DNA of 62,486 nt, the filler included, from Candidatus Fermentibacterota bacterium (GTDB lineage: Bacteria; JAFGKV01): NCBI GenBank assembly GCA_016928395.1. It is 4 parts of 4 records of this genome, joined end to end, with 100 filler letters (N's around TTAATTAATTAA, not from the genome) between each part and the next. Parts side by side here need not be neighbours in the genome. Positions count along the whole stretch, not along the records: positions 12,794 to 42,744 come from JAFGKV010000312.1; 3 more parts are not named here. One strand, given 5' to 3'. The notes under the pieces are model-generated. The model had not been told where the DNA came from. It did not search any database and worked only from the letters and a program-made list of their open reading frames with translations. This document shows positions 1-62,486 of this stretch, one piece after another. Position 1 is the stretch's first letter. The number at the start of each line of letters is the position of its first letter. A program made the position numbers and the translations under genes.

Positions 1-1650
1 CACATTGGCGATGGAGCCGGTGGAGGTCCACGTAATGGTGTAGGACGCGCCGGCGGTCAGGGTTTCCCCGCCATTGGGCGCCGTCACCGTCACGCTGTTG
101 GTGGAACCGCCGCCGACCGCTGCCGCCGCGTCGACCATGCCGTAGCCCGCATAGCGATCCCAGCCCGTGCCGGATTCCACACTGGTCACGTCCTGCGCGG
201 TGGTGCGCAGCCGTTCGCGGATCTGCGCATTGGTGAACGATGGGTTGGCTGACTTGATCAGGGCGCACACCCCCGCGGCGTAGGGCGTCGCGCACGACGT
301 GCCGTTGAACCATTTGAAGTAGTTACCGGAGTCGTAGCCCCCGCTGCCGCTGATGTCGGTGGTCGGCAGAATGGTCGGGGCGATGACATCGACCGCGCCC
401 GCTGCGTTCTGGGTCGTAGAGCCGTAGTTGGAGCCCCACCAGCGCTCACCATCGCAGGTGTACCCGTTGGGATCGGTGCTTACGCCCGGGTTGACCTCGC
501 CGGAGCTGCTGCTGCTGCGCTTGCGCTCACCGCACGGCGAGGCGGCGCCGACGGCGATCACATTGGCGTTGCAGGCAGGGTAGCTGATCGTCGTCTGGTT
601 CTCATTGCCGGTGGCAGCGAGGATGGTGCAGCCCTTGTTGTAGGCGTAGAGGATGGCGTCGTCAGTCGAGGGATCGCTGGTGATCGCGGCCCCGAGACTC
701 ATGCTGATGATGTGGGCGCCGTTGTCACCGGCGTAGCGCAGGGCGTTCTGAATGGCCGAAAAGTACATGCTGCCAGCGCTATTGGCGACCTTGAGAGGCA
801 TGATCGTGCAGTTGGCGGCGATGCCAGCGGCCCCGAGGCCGTTGTTGGCTTTCGAAGCGACCACGCCGGCGCAGCAGGTGCCGTGGCCGGCCTGGGAGCT
901 GTTGTCCATAGGGTTACTGTCATTATCGCCATAGTCATAGCCCGTCACCAGCGTGAGATCGGGATGGGCGGTATCGACGCCGCTATCGATGATTGCGATG
1001 ATGACCGAGGAACTTCCGTATCCCTGACCGCCGTCCCAGGCCGTATGGGCATTGGCGTCAAACCCTACGGTGCCCACTGGCGATCCGGCTTCGTGAGATC
1101 CCGCGCTCCAGTTGAAGGAGAGAAGCTGCGCGGTATTGTTGTGGCCCCAGTGCATGGAATGGAGCGGGTCGCTAGGTATGGCAGCCGGGAAGGCCTGCCA
1201 GTCCGGCGTGGCAGATTCGATGTTCTCATCATCCGCGAAGGCCTGGGCCAGAACGACCGGGTCTTGGGACTCATCCACTTCCAGCACGAACCATCGGTCT
1301 AGACCGATCCGGGATGCCAGGGCGCGATCCTCGGCCTGCTCGAAGTTCTTCGTCATGCGCGTTGCGCCGGCCCTGCGACACAATCCGTCGAATGAAGAGA
1401 GCCCGGTGAACGGCGCCCTGGTCTGGCCGCGGGGCATCTCGGTGTCGATCCCTGCGGCGCGCATGGCCTCGGCGGTGAACTTCACCAGCACGCGGCCCGG
1501 CGCATAGGGTAGCGCGGAGACAGGCGACGCCCAGGGGCCGGCCTGCACCGGAACGTAGGTCACAGGCCGTGATTCGTCGGGCGCGCCGGAGACGGGAGAG
1601 AGCACGACGGTGGAGATGATGAGCAGGGACAACAGGCACAGTCTCTTCAT
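1..1650 (-). CDS. Secreted S8 (subtilisin-family) serine peptidase with C-terminal Ig-like domain; 3' end runs off the window
   Basis: Translated by hand (absent from the ORF track). ATG at 1650 after GGAGG; signal peptide MKRLCLLSLLIISTVVLS; catalytic motifs IIDSGVDTAHPDL, GHGTCCAGVV, FNGTSCATP; then VTVTAPNGGETL Ig-like start. Confidence 0.93.
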   Translation of the reverse strand, partial: MKRLCLLSLLIISTVVLSPVSGAPDESRPVTYVPVQAGPWASPVSALPYAPGRVLVKFTAEAMRAAGIDTEMPRGQTRAPFTGLSSFDGLCRRAGATRMTKNFEQAEDRALASRIGLDRWFVLEVDESQDPVVLAQAFADDENIESATPDWQAFPAAIPSDPLHSMHWGHNNTAQLLSFNWSAGSHEAGSPVGTVGFDANAHTAWDGGQGYGSSSVIIAIIDSGVDTAHPDLTLVTGYDYGDNDSNPMDNSSQAGHGTCCAGVVASKANNGLGAAGIAANCTIMPLKVANSAGSMYFSAIQNALRYAGDNGAHIISMSLGAAITSDPSTDDAILYAYNKGCTILAATGNENQTTISYPACNANVIAVGAASPCGERKRSSSSSGEVNPGVSTDPNGYTCDGERWWGSNYGSTTQNAAGAVDVIAPTILPTTDISGSGGYDSGNYFKWFNGTSCATPYAAGVCALIKSANPSFTNAQIRERLRTTAQDVTSVESGTGWDRYAGYGMVDAAAAVGGGSTNSVTVTAPNGGETLTAGASYTITWTSTGSIANV

Positions 1651-2014
1651 GAGAGATCCTCCGGGGGGCGGCATGCCCGCGTGGATTGAGTAGGGAGCCT
1701 GTCGGCCGATCGACCGCGCGGGCGCCTCCGCTGCGCGCCTTCCATCAGAATGGAGGCAGCCAAGGAACCGGGGTGTCGGCAGGGGATGAGAAGGACGGTG
1801 GAGGGCCTGGCCCTCCGGGCGGGAGTCATCCAATCCTCCACACCGCCTGCCCCAGAGCGGGAGGCCCGTTGGGGGCTGCGGCGTGCGCTACGTATCGAGA
1901 GAGCAACCAGGGAAGATGTCCGCTGGGCGAGAGGCATTCAGTGCTCCGGTGCATCTTTCTGCAAGATGGGGCAGGAGGTGGAACACTTCGATACATAAAT
2001 GGATGACGAATGTA

Positions 2015-2043
2015 ACATTATGGGCCGAGCGTTCTCATGTCAA
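2015..2043 (-). promoter_or_regulatory. Putative sigma70 promoter for the S8 peptidase
   Basis: TTGACA (2043-2038), 17 nt, TAATGT (2020-2015) in a locally AT-rich patch. Confidence 0.45.
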
Positions 2044-2149
2044 GGATCTTTTTGCGATCACCTAAAGCATTGCAGGACAAGATCCTCAGCCATCGGGGTA
2101 GGAGCGGCGGTGCGATCGGTTTCTGGCGACGTGTATGTAACGTAATGCG

Positions 2150-3595
2150 TCAGGTATGCGTTCTTTCCTCCCGGGCGGCGCTCACAACGGCGTCCCATGC
2201 GCGGCGTACGTGGAGGCGGGTGGTCAGGGTCTGGCCGACACAGAGGCGAAGAGTGAAACGGCCATCCAGTACGGCGTGACTCATGCAGAGAGCGCCGCTG
2301 TCATTCACCCTGTTCATGATAGCACGGGTCATCTCGTCGCCTCTCTTGTGTCTGAAGCAGATCAAGTTGAGAGGCGGCTTCACTGCCAGCTCGAAGTCCG
2401 GCGACTTCTCGATCCACGCGGCGAACTCCTGCGCGGCGGCGATGTGCTCCCGGATGTGGAAACGAAGGCCTTCTACGCCGTAGTGGCGGATGACGAACCA
2501 GAGCTTGAGGGCCCGGAAGCGCCGGCCGAGGGGAACTTGCCAGTCGCGGTAGTCAATCACCGCGCCGGACTCAGTCGCCTTGTTCCGTAGGTATTCCGGC
2601 AGAATGCTCAAGGTGGTGATGAGTGCGGTGCGATCTGCCACCCAGAAACAGTCGCAATCGAAGTTGGTGAACATCCATTTGTGCGGGTTGAAGCAGTAAG
2701 AATCGGCGTATTCCAGTCCGTCATGGATCCAGCGGAATTCGGGGCACAGGCAGGCCGTGCCAGCCATGGCGCCGTCTACGTGAAGCCAGAGGTCCTCGTC
2801 ACGGCAGATTCGCCCAATGGTCGGCAAAGGGTCTATGCCGTTTGAGGCAGTCGTGCCCACCGTGGCAACTACGAAGCAGGGCGAGAGGCCCCCGGCCCGG
2901 TCGCGGGCGATCTGCGATGCCAGAGCCTCTGGGCGCATCTGGAACTGACCGTCGACGTCGATGAGTCGGAGATTCCGCCTGCCAATACCGGCGATCCGGA
3001 CCGCTTTCTCCACGGAGGAGTGGGTCTGGGTGGAGGCATAGGCCACCAGCCGGCCATCGCAGCCTTGCTCGTTGCTCCTGAAACCTGTAGCCCGCTCCCT
3101 GGCGGCCAACAGCGCGCAGAGGGCGGCGCTGGAAGCCGAATCCTGGATGACGCCACCGCCGGATGCGCCGGACATGAAGCGGGTCGGCAACCCCAGCATA
3201 CCCACCAACCAGTCCAGCACGTGGGTTTCCAGTTCGGTGCACGCCGGGCTCGTGGCCCAGAGCATGCCCTGTACGCCCAATCCCGCGGACAGAAGCTCGC
3301 CTAGAATGGAAGGGCCTGACGTATTCGCCGGGAAGTACGCGAAGAAACTCGGTGACTGCCAGTGGGTGATGCCCGGCAGAATGACGCGGTTCACGTCCTT
3401 AAGCATGTCGGGGAATGGCTCGCCATGCTGCGGCGGGCTATCAGGCAGAAGGGAGCGCACCGCGCCGGGCTCGAGATGAGACATGACCGGCAGATCCTCG
3501 ACGCGTCGCATGTAGTCGGCAATCCAGTCAATCACGGCGTGCCCGTGCCGGCTGAACTCGTCGGGGCTCATGTGAAATGAACGCTTTTCATCCAT
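2150..3595 (-). CDS. PLP-dependent aromatic-L-amino-acid (DOPA/tyrosine-type, group II) decarboxylase
   Basis: ITHWQSP, WATSPACTELE, GGGVIQDSAS, HVDGA, FNPHKW (PLP Lys), DYRDWQVPLGRRFRALKLW. Confidence 0.93.
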   Translation of the reverse strand: MDEKRSFHMSPDEFSRHGHAVIDWIADYMRRVEDLPVMSHLEPGAVRSLLPDSPPQHGEPFPDMLKDVNRVILPGITHWQSPSFFAYFPANTSGPSILGELLSAGLGVQGMLWATSPACTELETHVLDWLVGMLGLPTRFMSGASGGGVIQDSASSAALCALLAARERATGFRSNEQGCDGRLVAYASTQTHSSVEKAVRIAGIGRRNLRLIDVDGQFQMRPEALASQIARDRAGGLSPCFVVATVGTTASNGIDPLPTIGRICRDEDLWLHVDGAMAGTACLCPEFRWIHDGLEYADSYCFNPHKWMFTNFDCDCFWVADRTALITTLSILPEYLRNKATESGAVIDYRDWQVPLGRRFRALKLWFVIRHYGVEGLRFHIREHIAAAQEFAAWIEKSPDFELAVKPPLNLICFRHKRGDEMTRAIMNRVNDSGALCMSHAVLDGRFTLRLCVGQTLTTRLHVRRAWDAVVSAAREERTHT

Positions 3596-3670
3596 GGTCG
3601 GGAGACTCCGAAGAAGAGGTTCGACATCGGTGGGCCGGAGGCGTCAGCCCCGTGAGGTCACACAGGACGT

Positions 3671-4633
3671 TCAGGGGCAACCTGCGGCGGGAAACCTCCG
3701 CAGGTCTTCATAGTTGAATGCCCACTCCGGCGTGTCAAGCCGCCCCGATGCACGGGCCTGATACCACGGGGAGGAAAGGTCGCCCGGATTCCGCAGGATG
3801 TGGATCTCCTGGGCAGGCATGAAGCTTTGGGCCAGAATGAACCAGCGGCCACCAAGACGATCTTCCGCAATATCCACCACAATGACTGCATGGCCGGGGA
3901 ATCCCCCTTGGATGAATACGTCGCCGATCTCAGGCCTTGAGGGGTCGGCAACGAGCTCAAGCTCTCCATCCAGCGATGCCGAACCGGCATAGGTGAACAC
4001 GGTCTCGAGGTAGCTGCGAAACGAAGAGTAACTGCCATCGGCAGGAGCGGTTCTGGCCCACATGACCGATGAGTTTCGCACGGATGGGCGATACCCGACC
4101 TTCCATGCCCGCCAGGTTGCGGGGTCACCACTGGTGAAACGAAACGAGATGGAATCCTCGCATCCGCTGGCCCACAGATACTCGGCGCGAAGCCTGATGA
4201 CCGCGTCGGCGCACTGCTGCAAATCGCATCCACCGACGTCGATGGCGACTACGGCCTCATGTGCCTCCTGATTGGCCTTAGGACGGCCGTCGAAAAGATG
4301 AACGGAAGGCCTCCCTGGCTTCAGGGGAAGGTTTCTGAGCCACTCGCCGAAGGATCCGGGTTCAGGCGAGACTCTGGTCAAGCCTGGCACTGGTGAGATA
4401 CGCTGCCACAGCGCCTCGACGGGTTCGCCGGTACACCACGGGTAGTGATCGGCGGTAAGGGTTGCGGGTGGAGACGGTAGGAGGGTGGGGAGGGTGGCAC
4501 TGTCTGCACTGTCTGCACTAGTAGCCTGGCTGATGCGGAGGCGATCCGGACTCTCGGAGCCGGATGCCACTGTAGACCACCATCCTGCGCATCCGACGAG
4601 GAGTGCCAGGGCATAGACATCGAGGCGGATCAT
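3671..4633 (-). CDS. DUF4846-like exported protein
   Basis: WLRNLPLK, DLQQCADAVIRLRAEYLW, GGFPGHAVIVVD, LAQSFMPAQ; hydrophobic N-terminus; start uncertain (4633 or 4666). Confidence 0.8.
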   Translation of the reverse strand: MIRLDVYALALLVGCAGWWSTVASGSESPDRLRISQATSADSADSATLPTLLPSPPATLTADHYPWCTGEPVEALWQRISPVPGLTRVSPEPGSFGEWLRNLPLKPGRPSVHLFDGRPKANQEAHEAVVAIDVGGCDLQQCADAVIRLRAEYLWASGCEDSISFRFTSGDPATWRAWKVGYRPSVRNSSVMWARTAPADGSYSSFRSYLETVFTYAGSASLDGELELVADPSRPEIGDVFIQGGFPGHAVIVVDIAEDRLGGRWFILAQSFMPAQEIHILRNPGDLSSPWYQARASGRLDTPEWAFNYEDLRRFPAAGCP

Positions 4634-4679
4634 GATCCCGACTCCCAAGGCCCCAGGCACTCGCACCTGGTGGTAAGCT

Positions 4680-4711
4680 GAGGGCGGGGCATCCCGCGCA
4701 TCCCCGCCCTC
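4680..4711 (-). terminator. GC-rich hairpin after the stop at 4718
   Basis: GAGGGCGGGG...CCCCGCCCTC 10-bp inverted repeat; no U-tract. Confidence 0.4.
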
Positions 4712-4717
4712 TTCACC

Positions 4718-5653
4718 CTACTTGAACTCGCTCTTGATGCGTCCCCAGCTACTGCCCGCCGCTCCCCACGTCACTCTGAGGGGTCCATAGGAGGTTTCGG
4801 AACCGTCAGTATCGACCTGCACCAGCCGGTAGAACCACACGCCAGAAGAGATGGTCTCATCGAGAAATGTGTAGTCGTTGGTCGCAGCGGTCGTGCCGTG
4901 CCCCGGGAGAAGGCCCTCACCGATACGGACTCCCATCGTCTGCTCGTCTGCTGCGCGCAGCAGGTAGAATCCGAAGCAGTCGGTTTCACTCAAGGTCCGC
5001 CATGTGAGACGAACGCCGCCGTCGGTGGCCGATGCGTCAAACGAGGATAGTTCCACGGGCACGCCTTCGCCCACCAAAGCCCCGAGGTACACGCCATACG
5101 GGTACCCGAGGTCGGAGAGCGGCATCCACGAGCCTGCCGCCGGGTAGTAGTAGTACGTCCCGCACGCGTCAGGATCATCATAGGGACTTTCGACGGTTAA
5201 GCTTCCGTCGTCCAGGAAGCCGACCCAGAAGCTACCGCTGTCGATTACGATGTTCTGACCAGCGATGTCAACGGTGTTCCACCCGAAGGTGCCGGACGTG
5301 CCCGGTGCTTCCAAGGTCACAGTGCCGCTGAAGAGCACGGTTCCAGGCTGGCCACCGGCATCGGCCCACACGTAGACCATGCAGGTGGGGTACTGCACGT
5401 GGTAGTTGTTGTCGATGTAGTTCATGAGGCCGATCGTCACGGCGTCGATTCGGCTTGGATAGACCGCGGGCGTGAAGTGGTTAGCGAATCCTTCGCCAAC
5501 ATCGGTAAGCCAGAAGTAGCCCTCAGAACTGCCGTCATTGCACGTGTACTCCGTCTGGCGGGTCAACTCGCCGGCGGTAGGAACTGGTGCTACCCCGACG
5601 GCCCAGAGACACGGAGCCGCGAGAAGCAGTAGCAGGATAGCGGTACGACGCAT
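4718..5653 (-). CDS. Secreted protein with PVELSSF/FN3-like module and C-terminal SSWGRIK tail
   Basis: AGGAGGTG before ATG 5653; signal peptide MRRTAILLLLLAAPCLWA; PVELSSF...VRLTWRTLSE; ends SSWGRIKSEFK. Confidence 0.8.
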   Translation of the reverse strand: MRRTAILLLLLAAPCLWAVGVAPVPTAGELTRQTEYTCNDGSSEGYFWLTDVGEGFANHFTPAVYPSRIDAVTIGLMNYIDNNYHVQYPTCMVYVWADAGGQPGTVLFSGTVTLEAPGTSGTFGWNTVDIAGQNIVIDSGSFWVGFLDDGSLTVESPYDDPDACGTYYYYPAAGSWMPLSDLGYPYGVYLGALVGEGVPVELSSFDASATDGGVRLTWRTLSETDCFGFYLLRAADEQTMGVRIGEGLLPGHGTTAATNDYTFLDETISSGVWFYRLVQVDTDGSETSYGPLRVTWGAAGSSWGRIKSEFK

Positions 5654-5854
5654 GTTCACCTCCTGTGGTCTACACGGGGCACGCTACGAAAACGGACGCT
5701 CCCCAATGTAGGGTGCTCGTCCGCACACCTCAAGACCGTCGTGCAACCATGCGAGCCTTGAGCCGCCGGGCGCCCATGGTGTGCAGTTGGAGCGTTCTTC
5801 ACGACGCAGCGAAGAGGGAAGTCGCCCGGAGATCCCGGAGATCAGCATCAATCT

Positions 5855-5882
5855 CGAGCTATTCTAATATTAGAATAGCTCG
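5855..5882. repeat. 28-bp perfect palindrome CGAGCTATTCTAATATTAGAATAGCTCG (copy 1)
   Basis: Self-reverse-complementary; 20-bp core identical to 25308-25327. Confidence 0.9.
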
Positions 5883-5970
5883 GATGGTGCAGCCGCGCGG
5901 TACGCGACCGACCCGGAGAAGGCTCGGACGCCTCGGTCTCTCCCGGGAGAGCCCTTCCTCTGGCATTGCC

Positions 5971-6360
5971 CTACTGCAGATACGCCAACGCCTTCAGCTT
6001 CTGCGTGTCGGTCATGCCGCTCCACGGCTCCAGCCGCACGGGCGGATTATGTACCCCTTCGGCCCAGAGGTCGCGAAGCCGGGCGGCCAGCATCTCGTTT
6101 CCCTTCAGCACATTGCGCGATTCGGCCGGATCCGCGGCGAGATCGAACAGCATGACCCGCTTGGGCATGGTCCAGTCGGTCGCCTTGGCGCCCGGCACCC
6201 ATATGAGCTTCATGGAATCCTCCCATGCGGCGCAGACTCTCCGGGAGACAGACTCGGCGAGGATCACCTCGTGGGCGGGCCCCCGCTTTCCCCGGGCCAG
6301 GAGTCTCAGGTCGAGGCCGTGCACCATACCAGGGAAGGCCACGCCGCATGTCCTCATGGT
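5971..6360 (-). pseudogene. C-terminal remnant of a sulfatase-like gene
   Basis: VHGLDL, KLIWVP, LFDLAADPAESRNV and terminal QKLKALAYLQ resemble sulfatase C-termini; no CxPxR catalytic region; the upstream gene ends at 6393. Confidence 0.6.
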
Positions 6361-6392
6361 CATCCATCGGGTACGAGAGCGCCATTGGGGGA

Positions 6393-8423
6393 TCACGGCA
6401 CCACCAAGGCAAATCCCATGCCCCCGACGGATGGTGAAGGGGGGCCTTCGTTCAGGGAGGCGTCGCGGGCGGTCACGCGGTAGAACACGCCAACGCTCTG
6501 CCCTGCACCGGGATCGAGCCACTGCAACTGGGATGTCGAACCGGCAAGCGATGGTAATCCGACGGGAAAGAACGCGGCACCCGAACGATAGATGCGGTAC
6601 TCCGTTACGCCGACATTGTCACCGGGATCAGACCAGGCGAGGAGAAGATCTCCGTTTACCGGCGTCACCGTGATGCCTGCGATCATGGCGGGGGCCTGGG
6701 CATCGCGCCAGAACAGCTCGTCCCATGAATAGGCATGGCGGGGCCGCGTGTGCGAACCGCCCCAGCGATGCGCGTAGCTCACCAGAATGCAGGGCCAGGA
6801 CGGATTCTCTACCAGCACATTGGGCCGCACCGCAATGGAGTGCAGAGTCCCGGCCAGATAGCTGGGCACCCACCAGGCCACGGAATCCTGAAGGCGGAAG
6901 GCTCGCTGCGTATCAATGGCCAAATTGGCATTCAGGGAGCAGGCCAGGGCCTCATAGCGATCACAGTACACAGGTGGATACAGCACGCGGTGATGATTCG
7001 TCACCACCATGTTGGTTGCGGAGGCGATGGGCGGCGCAATGCCGTTGTTCGTGGCGAACCTGAGCGAGTCTGCAATGTTGTTGATCTCAAGAATGGCGGC
7101 GGGTACCGGATGCGCTGCATCAAAGGGCGAGACAAGGTGGACGTCGTAGGCATAGCGGGAGGTGGAGTGCTCGATGCCAGTGGCGACGCCGTACACATCC
7201 GTGGCGCCCGCGGCTTCCACTGCCTTCCGCAGGGAGAGCCCGAAGGGACTGAGCGATCCCGGCGTGATGGAACCCTGGATGGGGTAGTTGCCATTGTCGA
7301 TGAAGGCCCCTACGCCGTGTTCATTCACGAGGGAAGTGCAGCCGAAGTAGCCGGCGAAGGTCACCGAAGCGGTGCGCTGTTCATCCTCATCGGACGGGTC
7401 GAAGGCGATGATGAGAGACGTGTGGCCCAAGGTCGCATTCTGGCCGGTGGGGAACTCGAAGTTCCGGGCGATGACCACGCCTCCCTCCAGCGTATCATCC
7501 GCAGCGGTGGACTCGCCCCATCCCGAGTTGCTGGAGCAGTTGAAGCCCTGGAAGTCACCCATGGCATTGCTGCACAGGATGTCCTCCACGGTTATGTCCC
7601 GTGCCAAGGCAGGATGGAAGAGGCTCACACCCTTGGCCCGTACGCCGGCCAGAAGCCCGGTCGCCTCCTCCTCGAAGGGGGCCGGGATAGAGAAGTACGT
7701 CCTGAAATAGGGAAGCACCTGGCCTTCGTACTCCGTGGGGGTCCACCAATGATACAGAGTGGTCCCCACGACGAATCTGGTCATATTGGCCAGGCACTGC
7801 TCGGCGAGAAGAAACCCGTGGGCATATCCCATCTCCTCATGGGTGCCCCACACCAAAAGCCGTTGCTGCGCGGGCTCGCCCCGGGTGCGCAGCAGGCCAT
7901 TGCAGAGGTCGGGTTGGGGGAGTGCCGCGGGGAGGGAGATATCATCGACTGTCACCTGCTGTCCAGACGGAAGAAGACTCACGCGAAGCGCACAGTAGAT
8001 CGCGCGTGCGTCGAAAGCTCCCACTGACACTGACCGGCTGTGCCATTCCTGGGTTACGGGCCAGGTCGCCAGGTTCGTGAATGAGGAGGGTGCCGGCAGC
8101 TCGGCGGTGGAGATCATGACCTCGATGCTGCAGGAGGCGGCCGTCGTGCTGCGCACCCAGAATGACAGGAGCGTGTCGCCGGTCTCAGCCCGAGGCATGA
8201 CGCAGGGCGTGATCAAGTAGTCTGCGTTCTGGGAGTTGAAATCGGCGCAACAGACCGCTGAGCGGGCGCCGGAGTGGGGGGTGCTCTGTGTCGGCACCCA
8301 GTAGGCATCGTAGGCATCGGCATTGACCAGGATCCATCCGTCGGGCGGGAAGTACGGGACCGCTTCGAAGCCTTCAATCCATCCGAGGTTCAGGATCAGT
8401 GCCAGCGAAAGCGACAGTATCAT
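6393..8423 (-). CDS. Secreted C45-family (Ntn-hydrolase) autoproteolytic acyltransferase/hydrolase with N-terminal adhesin-like and C-terminal FN3-like domains
   Basis: Signal peptide; EGFE..FPPDGW..ADYLITP beta-sandwich; WGTHEEMGYAHG; FNCSS (Cys nucleophile), ARNFEF, VNEHGV, TNH; YRIYRS...FYRVTARD. Confidence 0.75.
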   Translation of the reverse strand: MILSLSLALILNLGWIEGFEAVPYFPPDGWILVNADAYDAYWVPTQSTPHSGARSAVCCADFNSQNADYLITPCVMPRAETGDTLLSFWVRSTTAASCSIEVMISTAELPAPSSFTNLATWPVTQEWHSRSVSVGAFDARAIYCALRVSLLPSGQQVTVDDISLPAALPQPDLCNGLLRTRGEPAQQRLLVWGTHEEMGYAHGFLLAEQCLANMTRFVVGTTLYHWWTPTEYEGQVLPYFRTYFSIPAPFEEEATGLLAGVRAKGVSLFHPALARDITVEDILCSNAMGDFQGFNCSSNSGWGESTAADDTLEGGVVIARNFEFPTGQNATLGHTSLIIAFDPSDEDEQRTASVTFAGYFGCTSLVNEHGVGAFIDNGNYPIQGSITPGSLSPFGLSLRKAVEAAGATDVYGVATGIEHSTSRYAYDVHLVSPFDAAHPVPAAILEINNIADSLRFATNNGIAPPIASATNMVVTNHHRVLYPPVYCDRYEALACSLNANLAIDTQRAFRLQDSVAWWVPSYLAGTLHSIAVRPNVLVENPSWPCILVSYAHRWGGSHTRPRHAYSWDELFWRDAQAPAMIAGITVTPVNGDLLLAWSDPGDNVGVTEYRIYRSGAAFFPVGLPSLAGSTSQLQWLDPGAGQSVGVFYRVTARDASLNEGPPSPSVGGMGFALVVP

Positions 8424-8748
8424 GGAATCTCCTTGTGGCTCGAGGGTTCAGTGTCGCACTCACTCTCCGTGTCGCCTACCCTGGGCTCCATGTACACCCA
8501 TCCGGTCGGCCTCAACCCCTTTCGGGGCCGCGCGCCACTGCAAAGCACGCACGGTGCGTACGCGAGAGACTACACGCGGTCGCTCACGGAGTCAAAGATG
8601 CCAGGGGCGCTCCGAAAATGACGGAAAGGTTGACCCGGGGTCAGCAAATCACCAAGTTACTGGCCCTTTTTGCGTTGACACAATTGGCGCTCGACGGGCG
8701 GCGGCGAGCCCTGTTCTCCACCCTAGCACACGAGGAGATACCCGGGAG

Positions 8749-11700
8749 ATGGAACAACCAACACCGGTAGCGATGGACGGCAACAGCGCGGCGTCCTACG
8801 TGGCACACTCACTGAATGAGGTAATCGCGATCTACCCAATCACCCCGAGTTCGGGCATGGGCGAGATCGCCGACGAGCGCTCGGCCGCGGGTTTAACCAA
8901 CATCTGGGGCAACATCCCCCACGTGGTGGAGATGCAATCGGAGGCCGGAGCCGCCGCGGCGGTGCACGGAGTCTTGGCCACCGGCGCGCTCTCGACGACG
9001 TTCACCGCATCGCAGGGGCTGCTACTCATGGTGCCCACGATGTTCAAGATCGCCGGCGAGCTCCTGCCGGTCACCTTCCATGTTACCGCCCGTTCCATAG
9101 CGTGCCAGGCCCTTTCGATTTTCGGTGATCACTCAGACGTGATGGCGGTTCGCTCCACCGGATTCGCGCTCTTGGCCTCCGGGAGCGTGCAGGAAGTGAT
9201 GGACCTGGCCTGCATCGCCACGGCGGCCTCCCTGGAGGCCCGGGTTCCTTTCGTGCATTTCTTCGATGGGTTCCGCACCTCTCACGAGATCAACACCGTG
9301 GTCGAGCTGACCGCCGAGCAGATGCGGGCCATGATCGATGATCGATTCGTCCTCGAGCACCGCGGGCGCGGTCTCTCACCGGATCACCCTATGATCTCGG
9401 GCACGAGCCAGAACCCGGATGTGTACTTCCAGGGCCGCGAGACCGTGAATCCCTACTATGCCGCGACCCCAGGAATCGTGGCTCGGTACATGGAGAAGTT
9501 CACGGCCATCACCGGCAGAGAGTACCGCTTGTTCGACTACTACGGCCACCCCGAGGCGGAGCGGGTCATCATCCTCATGGGATCAGGCGCGGAGGCGGTG
9601 TCGGAGACGGTGGACGAGCTGATGAGCATGGGCCATAGGGTTGGCGTCGTGCGGGTGCATCTGTATCGCCCGTTCTCAGCGGAGCACTTCGTCAACGCTT
9701 TGCCCGCCACCGTCAAGAAGATCGCGGTGTTGGATCGGACCAAGGAACCCGGCGCTCTGGGCGAGCCGTTGTACCTCGACGTCAGGACCGCCATCGGAGA
9801 GGCCTTGGAGAAGAAGATCGCCCCCTTCGGCGACTGGCCTCTCATCGTCGGCGGCAGGTATGGCTTGAGCTCCAAGGAGTTTACCCCCGGCATGGTGGCG
9901 GCGGTGTTCGACAATCTGCGGCAGACCGAGCCGCAGAATCACTTCACGGTGGGCATCGACGATGACGTGTCAGGTACAAGCCTGCCGTTTGACTCCTGCT
10001 GCGTGAACCGCACCGCCGACGCATTCCAGGCGATGTTCTACGGCCTGGGATCCGACGGCACCGTGGGCGCCAACAAGAACAGCATCAAGATCATCCAGGA
10101 CGGCACCGGTCTCAATGCCCAGGCGTACTTCGTGTATGATTCGAAGAAGGCCGGCTCGATGACGGTCAGTCACCTTCGGTTCGGCAAGAAGCCCATCCGG
10201 AGCACTTACCTCTGCAATGAGGCCGACTTCATCGGGTGCCACAACTTCATCTTCCTCGAGAAGTACGATATGCTGGGTCATCTCAAGCAGGGCGGCACCT
10301 TCCTCCTGAACGCGCCGTTTCCGGCGGAGGAAATCTGGGATGCCATGCCGCGCCCCGTCCAGCAGCAGCTTATCGACAAGAAGGCCAAGTTCTTCACCAT
10401 CGACGCGAACGAGATCGCCCGGAAGCTGGACCTGGGCGTCCGAATCAACACGACGATGCAGGCTGCCTTTTTCAAGATATCCGGCGTGCTGCCGCAGGAT
10501 ACCGCGGTGGAGCTCATCCGGGAATCCATCGAGAAGACCTACAAGAGCAAGGGCCCCAAGGTCGTGGAGATGAATCTGAAAGCGGTTGACGAGGCCCTGG
10601 AGAGCGTGTTTGAGGTGCACTACCCCGATCACGTCACCAGCACTCTGGAGATGCCCCCGACGGTACCGGATCACGCGCCCGACTTCGTGAAGCAGACCAC
10701 GGCCAAGATGATCCGGCAGGAAGGCGATACGGTGAAGGTCTCCGAGATGCCCGCAGACGGGAAGTGGATCTCGGCAACGACGCAGTACGAGAAGCGAAAT
10801 GTTGCCACGGACATACCGGTGTGGGCGCCGGAGAACTGCATCCAGTGCGGCATCTGCTCCATCGTGTGCCCCCATGCCGCCATCCGGCTCAAGGTCTATG
10901 ATCCGAAGAACCTGGAAGGCGCGCCGGAAACCTTCAAGAGCATCGACGCCCGGGGCAAGAACTTCGCGGGCATGAAGTTCACGGTACAGGTCGCGCCGGA
11001 GGATTGCACGGGCTGCGGCAACTGCATCGACAACTGCCCGCCCAAGGAGAAGGCGCTGCACTTCCACCGCCAGCTCGATCTTCGCAAACCCGAGGCCGAG
11101 AACTTCTCATTCTTCCTCTCCCTCCCCGAGACGGATCCGGCCCTCTTCAACAAGGCCACCATCATCGGCAGCCAACTGGTACGGCCTCTGTTCGAGTTCT
11201 CCGGGGCCTGCGCGGGGTGCGGCGAGACGCCCTATGTCAAACTGCTCACCCAGCTTTTCGGCGATCGCGCGGTCATCGCCAATGCGACGGGCTGTTCCTC
11301 CATCTACGGCGGCAACCTGCCCACGACACCGTATGCGAAGCGGGATGACGGGTTGGGCCCGGCGTGGACCAACAGCCTGTTCGAGGATGCGGCCGAGGTG
11401 GGCCTGGGCTTCAGGCTCACCATGGACAAGTTCCACGAGGAGGCAGCGCGCCGGCTCCAGGCAGCCGAAGTGCCCGCGGAGCTGAAGCAGGCCATTCTGG
11501 ATTCGCCGCAGAGCGACGATGTCGAGATCGCGGCGCAGCGGAAGCGAGTCGCCCAGCTCAAGGAGTTGGTGAAGGAGAGCGAGCCTCATTTGTACTCCCT
11601 GGCCGACTACCTGGTGAAGAAGTCGGTGTGGAGCCTGGGCGGTGACGGCTGGGCCTACGATATCGGGTACGGCGGGCTGGATCATGTGATCGCCTCGGGC

Positions 11701-12294
11701 CGCAAGATCAACCTGATGGTGCTGGATACCGAGGTCTACTCCAATACCGGCGGGCAGATGTCAAAGTCGACGCCGCGAGGCGCCACGGCCAAGTTTGCCG
11801 TTGCGGGCAAGCCTGCCCCCAAGAAAGACCTGGGCATGCTGGCCATGACCTACGGCAATGTCTACGTCGCAAAGATCGCCTTGGGCGCCAATCAGATGCA
11901 GGCGGTGCGAGCGTTGACCGAGGCGGAGAGCTATCCCGGCTCATCCATCGTCATCGCCTACAGCCACTGCATCGCCCACGGCATCGACATGGGCCACGCC
12001 TTCCAGGAACAGAAGAAGGCCGTTGCCTCGGGTCACTGGATACTCTTCCGGTTCGATCCCCGCCGGATCGACGAGGGCAAAAACCCGCTCCAACTCGATT
12101 CCAAGGCTCCAAGCCTCCCGCTGGAAGACTACATGTACGGAGAGACCCGGTTCCGGACCTTGCAGCGGTCGGATCCCGAGCGGGCCGCCATGCTGCTGGC
12201 CCAGGCCAAGCAGGATGTGCTGGGCCGCTATCACATCTACAAGCAGTTGGCCGAGATGAACTTCGAGTTGCCGAAGGATCTGCCGCAGAGCTAG
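8749..12294 (+). CDS. nifJ: Pyruvate:ferredoxin (flavodoxin) oxidoreductase, homodimeric type
   Basis: MDGN, YPITPSS, EMQSEAGAA, GLGSDGTVGANK, two CxxCxxC...CP ferredoxin motifs, FEFSGACAGCGE, GGDGWAYDIG. Confidence 0.97.
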   Translation: MEQPTPVAMDGNSAASYVAHSLNEVIAIYPITPSSGMGEIADERSAAGLTNIWGNIPHVVEMQSEAGAAAAVHGVLATGALSTTFTASQGLLLMVPTMFKIAGELLPVTFHVTARSIACQALSIFGDHSDVMAVRSTGFALLASGSVQEVMDLACIATAASLEARVPFVHFFDGFRTSHEINTVVELTAEQMRAMIDDRFVLEHRGRGLSPDHPMISGTSQNPDVYFQGRETVNPYYAATPGIVARYMEKFTAITGREYRLFDYYGHPEAERVIILMGSGAEAVSETVDELMSMGHRVGVVRVHLYRPFSAEHFVNALPATVKKIAVLDRTKEPGALGEPLYLDVRTAIGEALEKKIAPFGDWPLIVGGRYGLSSKEFTPGMVAAVFDNLRQTEPQNHFTVGIDDDVSGTSLPFDSCCVNRTADAFQAMFYGLGSDGTVGANKNSIKIIQDGTGLNAQAYFVYDSKKAGSMTVSHLRFGKKPIRSTYLCNEADFIGCHNFIFLEKYDMLGHLKQGGTFLLNAPFPAEEIWDAMPRPVQQQLIDKKAKFFTIDANEIARKLDLGVRINTTMQAAFFKISGVLPQDTAVELIRESIEKTYKSKGPKVVEMNLKAVDEALESVFEVHYPDHVTSTLEMPPTVPDHAPDFVKQTTAKMIRQEGDTVKVSEMPADGKWISATTQYEKRNVATDIPVWAPENCIQCGICSIVCPHAAIRLKVYDPKNLEGAPETFKSIDARGKNFAGMKFTVQVAPEDCTGCGNCIDNCPPKEKALHFHRQLDLRKPEAENFSFFLSLPETDPALFNKATIIGSQLVRPLFEFSGACAGCGETPYVKLLTQLFGDRAVIANATGCSSIYGGNLPTTPYAKRDDGLGPAWTNSLFEDAAEVGLGFRLTMDKFHEEAARRLQAAEVPAELKQAILDSPQSDDVEIAAQRKRVAQLKELVKESEPHLYSLADYLVKKSVWSLGGDGWAYDIGYGGLDHVIASGRKINLMVLDTEVYSNTGGQMSKSTPRGATAKFAVAGKPAPKKDLGMLAMTYGNVYVAKIALGANQMQAVRALTEAESYPGSSIVIAYSHCIAHGIDMGHAFQEQKKAVASGHWILFRFDPRRIDEGKNPLQLDSKAPSLPLEDYMYGETRFRTLQRSDPERAAMLLAQAKQDVLGRYHIYKQLAEMNFELPKDLPQS

Positions 12295-12313
12295 TCCGCG
12301 GAAGCGCATTCAC

Positions 12314-12347
12314 GGCCGGGTTCGCCCAACGGCGGGCCCGGCCGTCT
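12314..12347 (+). terminator. Hairpin downstream of nifJ
   Basis: ACGGCCGGGTTCGCC-CAAC-GGCGGGCCCGGCCGT followed by CTT. Confidence 0.45.
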
Positions 12348-12693
12348 TGCCGTCTGCGGGTATTCACCATGTCCGCCTAAAATGGCTAGGGGAGAAGCCC
12401 TCTGGCCTTGCTTCGAGCGACCTCATGCGCACGTCGCCAGGGAATGCAGCATTCCCAACGGGCGATCCCGGCAAGGTTCTTGACAGCACCGACCGAGCGC
12501 ACCCAGACTGAGTGCCAGCATCTGAGTCGGGGTGGGCTCCATCGGCTCCTGCATGGGAGGAGAGGAATGGCCGCGCGAGACGCCGACATCGCCACAGCCG
12601 GGGATTACGGCCGCGCATCGCGGTGCGCGGTACGGCGGCATCCTCATACCCTTCGCGCCGACCTCTTCAGTCTCTCCGTTCCCCGTCACCCTG

Positions 12694-12793
12694 NNNNNNN
12701 NNNNNNNNNNNNNNNNNNNNNNNNNNNNNNNNNNNNNTTAATTAATTAANNNNNNNNNNNNNNNNNNNNNNNNNNNNNNNNNNNNNNNNNNNN
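12694..12793. other. Artificial contig linker
   Basis: 44 N + TTAATTAATTAA (stops in all frames) + 44 N. Confidence 0.97.
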
Positions 12794-13300
12794 GACCTGT
12801 TCCACCTGGAACGTGTAGGCCTTCAGTTCCGAAGGAAGGATCAGATCGAGCTTCAGGTTGCTCTGGGCCAGCAGGTCTAGATTCTCGACGAGGAAGTAGT
12901 GCCACCCCTGGCAGGAGAATACACTGTCCGTCTCGCGGAGTACTTTGGTCTCCTCCTCCTTCCCGGGCTCTTGCCGGAAGATGACGTAGTCATCGCCTTC
13001 CCTCCGCAGCCCCTCGCGGGATCCGCGAACGAGATCCTCAAACAGATAGGTTGGCATGGCAACGCTCAGCGAGTAGTCACTCTCCATGGTGGCGATCAAC
13101 TCACCCTCCGGCGAGAGGTACTCGGTCAGCGAGTGGAGGATCCGCTCCCCCTCAAACGTCGCCGTATGCCTTTCCCGATACGCCAGCTCCCCCCCCTTGC
13201 CCCGGGCCTCACTCCAGTAGATGTCTTCTCGAGGCGCGGCCATGGCCGCCGCGGCGATTAACATGGCCACGAACACGATACGCCAGGTATTCCCGTTCAT
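12794..13300 (-). CDS. Hypothetical secreted protein, truncated at contig end
   Basis: GGAGG SD; signal peptide MNGNTWRIVFVAMLIAAAAMAA; open frame into the gap. Confidence 0.7.
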
Positions 13301-13488
13301 TTCCTACCTCCCATGGTCATAGTCAGTGTTGGATTGATCTGCTGCTTTGCCTGCTTCTGTCCGTCCGGACTTCTGCAAGTTTCGTTCCGAGACAGGGCCG
13401 GGTCCAGGTGTGCTTCGATGGCGCATGACAGTTCGAGCAACGCTCGAGGCCGTGATTCTCACTGCCGATCCCCGCTGGGCCTCCTCCT

Positions 13489-13959
13489 TCAGCCCAGGTG
13501 ACGGATCGTATCCAGGAGGCTGCTGGTGGATCGGTTCTCTACCAAGGGGATGATCACCACGCGACCACCCGACGCCTCCACCACCTCACGGCCGACCACG
13601 CGGTCGGGACTCCAGTCTCCGCCTTTGACTAGGATGTTGGGCCTCAACAAGGTTATGATCTCCAGGGGCGTATCCTCCGCAAAGGCGGCTACGCGGTCCA
13701 CCCACCGAAGGGCGGCCAACGTCTCGGCCCTTTCCTCCAAGGTCACTACAGGGCGGGATAGTCCCTTCAGCCGCCTGACCGAGTCATCGCTGTTAAGGGC
13801 AACCAGCAGCGTATCCCCCAGCTTCGCCGCCGCCTCCAGAAGGCGCACGTGGCCGATGTGCAGGATATCGAAACAGCCATTGGTGAATACCAGAGTGCGG
13901 CCGCGAACCCGCAGCGCTTCCCGCCAGCAGGCCAGATCGGCCCTATCCCAGAGTTTCAT
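13489..13959 (-). CDS. rfaE2: D-glycero-beta-D-manno-heptose 1-phosphate adenylyltransferase (HldE domain II)
   Basis: VFTNGCFDILHIGH, LNSDDSVRRLKG, LVKGGDW, STSSL. Confidence 0.93.
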   Translation of the reverse strand: MKLWDRADLACWREALRVRGRTLVFTNGCFDILHIGHVRLLEAAAKLGDTLLVALNSDDSVRRLKGLSRPVVTLEERAETLAALRWVDRVAAFAEDTPLEIITLLRPNILVKGGDWSPDRVVGREVVEASGGRVVIIPLVENRSTSSLLDTIRHLG

Positions 13960-14944
13960 CTTGTTGCACATCGTGTTCTAGCTCTGCGACGGATACCGGT
14001 TGGGTGCCTATCTTTGACACGCATATGCCGGCGGCAGCATTGGCCATGTAGGCAGCCTCCCACGGGTGGGCGCCGCACGCCAGGGCCAATGCCATGACGG
14101 CTACCGCGGTGTCGCCAGCGCCCGATACGTCGTACACTTCCCGGGCTTTGCTGGGGATGTGCCGTATCGCGCGCCCGGGGCCGAACAGCGTCATTCCCCG
14201 TTCCCCACGGGTGATGAGCAGCAGGTCCGCATGCATACGCCTGCGTAGAGTCGTGCCTGCCGCCACGAGCTGGTTCTCATCCCGGATGGCGATGCCCAGA
14301 AATCGTTCCACTTCGCTCTGATTTGGTTTCAGGAGCGTCACGTGGCGGTAGGAGTGAAAGTTCTCCAGCTTGGGATCCACGGCCACGGGAATGCCACGCT
14401 CATGGCTCCATTGTATGAGCGTCTCGATGACCCGAGGAGTCAGCACTCCCTTGTTATAGTCTTCCATGATGAGAGCATCTGCCTCGCCCATTCTCGCCCT
14501 GGCCGTTTCCAGCAGCCGCTCCTGATCGCGCGTGGATGCCGCGCTGGTTGATTCCCGGTCCATACGGACCAGTTGCTGCGAATGGGCCACAATCCGGCAC
14601 TTGACGGTCGTGTCACGGCCTTCCCCCACTATCAGCCCATCGGCTTTGATGCCGCGGGCGAGCAGGACCTCGCGCAGGGTCGCTCCCTCTGGATCGTCAC
14701 CCCGAAGGCCCAGGCTCATGGCGGTGCCGCCCATGGCACTGACATTGGCGGCTACATTGCCCGCCCCTCCCGGCCGGAATTCCTCCCTGTCGACCACCAA
14801 AATGGGAACGGGTGCCTCCGGGCTCACTCTGTGTACGGTACCCCAGACATACTTGTCGAGCATGTAGTCGCCCGTGACCAGCACCCTGGCTCCCTGCATC
14901 CTCTGGATGCATGCGAGCAACCTCCGTCGTCGAAGCCGCGTCAT
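13943..14944 (-). CDS. rfaE1: D-glycero-beta-D-manno-heptose 7-phosphate kinase (HldE domain I, PfkB family)
   Basis: GDYMLDKY, RVSPEAPVP, PGGAGNVA, DYNKGVL, EVYDVSGAGDT; start approximate. Confidence 0.93.
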   Translation of the reverse strand: MTRLRRRRLLACIQRMQGARVLVTGDYMLDKYVWGTVHRVSPEAPVPILVVDREEFRPGGAGNVAANVSAMGGTAMSLGLRGDDPEGATLREVLLARGIKADGLIVGEGRDTTVKCRIVAHSQQLVRMDRESTSAASTRDQERLLETARARMGEADALIMEDYNKGVLTPRVIETLIQWSHERGIPVAVDPKLENFHSYRHVTLLKPNQSEVERFLGIAIRDENQLVAAGTTLRRRMHADLLLITRGERGMTLFGPGRAIRHIPSKAREVYDVSGAGDTAVAVMALALACGAHPWEAAYMANAAAGICVSKIGTQPVSVAELEHDVQQDETLG

Positions 14945-14945
14945 C

Positions 14946-15737
14946 TCACGAACCCTCGCCTCTCTCTTCGTGTATCGTAAGCCACGGCCCCAGAGTTGGC
15001 CCCGGGGAAGCGCCGCCGTGACCAAAGCGCCAGCGGATTGCGGCCGTCAGCGCGCCGGCCCAATCCATCCGTAGAAAAACCCGTGCCTCTCGGGGCGTGG
15101 CAAACGGGCTTTCGCATGCCCAGTATACATCGTTCGTGCCCCGGGGCATGGGCATCTCATCCAGCATGAGCACGACTTCACCCGGAGACGGCAGGAGACC
15201 GGTGTGCCGCGAACCGATGGGTGTCGCGAACCGGGCCTGCGCGCCGGAATCCCGCACTACCCGGAGGACGCCTGCAGTGGCTGATCCGACCACCATCATG
15301 GACGTGCCGGCCTGCGTGGCGCGGCGCGCCAGCTCGATGCGCAAGGACTCTGCCGGAGCCCACCAGGCAACCAGCCCGTCAGCGTAGCCCGGCCCGGGGT
15401 CATCAAAACCCAGCCAGATCCCCCCGTGTGACCCCTCCGATGTGGTGCGCAACGCCTGGAGCATCGGTCGTCCAAGGCCCACGACAATGCTGTCACCCCG
15501 GGCCTTTAGAGTTCGTAGCAGGCGCCGGGCGTCATCTTGCGTTGAGACTCCGTACAGGCTGAGCGTCACGCCGGCCAGTTCGCGGGCAACGGCATCCGCC
15601 GTCTCCAGGCGGATACCCTCGGGCGGCACTGCGCCCACGACCCACACCACCGCGATTTCCTTTGCAGCGTCAGGGGCTGGTTCGTTTCCACATCCTGCGA
15701 GGAATGCGACCAGCACCCCCGTGATGACCTCTCTCAT
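14946..15737 (-). CDS. Hypothetical lipoprotein
   Basis: GAGGA SD; lipobox VAFLAGC; abuts rfaE1. Confidence 0.65.
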   Translation of the reverse strand: MREVITGVLVAFLAGCGNEPAPDAAKEIAVVWVVGAVPPEGIRLETADAVARELAGVTLSLYGVSTQDDARRLLRTLKARGDSIVVGLGRPMLQALRTTSEGSHGGIWLGFDDPGPGYADGLVAWWAPAESLRIELARRATQAGTSMMVVGSATAGVLRVVRDSGAQARFATPIGSRHTGLLPSPGEVVLMLDEMPMPRGTNDVYWACESPFATPREARVFLRMDWAGALTAAIRWRFGHGGASPGPTLGPWLTIHEERGEGS

Positions 15738-15800
15738 GGTGTCCTCAGTGGCGCCAGGTATCTAGATTCGGGGTTCAGGTATGGTCCCGCGACGCACGGC

Positions 15801-15855
15801 GCTATCGGCTGTCGGCTATCGGCTGTCAGCTATCGGCCATCGGCCATCGGCCATC
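15801..15855 (+). repeat. Tandem heptamer repeat (GCTATCG/GCTGTCG/GCCATCG, about 8 units)
   Basis: Read directly; the same unit occurs near 53897-53931 and, inverted, near 62207-62230. Confidence 0.85.
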
Positions 15856-16104
15856 TTTCCGAGTGCCCAGAGTGCCGACTGCCTGCCCCTCCCCCGCCAT
15901 TCAGTTCGTTCATCGCTTCATCCATCATGCCGTTTTCGACATTGGTCGACTGAGCGGTTACAGCAGAGCAAGGAAGAGGGAATCCAGTGAACCGGCAAGG
16001 GCACCGATGGTTGCAGCCAGCCGGCGAGTCCGGTATTGTGCCCCGCAAGGGACATCGTATCAGATCCTCATGTCGACGAGTTGGCTTCCCTGTGAGGTAG
16101 TACA

Positions 16105-17112
16105 GTGCAGACACTCACTATCGGGCCCGTGACTGTTCCCGGCGCGGTGATCATGGCGCCCATGGCCGGCGTTGGCAACTCAGTATTCCGCCAGATTGCC
16201 AGGGAGCAGGGCGCCGGCATGGTCGTCACTCCGCTGATCAGTGCCGAAGGCGTGGTGCGAGGCGACGGCAAAACCCTCGACCTGGCTGTGGTCCGACCGG
16301 AGGAACAGCCCTGTGCGGTGCAGATCTTCGGCGATGATCCCATGGTCATGGCCCGTTCCGCCAGGTTTCTGGAAGCACAGGGGGCGCAGCTCATAGATAT
16401 CAATGCCGGATGTCCTTCCAAGAGAGTCACGGCCTGTGGGGCGGGAGTGCGACTGCTGCGTGACATGGAGCGACTCTACGCGGTGGCGGCGGCCGTGGTG
16501 CAGGCGGTATCGATACCAGTGACCGCAAAGACGCGCCTGGGGTGGAGTCACACGGATGTGGCGGTGATCCCGGCCGTGCAGGCACTGACCCGCGCCGGGA
16601 TTGCCGCCATTGCGATTCACGCCCGGTTCAAGGGTGACGGACCATCGACGCCGGCCCAGTGGGAATGGATTGGCGCCGCTGTCTCCGAGACCTCGTGCCC
16701 CGTGATCGGCAACGGAGGCATCATGCGGCCCGAGGATGCCAGAGACATGATCCAGGCCACCGGATGCGCGGGCGTCATGGTCGGCAGGGCTGCGGTGGGG
16801 CGGCCCTGGCTCCTTGGCCTGTGCCAGCGCTCCATCGACGGTGAGGAACCGGTTGAAGACCCTCCCTTGGAGGAACGCCTTGAGGTCGGTCTTCGCCACC
16901 TCGCGCTGCAAGCGGAACTCGATCCGCCCGGGCGCATGGTCCACCTCACGGCGGGAGCCATGGCGGCGTATCTCAGGGGTTTTCCCCATGCGCGGGCCCA
17001 ACGGTACGCCCTGATGCACGGGCGAAGCTACGAGGAGCTTGAGGCCATGATGAGAAGCGCGGGAAGGACAAGCCCGGAGGGGGCGGAAGTCCGGGGAGTG
17101 GGCCTCCCGTAG
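16105..17112 (+). CDS. dusB: tRNA-dihydrouridine synthase (DusB-like)
   Basis: MAPMAGV, VQIFG, IDINAGCP, KTRLGW, IHAR, PVIGNG, GVMVGRA. Confidence 0.88.
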   Translation: MQTLTIGPVTVPGAVIMAPMAGVGNSVFRQIAREQGAGMVVTPLISAEGVVRGDGKTLDLAVVRPEEQPCAVQIFGDDPMVMARSARFLEAQGAQLIDINAGCPSKRVTACGAGVRLLRDMERLYAVAAAVVQAVSIPVTAKTRLGWSHTDVAVIPAVQALTRAGIAAIAIHARFKGDGPSTPAQWEWIGAAVSETSCPVIGNGGIMRPEDARDMIQATGCAGVMVGRAAVGRPWLLGLCQRSIDGEEPVEDPPLEERLEVGLRHLALQAELDPPGRMVHLTAGAMAAYLRGFPHARAQRYALMHGRSYEELEAMMRSAGRTSPEGAEVRGVGLP

Positions 17113-17139
17113 ACCATGTGCGGGACCTGGTATGCCGGG

Positions 17140-18891
17140 CTACGGAAGCTCGTAGTATGCAGTGAATCGAAGATCGCCGGGTACGGGTGTGTCATCGGCG
17201 TATCGCGAACCGCCGACATAGCGATCCTCCAGAGTGAACCAGGTGCTCACCGGCGCACCCTCCGGCACGACCGCCACCCGTACATAGTAGCTTCGGTTTT
17301 CCGAGTCCCATTGGGGCGCGAAGGTGAACCCGGTATGGGGCCGGTCACCCGGCGCAGGATACGGGACTCGGGCGATGGCCAAGGGCTCAGGGATGAGGGG
17401 GCTTTCCAAGAGCTGGAACTCAAGAACTCTCCGCGGCGAGTGCCGCGCCGGGGTGAAATACAGCTCGATCCTTGTCAACCCGGACTTCCGGGCGATGAAC
17501 GACTGGCCTGTGCTGGGACCGCCGTACACCATCGTCCCCTGATCTTGATAGGCGTCGACCCCCAGGCCCGGGTAGAGTCGCGCGGCGTATGTGGGGCGGA
17601 TCACTGCCGCCAAGGCGTACACATTCGTGCCGATCATGACCACGAGTACTGTCGCACCGATCACAATGCGTATCCGCTGTCTGCGTACTGGGGAGAGAAG
17701 CATGGCGAGGCCGATGCCGCCCAGAGGCGCATAGAGCCCGATGAGCAGTCCCAGATAGCGGCCTTGAGGGTCAAACTGCGCGAGATTGCCCTTCACGTAT
17801 CCCAGCACCCCGATGCCCGCCGCCGCGGCGACAAAGAAGCTTCCGGGGGGGACCTTTCGCTTCACGAGCACCAGGATCAAGCCGGCGGCAATAAGCAAAG
17901 AGATCAGATCGAAGACATCGATCAGGCGAGCAGGAGCATAGAGATCGGCCCACCCGAAGCGCGCCCAGAATGAGTTCTTGGAATGCAGCGCCAGAGTCGT
18001 CAGACCCGCCCGAGAAAGAAACGGACGATCCACCTTCACCAGTTGCCCCCCAAGGTGACGCAAGGCCAGTAGCGACGGCCCGGGCGAGAGCACCAGCATC
18101 CATGCCATGCCCAGCACTGCAGGTGCCGCGATTTGACCGGCCATCTGCAGGCGGTGACCCTTCTCTCGCCACACAAGGAAGGCTGCCGGCAGGTACAGAA
18201 AGACGAGAGTCGAGCGCACGGCAAACCCGGCAATCAGCAGGATGCCAAGCATGCGCATTCCCTGTGGAGTGACTGAATCGGCGAGATAGAGCCTTACCAT
18301 TCGGTGTGCGGCGAGGGTAGCCGCCAGCACGGCCAAGGGCAGGGGATCGATGGCCGCATGGGAGAAGATAAATGTGGGCGTGAGGCCAAATACCGCCACA
18401 CCGAGAAAGGGCCCGAGAATCGAGCCCGGCATCAGCAATCTGGCGGTTCGCCACACGACGATCAGGGTGAGGGCACCAAGCAGTACCGATATGCCGCGCA
18501 CCCCCCGGAGAAACGAGGCGCCGCGGAACCGGTCTGCGGGTATCCCTCCCGCGTGTTGGTACCGCGCCACCTCTGCCGAGACGCCGCCGAATGGGTTTGC
18601 CTCGATCTCAGGCTGGAGGTGTCTCACCGGTGAGAACACCAAACCCATGAGCGCGAAGTACGCCGGTGGGTGCAACTTGGCGTTCAGGGTTACGCCGGGG
18701 AATAGCGGCTGGGTGTGGGGAGTCGGCACGCGGCGCATCGTGGCGACGGTGAGGGCCGTGGACACCGTGGAGGGTTCGTCGGGGCTCTCCCACAGGGGGA
18801 CTATCAGCACATAGGCCGCGCCCAGCGCGAGAAAGGCGGCAAGCAGCACGGCCACGAGCAGGACGGGCTGCCTAGTGCTCACGGCTGACAT
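17140..18891 (-). CDS. GT-C fold membrane glycosyltransferase (PMT/DUF2142-like) with C-terminal extracytoplasmic domain
   Basis: PLWESPDEP, HPPAYF, many TM segments, SFWARFGW, QGRY. Confidence 0.75.
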   Translation of the reverse strand: MSAVSTRQPVLLVAVLLAAFLALGAAYVLIVPLWESPDEPSTVSTALTVATMRRVPTPHTQPLFPGVTLNAKLHPPAYFALMGLVFSPVRHLQPEIEANPFGGVSAEVARYQHAGGIPADRFRGASFLRGVRGISVLLGALTLIVVWRTARLLMPGSILGPFLGVAVFGLTPTFIFSHAAIDPLPLAVLAATLAAHRMVRLYLADSVTPQGMRMLGILLIAGFAVRSTLVFLYLPAAFLVWREKGHRLQMAGQIAAPAVLGMAWMLVLSPGPSLLALRHLGGQLVKVDRPFLSRAGLTTLALHSKNSFWARFGWADLYAPARLIDVFDLISLLIAAGLILVLVKRKVPPGSFFVAAAAGIGVLGYVKGNLAQFDPQGRYLGLLIGLYAPLGGIGLAMLLSPVRRQRIRIVIGATVLVVMIGTNVYALAAVIRPTYAARLYPGLGVDAYQDQGTMVYGGPSTGQSFIARKSGLTRIELYFTPARHSPRRVLEFQLLESPLIPEPLAIARVPYPAPGDRPHTGFTFAPQWDSENRSYYVRVAVVPEGAPVSTWFTLEDRYVGGSRYADDTPVPGDLRFTAYYELP

Positions 18892-20665
18892 CTTCCTGGT
18901 CTCGATCGTGGGTCAGGTGGTACGTGGCGAATCGGAGATTGCCCCGGCCGGGAATGCGGGCACCGTGAGGGCAGTCGCCCTCGAGGGAATAGAACAGTTG
19001 AAGGCGACCACGCACCATGCCCGAAGCTTCCACACGGATCATATAGCTTCGACCTCGTGAATCCGGTATGGCCGGGAAGTCCAGGAACAGGTAGCGGCCG
19101 TCTCGAATCTCGGCTCCGGATATCGTTCGTGACGCAACCAGCTCCCGACTCGCCCGATCCATCAGCGAGAGGACAACGGTTCCCTTCACGGGCAGCCCGT
19201 GGGTTGCGGGAACGATGCCCACCCTGGTGAGATTGTGTCGCGACGAGACAAACGCCTGTCGTTCAGGAAGGCCTGAACCCAGGGAAGGTGTGAGGTCGAC
19301 ACCTTCGCAGCAAGATGTTCCCACGATTAAGTCCAATGGCTCCTCGCCATAGGCTTCGGGCATGACAATCCCAAGAACATAGACGGCGCCGCACAGCGCC
19401 ACAGCCCACGCAGCCACCCGGGCAGGCCTCGGTGCCAGGTACGCCCGCATGCCGATGGCACCCAGGAGCGAGAGTGCAGCGATAGCCGGAAAGGTATGGC
19501 GCCCCTGGGCCTGGCCGGAGTGTTGGAGATTGCCGACAAACGCCACCAGAGTCGCTGTCACTAAGAGGAGCGCGATCCAGCCAACCCGTCGCATCTGGCG
19601 AGATCTAACCAGCACCGCACCAATTCCCATGACCAGCGTCACCGTACACGTCCAGTAGGCTAGGCGAACCCACGGATGAACCGGCACATTCATCCATCCG
19701 AAACGGCCCCAGAATGATTCCCATGCCAGGGGTATCGTGGACAGAGGCTGAAATCTGACCGCGTGCACCACGACCCGCCGCCCCACCACGTGGATGATTC
19801 TATGCCCCATATCGGGCGTCAGCAGCATCACGAATCCAACTGCCAGGATCATCGGCAGCGCATACAAGACAAGGTGGAGCAGCCTTCTGCCTATTCGCTG
19901 TGTACCCACCACAGGTGCAACCACACTACCTGCCACGGCCAGCGGAAGCAGGTTGAACTTGATCGAGACCGCCAGCATCGAAATGACCCCGACGAGGAGA
20001 AACCGAAGGCGCGAGGGCCGGCGAGCGACCTCCATCCAGAGAAAGAGGATGAGAGCCCCCGCAGCCATGGCCAAGGAGTCATTGGAGATCGCGGTGCCGA
20101 TGAACATCACCTGCGGCACGGCCCACATCATGGCCACCGCGGTACCCGACAAGTCGGGGTCCTGCGGTCTGGCCACCGTGCAGGCATGTCCCACGAGGAG
20201 TCCGCACAGCAGGAGGAACAGGAGGCTCAAGGCGCGCAAGCCCCGGGGAAGGATCACGTCTCCCCAGTTGTAGAAACGCCACGGCTCGTCCCAACATGCG
20301 ACGTCCTCCATCGTGCCGAAATCAAGCCCATTGAGACTCCCGAAGAAACGACTGGCCGCGGCCGCGACCACGTAGTATACCGGAGGTTGGGACGATTCCG
20401 CCTTGAGGTTCTGGGGAAGCTCGGATACCCCGTGGGTCAGGGTGTAGAGGCCGTACTTGCGGACATAGGCGACATTGGCCAGATGGTACGGCTCGTCTGG
20501 CGCCTCCCACAGGGGAACGACGAAGAGATAGGCGGTTCCCATCGTGGCCCCAAGAAGCAGCTCAGGCCAGAGGCGCCGTAGCGTGAGCCGCCAGGGCGCG
20601 GCCTTGGAACCTCCGCCGGGGGTCTGCTTCCGGGCGGCCGTGGGGTGCCTGCCGGCTTCATTCAT
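18872..20665 (-). CDS. GT-C fold membrane glycosyltransferase, paralog of the next gene
   Basis: PLWEAPDEPYH, QPPVYY, ISND, SFWGRFGW, AQGRH. Confidence 0.78.
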   Translation of the reverse strand: MNEAGRHPTAARKQTPGGGSKAAPWRLTLRRLWPELLLGATMGTAYLFVVPLWEAPDEPYHLANVAYVRKYGLYTLTHGVSELPQNLKAESSQPPVYYVVAAAASRFFGSLNGLDFGTMEDVACWDEPWRFYNWGDVILPRGLRALSLLFLLLCGLLVGHACTVARPQDPDLSGTAVAMMWAVPQVMFIGTAISNDSLAMAAGALILFLWMEVARRPSRLRFLLVGVISMLAVSIKFNLLPLAVAGSVVAPVVGTQRIGRRLLHLVLYALPMILAVGFVMLLTPDMGHRIIHVVGRRVVVHAVRFQPLSTIPLAWESFWGRFGWMNVPVHPWVRLAYWTCTVTLVMGIGAVLVRSRQMRRVGWIALLLVTATLVAFVGNLQHSGQAQGRHTFPAIAALSLLGAIGMRAYLAPRPARVAAWAVALCGAVYVLGIVMPEAYGEEPLDLIVGTSCCEGVDLTPSLGSGLPERQAFVSSRHNLTRVGIVPATHGLPVKGTVVLSLMDRASRELVASRTISGAEIRDGRYLFLDFPAIPDSRGRSYMIRVEASGMVRGRLQLFYSLEGDCPHGARIPGRGNLRFATYHLTHDRDQEDVSREH

Positions 20666-21476
20666 CGAAGAGGTCTCCCTGCTCGGGACCAGACTTTTGG
20701 CCAAGAAGACGCTTCATGAGCAGGGCATTGCGGGCCGCATGACCCGCGTGGCAGTTATTGAAGAACACGAAGACTTTGGCGGCGCGCTGCCTGAGAGTGC
20801 GAATCCGGTCGACCCACGGACGGAGTTCATCCTCCCGGTAGGCATAGTGATAGCGCTCCTCGGCGCCGCCACCCCACCACGAAGCGGCATTGCGCCCGTG
20901 GAAGCGCACGTAGCCCTTGTCGCCAGTCAGGAAGGCCTCGGAGGGCATCAGGCCCGGCAGTTCAGGCTCGTCTACCGAGCAGAAGTACAGCCCGTTGGCC
21001 TGGAGGAAGCCCAAGACCCCGGGTGTCGCCCAGCCGGCATTACGGAACTCCACGAACAACTGGGATCGCCTGAAATGGTGGGAGAGCAGCAGAAGGTGTT
21101 CCCGGGTTTCCTTGGCATTGCGGAACGACCACGGGAACTGGGCGAGGACGCCGGCCAGTTTGCCCCGCTCCTCCAGCGGCGCAACGGACTTCTTGAACTG
21201 GTCGATATTCGCCTGCAGCCCGGTACGGTCATGGGTGATGCTTCGGTGCAGCTTGACGGTAAAGAGGAAGCCCAAAGGAGTACGATCGGCCATGCGGGCA
21301 CACATCGTCGGATGGAGGATCTTGTAGTAGGTGCTGTTTATCTCCACGCAGTCGAAGAACCGGACATAGTAGTCAAGCATCTTAGAGTCGGGCAGATCGG
21401 CCGGGTAGAAGGGGCCGCGCCAGTCCTTGAAGCTGTAGCCAGATGTGCCGATTCTCAGCTCGGCGAGTTCATCCAC
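20658..21476 (-). CDS. DUF72 domain protein
   Basis: IGTSGYSFKDW..FYP, VEINSTYY, QFPWSF, VEFRN, YVRFHGRN, FFNN. Confidence 0.92.
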   Translation of the reverse strand: MDELAELRIGTSGYSFKDWRGPFYPADLPDSKMLDYYVRFFDCVEINSTYYKILHPTMCARMADRTPLGFLFTVKLHRSITHDRTGLQANIDQFKKSVAPLEERGKLAGVLAQFPWSFRNAKETREHLLLLSHHFRRSQLFVEFRNAGWATPGVLGFLQANGLYFCSVDEPELPGLMPSEAFLTGDKGYVRFHGRNAASWWGGGAEERYHYAYREDELRPWVDRIRTLRQRAAKVFVFFNNCHAGHAARNALLMKRLLGQKSGPEQGDLFDE

Positions 21477-21693
21477 GGTGTCGCACCTCGTTGCCTGGGC
21501 AGGCGCTCAGGGTTCACGGTAGCAGGGTTCGGGAGCGAGGTTGACGCTGAGAAACAAGTGTTCCATCCCGAATTCCGACTACCTGCGCAGTCACCGCCAG
21601 TTTATCCCCGGTGCCGCCATCAGGCAACACCCGGTAGGGGAGTGGGCATGATAACGAGCGCAGCAAGGCGGGGCACTGCCAGCGACGCGAACC

Positions 21694-21749
21694 AGTAGGC
21701 AGTCAGCAGTAGGCAGTCAGCAGTCGGGAGTAGGCAGTCAGCAGTCGGG
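21694..21749 (+). repeat. Tandem heptamer repeat (AGTAGGC/AGTCAGC/AGTCGGG, 8 units)
   Basis: Read directly in intergenic DNA. Confidence 0.85.
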
Positions 21750-21814
21750 AGTAGAGCAAGGAGAGGCGGTAGATACCCGACTGAACCCCGAACCCTGGGA
21801 ACTGCGAGCGGGAC

Positions 21815-21999
21815 CCTTTGTTTGAAGAGAAGCTGGGAAGCTCGCGCTCCCGCTCGTAGTCGAATACCCGGCTCGACGATTGCGACACCGATAGCGAGAC
21901 CGACCCCGATTCTCCCAGGCGGGCGACCAGGGGCGGTCGCCCCTACGGGGGCAACGGGGCCACCATGATCTCCGTAGGGGCGGGACTCTGTGCCCGCCC
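21815..21999. repeat. Composite repeat with a pair of GTAG-type REP-like hairpins (21921-21946 minus, 21974-21999 plus)
   Basis: GTAGGGGCG-hairpin units; the doublet is near-identical to 62384-62458. Confidence 0.8.
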
Positions 22000-22122
22000 G
22001 TGCAGCTCGTGGTCGAATGAGCGGCTTATCGACTACGATTAGACAACGATTATGACCCCGGCCCGTGGGCAGGGTCATAGCTCCCGTACGGAAGAAGCCC
22101 CAAAGCCGGGCCGTACACAGCA

Positions 22123-22151
22123 CGAGGCGGCGCCTCGGGGGCGCCGCCTCG
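22123..22151 (-). terminator. Strong hairpin after the stop at 22175
   Basis: CGAGGCGGCGCC...GGCGCCGCCTCG 12-bp stem. Confidence 0.5.
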
Positions 22152-22174
22152 GATTCGTCAGGCTTCGGCTTCTG

Positions 22175-24349
22175 CTACCTCAGCAGCACCACCTTGCCTG
22201 TCTGGACAAAAGCGTCGCCGCAGCGGACGCGGTACACGTAGGTGCTGGATGCCGCACGGCTGCCCATGGCCGTCAGGCCAGGCCACGCGATGGTGTAGGT
22301 GCCCGGCGCCATGTCCTCGCGCTCCAGAGTCCATACCTCGCGGCCCGCCAGGTCATAGACCTTCAGGCTCATCGGGGTCTGAGCCGGCAGCGAGAGCCGG
22401 AACTCAACCGCGTCGCCGTTCTTCGCCTGGATCGAATAGGCAAACGGCAGGGCCTCGCCTACCGATACCGTGAGAGGCCCGTGCTCCGCGGTGGCACCGT
22501 CGAAGCTGACGTCAACCAGCTTGTAGAGGTAGGTGCCGGCTGTGAGGCCCTCGTCGCGGTACTGGTATACACTCGGATCCAGGGTCGTTCCCGCTCCCTG
22601 AATCAGGTCCTGGTTCACGCGCGCGAACGCCTCGACTCCCGCCGCCTTGCGCAGCAGGTAGTAGCCGAGGTTCTCATGCTCGGTCGCCGTCTCCCACCGC
22701 AACTGGGCAAAGCCTGCGCCGCCGACCCCGCTGAAGCTCGAAAGCTCGACCGGAACGTTGTTCTGATCGGGGCCGAACATGAGGGCGAGGTTCGAGCCGA
22801 AGAGCGGGCCAGGCGTGTTGACGGTCGAACCCGTCAGACGTCGGTACTCGATGTAGTTCAGCCCATCCTGATTGACGATCCCCACGACATGGGAATCCGA
22901 GGTGTAGTTAAAGGTGGGCCCCAACTCATCTTCGTTGTACTGGACCTTGATGTTCCCATTGGGATAGATGATCACCTGGGCGGTCAGGTGATCATCGAGA
23001 TCGTTGGTGGCGTTGTACTCGGGGCAATGCCAGAACGTAACGACCATTCCACCGCCACCGGCGCCGTAGTAGACCGCGCGATCGGGGATCGGTTCGGTGT
23101 TCGCATTGAGATCCTGACCCATCCAGTACACCGCCGGTCGGATAGTTGCACCGGTTCCCATGGCTCCGTTGTAGATGCTCTCGCTGACGCCCGTCAGATC
23201 TCCGAAGTAGATCTTGCCGTTGGAGCAGATGCAGAACTGGGTGTAGTCTGTGCCCATGAACGGGAAGGTGAACCCGAAGTCGTAGGGCCCCACCCAGTCG
23301 TCGTCACCCAAGACACCATCTGATCCGTCGGCACCTCCGTTGGTCCCGGCCAGATCGACGTATGTCCCCGTTGCACTGATGTCGATCCAATTGTAGACTG
23401 GATGACTGGGCGCAGCAGTCGCCAACGAGTTCGCAAAGTAGTAGCCGCCACCACTGCCCCAGTTGGGATCAGCGATCGTGGTGAACTCCCAGATATCGCA
23501 TGAGCCCGGGCTACCGTAGCCATTGTAGGGGACGATCTCCCAGTAATAGGTCGTGCTGAAGTCCAGCCCTGTGTACGGGTAGGTGGTCACATTCCCGAGG
23601 TCCGTGCCGTTTACGATATTAGTCGGGCGAACCGTGCCGCCACCGTCGGATCCGAAATACAGGTAGTAGCCAGTCGCGCCTGCTGCCGCGCTCCAATTGA
23701 GGGATCCATCAGGGGCTTCCGCATCCGTCGCCATGTCGGCAGGCGACATCGGCGAAGCGCACCCCGGGGGAGTCGCAAAGTCAGCGATGGTGATGTCGTC
23801 AAGACAGATGTCGTAGTAGAAGGAAGAACTCTCCATCGCCCTGAATCGGATCTGTGTCGCCACGGAGACATAGGGCGTCAGGTCCACATACCCCAGGGAC
23901 CAACCATTGCTCGCGCCGACAGTCACTACGTCGTTGTGCCATACGGAGCCGTCATAGACATCGACCACGAGATTAGACACGGGCTGCGCAGCACCTCGCC
24001 CAATCCAGTAGTAGAAGCTCACGCCCGGATCCGTCAGACTGGTGATGTCGTATGCAGGAGAGATTAAATTCGTGGGCGTCACGGTCGGGGTAGAATCATC
24101 CACCCACGCCACGTACTGGCCGGGGTCGGCGGTATGGTCTACGGTGGCCCCGTACGAACATGGATTGCTGCTCGTTCCCGAGGGGATCTGGAACAGCCAA
24201 TCTTCCCCGGAATCGCCGGCATCATTCGTCCAGCCGGGAGGAATGGCACCACCATTCTCGAAGTCGACGAAGACCGGGAACTGGGCTGATGCCGGCATGC
24301 TCATCAGCATGAAAAGACCGGCGAGACAGACGAGTAGAGAGCGTCGCAT
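22175..24349 (-). CDS. Secreted multidomain protein (MAM-like, FN3-like, PVELSSF module, FlgD-Ig-like C-terminal domain)
   Basis: GAGGAGG SD; signal peptide; VDFE..PPGW, DICLDDI; TTYYWEIVP; PVELSSF; LKVYDLAGREV..TIAW..YVYRV..GKVVLLR. Confidence 0.82.
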   Translation of the reverse strand: MRRSLLVCLAGLFMLMSMPASAQFPVFVDFENGGAIPPGWTNDAGDSGEDWLFQIPSGTSSNPCSYGATVDHTADPGQYVAWVDDSTPTVTPTNLISPAYDITSLTDPGVSFYYWIGRGAAQPVSNLVVDVYDGSVWHNDVVTVGASNGWSLGYVDLTPYVSVATQIRFRAMESSSFYYDICLDDITIADFATPPGCASPMSPADMATDAEAPDGSLNWSAAAGATGYYLYFGSDGGGTVRPTNIVNGTDLGNVTTYPYTGLDFSTTYYWEIVPYNGYGSPGSCDIWEFTTIADPNWGSGGGYYFANSLATAAPSHPVYNWIDISATGTYVDLAGTNGGADGSDGVLGDDDWVGPYDFGFTFPFMGTDYTQFCICSNGKIYFGDLTGVSESIYNGAMGTGATIRPAVYWMGQDLNANTEPIPDRAVYYGAGGGGMVVTFWHCPEYNATNDLDDHLTAQVIIYPNGNIKVQYNEDELGPTFNYTSDSHVVGIVNQDGLNYIEYRRLTGSTVNTPGPLFGSNLALMFGPDQNNVPVELSSFSGVGGAGFAQLRWETATEHENLGYYLLRKAAGVEAFARVNQDLIQGAGTTLDPSVYQYRDEGLTAGTYLYKLVDVSFDGATAEHGPLTVSVGEALPFAYSIQAKNGDAVEFRLSLPAQTPMSLKVYDLAGREVWTLEREDMAPGTYTIAWPGLTAMGSRAASSTYVYRVRCGDAFVQTGKVVLLR

Positions 24350-24705
24350 GCAGTAACCTCCTCTTGCACGATAACGACAGCGTGCGGTACTGGGCCTCGT
24401 ATGGCCTCAGTTCCACGCTCTGAGCTGACGCGAGACAACCTCTGAGGTGGGGGAAGGCCACACCTGGTTGCCATCAAGGTGGCGAGCGGTGGGCTTCTCG
24501 GCTAGGGCGGGCGAATCCGATAACGCATGGGTTGCTCCTTCCGGTACCGGTGATCGAAGCCGCAGACGCGTCGCCGAGGGGCGCCCCGACGACACTATCC
24601 GCACGAACCCATCAAGAACTTGCTCCAAGTGTACCAGAGCCGACGCCTGCGGTCAAGCCGCCGTTGTATGCCCGCGGCCACCGGTGGTGCCGACGTCAGC
24701 CCCTA

Positions 24706-25209
24706 CTAGAGGTTCCACGCCTCCAGTTGGATGCGTTCAGCAGGAGTGTCGAGCCATATCCTGAGTTGAAGGCCTTCGACTCCCATCCCGATTTGGCCGT
24801 GGACGGCATTGCCTTTCAGGAGTGAGCCTTGGGCGATCCAGTAGGAGTCAAACTCCGTGGGGCGCGAATCCACGAATGACGTGCGGATCCTGGCATTGGA
24901 GAGCCGGTAGGAGATCCCGTCGGCGGTCCACGAGTTGTCGACGATCCGCTCCATGTTCTCCACATACTGAGTCACGTAGATGCTCTTGTACCAGTAGCTC
25001 TCGCTCACCATCATGGAGAACCCCGGGGCGGTGACGCTGCCCTGGGTCGACTGCTGATGCTCGAACTCGGCGCCTGAGCCGCTGATGTCGAAGGAGTACG
25101 AACCCTGCTCGGTCAGGTCGGCAGAGTAACTGATGCCGTCATGGATGTAGGTGCCAAGGAGCGTCGCCGCGGAAGAGCCTCCATGGTCAGTCATGTTGCC
25201 GCTTCGCAA
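24706..25209 (-). CDS. Hypothetical protein, possibly a 5'-truncated fragment
   Basis: Coding-like beta-rich sequence with no signal peptide or clear SD. Confidence 0.5.
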   Translation of the reverse strand: MRSGNMTDHGGSSAATLLGTYIHDGISYSADLTEQGSYSFDISGSGAEFEHQQSTQGSVTAPGFSMMVSESYWYKSIYVTQYVENMERIVDNSWTADGISYRLSNARIRTSFVDSRPTEFDSYWIAQGSLLKGNAVHGQIGMGVEGLQLRIWLDTPAERIQLEAWNL

Positions 25210-25306
25210 TCATGCGCCCGTCAGCCGTCGTGTCACGATGGTCTGATCATGAGCGCCTCGGGGCCCGCAGCGGATCATGACAGATTCCGTGGATCGTCTC
25301 TGACCA

Positions 25307-25328
25307 ACTATTCTAATATTAGAATAGT
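25307..25328. repeat. 22-bp perfect palindrome ACTATTCTAATATTAGAATAGT (copy 2)
   Basis: Same core as 5859-5878; stem extends CTCTGAC...GTCAGAG with a bulge. Confidence 0.9.
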
Positions 25329-25470
25329 CAGAGTCCTGACGGTCTTCTCGACACCGGGACAGCGCCGCACAGTGGGAGCCTGAGATTCGGAACCGGTGCG
25401 AAGGGAACCGGCTTCCCGCCGTTCACCTCGAGGGATCAGAGGCCGCGGAATCGCCAGCATGTTGGAATCG

Positions 25471-27249
25471 TCACAGAGGTTGGGGCTCAGGCACACCAAC
25501 CCAGGCATGAGCCTCGGCGGTCAGATCAACCGACGCGGGCACGAGGGCCTCCTCCAGCCTTCTGAAGAGCCAGGCGGCCTCCAGGTACTCCGGCGATGCC
25601 GGGCAGATCCGGAAGAACTCGCGGCTTCCCACGACCAGCAGGAGCTTCCGGGCGCGAGTGATAGAGACATTGAGGCGGTTGGTGCTCAGGATGAAGTCGA
25701 TCTCGTCGGCCATGAACCACCCATCCGACACCGTCAGCGAGAGTACTATCACGTTGCGCTCCTGGCCCTGCATGCGCTCCACGGTATCCACGACAATTGG
25801 CGCCGCGGCATCCGGGCCCAGATGCCGCCACAACCGGTCGGTGATCTCGCGAACCTGGGCACGGTGGGGTGCGACCACGGCGATCTCGGCGGGCTCGATA
25901 CCCTGATCCACCACGAGGGCAGTCACCAGCCTGGCCACCGCCTCGGCCTCGGGGGGGCTGACAGGACCATAGCCTTGATGATTGACCCAGAGGGCCCGCA
26001 TGGGCCCTTTAATCCGCCACAGGGGGCCAAACTCCGGCTGGCGCAACTCTTTGGACGCCGTACCGATGGCAGGATCCTCGGACATGTTGCTCTGCAACTG
26101 GGCGCCGTAGAAGGCTTCCGAGGGGAAGCGACACAATCCCGGCGGCAACCGGTAGCTCTTTTGCAGCATGAACATCCGATGGGGATACAAGGCGGCCAGA
26201 TGACCAAACACCGATGATGCCGCCGTCGTATCGAGATGGGTCGCGCTGAAGACGGGCGGGAGTTGGCGATGATCGCCGGCCAGGACCGCGCTTTCCCGAC
26301 CCCTGGCCAGAGCCACCGCCGCGTGGGCGAGAGGAAGCTGGCCCGCTTCATCAATGATCACGACATCGAAGCGTTTCTCCCGGGGGAGGCGGGTCAAGGC
26401 GAAGACCGTCGAGCCTATCACCGCCACACGGCGCGAGAAACCGAGACGGTGAGGCTGCGTGCAGGGTATGGCGGGATCAAGGTCGGCCGATCGCCGGCCG
26501 AGCTTCACTACCGGGGTCTTTGGGTCGGCGGCCATCACGGCCTGAAGCACATTGTCTATGGCGCGATGGGTGAATGCGGTGATCAGCACGCTTTGACCGC
26601 GGGAAGCCAGAGCCTTCACCACGGCGGCCAGCACCAGTGTCTTGCCCGTGCCCGGGGGGCCGTGGATCAGAGTCAGCCGGTGGGATAGAGCCTCCGTTGC
26701 GGCGCGCTCCTGCGAGAGGTCGAGGCCGGGAGGGGGGGCCTGGGCGGTGGCGGTGTCGTCAGTCTGTTCTCCCAAAAGAAGGGAGAGCAGATGGTGATCA
26801 TCGGCCGAGGCATCCCGCACAGCCGCGGCAAGGCGGGGGGTCGTGGTGTCGGACGACACATAGTCCAATGTCCACACGTCTCCTCTCAGCGCAACCTCGC
26901 CGCTTCCGAGCACTTCCAGGGTGACCGTTCGCGCCAGAGGATCCACGCGGCCCACCACCACCTGCACTCCCGTGCCGATTTCCGGGCCCACGGGCTTGCC
27001 CCGGTTCAAGACCATCCAATCGCCTTCCCGCAGCTTGCAGGCCTGGAGTGGAAAGCGGAAGCGGAGTGCGCGGCCATGGGCATCCAGCGGCGCCAGATCG
27101 GTCATGCACATGCCCTTGGCCACCCGTTCATCCACCGGCAGCTCGTGGAGGAGCAGCGTCGCCCTGCGGGATGTCCGCTGTTCCGTGAGCAAGAAGCGGA
27201 CGAGCCGGTTCTCGATGTCGCCGGCGTAAAGAGGCGGTGTCTCAGTCAT
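25471..27249 (-). CDS. Superfamily 1 Dna2/Upf1(NAM7)-like helicase
   Basis: GPPGTGKT, AFTHRAIDN, DEAGQ, GDHRQLPP, SYR, TVERMQGQER, RLNVSITRAR. Confidence 0.9.
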   Translation of the reverse strand: MTETPPLYAGDIENRLVRFLLTEQRTSRRATLLLHELPVDERVAKGMCMTDLAPLDAHGRALRFRFPLQACKLREGDWMVLNRGKPVGPEIGTGVQVVVGRVDPLARTVTLEVLGSGEVALRGDVWTLDYVSSDTTTPRLAAAVRDASADDHHLLSLLLGEQTDDTATAQAPPPGLDLSQERAATEALSHRLTLIHGPPGTGKTLVLAAVVKALASRGQSVLITAFTHRAIDNVLQAVMAADPKTPVVKLGRRSADLDPAIPCTQPHRLGFSRRVAVIGSTVFALTRLPREKRFDVVIIDEAGQLPLAHAAVALARGRESAVLAGDHRQLPPVFSATHLDTTAASSVFGHLAALYPHRMFMLQKSYRLPPGLCRFPSEAFYGAQLQSNMSEDPAIGTASKELRQPEFGPLWRIKGPMRALWVNHQGYGPVSPPEAEAVARLVTALVVDQGIEPAEIAVVAPHRAQVREITDRLWRHLGPDAAAPIVVDTVERMQGQERNVIVLSLTVSDGWFMADEIDFILSTNRLNVSITRARKLLLVVGSREFFRICPASPEYLEAAWLFRRLEEALVPASVDLTAEAHAWVGVPEPQPL

Positions 27250-27255
27250 GGTTCA

Positions 27256-27470
27256 GGAATAGGAGATAGGAGATAGGAGATAGGAGATAGGAGTGGGGAG
27301 GCAGTTGAGGGTGGACAACTTGCGTGAGAGTACATGGGAGATCTCTTGCTCCTACTCGTTCACGCACTCGAATGCCCGGCTCGTCGATTCCGATAGCGAT
27401 TCCGATACCGACCGGTCTGCGCAGCGCGGAGGAGCGTGCAGTCAGGCCTGAACCCCGAACCCTGAACCCT
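27256..27470. repeat. Repeat block between nuclease and helicase: (AGGAGAT)4, partial composite repeat, GGGTTCA-type heptamers
   Basis: Read directly; 27320-27412 (minus) matches the CGAGCCGGGCATTCGAGT...ATGTACTCTCA module. Confidence 0.8.
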
Positions 27471-27471
27471 C

Positions 27472-28914
27472 TCATTTTGATCTCGCATCGGCCTCCAGCC
27501 AGTCCCACAGCGCCATGACCGATCGCAGCGTCTCCTCGCCCTGCGCCAGGAGCGACTGCGCCGCCGCCTCATCCCCGAAGGCCCGCCACGCCACATGGTG
27601 GATAAAGGGAGGCGACTCATCGGACATAGGGTCGAGGCCGGAAGCCGCCAGCACTCGGGCAAGATCGTAGCGCTCCACGGGCAGATACCACCGTCGCCGA
27701 ATGAGCGCCTGGACATCCATCGCGTGCACGAGGATCTGCTCGAGCAGTTCATCCCCCCACCCCATCCACGCCACCAGATCGGCCAAGGCCTCGACGGTCG
27801 AGGGGCCGAAGTACAGGAAGCCCCATGACAGGCCATCCCTGACTGCCTTCGTTGCCTGATGAGCCGCCAACTCCAGGAATGCGCGCACCTTCTTGGCCGC
27901 GTCCCCGTGGTCAGAGGGAATCGCGACGCCGCGATAGGCGCTGAGCCCCTTAGAACGGTCTCGCTTGAGCAGCCCCAGCCGGCACGGCACGGCGGCGGTC
28001 GGATCGGGCGCGGCATCCAGAAACAACTGGACCACGGTTCCCGGCGGCGCCTGCACCTCGCCCGTCGGAAGGATGCGTTCCTCCACGATGGAGCGAGCCT
28101 GCCCCTGGAGCCGTTGCAGCAGATGGCCGTCAACGGCCAAGGCATGGAGGTTCGCCGTGTCCATGGCCACAAGACCTGGAAGGTCTCCGACTCCCGCGGC
28201 CTTGAGCCGTGTGGCGACGGCGGGAGTGAGCCCGGGCACGAGGCTGACATGCCGGCGCTGCCGGGCATCCGCGGCGCAGACGGGATCGAACGGGCATCTC
28301 CCGCAGCGCATAGTGCGGTGAAACACGTCGTCACCAGCGCGCAGCCAGCGGGGGATCAGGTCGGTGACCAACTCGCCGAGAATCGCTTCGCTGGCGAGGC
28401 GAGGGGGCTCGTGGCTCCCGTAGTGGCCATCGATCATGAGAGGATCGGCCACCGGCGTGATTCTCTGCAGGAGCTCAGTGTACACGGCGGCTTGCAGCAC
28501 TTGGGAGGTCTTGAGCCTTCGGGACGACTTGATTTCGATAACCTGGTAGCGGCCGTCGTCACACCGCCGAAGAAGATCGGCCATGCCCCGCACGCCAAGC
28601 TCCGGGCTCATGGGGCCGAGAAGCACCGCCTGTTCGATCCACGGCGACTCGGCTTCGATCAACGCGCATGTCGCTGCGGCGCCACGGTCGAAGTCGCCAG
28701 GCGGATACTCGGGGGTAGCGAGCTGCCCCGGCGGCACCAGTCTCTGGACGACATGCTTCTCATGCTCCTGGCCCAGCCGGGCCAACACCTCGCCGGCCGG
28801 TGTCTCCTCCCAGCGGATTCGGGGACGCGGCTGACCGTCGGTCAGCCAGACGAGGTGGCGCGGGCACTGAAGATCATAGAGATGGGCCAGGGCGGTGACC
28901 GAAACCGTGATCAC
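27472..28914 (-). CDS. TM0106-like RecB/Cas4-type PD-(D/E)xK nuclease with Fe-S cysteines, HhH-like segment and degenerate RNase H-like domain
   Basis: QCPR + RCGRCPFDPVC (1+3 Cys), GMADLL..VIEIKS, QAAVY, VPGLTP..RLKAAGV; start uncertain (28914 or 28959). Confidence 0.8.
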   Translation of the reverse strand: MITVSVTALAHLYDLQCPRHLVWLTDGQPRPRIRWEETPAGEVLARLGQEHEKHVVQRLVPPGQLATPEYPPGDFDRGAAATCALIEAESPWIEQAVLLGPMSPELGVRGMADLLRRCDDGRYQVIEIKSSRRLKTSQVLQAAVYTELLQRITPVADPLMIDGHYGSHEPPRLASEAILGELVTDLIPRWLRAGDDVFHRTMRCGRCPFDPVCAADARQRRHVSLVPGLTPAVATRLKAAGVGDLPGLVAMDTANLHALAVDGHLLQRLQGQARSIVEERILPTGEVQAPPGTVVQLFLDAAPDPTAAVPCRLGLLKRDRSKGLSAYRGVAIPSDHGDAAKKVRAFLELAAHQATKAVRDGLSWGFLYFGPSTVEALADLVAWMGWGDELLEQILVHAMDVQALIRRRWYLPVERYDLARVLAASGLDPMSDESPPFIHHVAWRAFGDEAAAQSLLAQGEETLRSVMALWDWLEADARSK

Positions 28915-28930
28915 TGGCAGGGGAGGATGC

Positions 28931-29512
28931 TCACGCCTGAATCCGCCAGACGGCGGCATCCTCGGGCGTATCGATGTCGCGCACCACGGCCGCATCTCCG
29001 GTCTCAACCCGCACCACCGCGGGCCCCAACCACCCCAGAAGATCGCGCAGGGTCAGCTGCCGCCTGGCCATCATCATGCCACAGGCGACGCGGTCCAGAG
29101 CCACTGGATGGCCGCCGCGGCCGAGGTACATCGGCACCGCAGCGTGGGCATTCGGGAAACCCTCCAACGCGCCCAAGAGCATCTGAAGGGTGGCGGGCAG
29201 CACCCCGGGGCAATCCACCGGATGGACAAAGACCACGTCCGCTTCGGCAGCGCGCCGGATCCCGGTTCGCACGGAGCTGGCCATGCCTCGCCCCGGCGCC
29301 ACGTTGCGGATCACGGAAGCCTGGAGAACGGCTGCGCCTGCCTCCACCTCACCGGCGTGATACCCGGTCACCACAAGGAGGTGCACGCCCAGCGCGCGAA
29401 ACGGCGCAGAAGCCTGTTGCAGCAGCGTGGTGTCTTCCTTCGTGATCAAAGCCTTGGGGCTTCCCATGCGGGAGGACTCGCCGGCCGCCAGGATGATCGC
29501 CTCGATCCTCAC
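28931..29512 (-). CDS. Molybdenum cofactor nucleotidyltransferase (MocA-like)
   Basis: IILAAGESSRMGSPKAL, GMASSV, VDCP, GHPV, DIDTPED; GTGA overlap with the FAD subunit. Confidence 0.85.
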   Translation of the reverse strand: MRIEAIILAAGESSRMGSPKALITKEDTTLLQQASAPFRALGVHLLVVTGYHAGEVEAGAAVLQASVIRNVAPGRGMASSVRTGIRRAAEADVVFVHPVDCPGVLPATLQMLLGALEGFPNAHAAVPMYLGRGGHPVALDRVACGMMMARRQLTLRDLLGWLGPAVVRVETGDAAVVRDIDTPEDAAVWRIQA

Positions 29513-30408
29513 GGCAGGAGCCTCGCCGTCACACGCCGCATGAGCACCGCGGTGGCATGACGCACATAGGAGGCTTCGAACCTCCCGGTCTGCACTGCTG
29601 GTATGGCGGCCTCGGCACTCTGTGCTACGACGTCGTCGCTGCACTCCCAAGGGAGCGGGACGCGGCGGGGATAGGGCAGGGCCGCGCCGATGGCGATGGA
29701 CAGGTCGCGGGTTCCCTCGTGACGGGTTCCGGCCACCACCAGATCATGGAAGTCGATGCTTCCCCGGCGCCGCAGCGTCTCCACTGCCACTGCGTCATCA
29801 TCGAGGCAGGGAATCAGAATCTCACTGAGGATGCCGCCACGCCGGCACGGGCCAGCATCGTCGGGGTAGAGCGCCCGCAACGCGATAGTCTCGGCGCCGG
29901 CGGGGGTGATCAGGTTGATCGATGCCCCCGCGGCGAGCAACACGGTGCCAAGCAGGGAGCGCTGCTGGGCCCAACAGCGTTCGCCGCCGGCGTGGCAGCG
30001 CGTTCCGCCGGTGCGAAAACACGGCCCCGACGAGCGGCGCCAGTGCAGGGGGCGGTTGAGAAAGCGACACCGCCCCTCCTGCAGGAGCGCTCCGCCCAGA
30101 GTCGCCAACTCCCGTACCCGGGGGGTGGCCACTTCCATGCATTCCCGGCGCAGCCACTGTGGGCACACGGATGATCGGGATAGACGCCCCAGGGTCACCG
30201 CCGAGCCGACACGGAGACTATCACCATCGCGATGGATTTCTCTCAGTTCCACAAGGCGCCCGATGGCAACGAACGCAGCATCGGCCAGCACCCCATGCTT
30301 CACCCGGGGGAGAAGGTCGGTGCCGCCGGCCAGGGGAACAAAGCCTTCGTCGAGTCTGGCCAAGGCATCCGGCAGCGACCGGGCGATATGCACGGTGTGG
30401 ATCGTCAT
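29509..30408 (-). CDS. Xanthine-dehydrogenase-family FAD subunit with 4-Cys insertion (HcrB-like)
   Basis: AGGTDL, ATLGG, RC..W...C...G..C...RCW insertion, RRGSIDF. Confidence 0.85.
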   Translation of the reverse strand: MTIHTVHIARSLPDALARLDEGFVPLAGGTDLLPRVKHGVLADAAFVAIGRLVELREIHRDGDSLRVGSAVTLGRLSRSSVCPQWLRRECMEVATPRVRELATLGGALLQEGRCRFLNRPLHWRRSSGPCFRTGGTRCHAGGERCWAQQRSLLGTVLLAAGASINLITPAGAETIALRALYPDDAGPCRRGGILSEILIPCLDDDAVAVETLRRRGSIDFHDLVVAGTRHEGTRDLSIAIGAALPYPRRVPLPWECSDDVVAQSAEAAIPAVQTGRFEASYVRHATAVLMRRVTARLLP

Positions 30409-32648
30409 CCGCCGGCCTCCTCAACGGTTGGGTATCCTGCGGCACCGTGGCCGAGGAGAAGATCGGGAGTCAGCGGGATGCGGCAGATGTGTGCCCCGAT
30501 GGCTCGGGCCACCGCATTGGCGATGGCAGGCACCACGGGCAGCAGCGGCCCCTCGCCCGCCTCCTTGGCGCCGTGAGGGCCCGCCGGATCGGGTTCCTCA
30601 ACAATAACGGCATGGATACGGGGCAGATCCGCCGCGGTGGGGATGCCGTACTCCGTGAATCCCACGGGATCCATGATCCCCCGGGTCAGCCCTGACTTCT
30701 CGGTGAGCGCTTCGCCCAGGGCCATGATGGCGCAGCCATGGAGTTGGCCGCGAACACGGCCCAGATCCACTGCCCGGCCGCAGTCATGGGCCAGCCAGAT
30801 GTCGTGCACCACAAGTGTTCCCAGCTCCCGGTCCACGCTCACTCGCGCCGCCGCCGCGCTGAAGCTGAACGCCGGCGACGGCCCCAAGGCGCCGCCGGGA
30901 TAGGAGCCGGCCTCCACCCGAGGCGTGTATCCGCCGCCGGCCATGACCACACCGAGCCGTTCCTCAGCCCGGGCGATGGCCCGCGTTAGGCTCATGCCTC
31001 GGCCGGGTTCGTCTCGTACCACCACCCGCCCCGGCAGGAGATCCAAGTCCTCTGCTCGCGTGCCCAATCTTCGGGCCGCCGCCTCCAGCACGGTGCGCCT
31101 GAGGGAGCCCGCTGCGGCAATGACGGCATTGCCGGCCATAAGGGTGACGCGGCTGGAATAGGAGCCCAAGTCCACGGGACACGCATCGGTATCGCCGGCA
31201 GAGACAATGACGGAGGACGGGGGCTGTCCCAGGGTCTCGGCGGCCAAAACGCGGAGGGTTTCCAAGGCGCCTTGGCCGATGTCAGCCACGCCCACCGTGA
31301 GGGAGAACAGGCCACAGCGATCCGCACGGATGAGGGCTTGGGAATGGGGCAGGCGATTGGGCATAATGGGGAACGCGGCTCCACAGATGTAGGCCGAACC
31401 GGCGAAACCCACCGCCTCGCCGGCTCGGCAGGGGATGTCCTCGGTATGGCGGGCGACTTCCTGAAGGCATCGGACAAATCCCGTGGAACCGATCTTCAGG
31501 CCGTTCACCGTGGCCTCGCCCTGCTCCAGCGCCAGGGCCATCCGCCATGCCACCGGGTCAAGATCCAGGTGCAGTGCGGCATGATCCATGAGCCGTTCCA
31601 CGGCGAATCGGATCTGGACCGACCCGTGCCCACGCTTCGGGCCCGCGGGAGGCCCATTGGTAAACACGCGGCGGCTTCGGAACCTGAGCGATTCGACGCG
31701 ATACGGCACCGCCATGAACTGGCCCGCATAGTACGAGGTGACCAGGCCCATGCCCGCGTAGGCGCCCCCGTTCAGAAGGATATCCGCATCGAGCCCCAGG
31801 ATGGCATGCCGGGAGTCGACCGCCATGCGAAGGGTGATGAGTGCCTCGTGACGGCCCCGATGCGTGTAGAAGACTTCCTCGCGAGAAAGCACGATGCGGA
31901 CCGGGCGGTGCAGCATCATCGAGAGCTTCGCCGCGACGGCTTCATGGGCGTAGACCTCGCTCTTGCCCCCGAAGCCGCCGCCCACCCGGGGAGTCATGAC
32001 CCGCACCGCTGCAGGATCAAGGGCGAGCAGCCGGGCCAGTTCGTGGTGGACGAGATGAGGGCATTGGGTCGAACTCCAGAGCCACAACCGTCTCTCGGGC
32101 CTCCACCATGCCAGGGCGCCGTGGGGCTCAAGGGCCGCATGAGTGCTCGCGCCGTAGCCGTAGGTTCCGGTGAACACTGTGTGGGCGCGGGAGAAGCTCT
32201 CTTCCACGGGCCCGAACTCCAGCACGATGTCACGCAGCACATTGTCGGGGTGATTTTCGTGGAGAGGCGTGGCACCTTCGGCTGAGGTCATGGTCAGCAC
32301 CGGCGGAAGGGAATCCAGGGCGATTTTCACCGTGTTCGCCCCTGCGGCGGCGGCCTCGGGGGATACTCCCACCACTACGGCCAGAGGCTCCCCCACATAG
32401 CGAACCTTTCCTCGCGCCAGCACAGGTTCGTCGCGGGATGAGTGGATTACACCGCCGCGCACGGCAAACGCCTCCCCATCCAGCGCAGCGATAACGCCGG
32501 GTGTTGCCAGGGCAGGCGCCAGATCGATCGCCCGTATGACGGCATGAGGGAGGGATGAACGTACCAACGCGGCATAGACCATGCCGGGCACGGCGAGGTC
32601 GGCCACATAGGGGTCAACCCAGGGCCAGCGAAGGTCAGGCGTGCTCAT
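30405..32648 (-). CDS. Xanthine-dehydrogenase-family molybdopterin subunit (HcrA-like)
   Basis: LEPH, STQCPH, VGGGFGGK, RGHG, DIGQG, DLGSYSSRVT, GAKEAGEGP; ATGA overlaps on both sides. Confidence 0.9.
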   Translation of the reverse strand: MSTPDLRWPWVDPYVADLAVPGMVYAALVRSSLPHAVIRAIDLAPALATPGVIAALDGEAFAVRGGVIHSSRDEPVLARGKVRYVGEPLAVVVGVSPEAAAAGANTVKIALDSLPPVLTMTSAEGATPLHENHPDNVLRDIVLEFGPVEESFSRAHTVFTGTYGYGASTHAALEPHGALAWWRPERRLWLWSSTQCPHLVHHELARLLALDPAAVRVMTPRVGGGFGGKSEVYAHEAVAAKLSMMLHRPVRIVLSREEVFYTHRGRHEALITLRMAVDSRHAILGLDADILLNGGAYAGMGLVTSYYAGQFMAVPYRVESLRFRSRRVFTNGPPAGPKRGHGSVQIRFAVERLMDHAALHLDLDPVAWRMALALEQGEATVNGLKIGSTGFVRCLQEVARHTEDIPCRAGEAVGFAGSAYICGAAFPIMPNRLPHSQALIRADRCGLFSLTVGVADIGQGALETLRVLAAETLGQPPSSVIVSAGDTDACPVDLGSYSSRVTLMAGNAVIAAAGSLRRTVLEAAARRLGTRAEDLDLLPGRVVVRDEPGRGMSLTRAIARAEERLGVVMAGGGYTPRVEAGSYPGGALGPSPAFSFSAAAARVSVDRELGTLVVHDIWLAHDCGRAVDLGRVRGQLHGCAIMALGEALTEKSGLTRGIMDPVGFTEYGIPTAADLPRIHAVIVEEPDPAGPHGAKEAGEGPLLPVVPAIANAVARAIGAHICRIPLTPDLLLGHGAAGYPTVEEAGG

Positions 32649-33112
32649 GCCAGCGCCGCCAGAGCCTCCACCATGAGGGCAGAGCCGCCGCACCGGCATA
32701 GATTGCCCGACAGCTCCCGCTGTATGGTCTCCCGATCTGGGTTTCGCGTATGGGAGAACAGACACCAGGCGGTCACCAGTACGCCCGGCGCGCAGAACCC
32801 GCATTGGATCGCGCCCGCCTCCACGAGGGCGTCGGCGATACGCCGCGCCAGGGGATCGCCAGAGAGCCCCGCTGCGGTACGAATCGAGCAGCCATCACAG
32901 CATGCGGTCAGCACAAGGCAACTGGGCACGGCTACGCCGTCCACTGCCACCGTACACGCGCCGCAGGCACCCTCCCCGCACCCCACCTTGACGTCCGCAC
33001 AGCCATAGCGGCGCAGGGTTTCCACCAGCGTCTCATCGGGCCTTGGCGTCACGGTCGTGGGCCGGTCGTTCACCGTCAGCCGCACCGTCGCGCATGGAGT
33101 CGCGTCTATCAT
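32645..33112 (-). CDS. (2Fe-2S)-binding small subunit (CoxS/HcrC-like)
   Basis: GCGEGACGACTV..SC, QCGFCAPG, GNLCRCG. Confidence 0.92.
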   Translation of the reverse strand: MIDATPCATVRLTVNDRPTTVTPRPDETLVETLRRYGCADVKVGCGEGACGACTVAVDGVAVPSCLVLTACCDGCSIRTAAGLSGDPLARRIADALVEAGAIQCGFCAPGVLVTAWCLFSHTRNPDRETIQRELSGNLCRCGGSALMVEALAALA

Positions 33113-33245
33113 GCCACACCCTGGCGTCGAATGGGTCTCATGGGGGAGGGCCTCACACGCGGGCCAACTTACAGCGAAGACTGCTCCACAGCCCGCGGAA
33201 TCCGCGCGGCTTCAGTCCGCAACCCGGCTCGTGGGGAGCGGGGCG

Positions 33246-35987
33246 CTAGGAGCAGCCGGTGGTCGTGCCGCAGTTGGGGCACACGTAACACTTTCCGCTG
33301 CTGATGGTGATGCTCCCGCATGAGGGGCACGGCGGGCTGCCGATCTGGTTCTTGGCGGCCTGGGCGGCTTCGGCTTGGGACACGGGCAGCACGGCAAGCT
33401 CAAGCTGGGGCTGGCCGGTCATGGTATCTGCCTCCTCGGGAGCAAAGAACTTCAAGGCCAGCCAACGGAAGATGTAATCAAGGACGGATTTCGCGGTCGG
33501 GATCTGCGGGTTGGTCGTCGCCCCCGATGGCTCGAACCTGAGGTGACTGAACTTGTCAATGAGCACAGTGAGAGGCACGCCATACTGCAGCATGATGGAT
33601 GTGGCGGTGGCAAAGGAATCCATGAGCCCGCTGACCACGGATCCTTCCTTGGCCATGCGGACAAAGATCTCACCAGGGGATCCGTCCTCGTACTTGCCGA
33701 CCGTGATATACCCCTCATGGCCTCCGATGGAGAACTTGTGGGTAACCGCCAGGCGCTCCGCGGGGAGCCGGCGGCGCATGGGTTTTTTCGGAGCGGGCTT
33801 CGGGTCTTTCCTGACGGAGAGCGGCTGATCGTTCTTGCAGCCATCGCGGTAGATGCACACCGCTTTCAACCCCAGCTTCCACGCCTCGACGAAGATGTCG
33901 TAGATTTCGTCTACCGTCGTTTCGTGGCCGACATTCACGGTCTTGGAGATGGCGCCTGAGATAAAGGGCTGGACCGCGGCCATCATGCGGAGGTGGCCCA
34001 GAGGTCCGATGCAGCGGACGCCCCGCTCGGGCGTCAGCGCGCAATCGAACACGGGGAGATGATCATCGTGCAGACCTCCGGCGCCTTCGATGGTGCCGGT
34101 GCGCTCCACATGGTCAAGGATCTTGCCGGTCTCATGGGGAGCATACCCCAAGGTGGTCAGCGCCCTGGCCAGGGAGCGGTTCACCATGCGGATGGTGCCC
34201 CCGTCCACCATCTTCTTCGTCTTGACAAGGGCAATGTCGGGCTCGATTCCGGTGGTATCGCAGTCCATCATGAACGAAATGGTTCCCGTCGGCGCGAGCA
34301 CGGAAACCTGCGCATTGCGCACCCCGAAACGACGTGCTCCTTCGTCGGCCAGTTGCCAGACCTTGCGCACCGTATCCAGAAGGAGGGAGGGAACGCTCTC
34401 ACTATCGATCTCGTTGACTTTCTCTCGGTGCATGTTCAGCACCTTCTGAACCGAAGAGCGATTTGCCGAGTATTCCTCAAAGGGGCCCAGAAGTGAGGCA
34501 AGCTCAGTGGAAAACCTGTAGGCTTCTCCCGTCATCAGGGCGGTTATGGCTGCGGCCAGCGCCCGGCCCTGGTCGCTGTCATAGGGAAGGCCCAAAGACA
34601 TGAGCAGGCATCCGAGATTCGCATAGCCCAGACCCAGAGGCCGGTACCTGTGGCTGTTGGCTCCGATGCGGAGTGTCGGGTACTGCGCATTGTCCACGAT
34701 AATGTCCTGGGCGGCGATCATGATGTCCACCACGTAGCGGAACGACTCGACGTCGAATGCACCATCCTCCCCGACAAACTTGACAAGGTTCAGGGAGGCG
34801 AGATTGCAGGCGGAGTCATCCACGAACATGTACTCGCTACAGGGGTTGCTGGCGCGGATGCGCGTGGTGTCCGCGCAGGTGTGCCAGGCATTTGCCGTGG
34901 TGTCGAACTGCAGCCCAGGGTCGCCGCATTCATGGGCGCACTCGGCCATGAGCCGGAGAAGCTCCCGGGCGCTGCGGCGCTCCAACACCTCGCCGTTGGT
35001 CACCGCCCGCAGATTCCACTCGCCGCCCCGGAGCGCACGCTCCATGAAGTCATCGGTGACACGCACGGAGTTGTTGGAGTTCTGGAAGAATACCGAGGAG
35101 TACGCCTCTCCCGTAAGGCTGCCATCGTATCCCGCGGCGATAAGGGCCTTGGCCTTACGTTCCTCCCGGATCTTGCATTGCACGAATTCGGCGACATCGG
35201 GATGATCAACATCGAGGATGACCATCTTGGCGGCGCGACGGGTCTTGCCACCGGACTTGATGACGCCGGCAAACGCGTCGTACCCGCGCATGAACGAGAC
35301 GGGCCCCGATGCATGACCGCCGGAAGAGAGGCGTTCCTTGCTGGAACGTATCGTAGAAAGATTGGTGCCAGTCCCGCTGCCATGCTTGAACAGGGTGCCC
35401 TCAGTCTTGGCCAGATCAAGGATCGAGTCCATGGTGTCTTCCACGGAATTGATGAAGCAGGCCGAACACTGAGGCCGCTCCTCGATGCCGACATTGAACC
35501 AGACAGGGCTATTGAATGAGGCGATCTGGTGGAGGAGGATATGTGACAATTCCTCGGAGTAGACCCGGGCTTGGTCATCCCCGGAGAAGTACCCGTCCTT
35601 GATGCCCCACGCGGTGATCGTATCAACGACGCGGGAGATGAGTTGCTTGACGCTGTGCTCGCGGCTGCCGAGGTCGGGCGATCCCTTGAAATACTTGGAA
35701 GCGACCACATTGGTTGCCGTGGCCGACCACGATGCCGGAACCTCCACCTTTTCTTGTGTGAATACGGTCGTACCGTCCGCCGCGTTGATCGAAGCTGAGC
35801 GCTCCTCCCATTCCACGGCGTCGAAGGGATGGATCCCGGCACGGGTGAAGTGACGCCGAAGAAGGATTCCCCGGGCCGGTCCATCACCCGGGGCGGACCG
35901 AGGCGGGCGCCATCCTGAGGACTTCTGGGGCCAGAAAATCAACTGCCGTTCATCCACAGCCGAGTCGTCCTGAACTGCATGCTTCAT
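33246..35987 (-). CDS. nrdJ: Vitamin B12-dependent (class II) ribonucleotide reductase with C-terminal TSCPD domain
   Basis: FNSPVWFN, QCSACFI, GGKTRRAAKM, SNPCSEY, SACNLAS, APTGTI, GAISKTVN, YRDG; terminal CxxC..CxxC..GCS. Confidence 0.95.
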   Translation of the reverse strand: MKHAVQDDSAVDERQLIFWPQKSSGWRPPRSAPGDGPARGILLRRHFTRAGIHPFDAVEWEERSASINAADGTTVFTQEKVEVPASWSATATNVVASKYFKGSPDLGSREHSVKQLISRVVDTITAWGIKDGYFSGDDQARVYSEELSHILLHQIASFNSPVWFNVGIEERPQCSACFINSVEDTMDSILDLAKTEGTLFKHGSGTGTNLSTIRSSKERLSSGGHASGPVSFMRGYDAFAGVIKSGGKTRRAAKMVILDVDHPDVAEFVQCKIREERKAKALIAAGYDGSLTGEAYSSVFFQNSNNSVRVTDDFMERALRGGEWNLRAVTNGEVLERRSARELLRLMAECAHECGDPGLQFDTTANAWHTCADTTRIRASNPCSEYMFVDDSACNLASLNLVKFVGEDGAFDVESFRYVVDIMIAAQDIIVDNAQYPTLRIGANSHRYRPLGLGYANLGCLLMSLGLPYDSDQGRALAAAITALMTGEAYRFSTELASLLGPFEEYSANRSSVQKVLNMHREKVNEIDSESVPSLLLDTVRKVWQLADEGARRFGVRNAQVSVLAPTGTISFMMDCDTTGIEPDIALVKTKKMVDGGTIRMVNRSLARALTTLGYAPHETGKILDHVERTGTIEGAGGLHDDHLPVFDCALTPERGVRCIGPLGHLRMMAAVQPFISGAISKTVNVGHETTVDEIYDIFVEAWKLGLKAVCIYRDGCKNDQPLSVRKDPKPAPKKPMRRRLPAERLAVTHKFSIGGHEGYITVGKYEDGSPGEIFVRMAKEGSVVSGLMDSFATATSIMLQYGVPLTVLIDKFSHLRFEPSGATTNPQIPTAKSVLDYIFRWLALKFFAPEEADTMTGQPQLELAVLPVSQAEAAQAAKNQIGSPPCPSCGSITISSGKCYVCPNCGTTTGCS

Positions 35988-36090
35988 GATCTGCCGTCTC
36001 CCCCTCCATGCGGTACGCGCCGCAGAGGCATGGTACTACTCTGAAGGTGTCTTCCCCTTGTCTGACGAAGTGCTCGAGCGGATGTGTCGC

Positions 36091-36143
36091 ACACAACATG
36101 TTGTTGTGGGTCGCAACATGACCCCAACACCTTGGGCTGTCAA
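36091..36143 (-). promoter_or_regulatory. Tandem NrdR boxes overlapping the putative nrdJ promoter
   Basis: ACACAACATGTTGTTG (36091) and CCCCAACACCTTGGGC (36122), 31 bp apart, match acaCwAtATaTwGtgt; minus-strand TTGACA (36143-36138), 17 nt, CATGTT. Confidence 0.75.
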
Positions 36144-36259
36144 GAGGGGATTACCGCCAGGCGATGCACTGGCGTCTTGACGGCTGAGGACCGGGAGATA
36201 ACCTTAGTGCCGACGGTCAGAAGCCCCATTCCTGGCGCGATGGCAGGCCGCCAATGAAG

Positions 36260-36433
36260 ACGGGAAGGATGGCGTAATGAATGGGTGGAAGGATGGGGGA
36301 GAGGGTTTGGGGTTCGAGGAAGAACATCGAACATCGAAGACCCGCATCGTGAGGATGATGGAAGCAGGCGAAGCTAGCGGGATGGAGGGGTGTGATGGTG
36401 GACTGTGAACTGCACACCGTGAACTGTGTACTG
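36260..36433 (+). repeat. Degenerate 7/8-mer repeat patch (GAATGG-type, AACATCG, GTGAACT)
   Basis: Read directly between the divergent genes. Confidence 0.55.
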
Positions 36434-36459
36434 CTCGCGAGGCGAGCCCGAGGAGGCCG

Positions 36460-38043
36460 ATGACTACGAAGCGTCTGCGAAGGCTGTCGCAGCACATCGC
36501 GTCTCTACCAGCCTTGCCGACATTGGCGCCTGAGGCCTTCCAGGAGGCGTCCGATGCCGTGGATGCCCTCGTGCGCGACATCAGGGCTTTGGGCTCGGAG
36601 CTTCTCCTCGATGGGGCCTCACTGGTCACCTTAGCCAAGGATCTGCGTCGGATCGGTGATCCTTCTGCCTCTGAAATGGTCGCCGGCCACCTGGCGGAGG
36701 TGTTCATGGAGGCGGGACGGCCCCGAGAGGCCGCGCAGTTCCTCAAAGTTGGAGGTCTGGCGTGCACCGACCAGGGGCTCTTCCCTCCGGCGATTTCCAT
36801 GTTCGAGAGGGCGCTGGCTGCAGTCGCAGACGATGATCCCGAATTCGAGGCTGTGGCTATCCTCAACAACCTGGGCAATGCCCTTACCGAGTTGGAGCGC
36901 TTCGAGGATGCCCACGCTACATACGGAAGGGCGGCCAGACTTCTCGACGAAGCTCCCATGGACGCGTTCCAGAAGGCCCGGGGCGAGGAACCCGAGATGG
37001 TGCGGGGCACTGTCATCAACAATGCCGGATGGGCGCTTATGCGCCAAGGCAAACAGGCGGGTCGGGATCACGATCTGCTCATGCACGCAATCCGCGCTTT
37101 TCGGCAAGTACTTCAGGGTCGTCTCAGGCCGCGCACACGGATCATCGCCACGGGCAATCTGGCCGAAGCGTGCCTTCTCCGCGGGGAGATCGCCACCGCC
37201 GAACGTCTCCTCCAACCTCTGGAGGCCGAGTGTGTGGAATTGCGTCTGGAGCGGCTGCTCCCCGAAGTGTACCGCCGCCGAGCACAGCTTAGCGCTGCCC
37301 GGGGTCATGTGGAAAGCGCCATGTCCTGGACACGAAAGGCTCTGCAGAGCAGCCTGATCTTCACGAGCCCACGCCAGGAAATTCGGGTGATTGAGGTGTG
37401 TTTCGATCTCTTGAAAGAGCTTCTTGCATCCGAGGGAGACCGTATGACAGGTCTGGAGCGCTCGGGCGCCCAGGTACTGGGTGAACTCCTGGATCTTCTC
37501 GAGAGCAAAGATACCTACACCGGCGGTGATCATTCGCGACGTGTTGCCAGCCTTTCCCGGCGATTGGCTGCCCAATTGGACGATGCGTCGGGGCACGACG
37601 AGCGGCATCTCAAGACCGTGGAGTTAGGCGGTCTGCTCCACGATATCGGTAAACTCATGATCCCCTGGAGCCTTCTCAACCGACTCCGACCTCTGCAACC
37701 GCACGAGATTGAGCTTCTCCATCATCACGCGGCGGCAGGCGAGGCGCTGTTGATGGATATTGGGCTCCCCGAGTTGGCACGAATTGCCGGCGAACACCAT
37801 GAGCGACCGGATGGGACGGGCTATCCTCGAGGAATCACAGCCCTCAGTCTCGACGGGGCCGTGGTCGCGGTGGCCGATGCGTACGAAGCGATGACCTCAC
37901 CGTCGCGCCGGTATCGCCTTCCCCTACGCCCCAAGAGCGCCGTGGCAGAAGTGCTGGCCGCCTCGGGACATCAGTTTGTACCCTTGGCGGCCCAGGCACT
38001 GGAGGCGGTGATCCTACGCCGACCGCAGGCGCCTCGGCGCTAG
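36460..38043 (+). CDS. TPR-repeat + HD-GYP phosphodiesterase
   Basis: GAGGAGG SD; ILNNLGNA and INNAGWA TPR-like helices; HSRRVA, LHDIGK, HHERPDGTGYP, VADAYEAMTS. Confidence 0.88.
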   Translation: MTTKRLRRLSQHIASLPALPTLAPEAFQEASDAVDALVRDIRALGSELLLDGASLVTLAKDLRRIGDPSASEMVAGHLAEVFMEAGRPREAAQFLKVGGLACTDQGLFPPAISMFERALAAVADDDPEFEAVAILNNLGNALTELERFEDAHATYGRAARLLDEAPMDAFQKARGEEPEMVRGTVINNAGWALMRQGKQAGRDHDLLMHAIRAFRQVLQGRLRPRTRIIATGNLAEACLLRGEIATAERLLQPLEAECVELRLERLLPEVYRRRAQLSAARGHVESAMSWTRKALQSSLIFTSPRQEIRVIEVCFDLLKELLASEGDRMTGLERSGAQVLGELLDLLESKDTYTGGDHSRRVASLSRRLAAQLDDASGHDERHLKTVELGGLLHDIGKLMIPWSLLNRLRPLQPHEIELLHHHAAAGEALLMDIGLPELARIAGEHHERPDGTGYPRGITALSLDGAVVAVADAYEAMTSPSRRYRLPLRPKSAVAEVLAASGHQFVPLAAQALEAVILRRPQAPRR

Positions 38044-38132
38044 CGGCGTGCCCCTCTGGGGGACCAGAAGAGACTTGATGCGTAACGAACACCGGCGCGC
38101 GAATCTGCGCCGTCATTTCTGAAGGAGGACTC

Positions 38133-39248
38133 ATGCCGCGAACCATGAAGGCTGTGGTCAAGACTGCCCCTCACCTTGGGGCCGAATGGCGTGACGTGCC
38201 CGTGCCGATGCCCCTACCGGACTGGGTGCTCCTCAGGGTCCGGGCGACGTCCATCTGCGGGACCGATGTCCACATCTACGGGTGGAATCAATGGGCGCAG
38301 ACACGCATCGGCATAGAGAGACTTCCGCAGATACTAGGCCATGAGGTGGCGGGGGAGGTGGTGGAGGCCGGCTCGCAGTGTAGGTGCATCAGGGTGGGAG
38401 ATTACGTGTCCGCGGAGACCCACATCTATCACCCCGCAGATCTCCAGGCGATGCTGGGCCAGCGCCACATCGGTGAACGAATGAAGATCGTAGGCGTCGA
38501 TCACGACGGTTGCTTTGCGGAGTACTTCGCAGTGCCGGAATCGGTATGCTGGGTAAACGATGGGGCTATTCCGCCCGAACTGGCAGCGGTACAGGAGCCC
38601 ATGGGCAATGCGTGCTACGCCTTGCTAGGCGAGGATTGCGATGTTGCCGGCAAATCGGTGGTCATACTAGGAGACGGCCCCACGGCATTGTTTGCTGTCG
38701 GCATTGCTAGGGCCGTCGGTTTGACCACCATCGTGGTGATAGGCGCCTCGTCGTACGCATTAGGCATTGCGCGGCGAATGGGGGCGGATCACACGCTGGA
38801 CATCACCGATAGCGGCGTTGACCGCGTGCAGTACGTTCGTGACCTCACCGGCGGGTACGGCGCTGATCTTGTCCTCGACATGGTGGGAGCGGCCTCGGCC
38901 ATCCAGGAGGGGCTGAAGATCATCCGAAAGGGAGGCCGCTACAGCGCATTCGGAGTATCAGGAAGCGCCACGATTCCCATCGATTACAACAACGGCATTG
39001 TGTTCCGCGGTATCCAGATCCACGGCATTTCGGGCCGCAAACTGTTCGATACCTGGTATCGCGTCCGCAACCTGCTGGCCTCGGCGCGGGTGGATATTCG
39101 ACCGATCATCACTCATCTGCTGCCCCTGGAGCGCTTCACCGAGGGCTTTGAGACTGCCATGGGCACGCCCAGGCAGTGCGGCAAGGTTGTCCTCTTCCCG
39201 GATGCACAGGAGCTGGCGGCTGCCCGGCAGAGGATGAGCGCGACATAG
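38133..39248 (+). CDS. tdh: L-threonine 3-dehydrogenase-like Zn alcohol dehydrogenase lacking the structural-Zn cysteines
   Basis: TSICGTDVHIY.W..WA, GHE, VSAETHI, QEPMGNA, GISGRKLFDTWY, CGKVVL. Confidence 0.82.
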   Translation: MPRTMKAVVKTAPHLGAEWRDVPVPMPLPDWVLLRVRATSICGTDVHIYGWNQWAQTRIGIERLPQILGHEVAGEVVEAGSQCRCIRVGDYVSAETHIYHPADLQAMLGQRHIGERMKIVGVDHDGCFAEYFAVPESVCWVNDGAIPPELAAVQEPMGNACYALLGEDCDVAGKSVVILGDGPTALFAVGIARAVGLTTIVVIGASSYALGIARRMGADHTLDITDSGVDRVQYVRDLTGGYGADLVLDMVGAASAIQEGLKIIRKGGRYSAFGVSGSATIPIDYNNGIVFRGIQIHGISGRKLFDTWYRVRNLLASARVDIRPIITHLLPLERFTEGFETAMGTPRQCGKVVLFPDAQELAAARQRMSAT

Positions 39249-39492
39249 CGACTCATGCGCCGGATGCCGGGACATACCGGGACGACGCATGGAACTCACG
39301 ACGCGGTGACGGGGCGGATGGATGACGGGGAGACAGGATGAATGGAATGATGGGAGCGGACCACGAACCGTTTCCGCAACGCGCTGGAAGTTGGGGGTTT
39401 TGCTCAATCCTCACTGCGGGGGGTGTGGCCGGTCTGAAGGCCGATCCCTCTCTCTGTGAACCGCGAGTGAAGCTCGCTCCATTCCGCCGGGG

Positions 39493-39521
39493 TTGCCCTT
39501 GGGGGGCCTTGGCGCTATGCT
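39493..39521 (+). promoter_or_regulatory. Putative sigma70 promoter upstream of the ligase-ACP-kbl operon
   Basis: TTGCCC, 17 nt, TATGCT. Confidence 0.4.
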
Positions 39522-39717
39522 GCGCCCTCGCGAACGGGTATGAACCGGGGGATGCAGCGGCGTCTCCACGGCTCCCCGGCGCACGGCGCCCTCCAGGCCA
39601 TCGTGTCGTGAGCGCCGAGGGGAATCCGTTTCTGCCCGTGTGCGTCCGGGCCAGATGCCCAAGGCCCGACGGCCTGCCACCGATAAGGAAACAAGCACAC
39701 CGCCAAGGAGGAAAAGC

Positions 39718-41418
39718 GTGAGCAGTATGGGTCTGTACGAGGACCGGGTGAAGGATTTCGACTGGTCGATTTCCGAACAGGAATTGGAGTATGGCGCAGG
39801 CGGCATGTACAACATAGCGTTCTATTGCACCGATCGGATCTGCCAGAAGGGTTTGGGCGGCAAACCCGCCTTCATCTGGGAGGGGTTCAGCGGCCACGTT
39901 AAACAGTTCACCTACGATGATATCCGGGTTCACAGCAATGCCATTGCCCAGTTTCTGCAGAATCAGGGGCTGGAGCCCGGCGACAGAGTCTGCCTGTTCA
40001 TGGACCGGATACCGGAGCTGTATATCGGCTTTGTCGGCGTGCTCAAGATGGGCGCCATCGCGCAACCTCTTTTCTCCGCGTTCGGCGAGGAGGCTCTGTT
40101 CACGCGGCTGGAAGACGCCTCAACCAAGGCGGTGATCACGACCCGGAAGCACTTGGGAAAGGTGCGCCGCATCCGCAAGGACTTGCCGGCCTTGGCCACC
40201 ATCATCGTCGTGGATGCCGGCGAGAAATCGTTGGAACCAGGAGAGGTTGCATTCGACATGGAAGGGGCCGCCCGGGTCGAGGATTTTGATATCTATAAGG
40301 CCGGTCCGGAAACACCCTCGGTTCTTCACTACACCTCTGGCACCACCGGCAAGCCCAAGGGCGCGTTGCACGTACATTCCTCACTCATTGCGCAGTACCT
40401 GACGGCCAAGTGGGTCCTTGATATGCACCCCGACGATGTCTATTGGTGTACCGCCGATCCGGGATGGGTCACCGGCACGTCCTACGGGATCATCGGTCCG
40501 TGGGCCAACGGCGTGACGCAGGTGGTCCTCGATGCGGGATTCAGCGCGCAGAACTGGTATTCGTTCGCCGAGCGGATGAAGGTTACGGTCTGGTATTCAG
40601 CGCCCACGGCCATCCGGTTGCTCATGAAGGAGGGGATGGACCCCGTCCAGAAGCATGATCTCTCGACGCTACGACACCTGGTGAGCGTTGGAGAGCCGCT
40701 GAACGCCGAGGCGGTCATCTGGTCGGAGAAGGCCTTTGGCAGGCCGTTCCATGATTCGTTCTGGCAGACGGAGACAGGCTCCATCATGATCAGCAACTAC
40801 CCAGGAATGCGGATCAAGCCCGGCTCCATGGGAAAGCCCTTCCCAGGCATCACGGCCACTGTGGTGAACCCCAAGACCTTCGAGCCCGTGCAGACCCCTG
40901 GCACCGTAGGGCTGATCGCCATCAAACCCGGCTGGCCGTCAATGTTCCGTGCCTACTGGAACAACGAGCAAATTTACAACGCCAAGTTCAAGAACGGCTG
41001 GTACCTCTCGGGAGACCGGGCCAGCATCGATGGCGACGGCTACTTCTGGTTTGTCGGCAGGGATGATGACGTGATCAACACCGCCGGCCATCTTGTCGGC
41101 CCGTTTGAGATCGAATCGGCCCTGCTGGAACACCCCGCCGTGGCCGAATCGGCGGCGGTGGGGAAACCGGATCCCATCAACATGGAAGTCGTGAAGGCGT
41201 TCATCGCCCTCAAGCCGGGCTATGTCGCCGACGACGATCTGACGATGGATATCATGAACTTCATCCGCAAGAAGCTCTCACCCCTGGCAATGCCGCAGGA
41301 TATCGAGTTCGTGCCCTCCCTCCCGAAGACCCGTAGCGGCAAGATTATGCGTCGCGTGCTGCGGGCCCAGGAGTGGGGCGAAGATATAGGTGATGTTTCG
41401 ACCCTCGAGAATGAGTAG
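39718..41418 (+). CDS. acsA: Acetate--CoA ligase-like AMP-forming enzyme
   Basis: AGGAGG + GTG; YTSGTTGKPKG, WCTADPGWVTG, SVGEPLN, FWQTETG, GRDDD, PKTRSGKIMRR. Confidence 0.88.
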   Translation: MSSMGLYEDRVKDFDWSISEQELEYGAGGMYNIAFYCTDRICQKGLGGKPAFIWEGFSGHVKQFTYDDIRVHSNAIAQFLQNQGLEPGDRVCLFMDRIPELYIGFVGVLKMGAIAQPLFSAFGEEALFTRLEDASTKAVITTRKHLGKVRRIRKDLPALATIIVVDAGEKSLEPGEVAFDMEGAARVEDFDIYKAGPETPSVLHYTSGTTGKPKGALHVHSSLIAQYLTAKWVLDMHPDDVYWCTADPGWVTGTSYGIIGPWANGVTQVVLDAGFSAQNWYSFAERMKVTVWYSAPTAIRLLMKEGMDPVQKHDLSTLRHLVSVGEPLNAEAVIWSEKAFGRPFHDSFWQTETGSIMISNYPGMRIKPGSMGKPFPGITATVVNPKTFEPVQTPGTVGLIAIKPGWPSMFRAYWNNEQIYNAKFKNGWYLSGDRASIDGDGYFWFVGRDDDVINTAGHLVGPFEIESALLEHPAVAESAAVGKPDPINMEVVKAFIALKPGYVADDDLTMDIMNFIRKKLSPLAMPQDIEFVPSLPKTRSGKIMRRVLRAQEWGEDIGDVSTLENE

Positions 41419-41451
41419 CTGCACCACGGGTACTCACGGAAGGAGCCTCCA

Positions 41452-41709
41452 ATGGCAGACGATCTGAAACCCACCATCCTTGCCTATGTGAAGAAGGAAT
41501 ACCTCGACGAGGATTCCGACGAAGAGATCACCACCGGAACCCGGCTGATCTCCAGCGGCATCGTGGACTCGTTTTCCATGGTCTCACTCAAGCGCTTCCT
41601 GGAGAAGAAGTACGCCATCCAGATTCCGGATGCGGATGCCTCCCCCGAGGCGTTCGATACCGTGGATAGCATAGCCTCGCTGGTAATCCGCTTTCAGGCC
41701 AAGGCCTGA
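41452..41709 (+). CDS. Acyl carrier protein
   Basis: 85 aa, acidic; GIVDSFSMV phosphopantetheine Ser motif; AAGGAG SD. Confidence 0.88.
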   Translation: MADDLKPTILAYVKKEYLDEDSDEEITTGTRLISSGIVDSFSMVSLKRFLEKKYAIQIPDADASPEAFDTVDSIASLVIRFQAKA

Positions 41710-41722
41710 GCCGGAGGGCACA

Positions 41723-42744
41723 ATGGCGTTCTCTTCGGCTGCGCGCGCGTCATACCAGAACGAGATCTCCAGCCTCCGGGACCAAGGCCTGTTCAAGCAG
41801 GAGCGGTACATTCATTCGCCCCAGGCTGCCGACATTGAGGTCGAGTTTCCCATCGGTCAAGGCGTTGTGCCCAAGAAAGTCATCAACCTCTGCGCCAACA
41901 ACTACCTCGGGCTTTCCAGCCATCCTGACGTGCTCAAGGCAGCCCACGACGGGTTGGAGGCACGCGGGTATGGTATGTCGTCGGTGCGGTTCATCTGCGG
42001 CACGCAGGACATCCACCGTGAACTGGAAGACCGGTTGACCGCGTTTCTGGGCACCGAGGACACCCTGCTGTTTCCTTCATGCATGGACGCCAATGCCGGC
42101 GTGTTCGAGGCGGTACTGTCCCCCGAGGATGTCATGATCGCCGATCGTCTGGTGCATGCATCCATCGTCGACGGAATGCGGCTCTGTAAGGCCATGCAGG
42201 ATACCTACAAGCATTCCGACATGGGTCATCTGGAAGAGAAGCTTCAGGAACATCAGGACAAGCGCCACCGCCTGGTAATCACCGACGGCGTGTTCTCCAT
42301 GGACGGGGACATCGCTAAGTTGGATGAGATCGTGGAGCTGGCAGAGAAATACGATAGCATGGTGTTTGTCGACGATTCCCATGCCAGCGGATTCATCGGC
42401 AAGACCGGCAGGGGCACCCACGAGCACTGCGGTGTCCTTGGGCGGATCGACATCATCACCACGACGTTGGGTAAGGCTCTGGGCGGCGCTTCGGGCGGGT
42501 GCGTATCGGGGCGGAGCGAACTCGTAGAGTTGTGTCGCCAGCGGGCTCGTCCATATTTGTTTTCCAATAGCGTCGCGCCGGTCATAGTCGCCGGAGCCAT
42601 CACGGTGCTTGACCTTATCTCCAAGACCACCGAGCGACGCGACACGCTGGAGTGGAACACCACCTACTGGCGGAAGCTCCTTTCCGAGGCGGGGTTCGAC
42701 ATCAAACCCGGGGATTCCCCCATCGTCCCGGTGATGCTGTACAA
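41723..42744 (+). CDS. kbl: Glycine C-acetyltransferase (2-amino-3-ketobutyrate CoA ligase), truncated by gap
   Basis: NLCANNYLGL, GMSSVRFICGTQ, SCMDAN, HASIVDG, TDGVFSMDG, DDSHA, TLGKALGG, RARPYLFSN. Confidence 0.93.
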
Positions 42745-42844
42745 NNNNNNNNNNNNNNNNNNNNNNNNNNNNNNNNNNNNNNNNNNNNTTAATTAATTAA
42801 NNNNNNNNNNNNNNNNNNNNNNNNNNNNNNNNNNNNNNNNNNNN
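42745..42844. other. Artificial contig linker
   Basis: 44 N + TTAATTAATTAA + 44 N. Confidence 0.97.
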
Positions 42845-42932
42845 CATCGGTTTCGTGGTCGAATCGGCGATTGATCGATGTCGACCACGAGCCAGCCGGT
42901 AGTCCGGCTGGCCTGAACCCTCGCAAGCTCCC

Positions 42933-44138
42933 CTACATGTTCTTCTTGATCACGGCCGCTAAGCGTCGTATGCCCTCGACGATCTGTTCCTCTGACGGGT
43001 AGGAAAAGTTGAGTCGCATGGTATTCTGACCCTTGCCATTGCAGTAGAAGGCTTCGCCAACGACATACGCGACGTTTTCGTCAACGGCGCTCCTGAAGAG
43101 CGTGGTGGCATTCATGGTCCGCGGTAGTTTCACCCACAGGAACAGCCCGCCTTCCGGCTTCGTCCACCGGACGCCTTTGGGCATGAACTCCTTGAGCGCC
43201 TTGAGCATGATGTTACGCTTCTTTCCATAAAGCTTGCGGATTGCCTCAATCTGGGGGCGGAGAAGGCCCTGGCGCATGTACTCCGCGGCAATCATCTGAT
43301 TGAAGGTCGGCGATGCCAGATCCATGCTTTGCTTGGAGACGACCATGCGATCGGTCCAAGATGCCGGTGCCATGAGCCACGCCAGCCGGAGACCGGGGCA
43401 GAAGATCTTGGAGAAGGTACCCAAGACAATGACCTGGTCCTGAGTATCCAGGCCGTAGATGGGTGGCTGGGCAACGCCCCTGAAACGAAGATCCCGGTAT
43501 GGGCTGTCTTCGACTATGGGGACTTCATAGGCATAGGCAAGTTCCAGAAGACGACGCCTGCGGGCCTCGGTGAGCGTGACACCTGAGGGGTTCTGGAAGT
43601 CGGGGACGACATAGATGAACTTGGGCTTCTTATGTCGCTTGGCGAGCCTGGCCAGAGTCTTCTCCAACAGGTCCATACGCATGCCATGGCTGTCCTGAGA
43701 CACACCGATCATCTTGGCACGGTAGGCACTGAATGCCTGGATGCCGCCGATATAGCTTGGCAATTCCATTACGACGATATCCCCTGGATCTATGAACACC
43801 TTGGCCACGATGTCGAGGCCTTGCTGCGATCCGGAGGTAATGAGGATGTTCGCGGGCGTGATGCCGGGTTTGGAAAGTGCCATCCACTTGGCCAATTCTT
43901 CTCGGAGCGGCATCTCTCCCTCCGTCGGACCGTACTGAAGGGCGAACCTTCCCCGTTCCCTGAGAATCCGGCAGGATATCTGCTCAATAGCTTCCACCGG
44001 GAAGGTCTCCGGTGCGGGCAGACCGCCGGCGAAGGAGATGATCTCGGGCTTTCGTGTGAGCTTCAGGAGTTCGCGGATCACGGAACTCTGCAGATTACGG
44101 GCGTTCTTTGAGTAGAACGGCGACAAATCCTTGATCAT
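42933..44138 (-). CDS. PLP-dependent class I aminotransferase (LysN/aromatic, MocR-like)
   Basis: IISFAGGLP, LQYG, TSGSQQGL, PDFQNPSG, EDSPY, GTFSKIFCPGLR, PEGGLFLW, MRLNFS. Confidence 0.92.
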   Translation of the reverse strand: MIKDLSPFYSKNARNLQSSVIRELLKLTRKPEIISFAGGLPAPETFPVEAIEQISCRILRERGRFALQYGPTEGEMPLREELAKWMALSKPGITPANILITSGSQQGLDIVAKVFIDPGDIVVMELPSYIGGIQAFSAYRAKMIGVSQDSHGMRMDLLEKTLARLAKRHKKPKFIYVVPDFQNPSGVTLTEARRRRLLELAYAYEVPIVEDSPYRDLRFRGVAQPPIYGLDTQDQVIVLGTFSKIFCPGLRLAWLMAPASWTDRMVVSKQSMDLASPTFNQMIAAEYMRQGLLRPQIEAIRKLYGKKRNIMLKALKEFMPKGVRWTKPEGGLFLWVKLPRTMNATTLFRSAVDENVAYVVGEAFYCNGKGQNTMRLNFSYPSEEQIVEGIRRLAAVIKKNM

Positions 44139-44162
44139 GTCATATCTCCTTCCGAGAAGACA

Positions 44163-44351
44163 TTAGGGGGACACAGGGCAAAGCGGTAGTGCGTTCTCTG
44201 GCCGGCCTCCGCGGCCGCGCCAATCCCGATCCGTAACGAGGCGGGAGAAGAGCCTGGACACAGGAAATGGTCTGCGGTAGGATTGAACCCATGGTTGCGA
44301 TCGCACCTGCGGCCATCGCACCGGGAATGGGAACCTCAATGCAGTTGCCAA
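44163..44351 (-). CDS. Putative 62-aa leader peptide / small protein
   Basis: Perfect SD AAGGAGGT 6 nt before TTG, just after a predicted promoter; 4 Phe, 3 Trp, 1 Tyr. Confidence 0.5.
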   Translation of the reverse strand: MATALRFPFPVRWPQVRSQPWVQSYRRPFPVSRLFSRLVTDRDWRGRGGRPENALPLCPVSP

Positions 44352-44373
44352 GCTCGCACCTCCTTATCATCTC

Positions 44374-44402
44374 AGTATGGGCGGGCGAACAGAGGCAGTC
44401 AA
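44374..44402 (-). promoter_or_regulatory. Putative sigma70 promoter
   Basis: TTGACT, 17 nt, CATACT. Confidence 0.6.
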
Positions 44403-44454
44403 GGCATGCGCTGGGCCGGCGCCCGTGAGTGCAGTTCGCCGGTACGAGCATACA

Positions 44455-44718
44455 CTATGACGGTTGGTGGTCATGCGCCTGCTCATCTTCCATGGGCATT
44501 CCTTCGGCCAGGAAGAGCTCTATCAACTCCCGAGCTCGCATCGTGTGGTCCTCGCGCACAGATATGCGTACCTCCCCCAAACCATCGGTCGTGAGGGGTA
44601 GCACCGTGTGGGGCACGCTCGATGCTACTTGGCACGGAATGCCCTCCTGGGTCAGCATGTCCCCGATTTGGGCCGCCTCGATATCATCATGACAACGATG
44701 CACAACCACAGTCCTCAT
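44455..44718 (-). CDS. DUF2007-like putative signal-transducing protein
   Basis: IEAAQIGDMLTQEGIPC...GEVRISVRE..RARELI. Confidence 0.78.
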   Translation of the reverse strand: MRTVVVHRCHDDIEAAQIGDMLTQEGIPCQVASSVPHTVLPLTTDGLGEVRISVREDHTMRARELIELFLAEGMPMEDEQAHDHQPS

Positions 44719-45259
44719 GGCGCCATTCCTCTCTGATAATGAGCAGTTCTGTGTCGTGGCCGACATTCGTTAGAACACGCTGGACTACGACGAGAATCAG
44801 CGGGCTCCCCGTTCCAGGCAGGCCGTGAGAAGACACTCCCTTGACCTCCAATGCGCCAACTTGGCAGCCACAGAAGCGGCGTGCTCCCCGCCGAGGAAAC
44901 TGCGATCCGCCCGGTGCATCTGGGAAGCCCATCGTCGTCATCGCGCACGACGGTCGAGCGCTGCTACGTCTGTCGTAGTGCTCAAGGTTCCTGGATGCCG
45001 TACGCGAAACAGAAGATACACCGCGTAGTCTGATCCGGCACTGATTCAACCATACACGACTCTCGCCAGCGGTCAAGACCTCTCCCGCGCAAGAATGATG
45101 ACCATGTCGCGTCTTGTGCTATCTTGGAGTGATGACTCCCTTGCGGGTGATCCACAGTGCGGCCCCGAACGCCCGCACAGGAGTTCCTCTTCGTGCGGTG
45201 TGAACGATGGCGTCTGTGCCATATTCTGGTGAGTCCGGAGGTTGTCTGTGCTGCAGACC

Positions 45260-47332
45260 ATGAAGACGCGGTTGCTGGCTCTTCTATCAGTCATCGTGGT
45301 GCTGTTTGGCCTTGCTCTGGTCAAGATAGACTCCTCTCGTCGCCAGCAGGCAGCCATGCTCCTGGAGCAACAGGGAGTTCAGGCCGCTGCGATGTTTGAC
45401 AGCCTTGTAAGCCTTCGGACACGGTTTCTCCATCAACTGGCCTACGATTACTCATACTGGGATGAGCTTGTTGACTTCGTTCGCCGGCCTGATACTGCCT
45501 GGGCTCGGTCGAATCTGCTTCCCGTCTTGAGAAACTACGGCGCGGACTTCATCTGGATCTATGACGCGGGTGGAAAACAGGTCTATGCGGCGGATTCACA
45601 TCGTATTCTGGACACACGGGAGGCCCAACTCCTCCCCTCGGACACCGCGCTCGACACGATGTTCACGACGCATCGTTTCGCCCGTTTCTTCTGCCGCACG
45701 ACCATGGGTTTGGCCGAGGTCAGGGGGGCCACCATTCACCCCACCTCCGACGAGGCTCGAACCACTACGCCGCGGGGCTATCTCTTCTTCGGACTCCTCT
45801 GGGATGACCCGATGGTAGAGGAACTGGCTGGCCTCGGCGCCAGCACCATCACTGTGGTGTCGACCGATGTGGATACTGCCGATGCTCGCTCCGACGACCC
45901 GGCGATCATCCGCTTTCCATTCGTGCTCGACGGCTGGGACCGCGCTCCCGTTGCAAGGCTGGAGGTCAGCAGCCGGGTGCCCGGGGTAGAGACCTTTCTC
46001 CGCGCATCCCGGCAGTACCTGATCCTGAGCCTCGTTTTCGCCGCAGGTCTCATGGGGGTCGCGCTGCTGTCCGTGACGCGGTGGGTAAGCTGGCCTCTTC
46101 GTCTCATCTCGCGCAGTCTGGCCACCGATGATCCGTCACCTGTCAGGCGTCTTCAGCGTGACAGGACCGAGTTCGGTGATATTGCCTCTCTGATCGGCAG
46201 GTTCTTCGATCAGCGCCAAGAGCTGGAACGCGAGAATGTCGAACGGCGCCGTGCGGAGAGTGCGCTCAGAGTCTCCCACCGTTTCCTGGAGATCGCCAAT
46301 CGCCATCGTGAGATGGAGCCGCTCATCAGTGAGTTCGCCACGGAGATCGAGGGTTTTACGGGCTGCACTTTGGCCGGCGTCCACCTGAGGTTCAGCGAGG
46401 ACGGGGCCCGATACGAGATGACCGTAGGGTTTGGTGAGAATCCGGGGGTACAGGATCGTCCCTGCGCCCGTAGTGAAGTGCGTGGCATCTGTCGCGCCAT
46501 CATCGCCGGTGATCTGAAGCCCGGCGTGCCTGCGTTCACTGCCAACGGGTCCTGCATCATGAATCGATCATCCCAGGATCTCCCTGCGGTATTGGGCGAG
46601 TTGCACTGGGATATCTGCATGCGGTGCTGGAGACTAGACTTCGAGTCGGTCGCTTTGATACCCATCCGTGTGCAGGGCAAAGCACTGGGTCTCATCGAGG
46701 TTGCAGATCAGCGACAGGACATGTTTCCCGCTCATATCGTGGACACGCTGGAAGCGGTCGCCAAGCAATTGGGAATCGCCTTGCTGCGCGTCAAGGCAGA
46801 GGAGAGACTTGCGTTCATGGCTACCCATGATCTCCTCACGGGGTTGCCGAACCGGGCAATGGTTGGCTTCCGCCTACGCCCGGCCATGGCCGCCGCTGAG
46901 GAGCACAAGGCCCATGTTGCCGTCATGATGCTCGATCTCGATTACTTCAAGAGCGTGAATGATACCCTGGGACACGCGGCGGGTGATCGGCTCTTGCAGG
47001 CGGCCTCCAAGAGGATCTCCGCGATTCTCCGCCATACCGACACCGCGATCCGCATGGGAGGCGACGAGTTCCTTATCATCGTGCCTCTGCTTACCTCTGC
47101 CGACGACGCATCCAAGGTGGCGTCGAAGATACTCGAGGCCCTGAGGAGGCCTTTCCAGATCGATGACCGCGAACTGAGAGTGACCGGCAGCATCGGAATA
47201 GCCATCTACCCCCAAGGCGGCGTCACCATCGACGAAATGCTGCGACACGCCGACATTGCCATGTACCGGGCCAAGAGCCAGGGCCGAAATACCTTCTGTG
47301 TCTTTACCAATGCCAAGGCGGGCGACGGGTAG
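45260..47332 (+). CDS. Membrane diguanylate cyclase (CHASE4-TM-GAF-GGDEF)
   Basis: DYSYWDE (CHASE4), two TM helices, GAF-like region, DLDYFKSVND, I-site RHTD, intact GGDEF. Confidence 0.92.
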   Translation: MKTRLLALLSVIVVLFGLALVKIDSSRRQQAAMLLEQQGVQAAAMFDSLVSLRTRFLHQLAYDYSYWDELVDFVRRPDTAWARSNLLPVLRNYGADFIWIYDAGGKQVYAADSHRILDTREAQLLPSDTALDTMFTTHRFARFFCRTTMGLAEVRGATIHPTSDEARTTTPRGYLFFGLLWDDPMVEELAGLGASTITVVSTDVDTADARSDDPAIIRFPFVLDGWDRAPVARLEVSSRVPGVETFLRASRQYLILSLVFAAGLMGVALLSVTRWVSWPLRLISRSLATDDPSPVRRLQRDRTEFGDIASLIGRFFDQRQELERENVERRRAESALRVSHRFLEIANRHREMEPLISEFATEIEGFTGCTLAGVHLRFSEDGARYEMTVGFGENPGVQDRPCARSEVRGICRAIIAGDLKPGVPAFTANGSCIMNRSSQDLPAVLGELHWDICMRCWRLDFESVALIPIRVQGKALGLIEVADQRQDMFPAHIVDTLEAVAKQLGIALLRVKAEERLAFMATHDLLTGLPNRAMVGFRLRPAMAAAEEHKAHVAVMMLDLDYFKSVNDTLGHAAGDRLLQAASKRISAILRHTDTAIRMGGDEFLIIVPLLTSADDASKVASKILEALRRPFQIDDRELRVTGSIGIAIYPQGGVTIDEMLRHADIAMYRAKSQGRNTFCVFTNAKAGDG

Positions 47333-47554
47333 GCCTTGCTTCGCAGGGTGGGGTTCCGGTTCGGTGCGGGACCTCTGACCCTGACCGGGTGCTTTGGGGG
47401 CGGAATCGATCCAGCGGTCTCAGTGGCGTCTCAGTCTTCTACCCTACGAGGAATCAGGATACGAGGAGCGCCGTCTTTGCCCTCAGCTTTCCATCGACCC
47501 ATCCAGCCATGCCCGACGTTGTGGATTTCTGATCCATGGCGACCGTAGCCGACG

Positions 47555-49567
47555 CTACATGATCTTCTCGACTCGCAGCGGCCTTGAGGGGTCGAAGGAT
47601 CCCCGTTCCACCTCCTCAGGGGCGAGGACTACGACACCTTCCTCCGCCGCACGACCGGCCTTGAGCTGAACCGATCGAAGTCCCCCCAACCACCAGCGAT
47701 CGTCAGCGACATAGACAAGGTCGCCCTCCGTGATGGCCAGGTCTTCCATCAACCCCCCCGGCAGAAGCACGCGTCCGCCGGTATCCGGCTGCACCTTGAA
47801 GGCCAGACCACCTGCTGATCCGCGTCGTCCCCGCCGGAAGTTCGGAAGGCCGGCCTTGAACGAACGCATGGCGTCTTCCAGAGAGAAGACCGTCAGACCA
47901 CGGATCTTCGTCTCGCTGGGTCTGGGTGTGAACAAGGTGACGACGATTCCGATGGTCGCGGTGACCAGACATCCGAAGATACCCCGAAAGACCGAATGCT
48001 CCGGCGGGGTCCCTTCGGGCGGATATGCCAGGAGGAACCGGCTCAGCGGATCGACCCACTGCGTGAAGGTCAGGCTCAGGAAGTTGATAGCGCTGCCGCC
48101 GATCATGGCAGCCACGGCGGCCGCCGAAGTGAATCGGGGCCAGAACGCGCCCATGAAAATCACGGTGACCATGGCAGGGATAATGACCATCACCCCCTTG
48201 TAGTGGAGATTGAAGAGGTCCTGCTCCATGGTGGTGAACATCCATACCAGAAGCAGGCCGATGCCGGTGGCCACGACGCTCACCACCCGGGCCACCACCA
48301 AATAGTGCTTCTCCGAGTGCTCCTTCTTCACCAGCCTCCGATAGAGATCATTGACACCGATCGCCGCGCAGGCATTGATCAGCGTGTCCACCGTGGACAT
48401 GAGCGCGGCAAGCAGCGCCGCCATGATGAATCCGAACACGATGGCATTCTGCCGCATGACCGTCCACAGAACGGTGGTGAACGTATGATAGGTATCGTGC
48501 AGTTCGAAGGGGATGAGACCCTGCGCGGCGCCCTTGGTCATCATGGCGCGGCCGACCCAGCCCGCACAGCTCACCACTACAGCGGAGAGCGGCAGCAGAA
48601 TTACGACATTTGCCACCGCCGCCTTGCGCCCCTCGTTCACGCTCTTGGCCGCCAGGTATCGCATGATAAACCCTTGGTTCATGAAGGTGAATGCGATGGA
48701 CCCGGCGATACCCTCCCCCCAGAATGTATTGGCAGTCCCCAGTCTGGGCGTGGCGTTGATGTGGGCAAACGGCGACCGCAGCTCCACCGGGAGCCAGCCC
48801 CAGAACTCCCCGAAGCCCCCAAGCCAGATCAGTCCTCCCACCAGCACCACCGCCCCCGCAAGATAGAGCATGAAGCCTTGCAGTAGATCGGTGAAGATGA
48901 CCGCTGTCTGCCCGCCCGTGGTCACGTAGAATCCAATAATGAGGGTGCAGACGAGTACCGGGATCCAGATGTTGACCCCGGTAATCCCTTGGATGGCAAG
49001 CCCCATGGTGAAGAGATTGTAGCCGATATAGTAGAGCATGTAGGCCAGGATGATGATCATGGCCAGGTAGCGGACCACGACATTGAACCTTCGTTCGAAG
49101 TATTCCGGAATGGATCGCACCCTGGAGAAGTAGATGATGGGGAGCCACCCGAACATGAAGAACGGCATGACAAACCAGTCATTCAGGTAGGTCATGGTGC
49201 TCGACAGCCCACTGTTGTAGCCTGCCTGGGCATACTTCAAGAACGAGTACGAACCGATGCCGGTAGCGACCATTGAGGCGGTGATCAGCCACCAAGGAAA
49301 ACGCTGGCCCGAATAGAAGAAATCGTGGGTGTCGCGGCTGAACCGGCCGAACAGGAGGCCAAAGCCCAAGACCGCGAGGAAGTACACGATGCAGATTGCC
49401 AGGACTATGGCCTGGGAGCCCTGAGGGATGGAGATTTCGAAGCTTCCGGATTCTCCTGCGGCCCCTGCTGCACTCGGCAAAACAAGCCAGGCGAAGGCCA
49501 GCGCGAAGAAGATCGCCATAGATGCGGTTCCGCTTGGTCTTGCGTTACGTCGCAGTGCCGCGGTCAT
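47555..49567 (-). CDS. Sodium:solute symporter family protein with extra C-terminal soluble domain
   Basis: DFFYSG, SMVAT, SIPEYFERRF, GGQTAVIFTD, AALMST; many TM helices. Confidence 0.9.
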   Translation of the reverse strand: MTAALRRNARPSGTASMAIFFALAFAWLVLPSAAGAAGESGSFEISIPQGSQAIVLAICIVYFLAVLGFGLLFGRFSRDTHDFFYSGQRFPWWLITASMVATGIGSYSFLKYAQAGYNSGLSSTMTYLNDWFVMPFFMFGWLPIIYFSRVRSIPEYFERRFNVVVRYLAMIIILAYMLYYIGYNLFTMGLAIQGITGVNIWIPVLVCTLIIGFYVTTGGQTAVIFTDLLQGFMLYLAGAVVLVGGLIWLGGFGEFWGWLPVELRSPFAHINATPRLGTANTFWGEGIAGSIAFTFMNQGFIMRYLAAKSVNEGRKAAVANVVILLPLSAVVVSCAGWVGRAMMTKGAAQGLIPFELHDTYHTFTTVLWTVMRQNAIVFGFIMAALLAALMSTVDTLINACAAIGVNDLYRRLVKKEHSEKHYLVVARVVSVVATGIGLLLVWMFTTMEQDLFNLHYKGVMVIIPAMVTVIFMGAFWPRFTSAAAVAAMIGGSAINFLSLTFTQWVDPLSRFLLAYPPEGTPPEHSVFRGIFGCLVTATIGIVVTLFTPRPSETKIRGLTVFSLEDAMRSFKAGLPNFRRGRRGSAGGLAFKVQPDTGGRVLLPGGLMEDLAITEGDLVYVADDRWWLGGLRSVQLKAGRAAEEGVVVLAPEEVERGSFDPSRPLRVEKIM

Positions 49568-49893
49568 CCCTGCACACCCTTGAATGGTATCGCATAGGCG
49601 AGCCAGGTCACCGTGCCATGCATGAGCGCATACGCGACATAGCCCAAAACCAACGCGGTGAACCAGGTGCGGTCCCCCGGCCGGCGGAAGTCACAGGCAC
49701 CGCTCACTCGGATCACCACAAGGCCGATGGCAAACACCAGACCTCCCAGGAAATACTGGTACAAGAACGGCGTCCACGGGCCCTCAATCCCACCAAGTTG
49801 AACGGCCAGGCGCGGCAATGCCCAGCACAGGAAGATGACGACCGGCACGGCAATCATGGCCGGCCACGGAGGACGCGGAGGATGATCCGGCAT
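49564..49893 (-). CDS. Small 3-TM membrane protein coupled to the SSS gene
   Basis: Hydrophobic segments; ATGA overlap at 49564-49567. Confidence 0.7.
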   Translation of the reverse strand: MPDHPPRPPWPAMIAVPVVIFLCWALPRLAVQLGGIEGPWTPFLYQYFLGGLVFAIGLVVIRVSGACDFRRPGDRTWFTALVLGYVAYALMHGTVTWLAYAIPFKGVQG

Positions 49894-50333
49894 GTGCAAA
49901 CCTCAGGCTGCGGGTGCAGAAGCGCCCTGTCCTATGTCGGGGTCGAGTGGTGACCAGAAAGGCTCAGTATGGTGTCGCAGGCGAGGATGTCAAGGCAACA
50001 CCGCCCGGTAGCCAGCATTCAGGTAGCGGGGTTCACGGTTGGGGTCTCTCCGGCTCCGGGGAAGCCTGGCGGTCGTGGTCTCCTTTGTTCAGGAAGTGGT
50101 ATCCAGGGTTCAGGGAGGCACGCTTGCGTGTACTACCCGTTCTCCGCTTCAAGCTCCGTGTCCCGGGAGACCGGCTTCGTCGCCGCGACAGGCTTTGGCA
50201 GCACGGTGGGATCCTGGACCCGTGGGCACCATGCACCTCAACACCCGTCTTGCGTTTCATGACGAGAGCCCTATTTTGAATGTTCAGTACGGGAAACGAA
50301 TCTGTCTCGCTGCGGATCCCGAGGGAGGTAGCC

Positions 50334-50897
50334 ATGAAGACCTGTGCGTTCATCGTTGTGCTGATCCTGGCCCTAGCGAACCCGGCCCCTGGGCAGACGT
50401 ACTTCCTCACACAGTCAGTGATAGGCGCGGGCGGCGGCCCCATGGCCGGCTCGACCTATGCCGTGAACGGCACCTTGGGGCAGAGTTCTCCCGTGGGAAC
50501 CTCAGCAGGAGCCACGTATCACACCTATCACGGATTCTGGCACGCAGTGGGGTGGGCACCGTTGGATGCCATGGTTCTGGCTATCCAACTCGTCTCATCG
50601 ACAACCGCGCGCCTGCTGTGGGACCCCGTGGCACTGGCCACAGCTTACGACATCTACCGAAGCACTACTCCGTACTTCGTCGCAACGGGCGCTGTGTGGC
50701 AGACCGTGAGCGAACCCACAACGCAGTATGATTTCACGGAGGGCATCGGCGACCCGGCTCTGACCTACTACTTCAAGGGCAAAGCGCGCAACGCCGGCCA
50801 GGTTTCCGCGGAATCCAATACGGTGGGAGAATTCGAACGGAATACCGGTAATGTGGCGGTAGAGAGACGCCTCGAGGGAGAGCTCACCGACCGATAG
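50334..50897 (+). CDS. Small secreted protein with C-terminal FN3-like module
   Basis: GGAGGT SD; signal peptide; QSVIGAGGG..GTLGQ..GFW; LLWDPV..YDIYRS..YYF..SNTVGEF. Confidence 0.78.
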   Translation: MKTCAFIVVLILALANPAPGQTYFLTQSVIGAGGGPMAGSTYAVNGTLGQSSPVGTSAGATYHTYHGFWHAVGWAPLDAMVLAIQLVSSTTARLLWDPVALATAYDIYRSTTPYFVATGAVWQTVSEPTTQYDFTEGIGDPALTYYFKGKARNAGQVSAESNTVGEFERNTGNVAVERRLEGELTDR

Positions 50898-50969
50898 CGC
50901 CTTCTCGGTGGCCATCGCTGCGTAGCGCCGGACGGTCGCGTCCCTTGCCGGGTATTCTTGCGCGGGCAG

Positions 50970-52265
50970 CTACTTGCCTGAAATGGTCACACCCCTGCAG
51001 CGTACCCAGGGTAGAATAGTCGACCCGAAATCTATCCGCTCTGCAGACACCGCCGCGATATTCTCAAACAGGTCGATCAGGTTGGACGAGACCATGGTCT
51101 CGGTGACGGGGTGCCTGACCTCCCCGTGTTCCACGTAATAGCTGTTCTTGGCTACTCCGGAGAGATCGCCGCTCTCGCCGGGACTTCCGCCGGAGAACCG
51201 CCCCAGCACGATGCCCCGCTCGACCGAGCCGAGCAGGTCCCGATACTCGATATCGCCGGCGTCCACCACATACGAGGTGCCGTCGCTGACCGAACGAGGG
51301 CAGCCGGTCTTTCTTGAGCCGTACAGTGAGAGCAGGAAGGTCCTCAGTACTCCGCGATCGATGATGGTCTGATCCTTCGCGAGGAAGCCGTCAGCCGTCA
51401 CGAAATGGTTGACGGCCAGTTCCGGCGCCAGGGGGAGGTCCCGCACGGTCAGGCACGGAGCGGCGACCGGCTGGTTGATCTTGTCCTTCAGGCGCGACGT
51501 GCCAGCGATGATGGCGCCGTCGCGCAGGAAGACACCGGCGAAATACCGGATGAAGCCGGCGAGAGTGTCGGGGGTGAGGATGAGATCGCCCACGAAGGCG
51601 TCCGGTATCGGCAGTGGATCAAGCTGCTCGCATGACTCACGCAGCAGGCGATCCACAGACGCGACCTCGATCAAGGGGCGGTCCAGATCCAAGGAGGAGA
51701 ACGACGCGCCGTTGAACGAGGAGGTTCGCGTGCCGTCTTTGGCAGTGAACATGGCCTGGAATCCGTAGAGCCCGGCAGTTATTGAGAACTCGACGCCGTT
51801 CGTATTGACGATATGGCTGGTTCCATGGCTGAATTCAAGGACGGCCTCTTCGACGATCGCCGACGGGTAACGCCGGCGGCTGGTGTCAAGGAACTCCTGG
51901 AACCGTGAGAACATGAGATCGCGGTTGGGCGAATGGGGACCCCGCTCGAAGGTTGCGGGTTCTTGCCGCTCGGCGATATCGTACGCCGGGTCAGGCGGCG
52001 AGGCCTGCGTGATGTCGACCGTCTCCCGGGCCAATCGTTCCAGATCCGACTGACTCGTCTTGTTCGCTGATGCCGCCCCACGCCGCCCGTCGATGATGGC
52101 CGACATGCCGACCGCTGTCTCGTAGGTCGTCCGCATCAGAGAGATCTTACCGACATTGGCCGTCAGCTCATGCTGCTCACCATGGGAGACACTGCAGGTT
52201 GCCTTGTGGGCGCCCGCCATGCGAAGCGCGTCAAGTCCGTGGTGGGCCAAATGTAGCGCCTTCAT
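50970..52265 (-). CDS. TldE/PmbA family protein
   Basis: TldD/PmbA fold motifs (IIDRGVL..FLLSLYG, GDLSGVAKN); no HExxH; follows tldD. Confidence 0.88.
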   Translation of the reverse strand: MKALHLAHHGLDALRMAGAHKATCSVSHGEQHELTANVGKISLMRTTYETAVGMSAIIDGRRGAASANKTSQSDLERLARETVDITQASPPDPAYDIAERQEPATFERGPHSPNRDLMFSRFQEFLDTSRRRYPSAIVEEAVLEFSHGTSHIVNTNGVEFSITAGLYGFQAMFTAKDGTRTSSFNGASFSSLDLDRPLIEVASVDRLLRESCEQLDPLPIPDAFVGDLILTPDTLAGFIRYFAGVFLRDGAIIAGTSRLKDKINQPVAAPCLTVRDLPLAPELAVNHFVTADGFLAKDQTIIDRGVLRTFLLSLYGSRKTGCPRSVSDGTSYVVDAGDIEYRDLLGSVERGIVLGRFSGGSPGESGDLSGVAKNSYYVEHGEVRHPVTETMVSSNLIDLFENIAAVSAERIDFGSTILPWVRCRGVTISGK

Positions 52266-52266
52266 C

Positions 52267-53646
52267 TCAGCGACCCCCTATGGTGACGGTACACGCGACG
52301 GCCGGACCGCCGAGGGATACCGGTATGCTCTGTTTCTTGCCGCACATTCCTCCGACGGACCATACCATGGTATTGGACACCATGGTGACGGTCTTCAGCA
52401 GATCGAATGCCACGCCGGAAATCGTGGTGTCCCGGATTGCCCGGCCGACCTTCCCTCCTTTGATCTCGTAGCCGATGGTAATCCCAAACATGAACTCGCT
52501 GGTTGAATCGGCCTGACCATTGCCGGATCGCAGCAGATAGTACCCGTCATCGATGGCTGCGATCATCTCGCCAAGAGAGCTTTCTCCCGGTACGATGGCG
52601 GTATTCCTCATGCGAATGAGAGGCTCGTCAGAAAAGCGGAAGGCACGGGCGTTCCCGGTGGGGGGCACCTCGAATCGCAGGGCGGTCTCCCGATTGTGCA
52701 GGTACGACTTCAGCACGCCGTCCTGAATGATGACCGTGTCATGGGCCTCTACACCTTCGTCGTCGACAAACACCGGCACCGGGCACGGCGAGCCCTGAGC
52801 CGTGTGCGCATAGTCAATGAGGTTGATCAGGGGGCTGGCGACCTGGGCGCCCAGGTAGTCCCGGGCGACCGAACCTCCCATGACGAAGTCTGCCTCAACA
52901 GTATGCCCGATTGCCTCATGGGCCAGCATGCCCGCCAGATCCGCGGCCAGGACGCATCTGGCCGAACCGGCCTGCGCGTAGACTGCCTCTCGTTTCGCCA
53001 TCAGGTGATCGTGCAGTTGCTCCAAGGGCTCGTGGAGATCCTCGGGAGAGGCAAACACGTCCTCGAACTGGCCGAGGCCTCCCCAAACATCGAATACATC
53101 TACCGGGCCTGACGAAGTTTCAGCGGAAAGTGACACCGATATCAGGGTCCTCGGCACGAAGGAGAAGGACACGGAACCGTCGGAGGTGACCAGGGATTTG
53201 ATCATGTCGAGACACCGCAGTGCCACGCGACGGCTCGTCAGGGCGGGATAGGATGCGGCGACGAACGCGTCGACAGTCGAGGCGAAATCGACCAAAGCCT
53301 GCTGGTCCAACCGGGGTTTTTGCGTAGAGAAATCCCACTGGTGGCTCGCCACGGCTGGCGGCAGATCTGGCGCACTGCGACCAGTTGCTCGCGCCATGAA
53401 CCGGGCGTTCTCCGTGGCCGCCTGCACGACATCTGCGGCTGCCTCATCGCTTGTCTCCGGATAGGAGGCGAAGCCCCACGATCCGTTCTTGTATACCCGA
53501 GCCGATACGCCACTGCTCGATGATCGTGAGTTCTGCACCACATTGCCCTTCAGCAGCGCGACGCCGATCTCGCTGTTCTCCTGCATTCTGAACTCGGTGT
53601 GCTCCTGGAAAAGGCGGGCACACCATGACACATCCTTGGGAATCAT
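52267..53646 (-). CDS. tldD: TldD metalloprotease
   Basis: GVSARV..GSWGFA, HEAIGH, DDEG, TGNARA, RMRNT, CGK, GGP. Confidence 0.9.
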   Translation of the reverse strand: MIPKDVSWCARLFQEHTEFRMQENSEIGVALLKGNVVQNSRSSSSGVSARVYKNGSWGFASYPETSDEAAADVVQAATENARFMARATGRSAPDLPPAVASHQWDFSTQKPRLDQQALVDFASTVDAFVAASYPALTSRRVALRCLDMIKSLVTSDGSVSFSFVPRTLISVSLSAETSSGPVDVFDVWGGLGQFEDVFASPEDLHEPLEQLHDHLMAKREAVYAQAGSARCVLAADLAGMLAHEAIGHTVEADFVMGGSVARDYLGAQVASPLINLIDYAHTAQGSPCPVPVFVDDEGVEAHDTVIIQDGVLKSYLHNRETALRFEVPPTGNARAFRFSDEPLIRMRNTAIVPGESSLGEMIAAIDDGYYLLRSGNGQADSTSEFMFGITIGYEIKGGKVGRAIRDTTISGVAFDLLKTVTMVSNTMVWSVGGMCGKKQSIPVSLGGPAVACTVTIGGR

Positions 53647-53779
53647 CGCGTCGTCTCCTTGCACGCCTGCCGCCGTGCACGGCACTGAACAGCGTCTTTT
53701 GGCGTGTCCTTGAGGTGTGGGTGGGACCCCGCTGATACTGTGGTCTGACCAGGCTTCGTGCAAGGGGAATGGGCAAGGC

Positions 53780-54602
53780 TATGGAGATGGGAGATAGGAG
53801 TGAGGAGATATCGGAGGGGATTCAGAAATCAGTCGGGCCTCTGAGGGCGCGGGCGCACTCAGGTCTTTCAAGGATGAGAGTACGGCCGGCAGTTGGCTAT
53901 CGGCTTTCAGCTATCGGCCCTCAGCTATCGGCCCGCCCAGCGCTACGAGAAACCGTTGCCGTGGTAGGGGCGACCGTCTCTGGTCGCCCGCGGGAGGGCG
54001 GGGGTCGGTATCGCTATCGCCATCGGAGTCGCACCTCCGAGCACGAGTGCGTGGATGTACACTCAAACGAGCCCCAGCCCCGGGCGTTGCCCGGCTCATA
54101 CAGAGGGAAACTTCTGAGCCTCGTACGAACCCATGGTGGCGTCGCGGTCGGGACGAAGCCCGACCCTCCAGAGCGATTAGGGGACAGGGCATCTTTCCCG
54201 AATGGAGGGACGACCTCTGCGTCGTCCGTAGCGTTTCGCACGAGGCTATTCTGATGAAGTTTCAGGTTAGTCGAGCCTCTGAGGGCGCGGGCGCACTCAG
54301 GTCTTTCAAGGGTGAGAGTACCCCTTCGCGCCTTACGGCGCTCCAACACCGGTCTGCGAGGAACCGTTGCCTTGTAGGGGCGATCGTCCCTGCTCGCCCG
54401 CCGGCGGCTCGGGGTCCGTATCGCTATCGATATCGTTGTCGTAATCGTAGTCGTCATCGACGAACTGGGGCAGTCGAGCGCGTGTACGGGTACGAGTGCG
54501 TGTACGAGATTTCCATGCTCTCTCAAACACGTGGGGGCCCCGGGCCCGCCCGGACGATACGTGGTGCAACTTCCGGTGCCGCGGCGGGAAGTTACAGCTT
54601 AG
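53780..54602 (+). repeat. Non-coding array of composite repeats: 53-bp block x2, GTAG REP-like x2, GGAG REP-like pair, 6/7-mer runs
   Basis: 53831-53883 matches 54269-54321; REP-like hairpins at 53964-53989, 54146-54169, 54204-54227, 54374-54399. Confidence 0.85.
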
Positions 54603-54702
54603 NNNNNNNNNNNNNNNNNNNNNNNNNNNNNNNNNNNNNNNNNNNNTTAATTAATTAANNNNNNNNNNNNNNNNNNNNNNNNNNNNNNNNNNNNNNNNNN
54701 NN
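54603..54702. other. Artificial contig linker
   Basis: 44 N + TTAATTAATTAA + 44 N. Confidence 0.97.
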
Positions 54703-55614
54703 ATCAGAAACACAAACCCCCTGCAGCCCAATGCCTTCCGTCCCCTATTGGTAATCGAGAATCAGCTAACCCGGAAACTCAGGCTAGGCCGCACCGCAGT
54801 GTGTGCGTTCCAGGAAGTCACCGGCTGCGCGGCGACATGGCTCGCGTCACAGAGAGGCGGCTGGCCCGACCCTGAGGTCAGTTGCGATGATGCCATGGCC
54901 GTGATACGGGACCAGTCTGTGCACTCCCACAATATCGTGATTCCGTGTTACACCCGCTGTGGGGACGAGTACATCAATGGGTTGTACATGACAGCGAGCC
55001 CGAAGTTGGGAGGTGTGTGGTGGCTAAGGTCGCACATGACACCTGCCAGCGACGGGTTCTGCACAAATCCTACGTCGCGGCACTATCAGGTCGATTTCCG
55101 CTTCGCCCGGCAACAGGATCTCGGAGAGTACACAGTGTTCAGCAAGAGCTTTCTCGAGTGCGGACCCTTCGACGAGTGGACACTCAACCAGATGTCGGAG
55201 TATGGCGTCACGGGAATCTCGGCGTGTGCGGGGGCGCTGTGGGAGTGGCCGGAGGAGGAGTGTGGAAGGCCATTGGCGACAAAGGAGTCTGAGGCGACAG
55301 CGGATGCGGAAACTGATGCGCCGAAGGTCTTCGAGTACCGGCTGGGGAGAGCGTATCCGAACCCGTGCAATGGATGCTCTGGAGTGACCGTGGAGTACAG
55401 CCTGGCGGGAGTATCGGTGCCGCGGTTCGAGCTGTACGATCTTCTGGGGCAACGGGTGTTGAGCATGGGAGAGGGCATGAAGGCGCCCGGAGAGTATGCG
55501 CTGCGGTGGGACCTGCGGGACTTCGGGGGAAAACGGGTGCCCCCGGCGACGTACATCCTGCAGATGCGGACAGAGGGATTCGTGGGGCGCACGCCCTTGG
55601 TGGTGATCAGGTAG
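54703..55614 (+). CDS. 3' part of a secreted Cys-rich protein with FlgD-Ig-like C-terminal domain
   Basis: Frame open from the contig edge; AYPNP..LYDLLGQRV..GEY..WD..G..YIL..VVIR. Confidence 0.75.
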   Translation: MRNTNPLQPNAFRPLLVIENQLTRKLRLGRTAVCAFQEVTGCAATWLASQRGGWPDPEVSCDDAMAVIRDQSVHSHNIVIPCYTRCGDEYINGLYMTASPKLGGVWWLRSHMTPASDGFCTNPTSRHYQVDFRFARQQDLGEYTVFSKSFLECGPFDEWTLNQMSEYGVTGISACAGALWEWPEEECGRPLATKESEATADAETDAPKVFEYRLGRAYPNPCNGCSGVTVEYSLAGVSVPRFELYDLLGQRVLSMGEGMKAPGEYALRWDLRDFGGKRVPPATYILQMRTEGFVGRTPLVVIR

Positions 55615-55639
55615 GCCGGAGATCGTCCTCGCGAGCAGG

Positions 55640-56105
55640 GGACAGGGTTCAGGGTTCGGGTCTGGGTGATGGCGAGGACAGATTGAACAGGAGGATTTTC
55701 CAGGCATGGAATATTCCAGGCATGGAATATCAGGATGAATGGATGGCTCGCTTCGCTCTCTGAGGAGATTGGAGTGAGGAGACAGGCTGACTGCCGACTG
55801 CGGACCCATCCCTTCATGAGCTTCATGGTAGAATGGGCTTTGTCTACACCATGAAGAGCATGAAGTGACTGAAGATGAAGACTGAAGAAAGACCGTGACG
55901 AGAGAATGCGGCTTCGCTTTGCGAGCAGTTCATAGGGTTCAGGGTTCGGGGTTCAGTCGGACTGCTGACTCGCTCTCTTCTTCACTTCTTCACCTCAAAG
56001 AGCTCTTCGTGGTGAACTTCGCTCCGCTCCCCGTTCCGCCTTCCGCCTTCCGCACTCCAAGTTCCGCACTCCTGAGGCTAAGCCCATCTCCTCACTCCTC
56101 ACTTA
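55640..56105. repeat. Mosaic of short repeats (GGGTTCA/G, (TTCCAGGCATGGAATA)2, CTTCATG/CATGAAG, TTCCGCC)
   Basis: Read directly; non-coding DNA between convergent genes. Confidence 0.7.
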
Positions 56106-56163
56106 TCAAGGCGGCTTTGCGTGAGATGCCGGCTTCGGATTTCCCCCCGGCGGGCCAGCCAGC

Positions 56164-56820
56164 CTATCGCTGGCCGAACTCCTCGACGGCTTTGCGGAGG
56201 AATGCCTTGTTCACGAAGGGGAGGTACAGGTAACGGATGCTCCACAGGTGACCTCCCGGCACGTGTCTCCCGATGGCACGACTTCCCATGAGCAGCAGCA
56301 GCTCAGTACCACGGGGCCTCCGAACCGCCAAGACACGGGGACGAAGCCGCGCGGGCAGAAGTACCGACGCATTCATGCCCGATAGCCAGCGCCCCAGGTC
56401 GACCGTCCTGATGACTGCGTAGAGAAGCCGGCGACGGGCGGTGTCGAGCCGTGCCCGCCTTCGCTGGATTCTGTGGTAGGCAATGCCCACCGGCCCGCCC
56501 CATACCGACCGTTCCTTTCCCGCTCGCTCTGCGGCTACCACGCACCCGACAATGTCGTCCGGCCCAAGGGTCCACGGGTCGATCTGACTCTGGATATTGT
56601 CGCCACGCGTCACGATGCCCTCTCCGGTGACTTCCACGACTCGGTGAGTGATGAGGTCGCCGGACTCGGGCGAGGGGAACACGACGACATCGCCGGGTCG
56701 AATCTTCTTGTCGCCATAGGGCGTGACGGTCAGCATGTCCCCCGGCGTAAACGTGGGCGTCATGCTCCTCCGGTAGTAGAAGAGCCTGGTGGGGGCGCCG
56801 TCTGTTGAGCAGTCAGACAT
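56164..56820 (-). CDS. S24/S26 signal-peptidase-like protein (Ser-His type)
   Basis: SMTPTF.PGD, GDVVVF, ITHRVV, TRGDN..DPW; no N-terminal anchor. Confidence 0.78.
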   Translation of the reverse strand: MSDCSTDGAPTRLFYYRRSMTPTFTPGDMLTVTPYGDKKIRPGDVVVFPSPESGDLITHRVVEVTGEGIVTRGDNIQSQIDPWTLGPDDIVGCVVAAERAGKERSVWGGPVGIAYHRIQRRRARLDTARRRLLYAVIRTVDLGRWLSGMNASVLLPARLRPRVLAVRRPRGTELLLLMGSRAIGRHVPGGHLWSIRYLYLPFVNKAFLRKAVEEFGQR

Positions 56821-57276
56821 GAGGATCGGTCATCCTTGCTGAGCCATCATACCCAAACGCCCGCTCCAGCTCCCCAACCACGCGGCCCCGGGTGTTCAGG
56901 AGCAAACCATGAAAGGTAGACGACTGCTCAGGCATCTAGGGTTGATCCCGCCGCGCAAAAATTGCGGTCTTTGGGGTACGGGTTATTGCGTTCAGGTCAA
57001 ATCATCGAATGAGCCTGGTTGCTGAATGCCGCCTCTTCCCCCATCACTCCGGTCTTTTATCATTCCGTGCGATGCGGTCGGGCATACGAAGCCACGCGGC
57101 ACATTCAACTACGGCACCGATGATACTGCAAAGGTCACGAACGCGAAAGCCGCGCGGCACCCGATGGGGTCCCCCTCCTTTCCGCGGACGGGCAAAGCGC
57201 CAGGGCTCTCCATGAACGATCGCGAATCGCGCGACGTTGGCCGACAACCGTGACGGTGGGCCGTGGACCGGCCGCG

Positions 57277-58110
57277 TCAGTCGCTCTGGGCCGGCGTTCG
57301 TTTTCGGGGAACCGGCAGGTATTCCACCGAAGACTGCCGGCGCGTCGGCTGCGGGAAAAGGCCCATGAGCTGCAGGAAGTCTTGCGGGATGTCCCCCTTG
57401 ACCGGTAGACCGATGAGAGTGCTCGCCTCTTCGAAGGTGATGGGGTAGTCGTGAGTCCACCGGCCCCCGGTCAAGGCCGCGGCAACTTCCTCCGCGCGCT
57501 CCTCGGTCAGATTGTCGACAAGCAAATCCTTCACGCTGGCCTTGACCTGCGCCATGGCCTTGCCGGCCTGGTCGGCCAGAATGAGCGTCTCATCATCGAT
57601 CTTGTCGATGGACTTCTGCTCCACCACCCTGAGGATGGATGCGGCGGCGTACTGCCCGAGTTGGGGATCCACAGGCCCCAGAACGGCGTGCTCGGACATA
57701 ACAATCTCATCGGCCGCCAGGGCGATCAGCGTCCCGCCCGACATGGCGTAGTGGGGAACGAACACGGTTACCTTGCCGTTATGCCGGTTGATGGCCTTGG
57801 CGATCTGCACTGAGGGCAGAACAAGACCCCCCGGAGTGTGCAGCACGATGTCCAGCGGCATCTCGGGATCGGTCATGTGGATCGCCCGGATCACCGCTTC
57901 AGAATCATTGACGTCGATATAGCGAAACACCGGGAAACCGAGGATGCTCATGGTCTCCTGGCGGTGCACCAGCAGGATGAGCCGGGAGCCGCGCTCCTTC
58001 TCGATCTTGGCGATGAGCCGCTGACGTGCTGCTTCGAGCATACGCTGCTTGATAAGAGGGTGGACTGCGGCGAGAATCAAGAACAGCCAGAAGATGTCGG
58101 TCAAGCCCAC
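57277..58110 (-). CDS. ClpP-like SDH family serine proteinase
   Basis: LLVHRQET, LHTPGG, PHYAMSGGTLIALAADEI, LGPVDPQ, WTHDYPI. Confidence 0.9.
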   Translation of the reverse strand: MGLTDIFWLFLILAAVHPLIKQRMLEAARQRLIAKIEKERGSRLILLVHRQETMSILGFPVFRYIDVNDSEAVIRAIHMTDPEMPLDIVLHTPGGLVLPSVQIAKAINRHNGKVTVFVPHYAMSGGTLIALAADEIVMSEHAVLGPVDPQLGQYAAASILRVVEQKSIDKIDDETLILADQAGKAMAQVKASVKDLLVDNLTEERAEEVAAALTGGRWTHDYPITFEEASTLIGLPVKGDIPQDFLQLMGLFPQPTRRQSSVEYLPVPRKRTPAQSD

Positions 58111-58210
58111 TGGCGGTTACCTCCCGTGAGACAGCGGTGTGATCCGGGGCCACACACGGGCGACCCCGAGGCGACGGGCACGCATGGGCAGGAATGCCAC
58201 ATCGTTCTCC

Positions 58211-58954
58211 TTAGCCGAAATAGCGGCGCCACTCCTCGTCACCCACCGCCTCATCGGCCTGGAAACGGCGAGGCCTCCTGCCCTGACTCAGGAAGAGCCG
58301 GTGGAGCACCGCGCCGGCGGCAAACCCTCCGAGGTGGGCCCACCAGGCAACGCCGCCCGTCGCTGCGCCTTGCGCCAGCGACGCGGCGCCGCTGATAAGT
58401 TGGAGCAGAAACCAGAATCCGAGGTAGACGACTGCAGGGATCTGATAGGCGCCAAACCAGAAGAACAAGGGGATGATGGTGATCACCCGCGCCCGCGGAT
58501 ACAGGACAAGGTAGGCGCCCATCACGCCGGCGATGGCGCCTGAGGCGCCTACCGTGGGGAGCGTCGAGGTCGGATTCAACCGACAGTGAACGATGCCGGC
58601 CACAAGCCCGGTCACGAGGTAGAACACTGTAAAACGAATAGGTCCCATGCGGTCCTCGACATTGTCGCCGAAGATCCACAATGCCCACATGTTCATGAGG
58701 ATGTGGCCCAGGCCGCCGTGGAGAAACATGCTGGTCAGGAACGGCCAGTACGTGTCCACAGGGATGCCGATTTGCTCAGCCCACGCGGGATGGGTGAAGC
58801 GTGCGGGCACCATGCCGAACAGGTAGAAGAGCTGCCGGACACCTTCAGGCGGTAGGGTAAGCTGCACCATGAATACCAGAGTATTGAGCAGGATGATCGT
58901 CCACGTGGCGATGGGAGGATGACGGCTCGTGACGGTATCGCGCAACGGAATCAT
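58211..58954 (-). CDS. Rhomboid intramembrane serine protease
   Basis: MIPLRD, TSMFLHGG..H..MNM, FGDNVEDRMG, GASG, AHLGGF. Confidence 0.93.
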   Translation of the reverse strand: MIPLRDTVTSRHPPIATWTIILLNTLVFMVQLTLPPEGVRQLFYLFGMVPARFTHPAWAEQIGIPVDTYWPFLTSMFLHGGLGHILMNMWALWIFGDNVEDRMGPIRFTVFYLVTGLVAGIVHCRLNPTSTLPTVGASGAIAGVMGAYLVLYPRARVITIIPLFFWFGAYQIPAVVYLGFWFLLQLISGAASLAQGAATGGVAWWAHLGGFAAGAVLHRLFLSQGRRPRRFQADEAVGDEEWRRYFG

Positions 58955-59013
58955 GGTCGTCTGGCTCCCCGAAGCTCTCGCACGAGGGGTATGCCGGTCA
59001 TGCCGGCGCTCCT

Positions 59014-60420
59014 TCAGCCCTGCGGTGGCTGATACGATTCTCCAGAGAAGAAGCCCCGCGTCAACCGTGCGACTACCCCGGCGAGGGCGATGAGGGCAAT
59101 CAGGTTGGGAAACGCCATGAGCCCATTGAGCGTATCGGCGATGCCCCAGATCAGCCGCAGGCCACCAACGGCACCAATTAACGTGAAGGGAAGCCAGAGC
59201 ACGCGATAGGCGATGCGAACCTTCTTCCCCCGCTTCAGAAGGTAGGCGGTGCACGTCTCTCCATAGAAACACCACGCGAGATTGGTATCGTAGGCAGTCA
59301 GGATCATGCTGAGGGTCACCAATCCGAATCCGAGGGCTCGGGCCGTTGCCGGATCGAAGCCTTGGGAAAACAAGGCGGTGAAGCCGTGCATAACCATGGT
59401 GGCGCCCTGGGCATCGCTTCCCTTCCAGACACCGGTCAGCAGGATGACAAACGCGGTGGCGCTGCACATGACCATGGTGTCCACGAAGACCTCAAACACG
59501 CCCCAAAGGCCCTGCCGTGCAGGATGATCAGTCCGCGCGGTGGCATGGGCTATGGGAGCGCTGCCCAACCCCGCCTCGTTGGAGAACACACCCCGGGCGA
59601 GCCCGTACCGGACGGTGGTGCCCAAAAGCCCGCCGAAACCTGCCATGGGAGTGAACGCGTAGCGCAGAATCAGGCCCAAGGCCATGGGCAGCCGCCCCGC
59701 ATATACGACGATGACCGCCAGAGAGCCCAGCATGTACATGCCGCACATGAACGGCACGCAGAAGGTCGCGACCCGGGCGATCCACTGGATGCCTCCCAGC
59801 GTGACCAACCCCACCGACACGATGATGAGTGTTCCGGAGACCCAGCGGGACATGCCGAAATGCTCCAGGCCTTCGGCCACGGCATTAGCCTGTACCATAT
59901 TGCCGATCCCGAAGGCCGCGAGAGCCCCGAACAGGCAGAACGTGGCCGAGAGCCATGCCCAGCGGCGGCCCATACCCCGGGTGATGTAGGTCATGGGGCC
60001 GCCGATCATGGGGCCGCCCGGCTCCCGGACGCGGTAGTGCTGCCCCAGCACTACTTCGGCGAACTTGGTACCCATACCGAGAAGGCCCGAAACCCACATC
60101 CAGAACACCGCGCCAGGGCCTCCCAGGGCAATGGCGGTGGCGACTCCCGCGATATTGCCGACGCCCACGGTCCCGCCCATGGCAACAGTCAAGGCCTGGA
60201 AAGGCGTTAGGTCGCCCTCGGCCGCGGCGCCGCGCTGGAGGATCTTCCCTGCTGTCTCCTTCAGCATGCGGCCGAAGTGCATGAATTGCACGAACCTCGT
60301 TCTCACGCCAAGGTATAGCCCTACTCCGACCAAAAGCGGAAGCAAGACATACGGCCCCCAGACGATGCCGTTTATGGCATTGTTGGCCTGCTCAATCCAT
60401 GCAGACGCCGTTGCCCACAT
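59014..60420 (-). CDS. Sodium:alanine/glycine symporter (AGCS family)
   Basis: GTVGVGNIAGVA, GGPGAVFWMW, GGPM, GNMVQ, RGVFSNEAGLGS, EVFVDT, NGLMAFPN. Confidence 0.93.
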   Translation of the reverse strand: MWATASAWIEQANNAINGIVWGPYVLLPLLVGVGLYLGVRTRFVQFMHFGRMLKETAGKILQRGAAAEGDLTPFQALTVAMGGTVGVGNIAGVATAIALGGPGAVFWMWVSGLLGMGTKFAEVVLGQHYRVREPGGPMIGGPMTYITRGMGRRWAWLSATFCLFGALAAFGIGNMVQANAVAEGLEHFGMSRWVSGTLIIVSVGLVTLGGIQWIARVATFCVPFMCGMYMLGSLAVIVVYAGRLPMALGLILRYAFTPMAGFGGLLGTTVRYGLARGVFSNEAGLGSAPIAHATARTDHPARQGLWGVFEVFVDTMVMCSATAFVILLTGVWKGSDAQGATMVMHGFTALFSQGFDPATARALGFGLVTLSMILTAYDTNLAWCFYGETCTAYLLKRGKKVRIAYRVLWLPFTLIGAVGGLRLIWGIADTLNGLMAFPNLIALIALAGVVARLTRGFFSGESYQPPQG

Positions 60421-60514
60421 CGACGAACCTCCTCGGAAGGTCGTTCACCACAACGGCGGCGGTCCCCCGCTGCCGTGTCCGATCGGCTGTTGCAGAACCG
60501 TGATGGCGAGATGC

Positions 60515-61042
60515 TTAGAATGCCGTGCCGCAGCCAGCCAGCAGAAACACCCAGCCCAAGGCTATCTGGATCACGAATCCGACAAGACACACGATTACCG
60601 CCCGGCTCGTCGTCGAGTAGTCCAAGGCCTGCCTGACAGCAATCACCGTCGTGGCAATCATCCAGAGAGAAGTGACCCAGAAGACGATCCAACGCAGACT
60701 GGGGATCACGCCCAGGATTCTGAAAACCCCGGGAGAGGCTGCGAATCCCAAGGTGCGCAGCAGTTCGCCAAAGTCAGCCTTCGTCTCCTCATCGGCAAAC
60801 CACCGGGTTCCCACGTAGTACATGACCAGCGATCCCACCAGCCATGCGAGTATGCCCCAAAGCGTGCCGCTGATCAAGCCGCCGAGACCGGCTCGGCCCA
60901 TCCCGGATATCCCGGCGGCCAGGCCCGCCAGAAGCACGACCCCCAACGCTTGGGACATCAGCGTCTTGTCGGCCTCGACTTCCTCGTAGAGCACCGGATC
61001 GAGCTTGGCCGCACGCCACATCCTGGACACGAATTCATTCAT
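60515..61042 (-). CDS. YIP1-like membrane protein
   Basis: AAGGAGG SD; RAAKLD..YEEVEAD, LLRTLGFAASP, AVRQALD; about 5 TM helices. Confidence 0.75.
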   Translation of the reverse strand: MNEFVSRMWRAAKLDPVLYEEVEADKTLMSQALGVVLLAGLAAGISGMGRAGLGGLISGTLWGILAWLVGSLVMYYVGTRWFADEETKADFGELLRTLGFAASPGVFRILGVIPSLRWIVFWVTSLWMIATTVIAVRQALDYSTTSRAVIVCLVGFVIQIALGWVFLLAGCGTAF

Positions 61043-61169
61043 GAGCACCCTCCTTACGACTGTCGCCGAAAGACGGCATACACTATTCTGAGCACTGGCA
61101 CGGTCAATATAGCACCTGAATCCGGCGAATCCACGGTAGTGGACCGTGCAGGAGTGAACCGCTGTCTGA

Positions 61170-61904
61170 CTACCGCCGCGGATAGCCGACAGTTGCCACG
61201 TAGATCACAAACAACTCACTCCCGTCGGCGCCGATCAGCCGGCTCATGGCATCATCGTCAAATGCCGCAATGGCACAGGCGCCACACCCGAGCGACTCCG
61301 CAGCGAGGTAGAGATTTTGAGCGGCGTGGCCGGCGTCCAGATGAAGATAGCGGTATCCGCGTTCTCCGTACCGCCACGTCATGCGGTAGGGAACCGCAGC
61401 CCAGATGAAGGCGGCTGCGCAGGAGGCCACAAACTGCTGTCCCAGACAGCCCTGCACCGCGCTGCGTGCCACAGCGGGATCCGTGTCGCGCGGAGTCATG
61501 GCATGGCTCAGGGCCAGGTATCGGTAAAGGCCGGGGGTGAATCCGGTGACGCGGTTGACCAGCACAAAGGTCTCCAAGGCATGCCGGGCCCCGGCGGAGG
61601 GAACCGTTCTGAGCGTAGCAACGCGGGAGACAACCCGCGTGACGCCCTGCGTGGCCCAAAGAAGAAAAGCGAGATCCGTCGTTGTGAGAGGCGTTTCGGC
61701 ATACTCCCGAATGCTCCTCCGCCGAGCTATGACTTCTCTCAGAGTCATCGCGCCACGATCAAGCCCGGCGGGATCGGGTAGGGGGATCGCCTCCTCGTGG
61801 GGTGCAGCCAGCTCTAGCGGAGGCTGCGAAACGCCGCGCGTCTGATCCGACGGTTCGAGGTTCTCATACCGTGTCATTTGCATGAAATCATGGCCGATAC
61901 CCAT
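61170..61904 (-). CDS. SagB/ThcOx-family nitroreductase-fold dehydrogenase
   Basis: RRRSIREY, LLWATQG, RTVPSAGARH, RYGERGYRY..LDAGH..QN, AAFDD. Confidence 0.9.
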   Translation of the reverse strand: MGIGHDFMQMTRYENLEPSDQTRGVSQPPLELAAPHEEAIPLPDPAGLDRGAMTLREVIARRRSIREYAETPLTTTDLAFLLWATQGVTRVVSRVATLRTVPSAGARHALETFVLVNRVTGFTPGLYRYLALSHAMTPRDTDPAVARSAVQGCLGQQFVASCAAAFIWAAVPYRMTWRYGERGYRYLHLDAGHAAQNLYLAAESLGCGACAIAAFDDDAMSRLIGADGSELFVIYVATVGYPRR

Positions 61905-61969
61905 GGGTCCTCCTCAGGTGGCTCCCGGACCGTGGCCCTTCGCCAGATAAACCGGGGTGCGAGACAGGC

Positions 61970-62486
61970 GTTAGGGTTCAGGATTCAGGAGGGGCTGTGG
62001 CGCCCCCCGTCCTACCCTCCGCAAAGCGGATTCGGCAAGACTCGCATTCGTTCATTGAGTGTACACGGTTCTGCTTTCCGTCGCAATCGCCATCACACTC
62101 GAATCCACGAGTCACGTGTCGATCCCACTACCGTCCCCGTCCCCCGGCGGGCCACCATGAGCGGTCGCCCCTACGAGGCAACGGTCTTTCGCAGAGCTGT
62201 GCCCGGGGCCGATAGCTGACAGCCGATAGCCAACTGCCGGCCGTACTCTCACCCCCGAAAGATCTGAGTGCACCCCGCGCCCTCCGAGGCCCGACTTGTT
62301 TGAGAGTACATGCAAAGCCCGCACTCGTACTCCAATGCCCGACTCGTCGATTCCGATGGCGATACCGGCCCCGAACCCCCGGCGGGCGACCAGGGACGAT
62401 CGCCCCTACGAGGGCTGGTGCCCATCATGTCCGTAGGGGCGGGACTCTGTGCCCGCCCGTGTAGCGAAGGGCGACCGATTTGCCAC
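61970..62486 (-). repeat. Non-coding array of the same composite repeats, inverted relative to 53.8-54.6 kb
   Basis: REP-like hairpins at 62149-62174, 62384-62409, 62433-62458; 53-bp block at 62243-62296; heptamers near 62207-62230. Confidence 0.85.

Follow-up and report, generated by a model that had tools for sequence, protein, structure and literature searches.

In Caulobacter crescentus, AasR acylates AcpR but leaves CoA and the housekeeping ACP unacylated, and the SPTs favor acyl-AcpR (PMC9386255). As described there for C. crescentus and other Rhodobacteria, it comprises clustered genes, a dedicated ANL-family ligase, a specialized carrier, and an α-oxoamine synthase using a thioester, all of which are also found or proposed for the locus considered here. 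The second known system is the kbl-tdh pair of E. coli (PDB 1fc4), a single operon encoding the same two enzyme families as those cassettes that include tdh. The classical pair employs free CoA and has no ligase, carrier, or PPTase, whereas the cassette has a ligase and a carrier and, often, AcpS. No published description of the ligase–carrier–Kbl cassette was found in the literature; standard annotation would list its genes as an ordinary acetyl-CoA synthetase, an acyl carrier protein, and Kbl. The window, that is, the whole stretch of 62,486 nt from Candidatus Fermentibacterota bacterium (GCA_016928395.1), contains the following features:

38133–39248, plus strand: Tdh-like medium-chain dehydrogenase, 371 aa (family match and solved relatives)
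39249–39717, no strand: spacer without coding between tdh and ligase, where most relatives have acpS
39718–41418, plus strand: AcsA-type (PRK04319) adenylating enzyme, the proposed acetate:carrier-protein ligase (NF003313, 9g79)
41452–41709, plus strand: dedicated carrier protein, 85 aa, attachment motif GIVDSFSM with Ser40 (relatives and profile matches)
41723–42744, plus strand: Kbl-type α-oxoamine synthase, codons 1–340 of ∼415, ended by the contig edge (NF005394)
42745–42844, no strand: artificial joint between contigs, N44-TTAATTAATTAA-N44 (same spacer elsewhere in the window)

The original prediction had described four co-oriented genes with intergenic gaps of 33 and 13 nt, and all four ORFs were found as described, on the plus strand (ligase stop at 41418 and carrier start at 41452; carrier stop at 41709 and Kbl start at 41723). 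Three corrections to it were needed. The most likely translation start of the ligase is GTG 39718, 5 nt downstream of an AGGAGG (39707–39712), or ATG 39727, rather than 39640. The supposed gap at 42745, beyond which further genes were to be recovered, is an artificial joint: the same spacer recurs at 12694 and 54603, so the window consists of four contigs placed end to end. Thus, Kbl stops at residue 340, and the DNA past 42844 is unrelated; a search of the remainder of the window did not reveal the missing C-terminal part. Third, tdh and the ligase lie about 470 nt apart, with noncoding DNA between them. Within this stretch, neither an AcpS-like frame (tblastn, E up to 10) nor an Rfam match was detected, no copy of it was present in the window or in 80 related loci, and its fold z-score was −1.24. 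An AcpS gene was also not found elsewhere in the window.

The carrier family was detected in 556 species loci, and gene order was counted in the best 80 of these, provided that at least 400 nt downstream (for Kbl) or at least 1,900 nt upstream (for the ligase) was available. Kbl directly followed the carrier in 77 of 77 such loci; the ligase preceded it in 72 of 78, being adjacent in 67 and farther upstream in 5, with median gaps in the best 80 of 30 nt (ligase–carrier) and 12.5 nt (carrier–Kbl). The survey of synteny that had been proposed therefore revealed an order which recurs across many phyla (Acidobacteriota, the FCB group, WOR-3, Myxococcota, and other, mostly uncultured ones) and which far exceeds chance. 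No ligase was present within 8 kb upstream of the carrier in 6 of the 78 loci, a point against the acetyl-on-carrier reading proposed below. Fusions of ligase and carrier also occur (P0123 and P0128; 659 and 664 aa, from protein database records only). P0123 matches the window proteins at 70% identity over the ligase and 67% over the carrier; its cluster comprises six members, three of them full length, drawn from Logan and two NCBI records, of which one is labeled as a Vicinamibacterales MAG.

The window carrier has a calculated pI of 4.4 and lacks a Pfam match; its best NCBIfam match, NF052616 (carrier protein), reached 51 bits, which is below the cut-off of 130. It has at least 7,999 relatives at E up to 0.001, and the D-S of the attachment site is invariant among 65 aligned cassette carriers. 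The nearest solved relative in the profile search was 6cxt (54 bits, deposited under an α/β-hydrolase title), followed by the stand-alone carriers PigG, PltL, and DltC and an aminoacyl carrier protein, all ahead of fatty-acid ACPs. PigG, PltL, and DltC are each loaded by a separate adenylating enzyme. Immediately 5′ of the ligase, AcpS (PF01648) is encoded in 60 of 71 related loci; as a second AcpS resides elsewhere in four of five cassette genomes, the one in the cassette is additional. Three AcpS–carrier fusions (P0126, P0129, and P0132) are likewise known from protein database records only.

With 776 bits, the window ligase exceeded the cut-off (729) of NF003313, acetate--CoA ligase, and its closest solved structure is 9g79 (565 bits, full length), deposited as an acetyl-coenzyme A synthetase. 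Alignment to 2p2f showed that it retains the equivalents of V310, T311, V386, and W414, the numbering and acetate-pocket roles of which we take from the S. enterica Acs literature; they are present in 68, 68, 68, and 67 of 68 cassette ligases, respectively. The tryptophan of WQTETG, to which attention had been drawn originally, is indeed kept (FWQTETG in the window). Also retained in the cassette ligase are the catalytic lysine of the SGKI motif and the equivalent, by alignment, of R584, which contacts the CoA phosphate in S. enterica Acs.

The assignment of the synthase to the Kbl type was upheld, because the window fragment scored 489 bits against NF005394 (cut-off 460) despite its missing C-terminus and was placed within the cassette Kbl clade. 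Full-length relatives comprise 415 aa, match E. coli Kbl (1fc4) with 477 bits, and reach 587 bits with the equivalog models of Kbl, passing the glycine C-acetyltransferase cut-offs. These scores weigh against a starter pathway for long-chain amino-lipids or sphingoid bases as in Caulobacter (acyl-ACP synthetase, ACP, and SPT-like enzyme), which the gene layout does resemble (AasR-AcpR-SPT; PMC9386255). On SPT models, the synthase reached only 290, 237, and 203 bits (cut-offs 640, 500, and 670), the ligase is of the Acs type with its acetate pocket retained, and no recurring ceramide synthase or reductase genes were seen around the related loci. Such a pathway is highly improbable, as had been predicted.

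Within the Kbl family, 67 cassette Kbls form one clade (SH-aLRT 100), whereas E. coli Kbl clusters with the non-cassette paralogs. Cassette Kbls differ from the classical enzyme by their length, by residues of their own, among them R, R, and K acquired at positions 133, 298, and 336 of the E. coli enzyme, and by a 13-aa C-terminal tail with a conserved lysine. The residue preceding the PLP-stacking histidine is valine in 65 of 66 cassette Kbls but asparagine in 17 of 17 non-cassette Kbls, and several further residues near active-site loops differ. Prediction of a complex between a Kbl dimer and the carrier (L015 pair) scored 0.59, compared with 0.00 for the best of three controls; at least 94% of the contacts agreed between runs, and partner pLDDT was at least 84. 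Of the 80 solved complexes and 110 mismatched pairs in the calibration, 58 and 2, respectively, reached the mark, but at scores up to 0.60, only 7 of the solved complexes did, together with both mismatches. The prediction thus gives weak support to the carrier reading, and its weakness is at the same time a reservation.

One could argue that all of this reflects ordinary CoA chemistry, with a normal acetyl-CoA synthetase and a Kbl/Tdh cleavage pair using free CoA, and the carrier and AcpS merely co-traveling, for example, for regulation or for an unrelated acyl transfer. The ligase and Kbl both exceed curated cut-offs for CoA enzymes, and together with the R584 equivalent, this makes both look fully competent for CoA, as does the deposited identity of 9g79 for the ligase. 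Furthermore, two genomes (G002 and G005) possess no Acs-like or Kbl gene other than those of the cassette, so the ligase may have to serve CoA, too. Still, this explanation is rather unlikely: against it stand the position of the carrier between both enzymes in nearly all loci, the fused ligase–carrier proteins, the separate Kbl clade with its own conserved residues and tail, and the maintenance of a dedicated second AcpS.

The window Tdh-like protein scored 353 bits on TIGR00692 tdh, under the cut-off of 458, and among solved structures, it is most similar to two L-threonine 3-dehydrogenases of archaea (3gfb, 306 bits; 2d8a, 302 bits). Alignment with both showed that the catalytic zinc ligands are retained (Cys of SICGTD, His and Glu of GHE, Glu of QEP); unlike in classical Tdh, four cysteines of the archaeal enzymes, which we take to be their structural zinc site, have no counterpart. 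The link to Tdh was only partly borne out. It is real in that 11 of the 80 best related loci have a Tdh-family gene upstream, Tdh always being the top-scoring family where a dehydrogenase adjoins, and in that all six cassette-bearing genomes of an 81-genome WOR-3 sample have such a gene, compared with 29 of the 75 others (p 0.005, ignoring relatedness). It is partial because most loci have no Tdh nearby, and in the cassette genomes G001, G003, and G004 no Tdh-family match exceeded 166 bits. This scarcity, like the lack of AcpS in the window, also counts against the carrier reading. No WOR-3 genome in the sample has more than one Kbl above the cut-off, and it is of the cassette type in all five cassette genomes with a scorable Kbl. 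Ordinary tdh and kbl are adjacent in 11 genomes, and the cassette loci read tdh-acpS-ligase-carrier-kbl; in this sample, the cassette Kbl substitutes for ordinary Kbl beside Tdh.

The same architecture might also serve other substrates, be it a small acyl group such as propionyl or an amino acid other than glycine, yielding another amino-ketone, perhaps a pyrazine-type or other signaling or cofactor precursor. The asparagine-to-valine exchange and the altered loops would fit, as would the absence of tdh near most loci; a second Kbl above the cut-off in G001, G003, and G004, and a second Kbl paralog in 14 of the 80 best related loci, suggest nonredundant roles. We consider this unlikely, given the essentially invariant acetate pocket with its gating tryptophan, the nesting of cassette Kbls within the Kbl family, their equivalog score of 587 bits, and the identity of the adjoining dehydrogenase.

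Conserved order, acetate pocket, Kbl clade, and fusion proteins bear out the notion that ligase, carrier, and Kbl form a functional unit for an acetyl-sized acyl group, and because of them, an acetyl-on-carrier shuttle is the best reading. Judged from sequence, the cassette is probably a self-contained two-carbon module on a private carrier, which would be both the ligase's acceptor and the thioester partner of Kbl, with acetyl as the likely acyl group and glycine as the likely amino acid. The AcsA-type enzyme would adenylate acetate and load acetyl onto the phosphopantetheine thiol of the neighboring carrier, primed in most genomes by the dedicated AcpS, which the window lacks at the locus. 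The special-clade Kbl would then interconvert acetyl-carrier plus glycine and 2-amino-3-oxobutanoate plus holo-carrier, acetyl-carrier replacing acetyl-CoA, and the Tdh-like enzyme encoded upstream would connect 2-amino-3-oxobutanoate with L-threonine. As to direction, we lean slightly toward ATP-driven condensation of acetate and glycine to aminoketobutyrate and on to threonine or aminoacetone, where a fully acetylated private carrier pool would drive an otherwise cleavage-favoring reaction. Threonine cleavage, with acetyl returned to the ligase, is a tentative alternative to which we give a little under an even chance. The suggested co-absence of thrABC was not supported: ThrC was above the cut-off in four of five cassette genomes, and in WOR-3 it was missing from 5 of 6 cassette genomes and 47 of 75 others (p 0.41). 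If the proposal is true, the acetyl-plus-glycine reaction runs on a private carrier instead of coenzyme A in hundreds of uncultured species.

Compared with AcsA-type acetyl-CoA synthetases (PRK04319; 9g79), the cassette ligase shares the full-length match, the acetate pocket, and the SGKI lysine, but is carrier-adjacent, in some lineages carrier-fused, and has the carrier rather than CoA as its proposed acceptor. A single adenylating enzyme per small carrier is likewise found in DltA-DltC, PltF-PltL, and PigI-PigG, whose carriers match the cassette carrier in profile better than fatty-acid ACPs do. In these pairs, the load is an amino acid destined for the cell wall or secondary metabolism, whereas the cassette has an acetate activator followed by a PLP-dependent Kbl. 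CitC, which acts on the acyl carrier subunit of citrate lyase, sets a precedent for attaching free acetate to a protein-bound thiol at the expense of ATP, although ligase family, prosthetic group, and downstream chemistry all differ. The cassette is best read as a two-carbon variant of the AasR/AcpR/SPT design: where the Caulobacter system joins a long-chain fatty acid and serine to a lipid base (PMC9386255), the cassette has an Acs-type acetate pocket and Kbl, many of its loci have an extra dedicated AcpS, and its distribution over phyla is different.

The genes under study lie at the 3′ end of the second contig in the window, where an AcsA-type ligase, a carrier protein, and a Kbl-type synthase follow a Tdh-like dehydrogenase, all four in one orientation. 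The original prediction had singled out this gene group, which is real, and had given gaps of 33 nt between ligase and carrier and 13 nt between carrier and Kbl; both were confirmed.

Genes and spacer of this group, with coordinates
38133-39248, co-oriented with the other three genes: Tdh-like dehydrogenase (open reading frame and family match)
39249-39717: non-coding spacer of 470 nt between tdh and ligase, at the spot where acpS usually lies in relatives
39640-41418, co-oriented: ligase frame, with the start most probably at GTG 39718 or ATG 39727
41452-41709, co-oriented: carrier protein of 85 aa
41723 onward, co-oriented: Kbl-type synthase, cut by the contig end after 340 of about 415 codons

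The GTG at 39718 is preceded by AGGAGG 5 nt upstream. The rest of Kbl was not found elsewhere within the window, the joints of which are N44-TTAATTAATTAA-N44 spacers (N runs at 12694-12793, 42745-42844, and 54603-54702); because the window consists of four contigs joined in this way, genes flanking a spacer are not neighbors in the organism. Unlike most relatives, the window has the 470-nt non-coding stretch in place of acpS. This stretch contained no AcpS remnant, no Rfam family, and no repeat, its predicted fold was not unusual (z −1.24), and its counts of promoter and terminator patterns were at the level of shuffled sequence. Nor was a riboswitch or leader found near the cassette (the conserved unit of ligase, carrier, and Kbl, usually with AcpS upstream) in 18 loci scanned; a TPP riboswitch in locus L030 and a 6S RNA in locus L043 both lie kilobases away. 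Matches in four sequencing runs were short, confined to conserved motifs, and due to other organisms, apart from one 795-nt contig covering 41118-41912 from the probable source run. This contig is DNA and has no bearing on transcription. Upstream of the Tdh-like gene, the window encodes a TPR and HD-domain (HD_5) protein (36460-38043) and, on the opposite strand, a class II B12-dependent ribonucleotide reductase with a TSCPD domain (33246-35987), neither of which recurs beside the cassette in other loci.

The carrier family was found at 556 species loci of the genome collection, in Acidobacteriota, Myxococcota, Gemmatimonadota, Fibrobacterota, Ignavibacteriota/Bacteroidota, Aminicenantes, WOR-3, Zixibacteria, Latescibacteria, Krumholzibacteria, Calditrichota, Planctomycetota, and others. 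Among the 80 best of these loci, all of them in genomes of uncultured bacteria and the basis of all synteny counts, Kbl was encoded directly 3′ of the carrier wherever at least 400 nt of downstream sequence were available (77/77), and a ligase lay 5′ of it in 72 of the 78 loci with at least 1,900 nt upstream (67 adjacent and 5 further up; 6 had no ligase within 8 kb). The gene for an AcpS-type phosphopantetheinyl transferase (PF01648, TIGR00516) stood directly 5′ of the ligase in 60/71. Median gaps were 30 nt between ligase and carrier and 12.5 nt between carrier and Kbl. The unit is conserved and is currently mis-annotated as routine enzymes: acetyl-CoA synthetase, ACP, and Kbl are familiar textbook labels, which automatic pipelines and metabolic models read as ordinary activation of acetate and ordinary cleavage of threonine.

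Other genes accompany the cassette less regularly. A Tdh-family gene was present upstream in 11 of the 80 best loci, a second, ordinary Kbl paralog within the locus in 14, and a gene for a 101-aa protein of no known family directly 3′ of Kbl in 16. The latter protein (L003:9537-9842 and 15 other loci from several phyla) has invariant Trp, Arg, and Glu residues and a C-terminal Pro; it matched no Pfam family, had no named relatives in the Atlas, and its family was not found elsewhere in the window. An AlphaFold model of moderate confidence (pLDDT 74, pTM 0.48) comprises two helices, a hairpin, and a helix. It is a candidate fifth member of the module. In four Aminicenantes-type loci (L029, L050, L075, and L077), a hydrophobic-looking protein of ∼125 to 160 aa without a Pfam family is encoded just 5′ of the carrier, and the ligase lies 1 to 2 kb further up or is absent from the 8 kb examined. 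In four WOR-3 loci (L070:9657-10787, L043, L064, and L067), a DAO-family FAD oxidoreductase is encoded 3′ of Kbl; the families it matched best, sarcosine oxidase beta and glycine oxidase ThiO, both have cut-offs well above its scores.

What connects ligase and Kbl? Four lines of evidence, namely, position, fusions, the Kbl clade, and complex prediction, point to the carrier. Its gene stands between those of the two enzymes, at very small distances from both. When longer proteins were sought, two ligase-carrier fusions were recovered, P0123 (659 aa) and P0128 (664 aa), with an identical junction. P0123 is 70% identical to the ligase and 67% identical to the carrier of the window, and three members of its cluster are full length, originating from Logan and from two NCBI records, one of which is labeled as a Vicinamibacterales MAG; all are known as protein records. 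An uninterrupted ligase-carrier frame was absent from a sample of 151 Acidobacteriota genomes, among them the unpublished G235, which bears on no claim made here. Two further apparent fusions, P0130 (ligase-carrier) and P0131 (carrier-Kbl), were rejected as frameshift artifacts because a low-complexity out-of-frame stretch separates their domains. P0123 and P0128 point to the carrier as the candidate thiol acceptor of the ligase. When the Kbl dimer was modeled with its own carrier, the score was 0.59, compared with 0.00 for the best of three controls, which the tool rates as weak support: in its calibration, 58 of 80 solved complexes and 2 of 110 mismatched pairs attained the mark, and those that did so with 0.60 or less were only 7 of the 80 solved complexes and both mismatches. 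Contacts agreed to at least 94% between runs, and the pLDDT of the partner was at least 84.

The carrier of the window had no Pfam match at E up to 0.001, and some of its relatives, of which the protein collection holds at least 7,999, have PF00550. The Asp-Ser attachment motif was invariant in 65 carrier sequences, and the profile of the family matched solved carriers down to E 8e-14, with 6cxt, PigG, PltL, an aminoacyl carrier protein, and DltC ahead of fatty-acid ACPs. An AcpS was not found in the window. The cassette AcpS is a second copy: another AcpS was encoded elsewhere in four of the five cassette genomes examined. Three proteins (P0126, P0129, and P0132) are AcpS-carrier fusions, which, as judged from their sequences, tie the phosphopantetheinyl transferase to this carrier; for such an enzyme to be fused to its own substrate is unusual.

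The ligase of the window scored 776 bits on NF003313 (acetate--CoA ligase, PRK04319 type; curated cut-off 729) and matched 9g79, a solved acetyl-CoA synthetase, with 565 bits. In the alignment to Acs of S. enterica (2p2f), the equivalents of V310, T311, V386, and the gating W414, which we take to form the acetate-sized acyl pocket in the numbering of that enzyme, were all kept, as they were in 68, 68, 68, and 67 of 68 cassette ligases, respectively; the equivalent of R584 was kept as well. Since the residues of the acetate pocket are retained, the acyl group handled by the cassette is predicted to be acetyl-sized.

The truncated Kbl of the window exceeded the cut-off of NF005394 (489 bits; cut-off 460) and, because of its truncation, remained below that of TIGR01822 (483 bits; cut-off 493). 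The full-length Kbl of locus L015 reached 587 bits on both models, and a full-length relative scored 477 bits against Kbl of E. coli (1fc4). The PLP lysine motif TTLGKALGG is kept. In a quick LG+G4 tree of 86 rows, from which truncated or odd-length copies were excluded, 67 cassette Kbls, with that of the window among them, formed one clade (SH-aLRT 100) nested in the Kbl family with third paralogs as the outgroup, and E. coli Kbl grouped with the non-cassette paralogs. When 66 cassette rows were compared with 17 others, the clade was distinguished by A133R, N135V, L264C, S268A, L298R, and V336K (E. coli numbering) and by a 13-residue tail containing a conserved Lys. Position 135 (residue 144 in the window), just before the PLP-stacking His, is Val in 65 of 66 cassette Kbls and Asn in all 17 ordinary ones. 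The resulting motif ADRLVHAS resembles the ADRLSHAS of BioF, and the exchange may bear on amino-acid or thioester specificity. The added basic residues would suit docking of the acidic carrier (calculated pI 4.4). Together, genomic context, fusions, and clade-specific basic residues argue for carrier-bound acetyl as a candidate thioester substrate of Kbl; the mechanism of a carrier-borne acetyl group is well motivated but unproven.

In the tree, the window's Kbl was nearest to rows from Acidobacteriota (L062, L052, L059, and L011), Candidatus Eisenbacteria (L015), and an uncultured bacterium (L033). As the cassette clade mixes phyla, these neighbors do not place the organism. The cassette Kbl of L072, from a genome labeled Eubacteriales (Bacillota), is nearly identical to that of L035 (Aminicenantes), with branch lengths of 0.014 and 0.039; this and the mixing of phyla point to horizontal transfer or mis-binned contigs.

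The link to threonine was addressed through the dehydrogenase and through the gene content of cassette genomes. Tdh was by far the best family for the window's dehydrogenase, which scored 353 bits on TIGR00692 (below the cut-off of 458) and 343 bits on NF003808 (below 380); a neighbor in the WOR-3 locus L043 passed the Tdh cut-off with 485 bits. The best solved relatives of the window's dehydrogenase were archaeal threonine dehydrogenases (3gfb and 2d8a; 306 and 302 bits), and alignment to them revealed conservation of the Cys, His-Glu, and Glu that presumably bind the catalytic zinc. No counterpart was seen for four Cys of these archaeal proteins, which we take to be the structural zinc site.

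The suggested co-absence of thrABC with the cassette was rejected as a general rule. ThrC was over its cut-off in four of five cassette genomes searched (G001 to G005), so the cassette is not a general substitute for the classical pathway. Nor is the reading as threonine synthesis supported as stated. G002 and G005 have no Kbl above the cut-off other than that of the cassette, and no Acs-like gene other than the cassette ligase. G001, G003, and G004 each possess an additional Kbl that passes the cut-off, and in none of them did a Tdh-family match exceed 166 bits. That a Tdh of another type lies beside the second Kbl of G001 and G004 was considered and rejected, as no dehydrogenase was among the Pfam-recognizable neighbors, which were an Rce1-like protease, a glyoxalase-family protein, a CN hydrolase, and an AMP-binding C-terminal fragment. 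The glyoxalase-family gene of G001 (L087:2750-3433) adjoins the second, ordinary Kbl and may be linked to aminoacetone and methylglyoxal detoxification.

Within WOR-3, 81 genomes were compared, six with the cassette and 75 without. ThrC was present in 1/6 and 28/75, respectively (p 0.41), and a Tdh-family gene in 6/6 and 29/75 (p 0.005, relatives not being independent). A Kbl over the cut-off was found in 5/6, always the cassette copy, and as ordinary Kbl in 41/75 (p 0.23); the Kbl of the sixth cassette genome is cut by a contig end, and each WOR-3 genome had at most one Kbl over the cut-off. In the 75 genomes without the cassette, Tdh and Kbl go together: of the 29 that have Tdh, 26 encode Kbl as well. 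Ordinary tdh-kbl pairs were adjacent in 11 WOR-3 genomes. In the cassette loci of G070 and G080, and in L043, L064, and L067, the gene order is tdh-acpS-ligase-carrier-kbl. The WOR-3 cassette thus looks like a tdh-kbl operon with acpS, ligase, and carrier inserted, in which the cassette Kbl substitutes for the ordinary one, and this replacement ties the module to threonine/glycine chemistry.

In which direction the module would run is a close call. Condensation of acetate with glycine, to which we give slightly better than an even chance, would fit the AMP-forming ligase, dedicated carrier, and dedicated phosphopantetheinyl transferase, a combination typical of biosynthetic systems that load a carrier; keeping a private pool of carrier acetylated at the expense of ATP could also push a reaction that otherwise favors cleavage. 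Threonine catabolism by cleavage, to which we give somewhat short of an even chance, would be in line with the cassette taking the place of Kbl in a normally catabolic operon, with ThrC being present in most cassette genomes, and with the DAO-family oxidase 3′ of Kbl in WOR-3 loci. A bolder and rather unlikely proposal is that many uncultured phyla possess a CoA-independent acetyl shuttle, in which an ATP-charged acetyl-carrier pool would drive Kbl backwards (acetate and glycine to 2-amino-3-oxobutanoate and on to threonine) or, reversed, threonine fermentation would regain ATP from AMP and pyrophosphate via the same ligase. Whichever way it ran, such a shuttle would amount to a novel path through central amino-acid metabolism that routine annotations conceal.

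If acetyl rides a private carrier, flux models for Acidobacteriota, the FCB group, WOR-3, Myxococcota, and related bacteria of sediment and soil treat acetate, glycine, and threonine incorrectly at this point. The cassette would then be a case of an Acs-type enzyme shown to load a protein thiol and a compact, testable example of a cell insulating one thioester pool from the CoA pool. Searches of open-access main texts returned no description of a Kbl linked to an ACP or of a comparable acetate:ACP ligase. A sphingolipid-type pathway was considered as an alternative. The synthase of the window scored 290, 237, and 203 bits on three models of serine palmitoyltransferase (SPT), all far below the cut-offs, no lipid genes recur near the cassette, and the ligase is Acs-type; given the low SPT scores and the missing lipid genes, this pathway was rejected. 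The closest described design is the sphingolipid starter system AasR/AcpR/SPT of Caulobacter, in which a specialized ACP, acylated by no synthetase other than its own, is preferred by the α-oxoamine synthase (PMC9386255). The cassette likewise clusters a dedicated ligase, a dedicated carrier, and an α-oxoamine synthase, but differs in its predicted two-carbon acyl group, in employing Kbl, and in usually bringing its own AcpS. If the carrier-borne mechanism holds, Kbl would join SPT, as described there (PMC9386255), as an α-oxoamine synthase that takes a protein-bound thioester.
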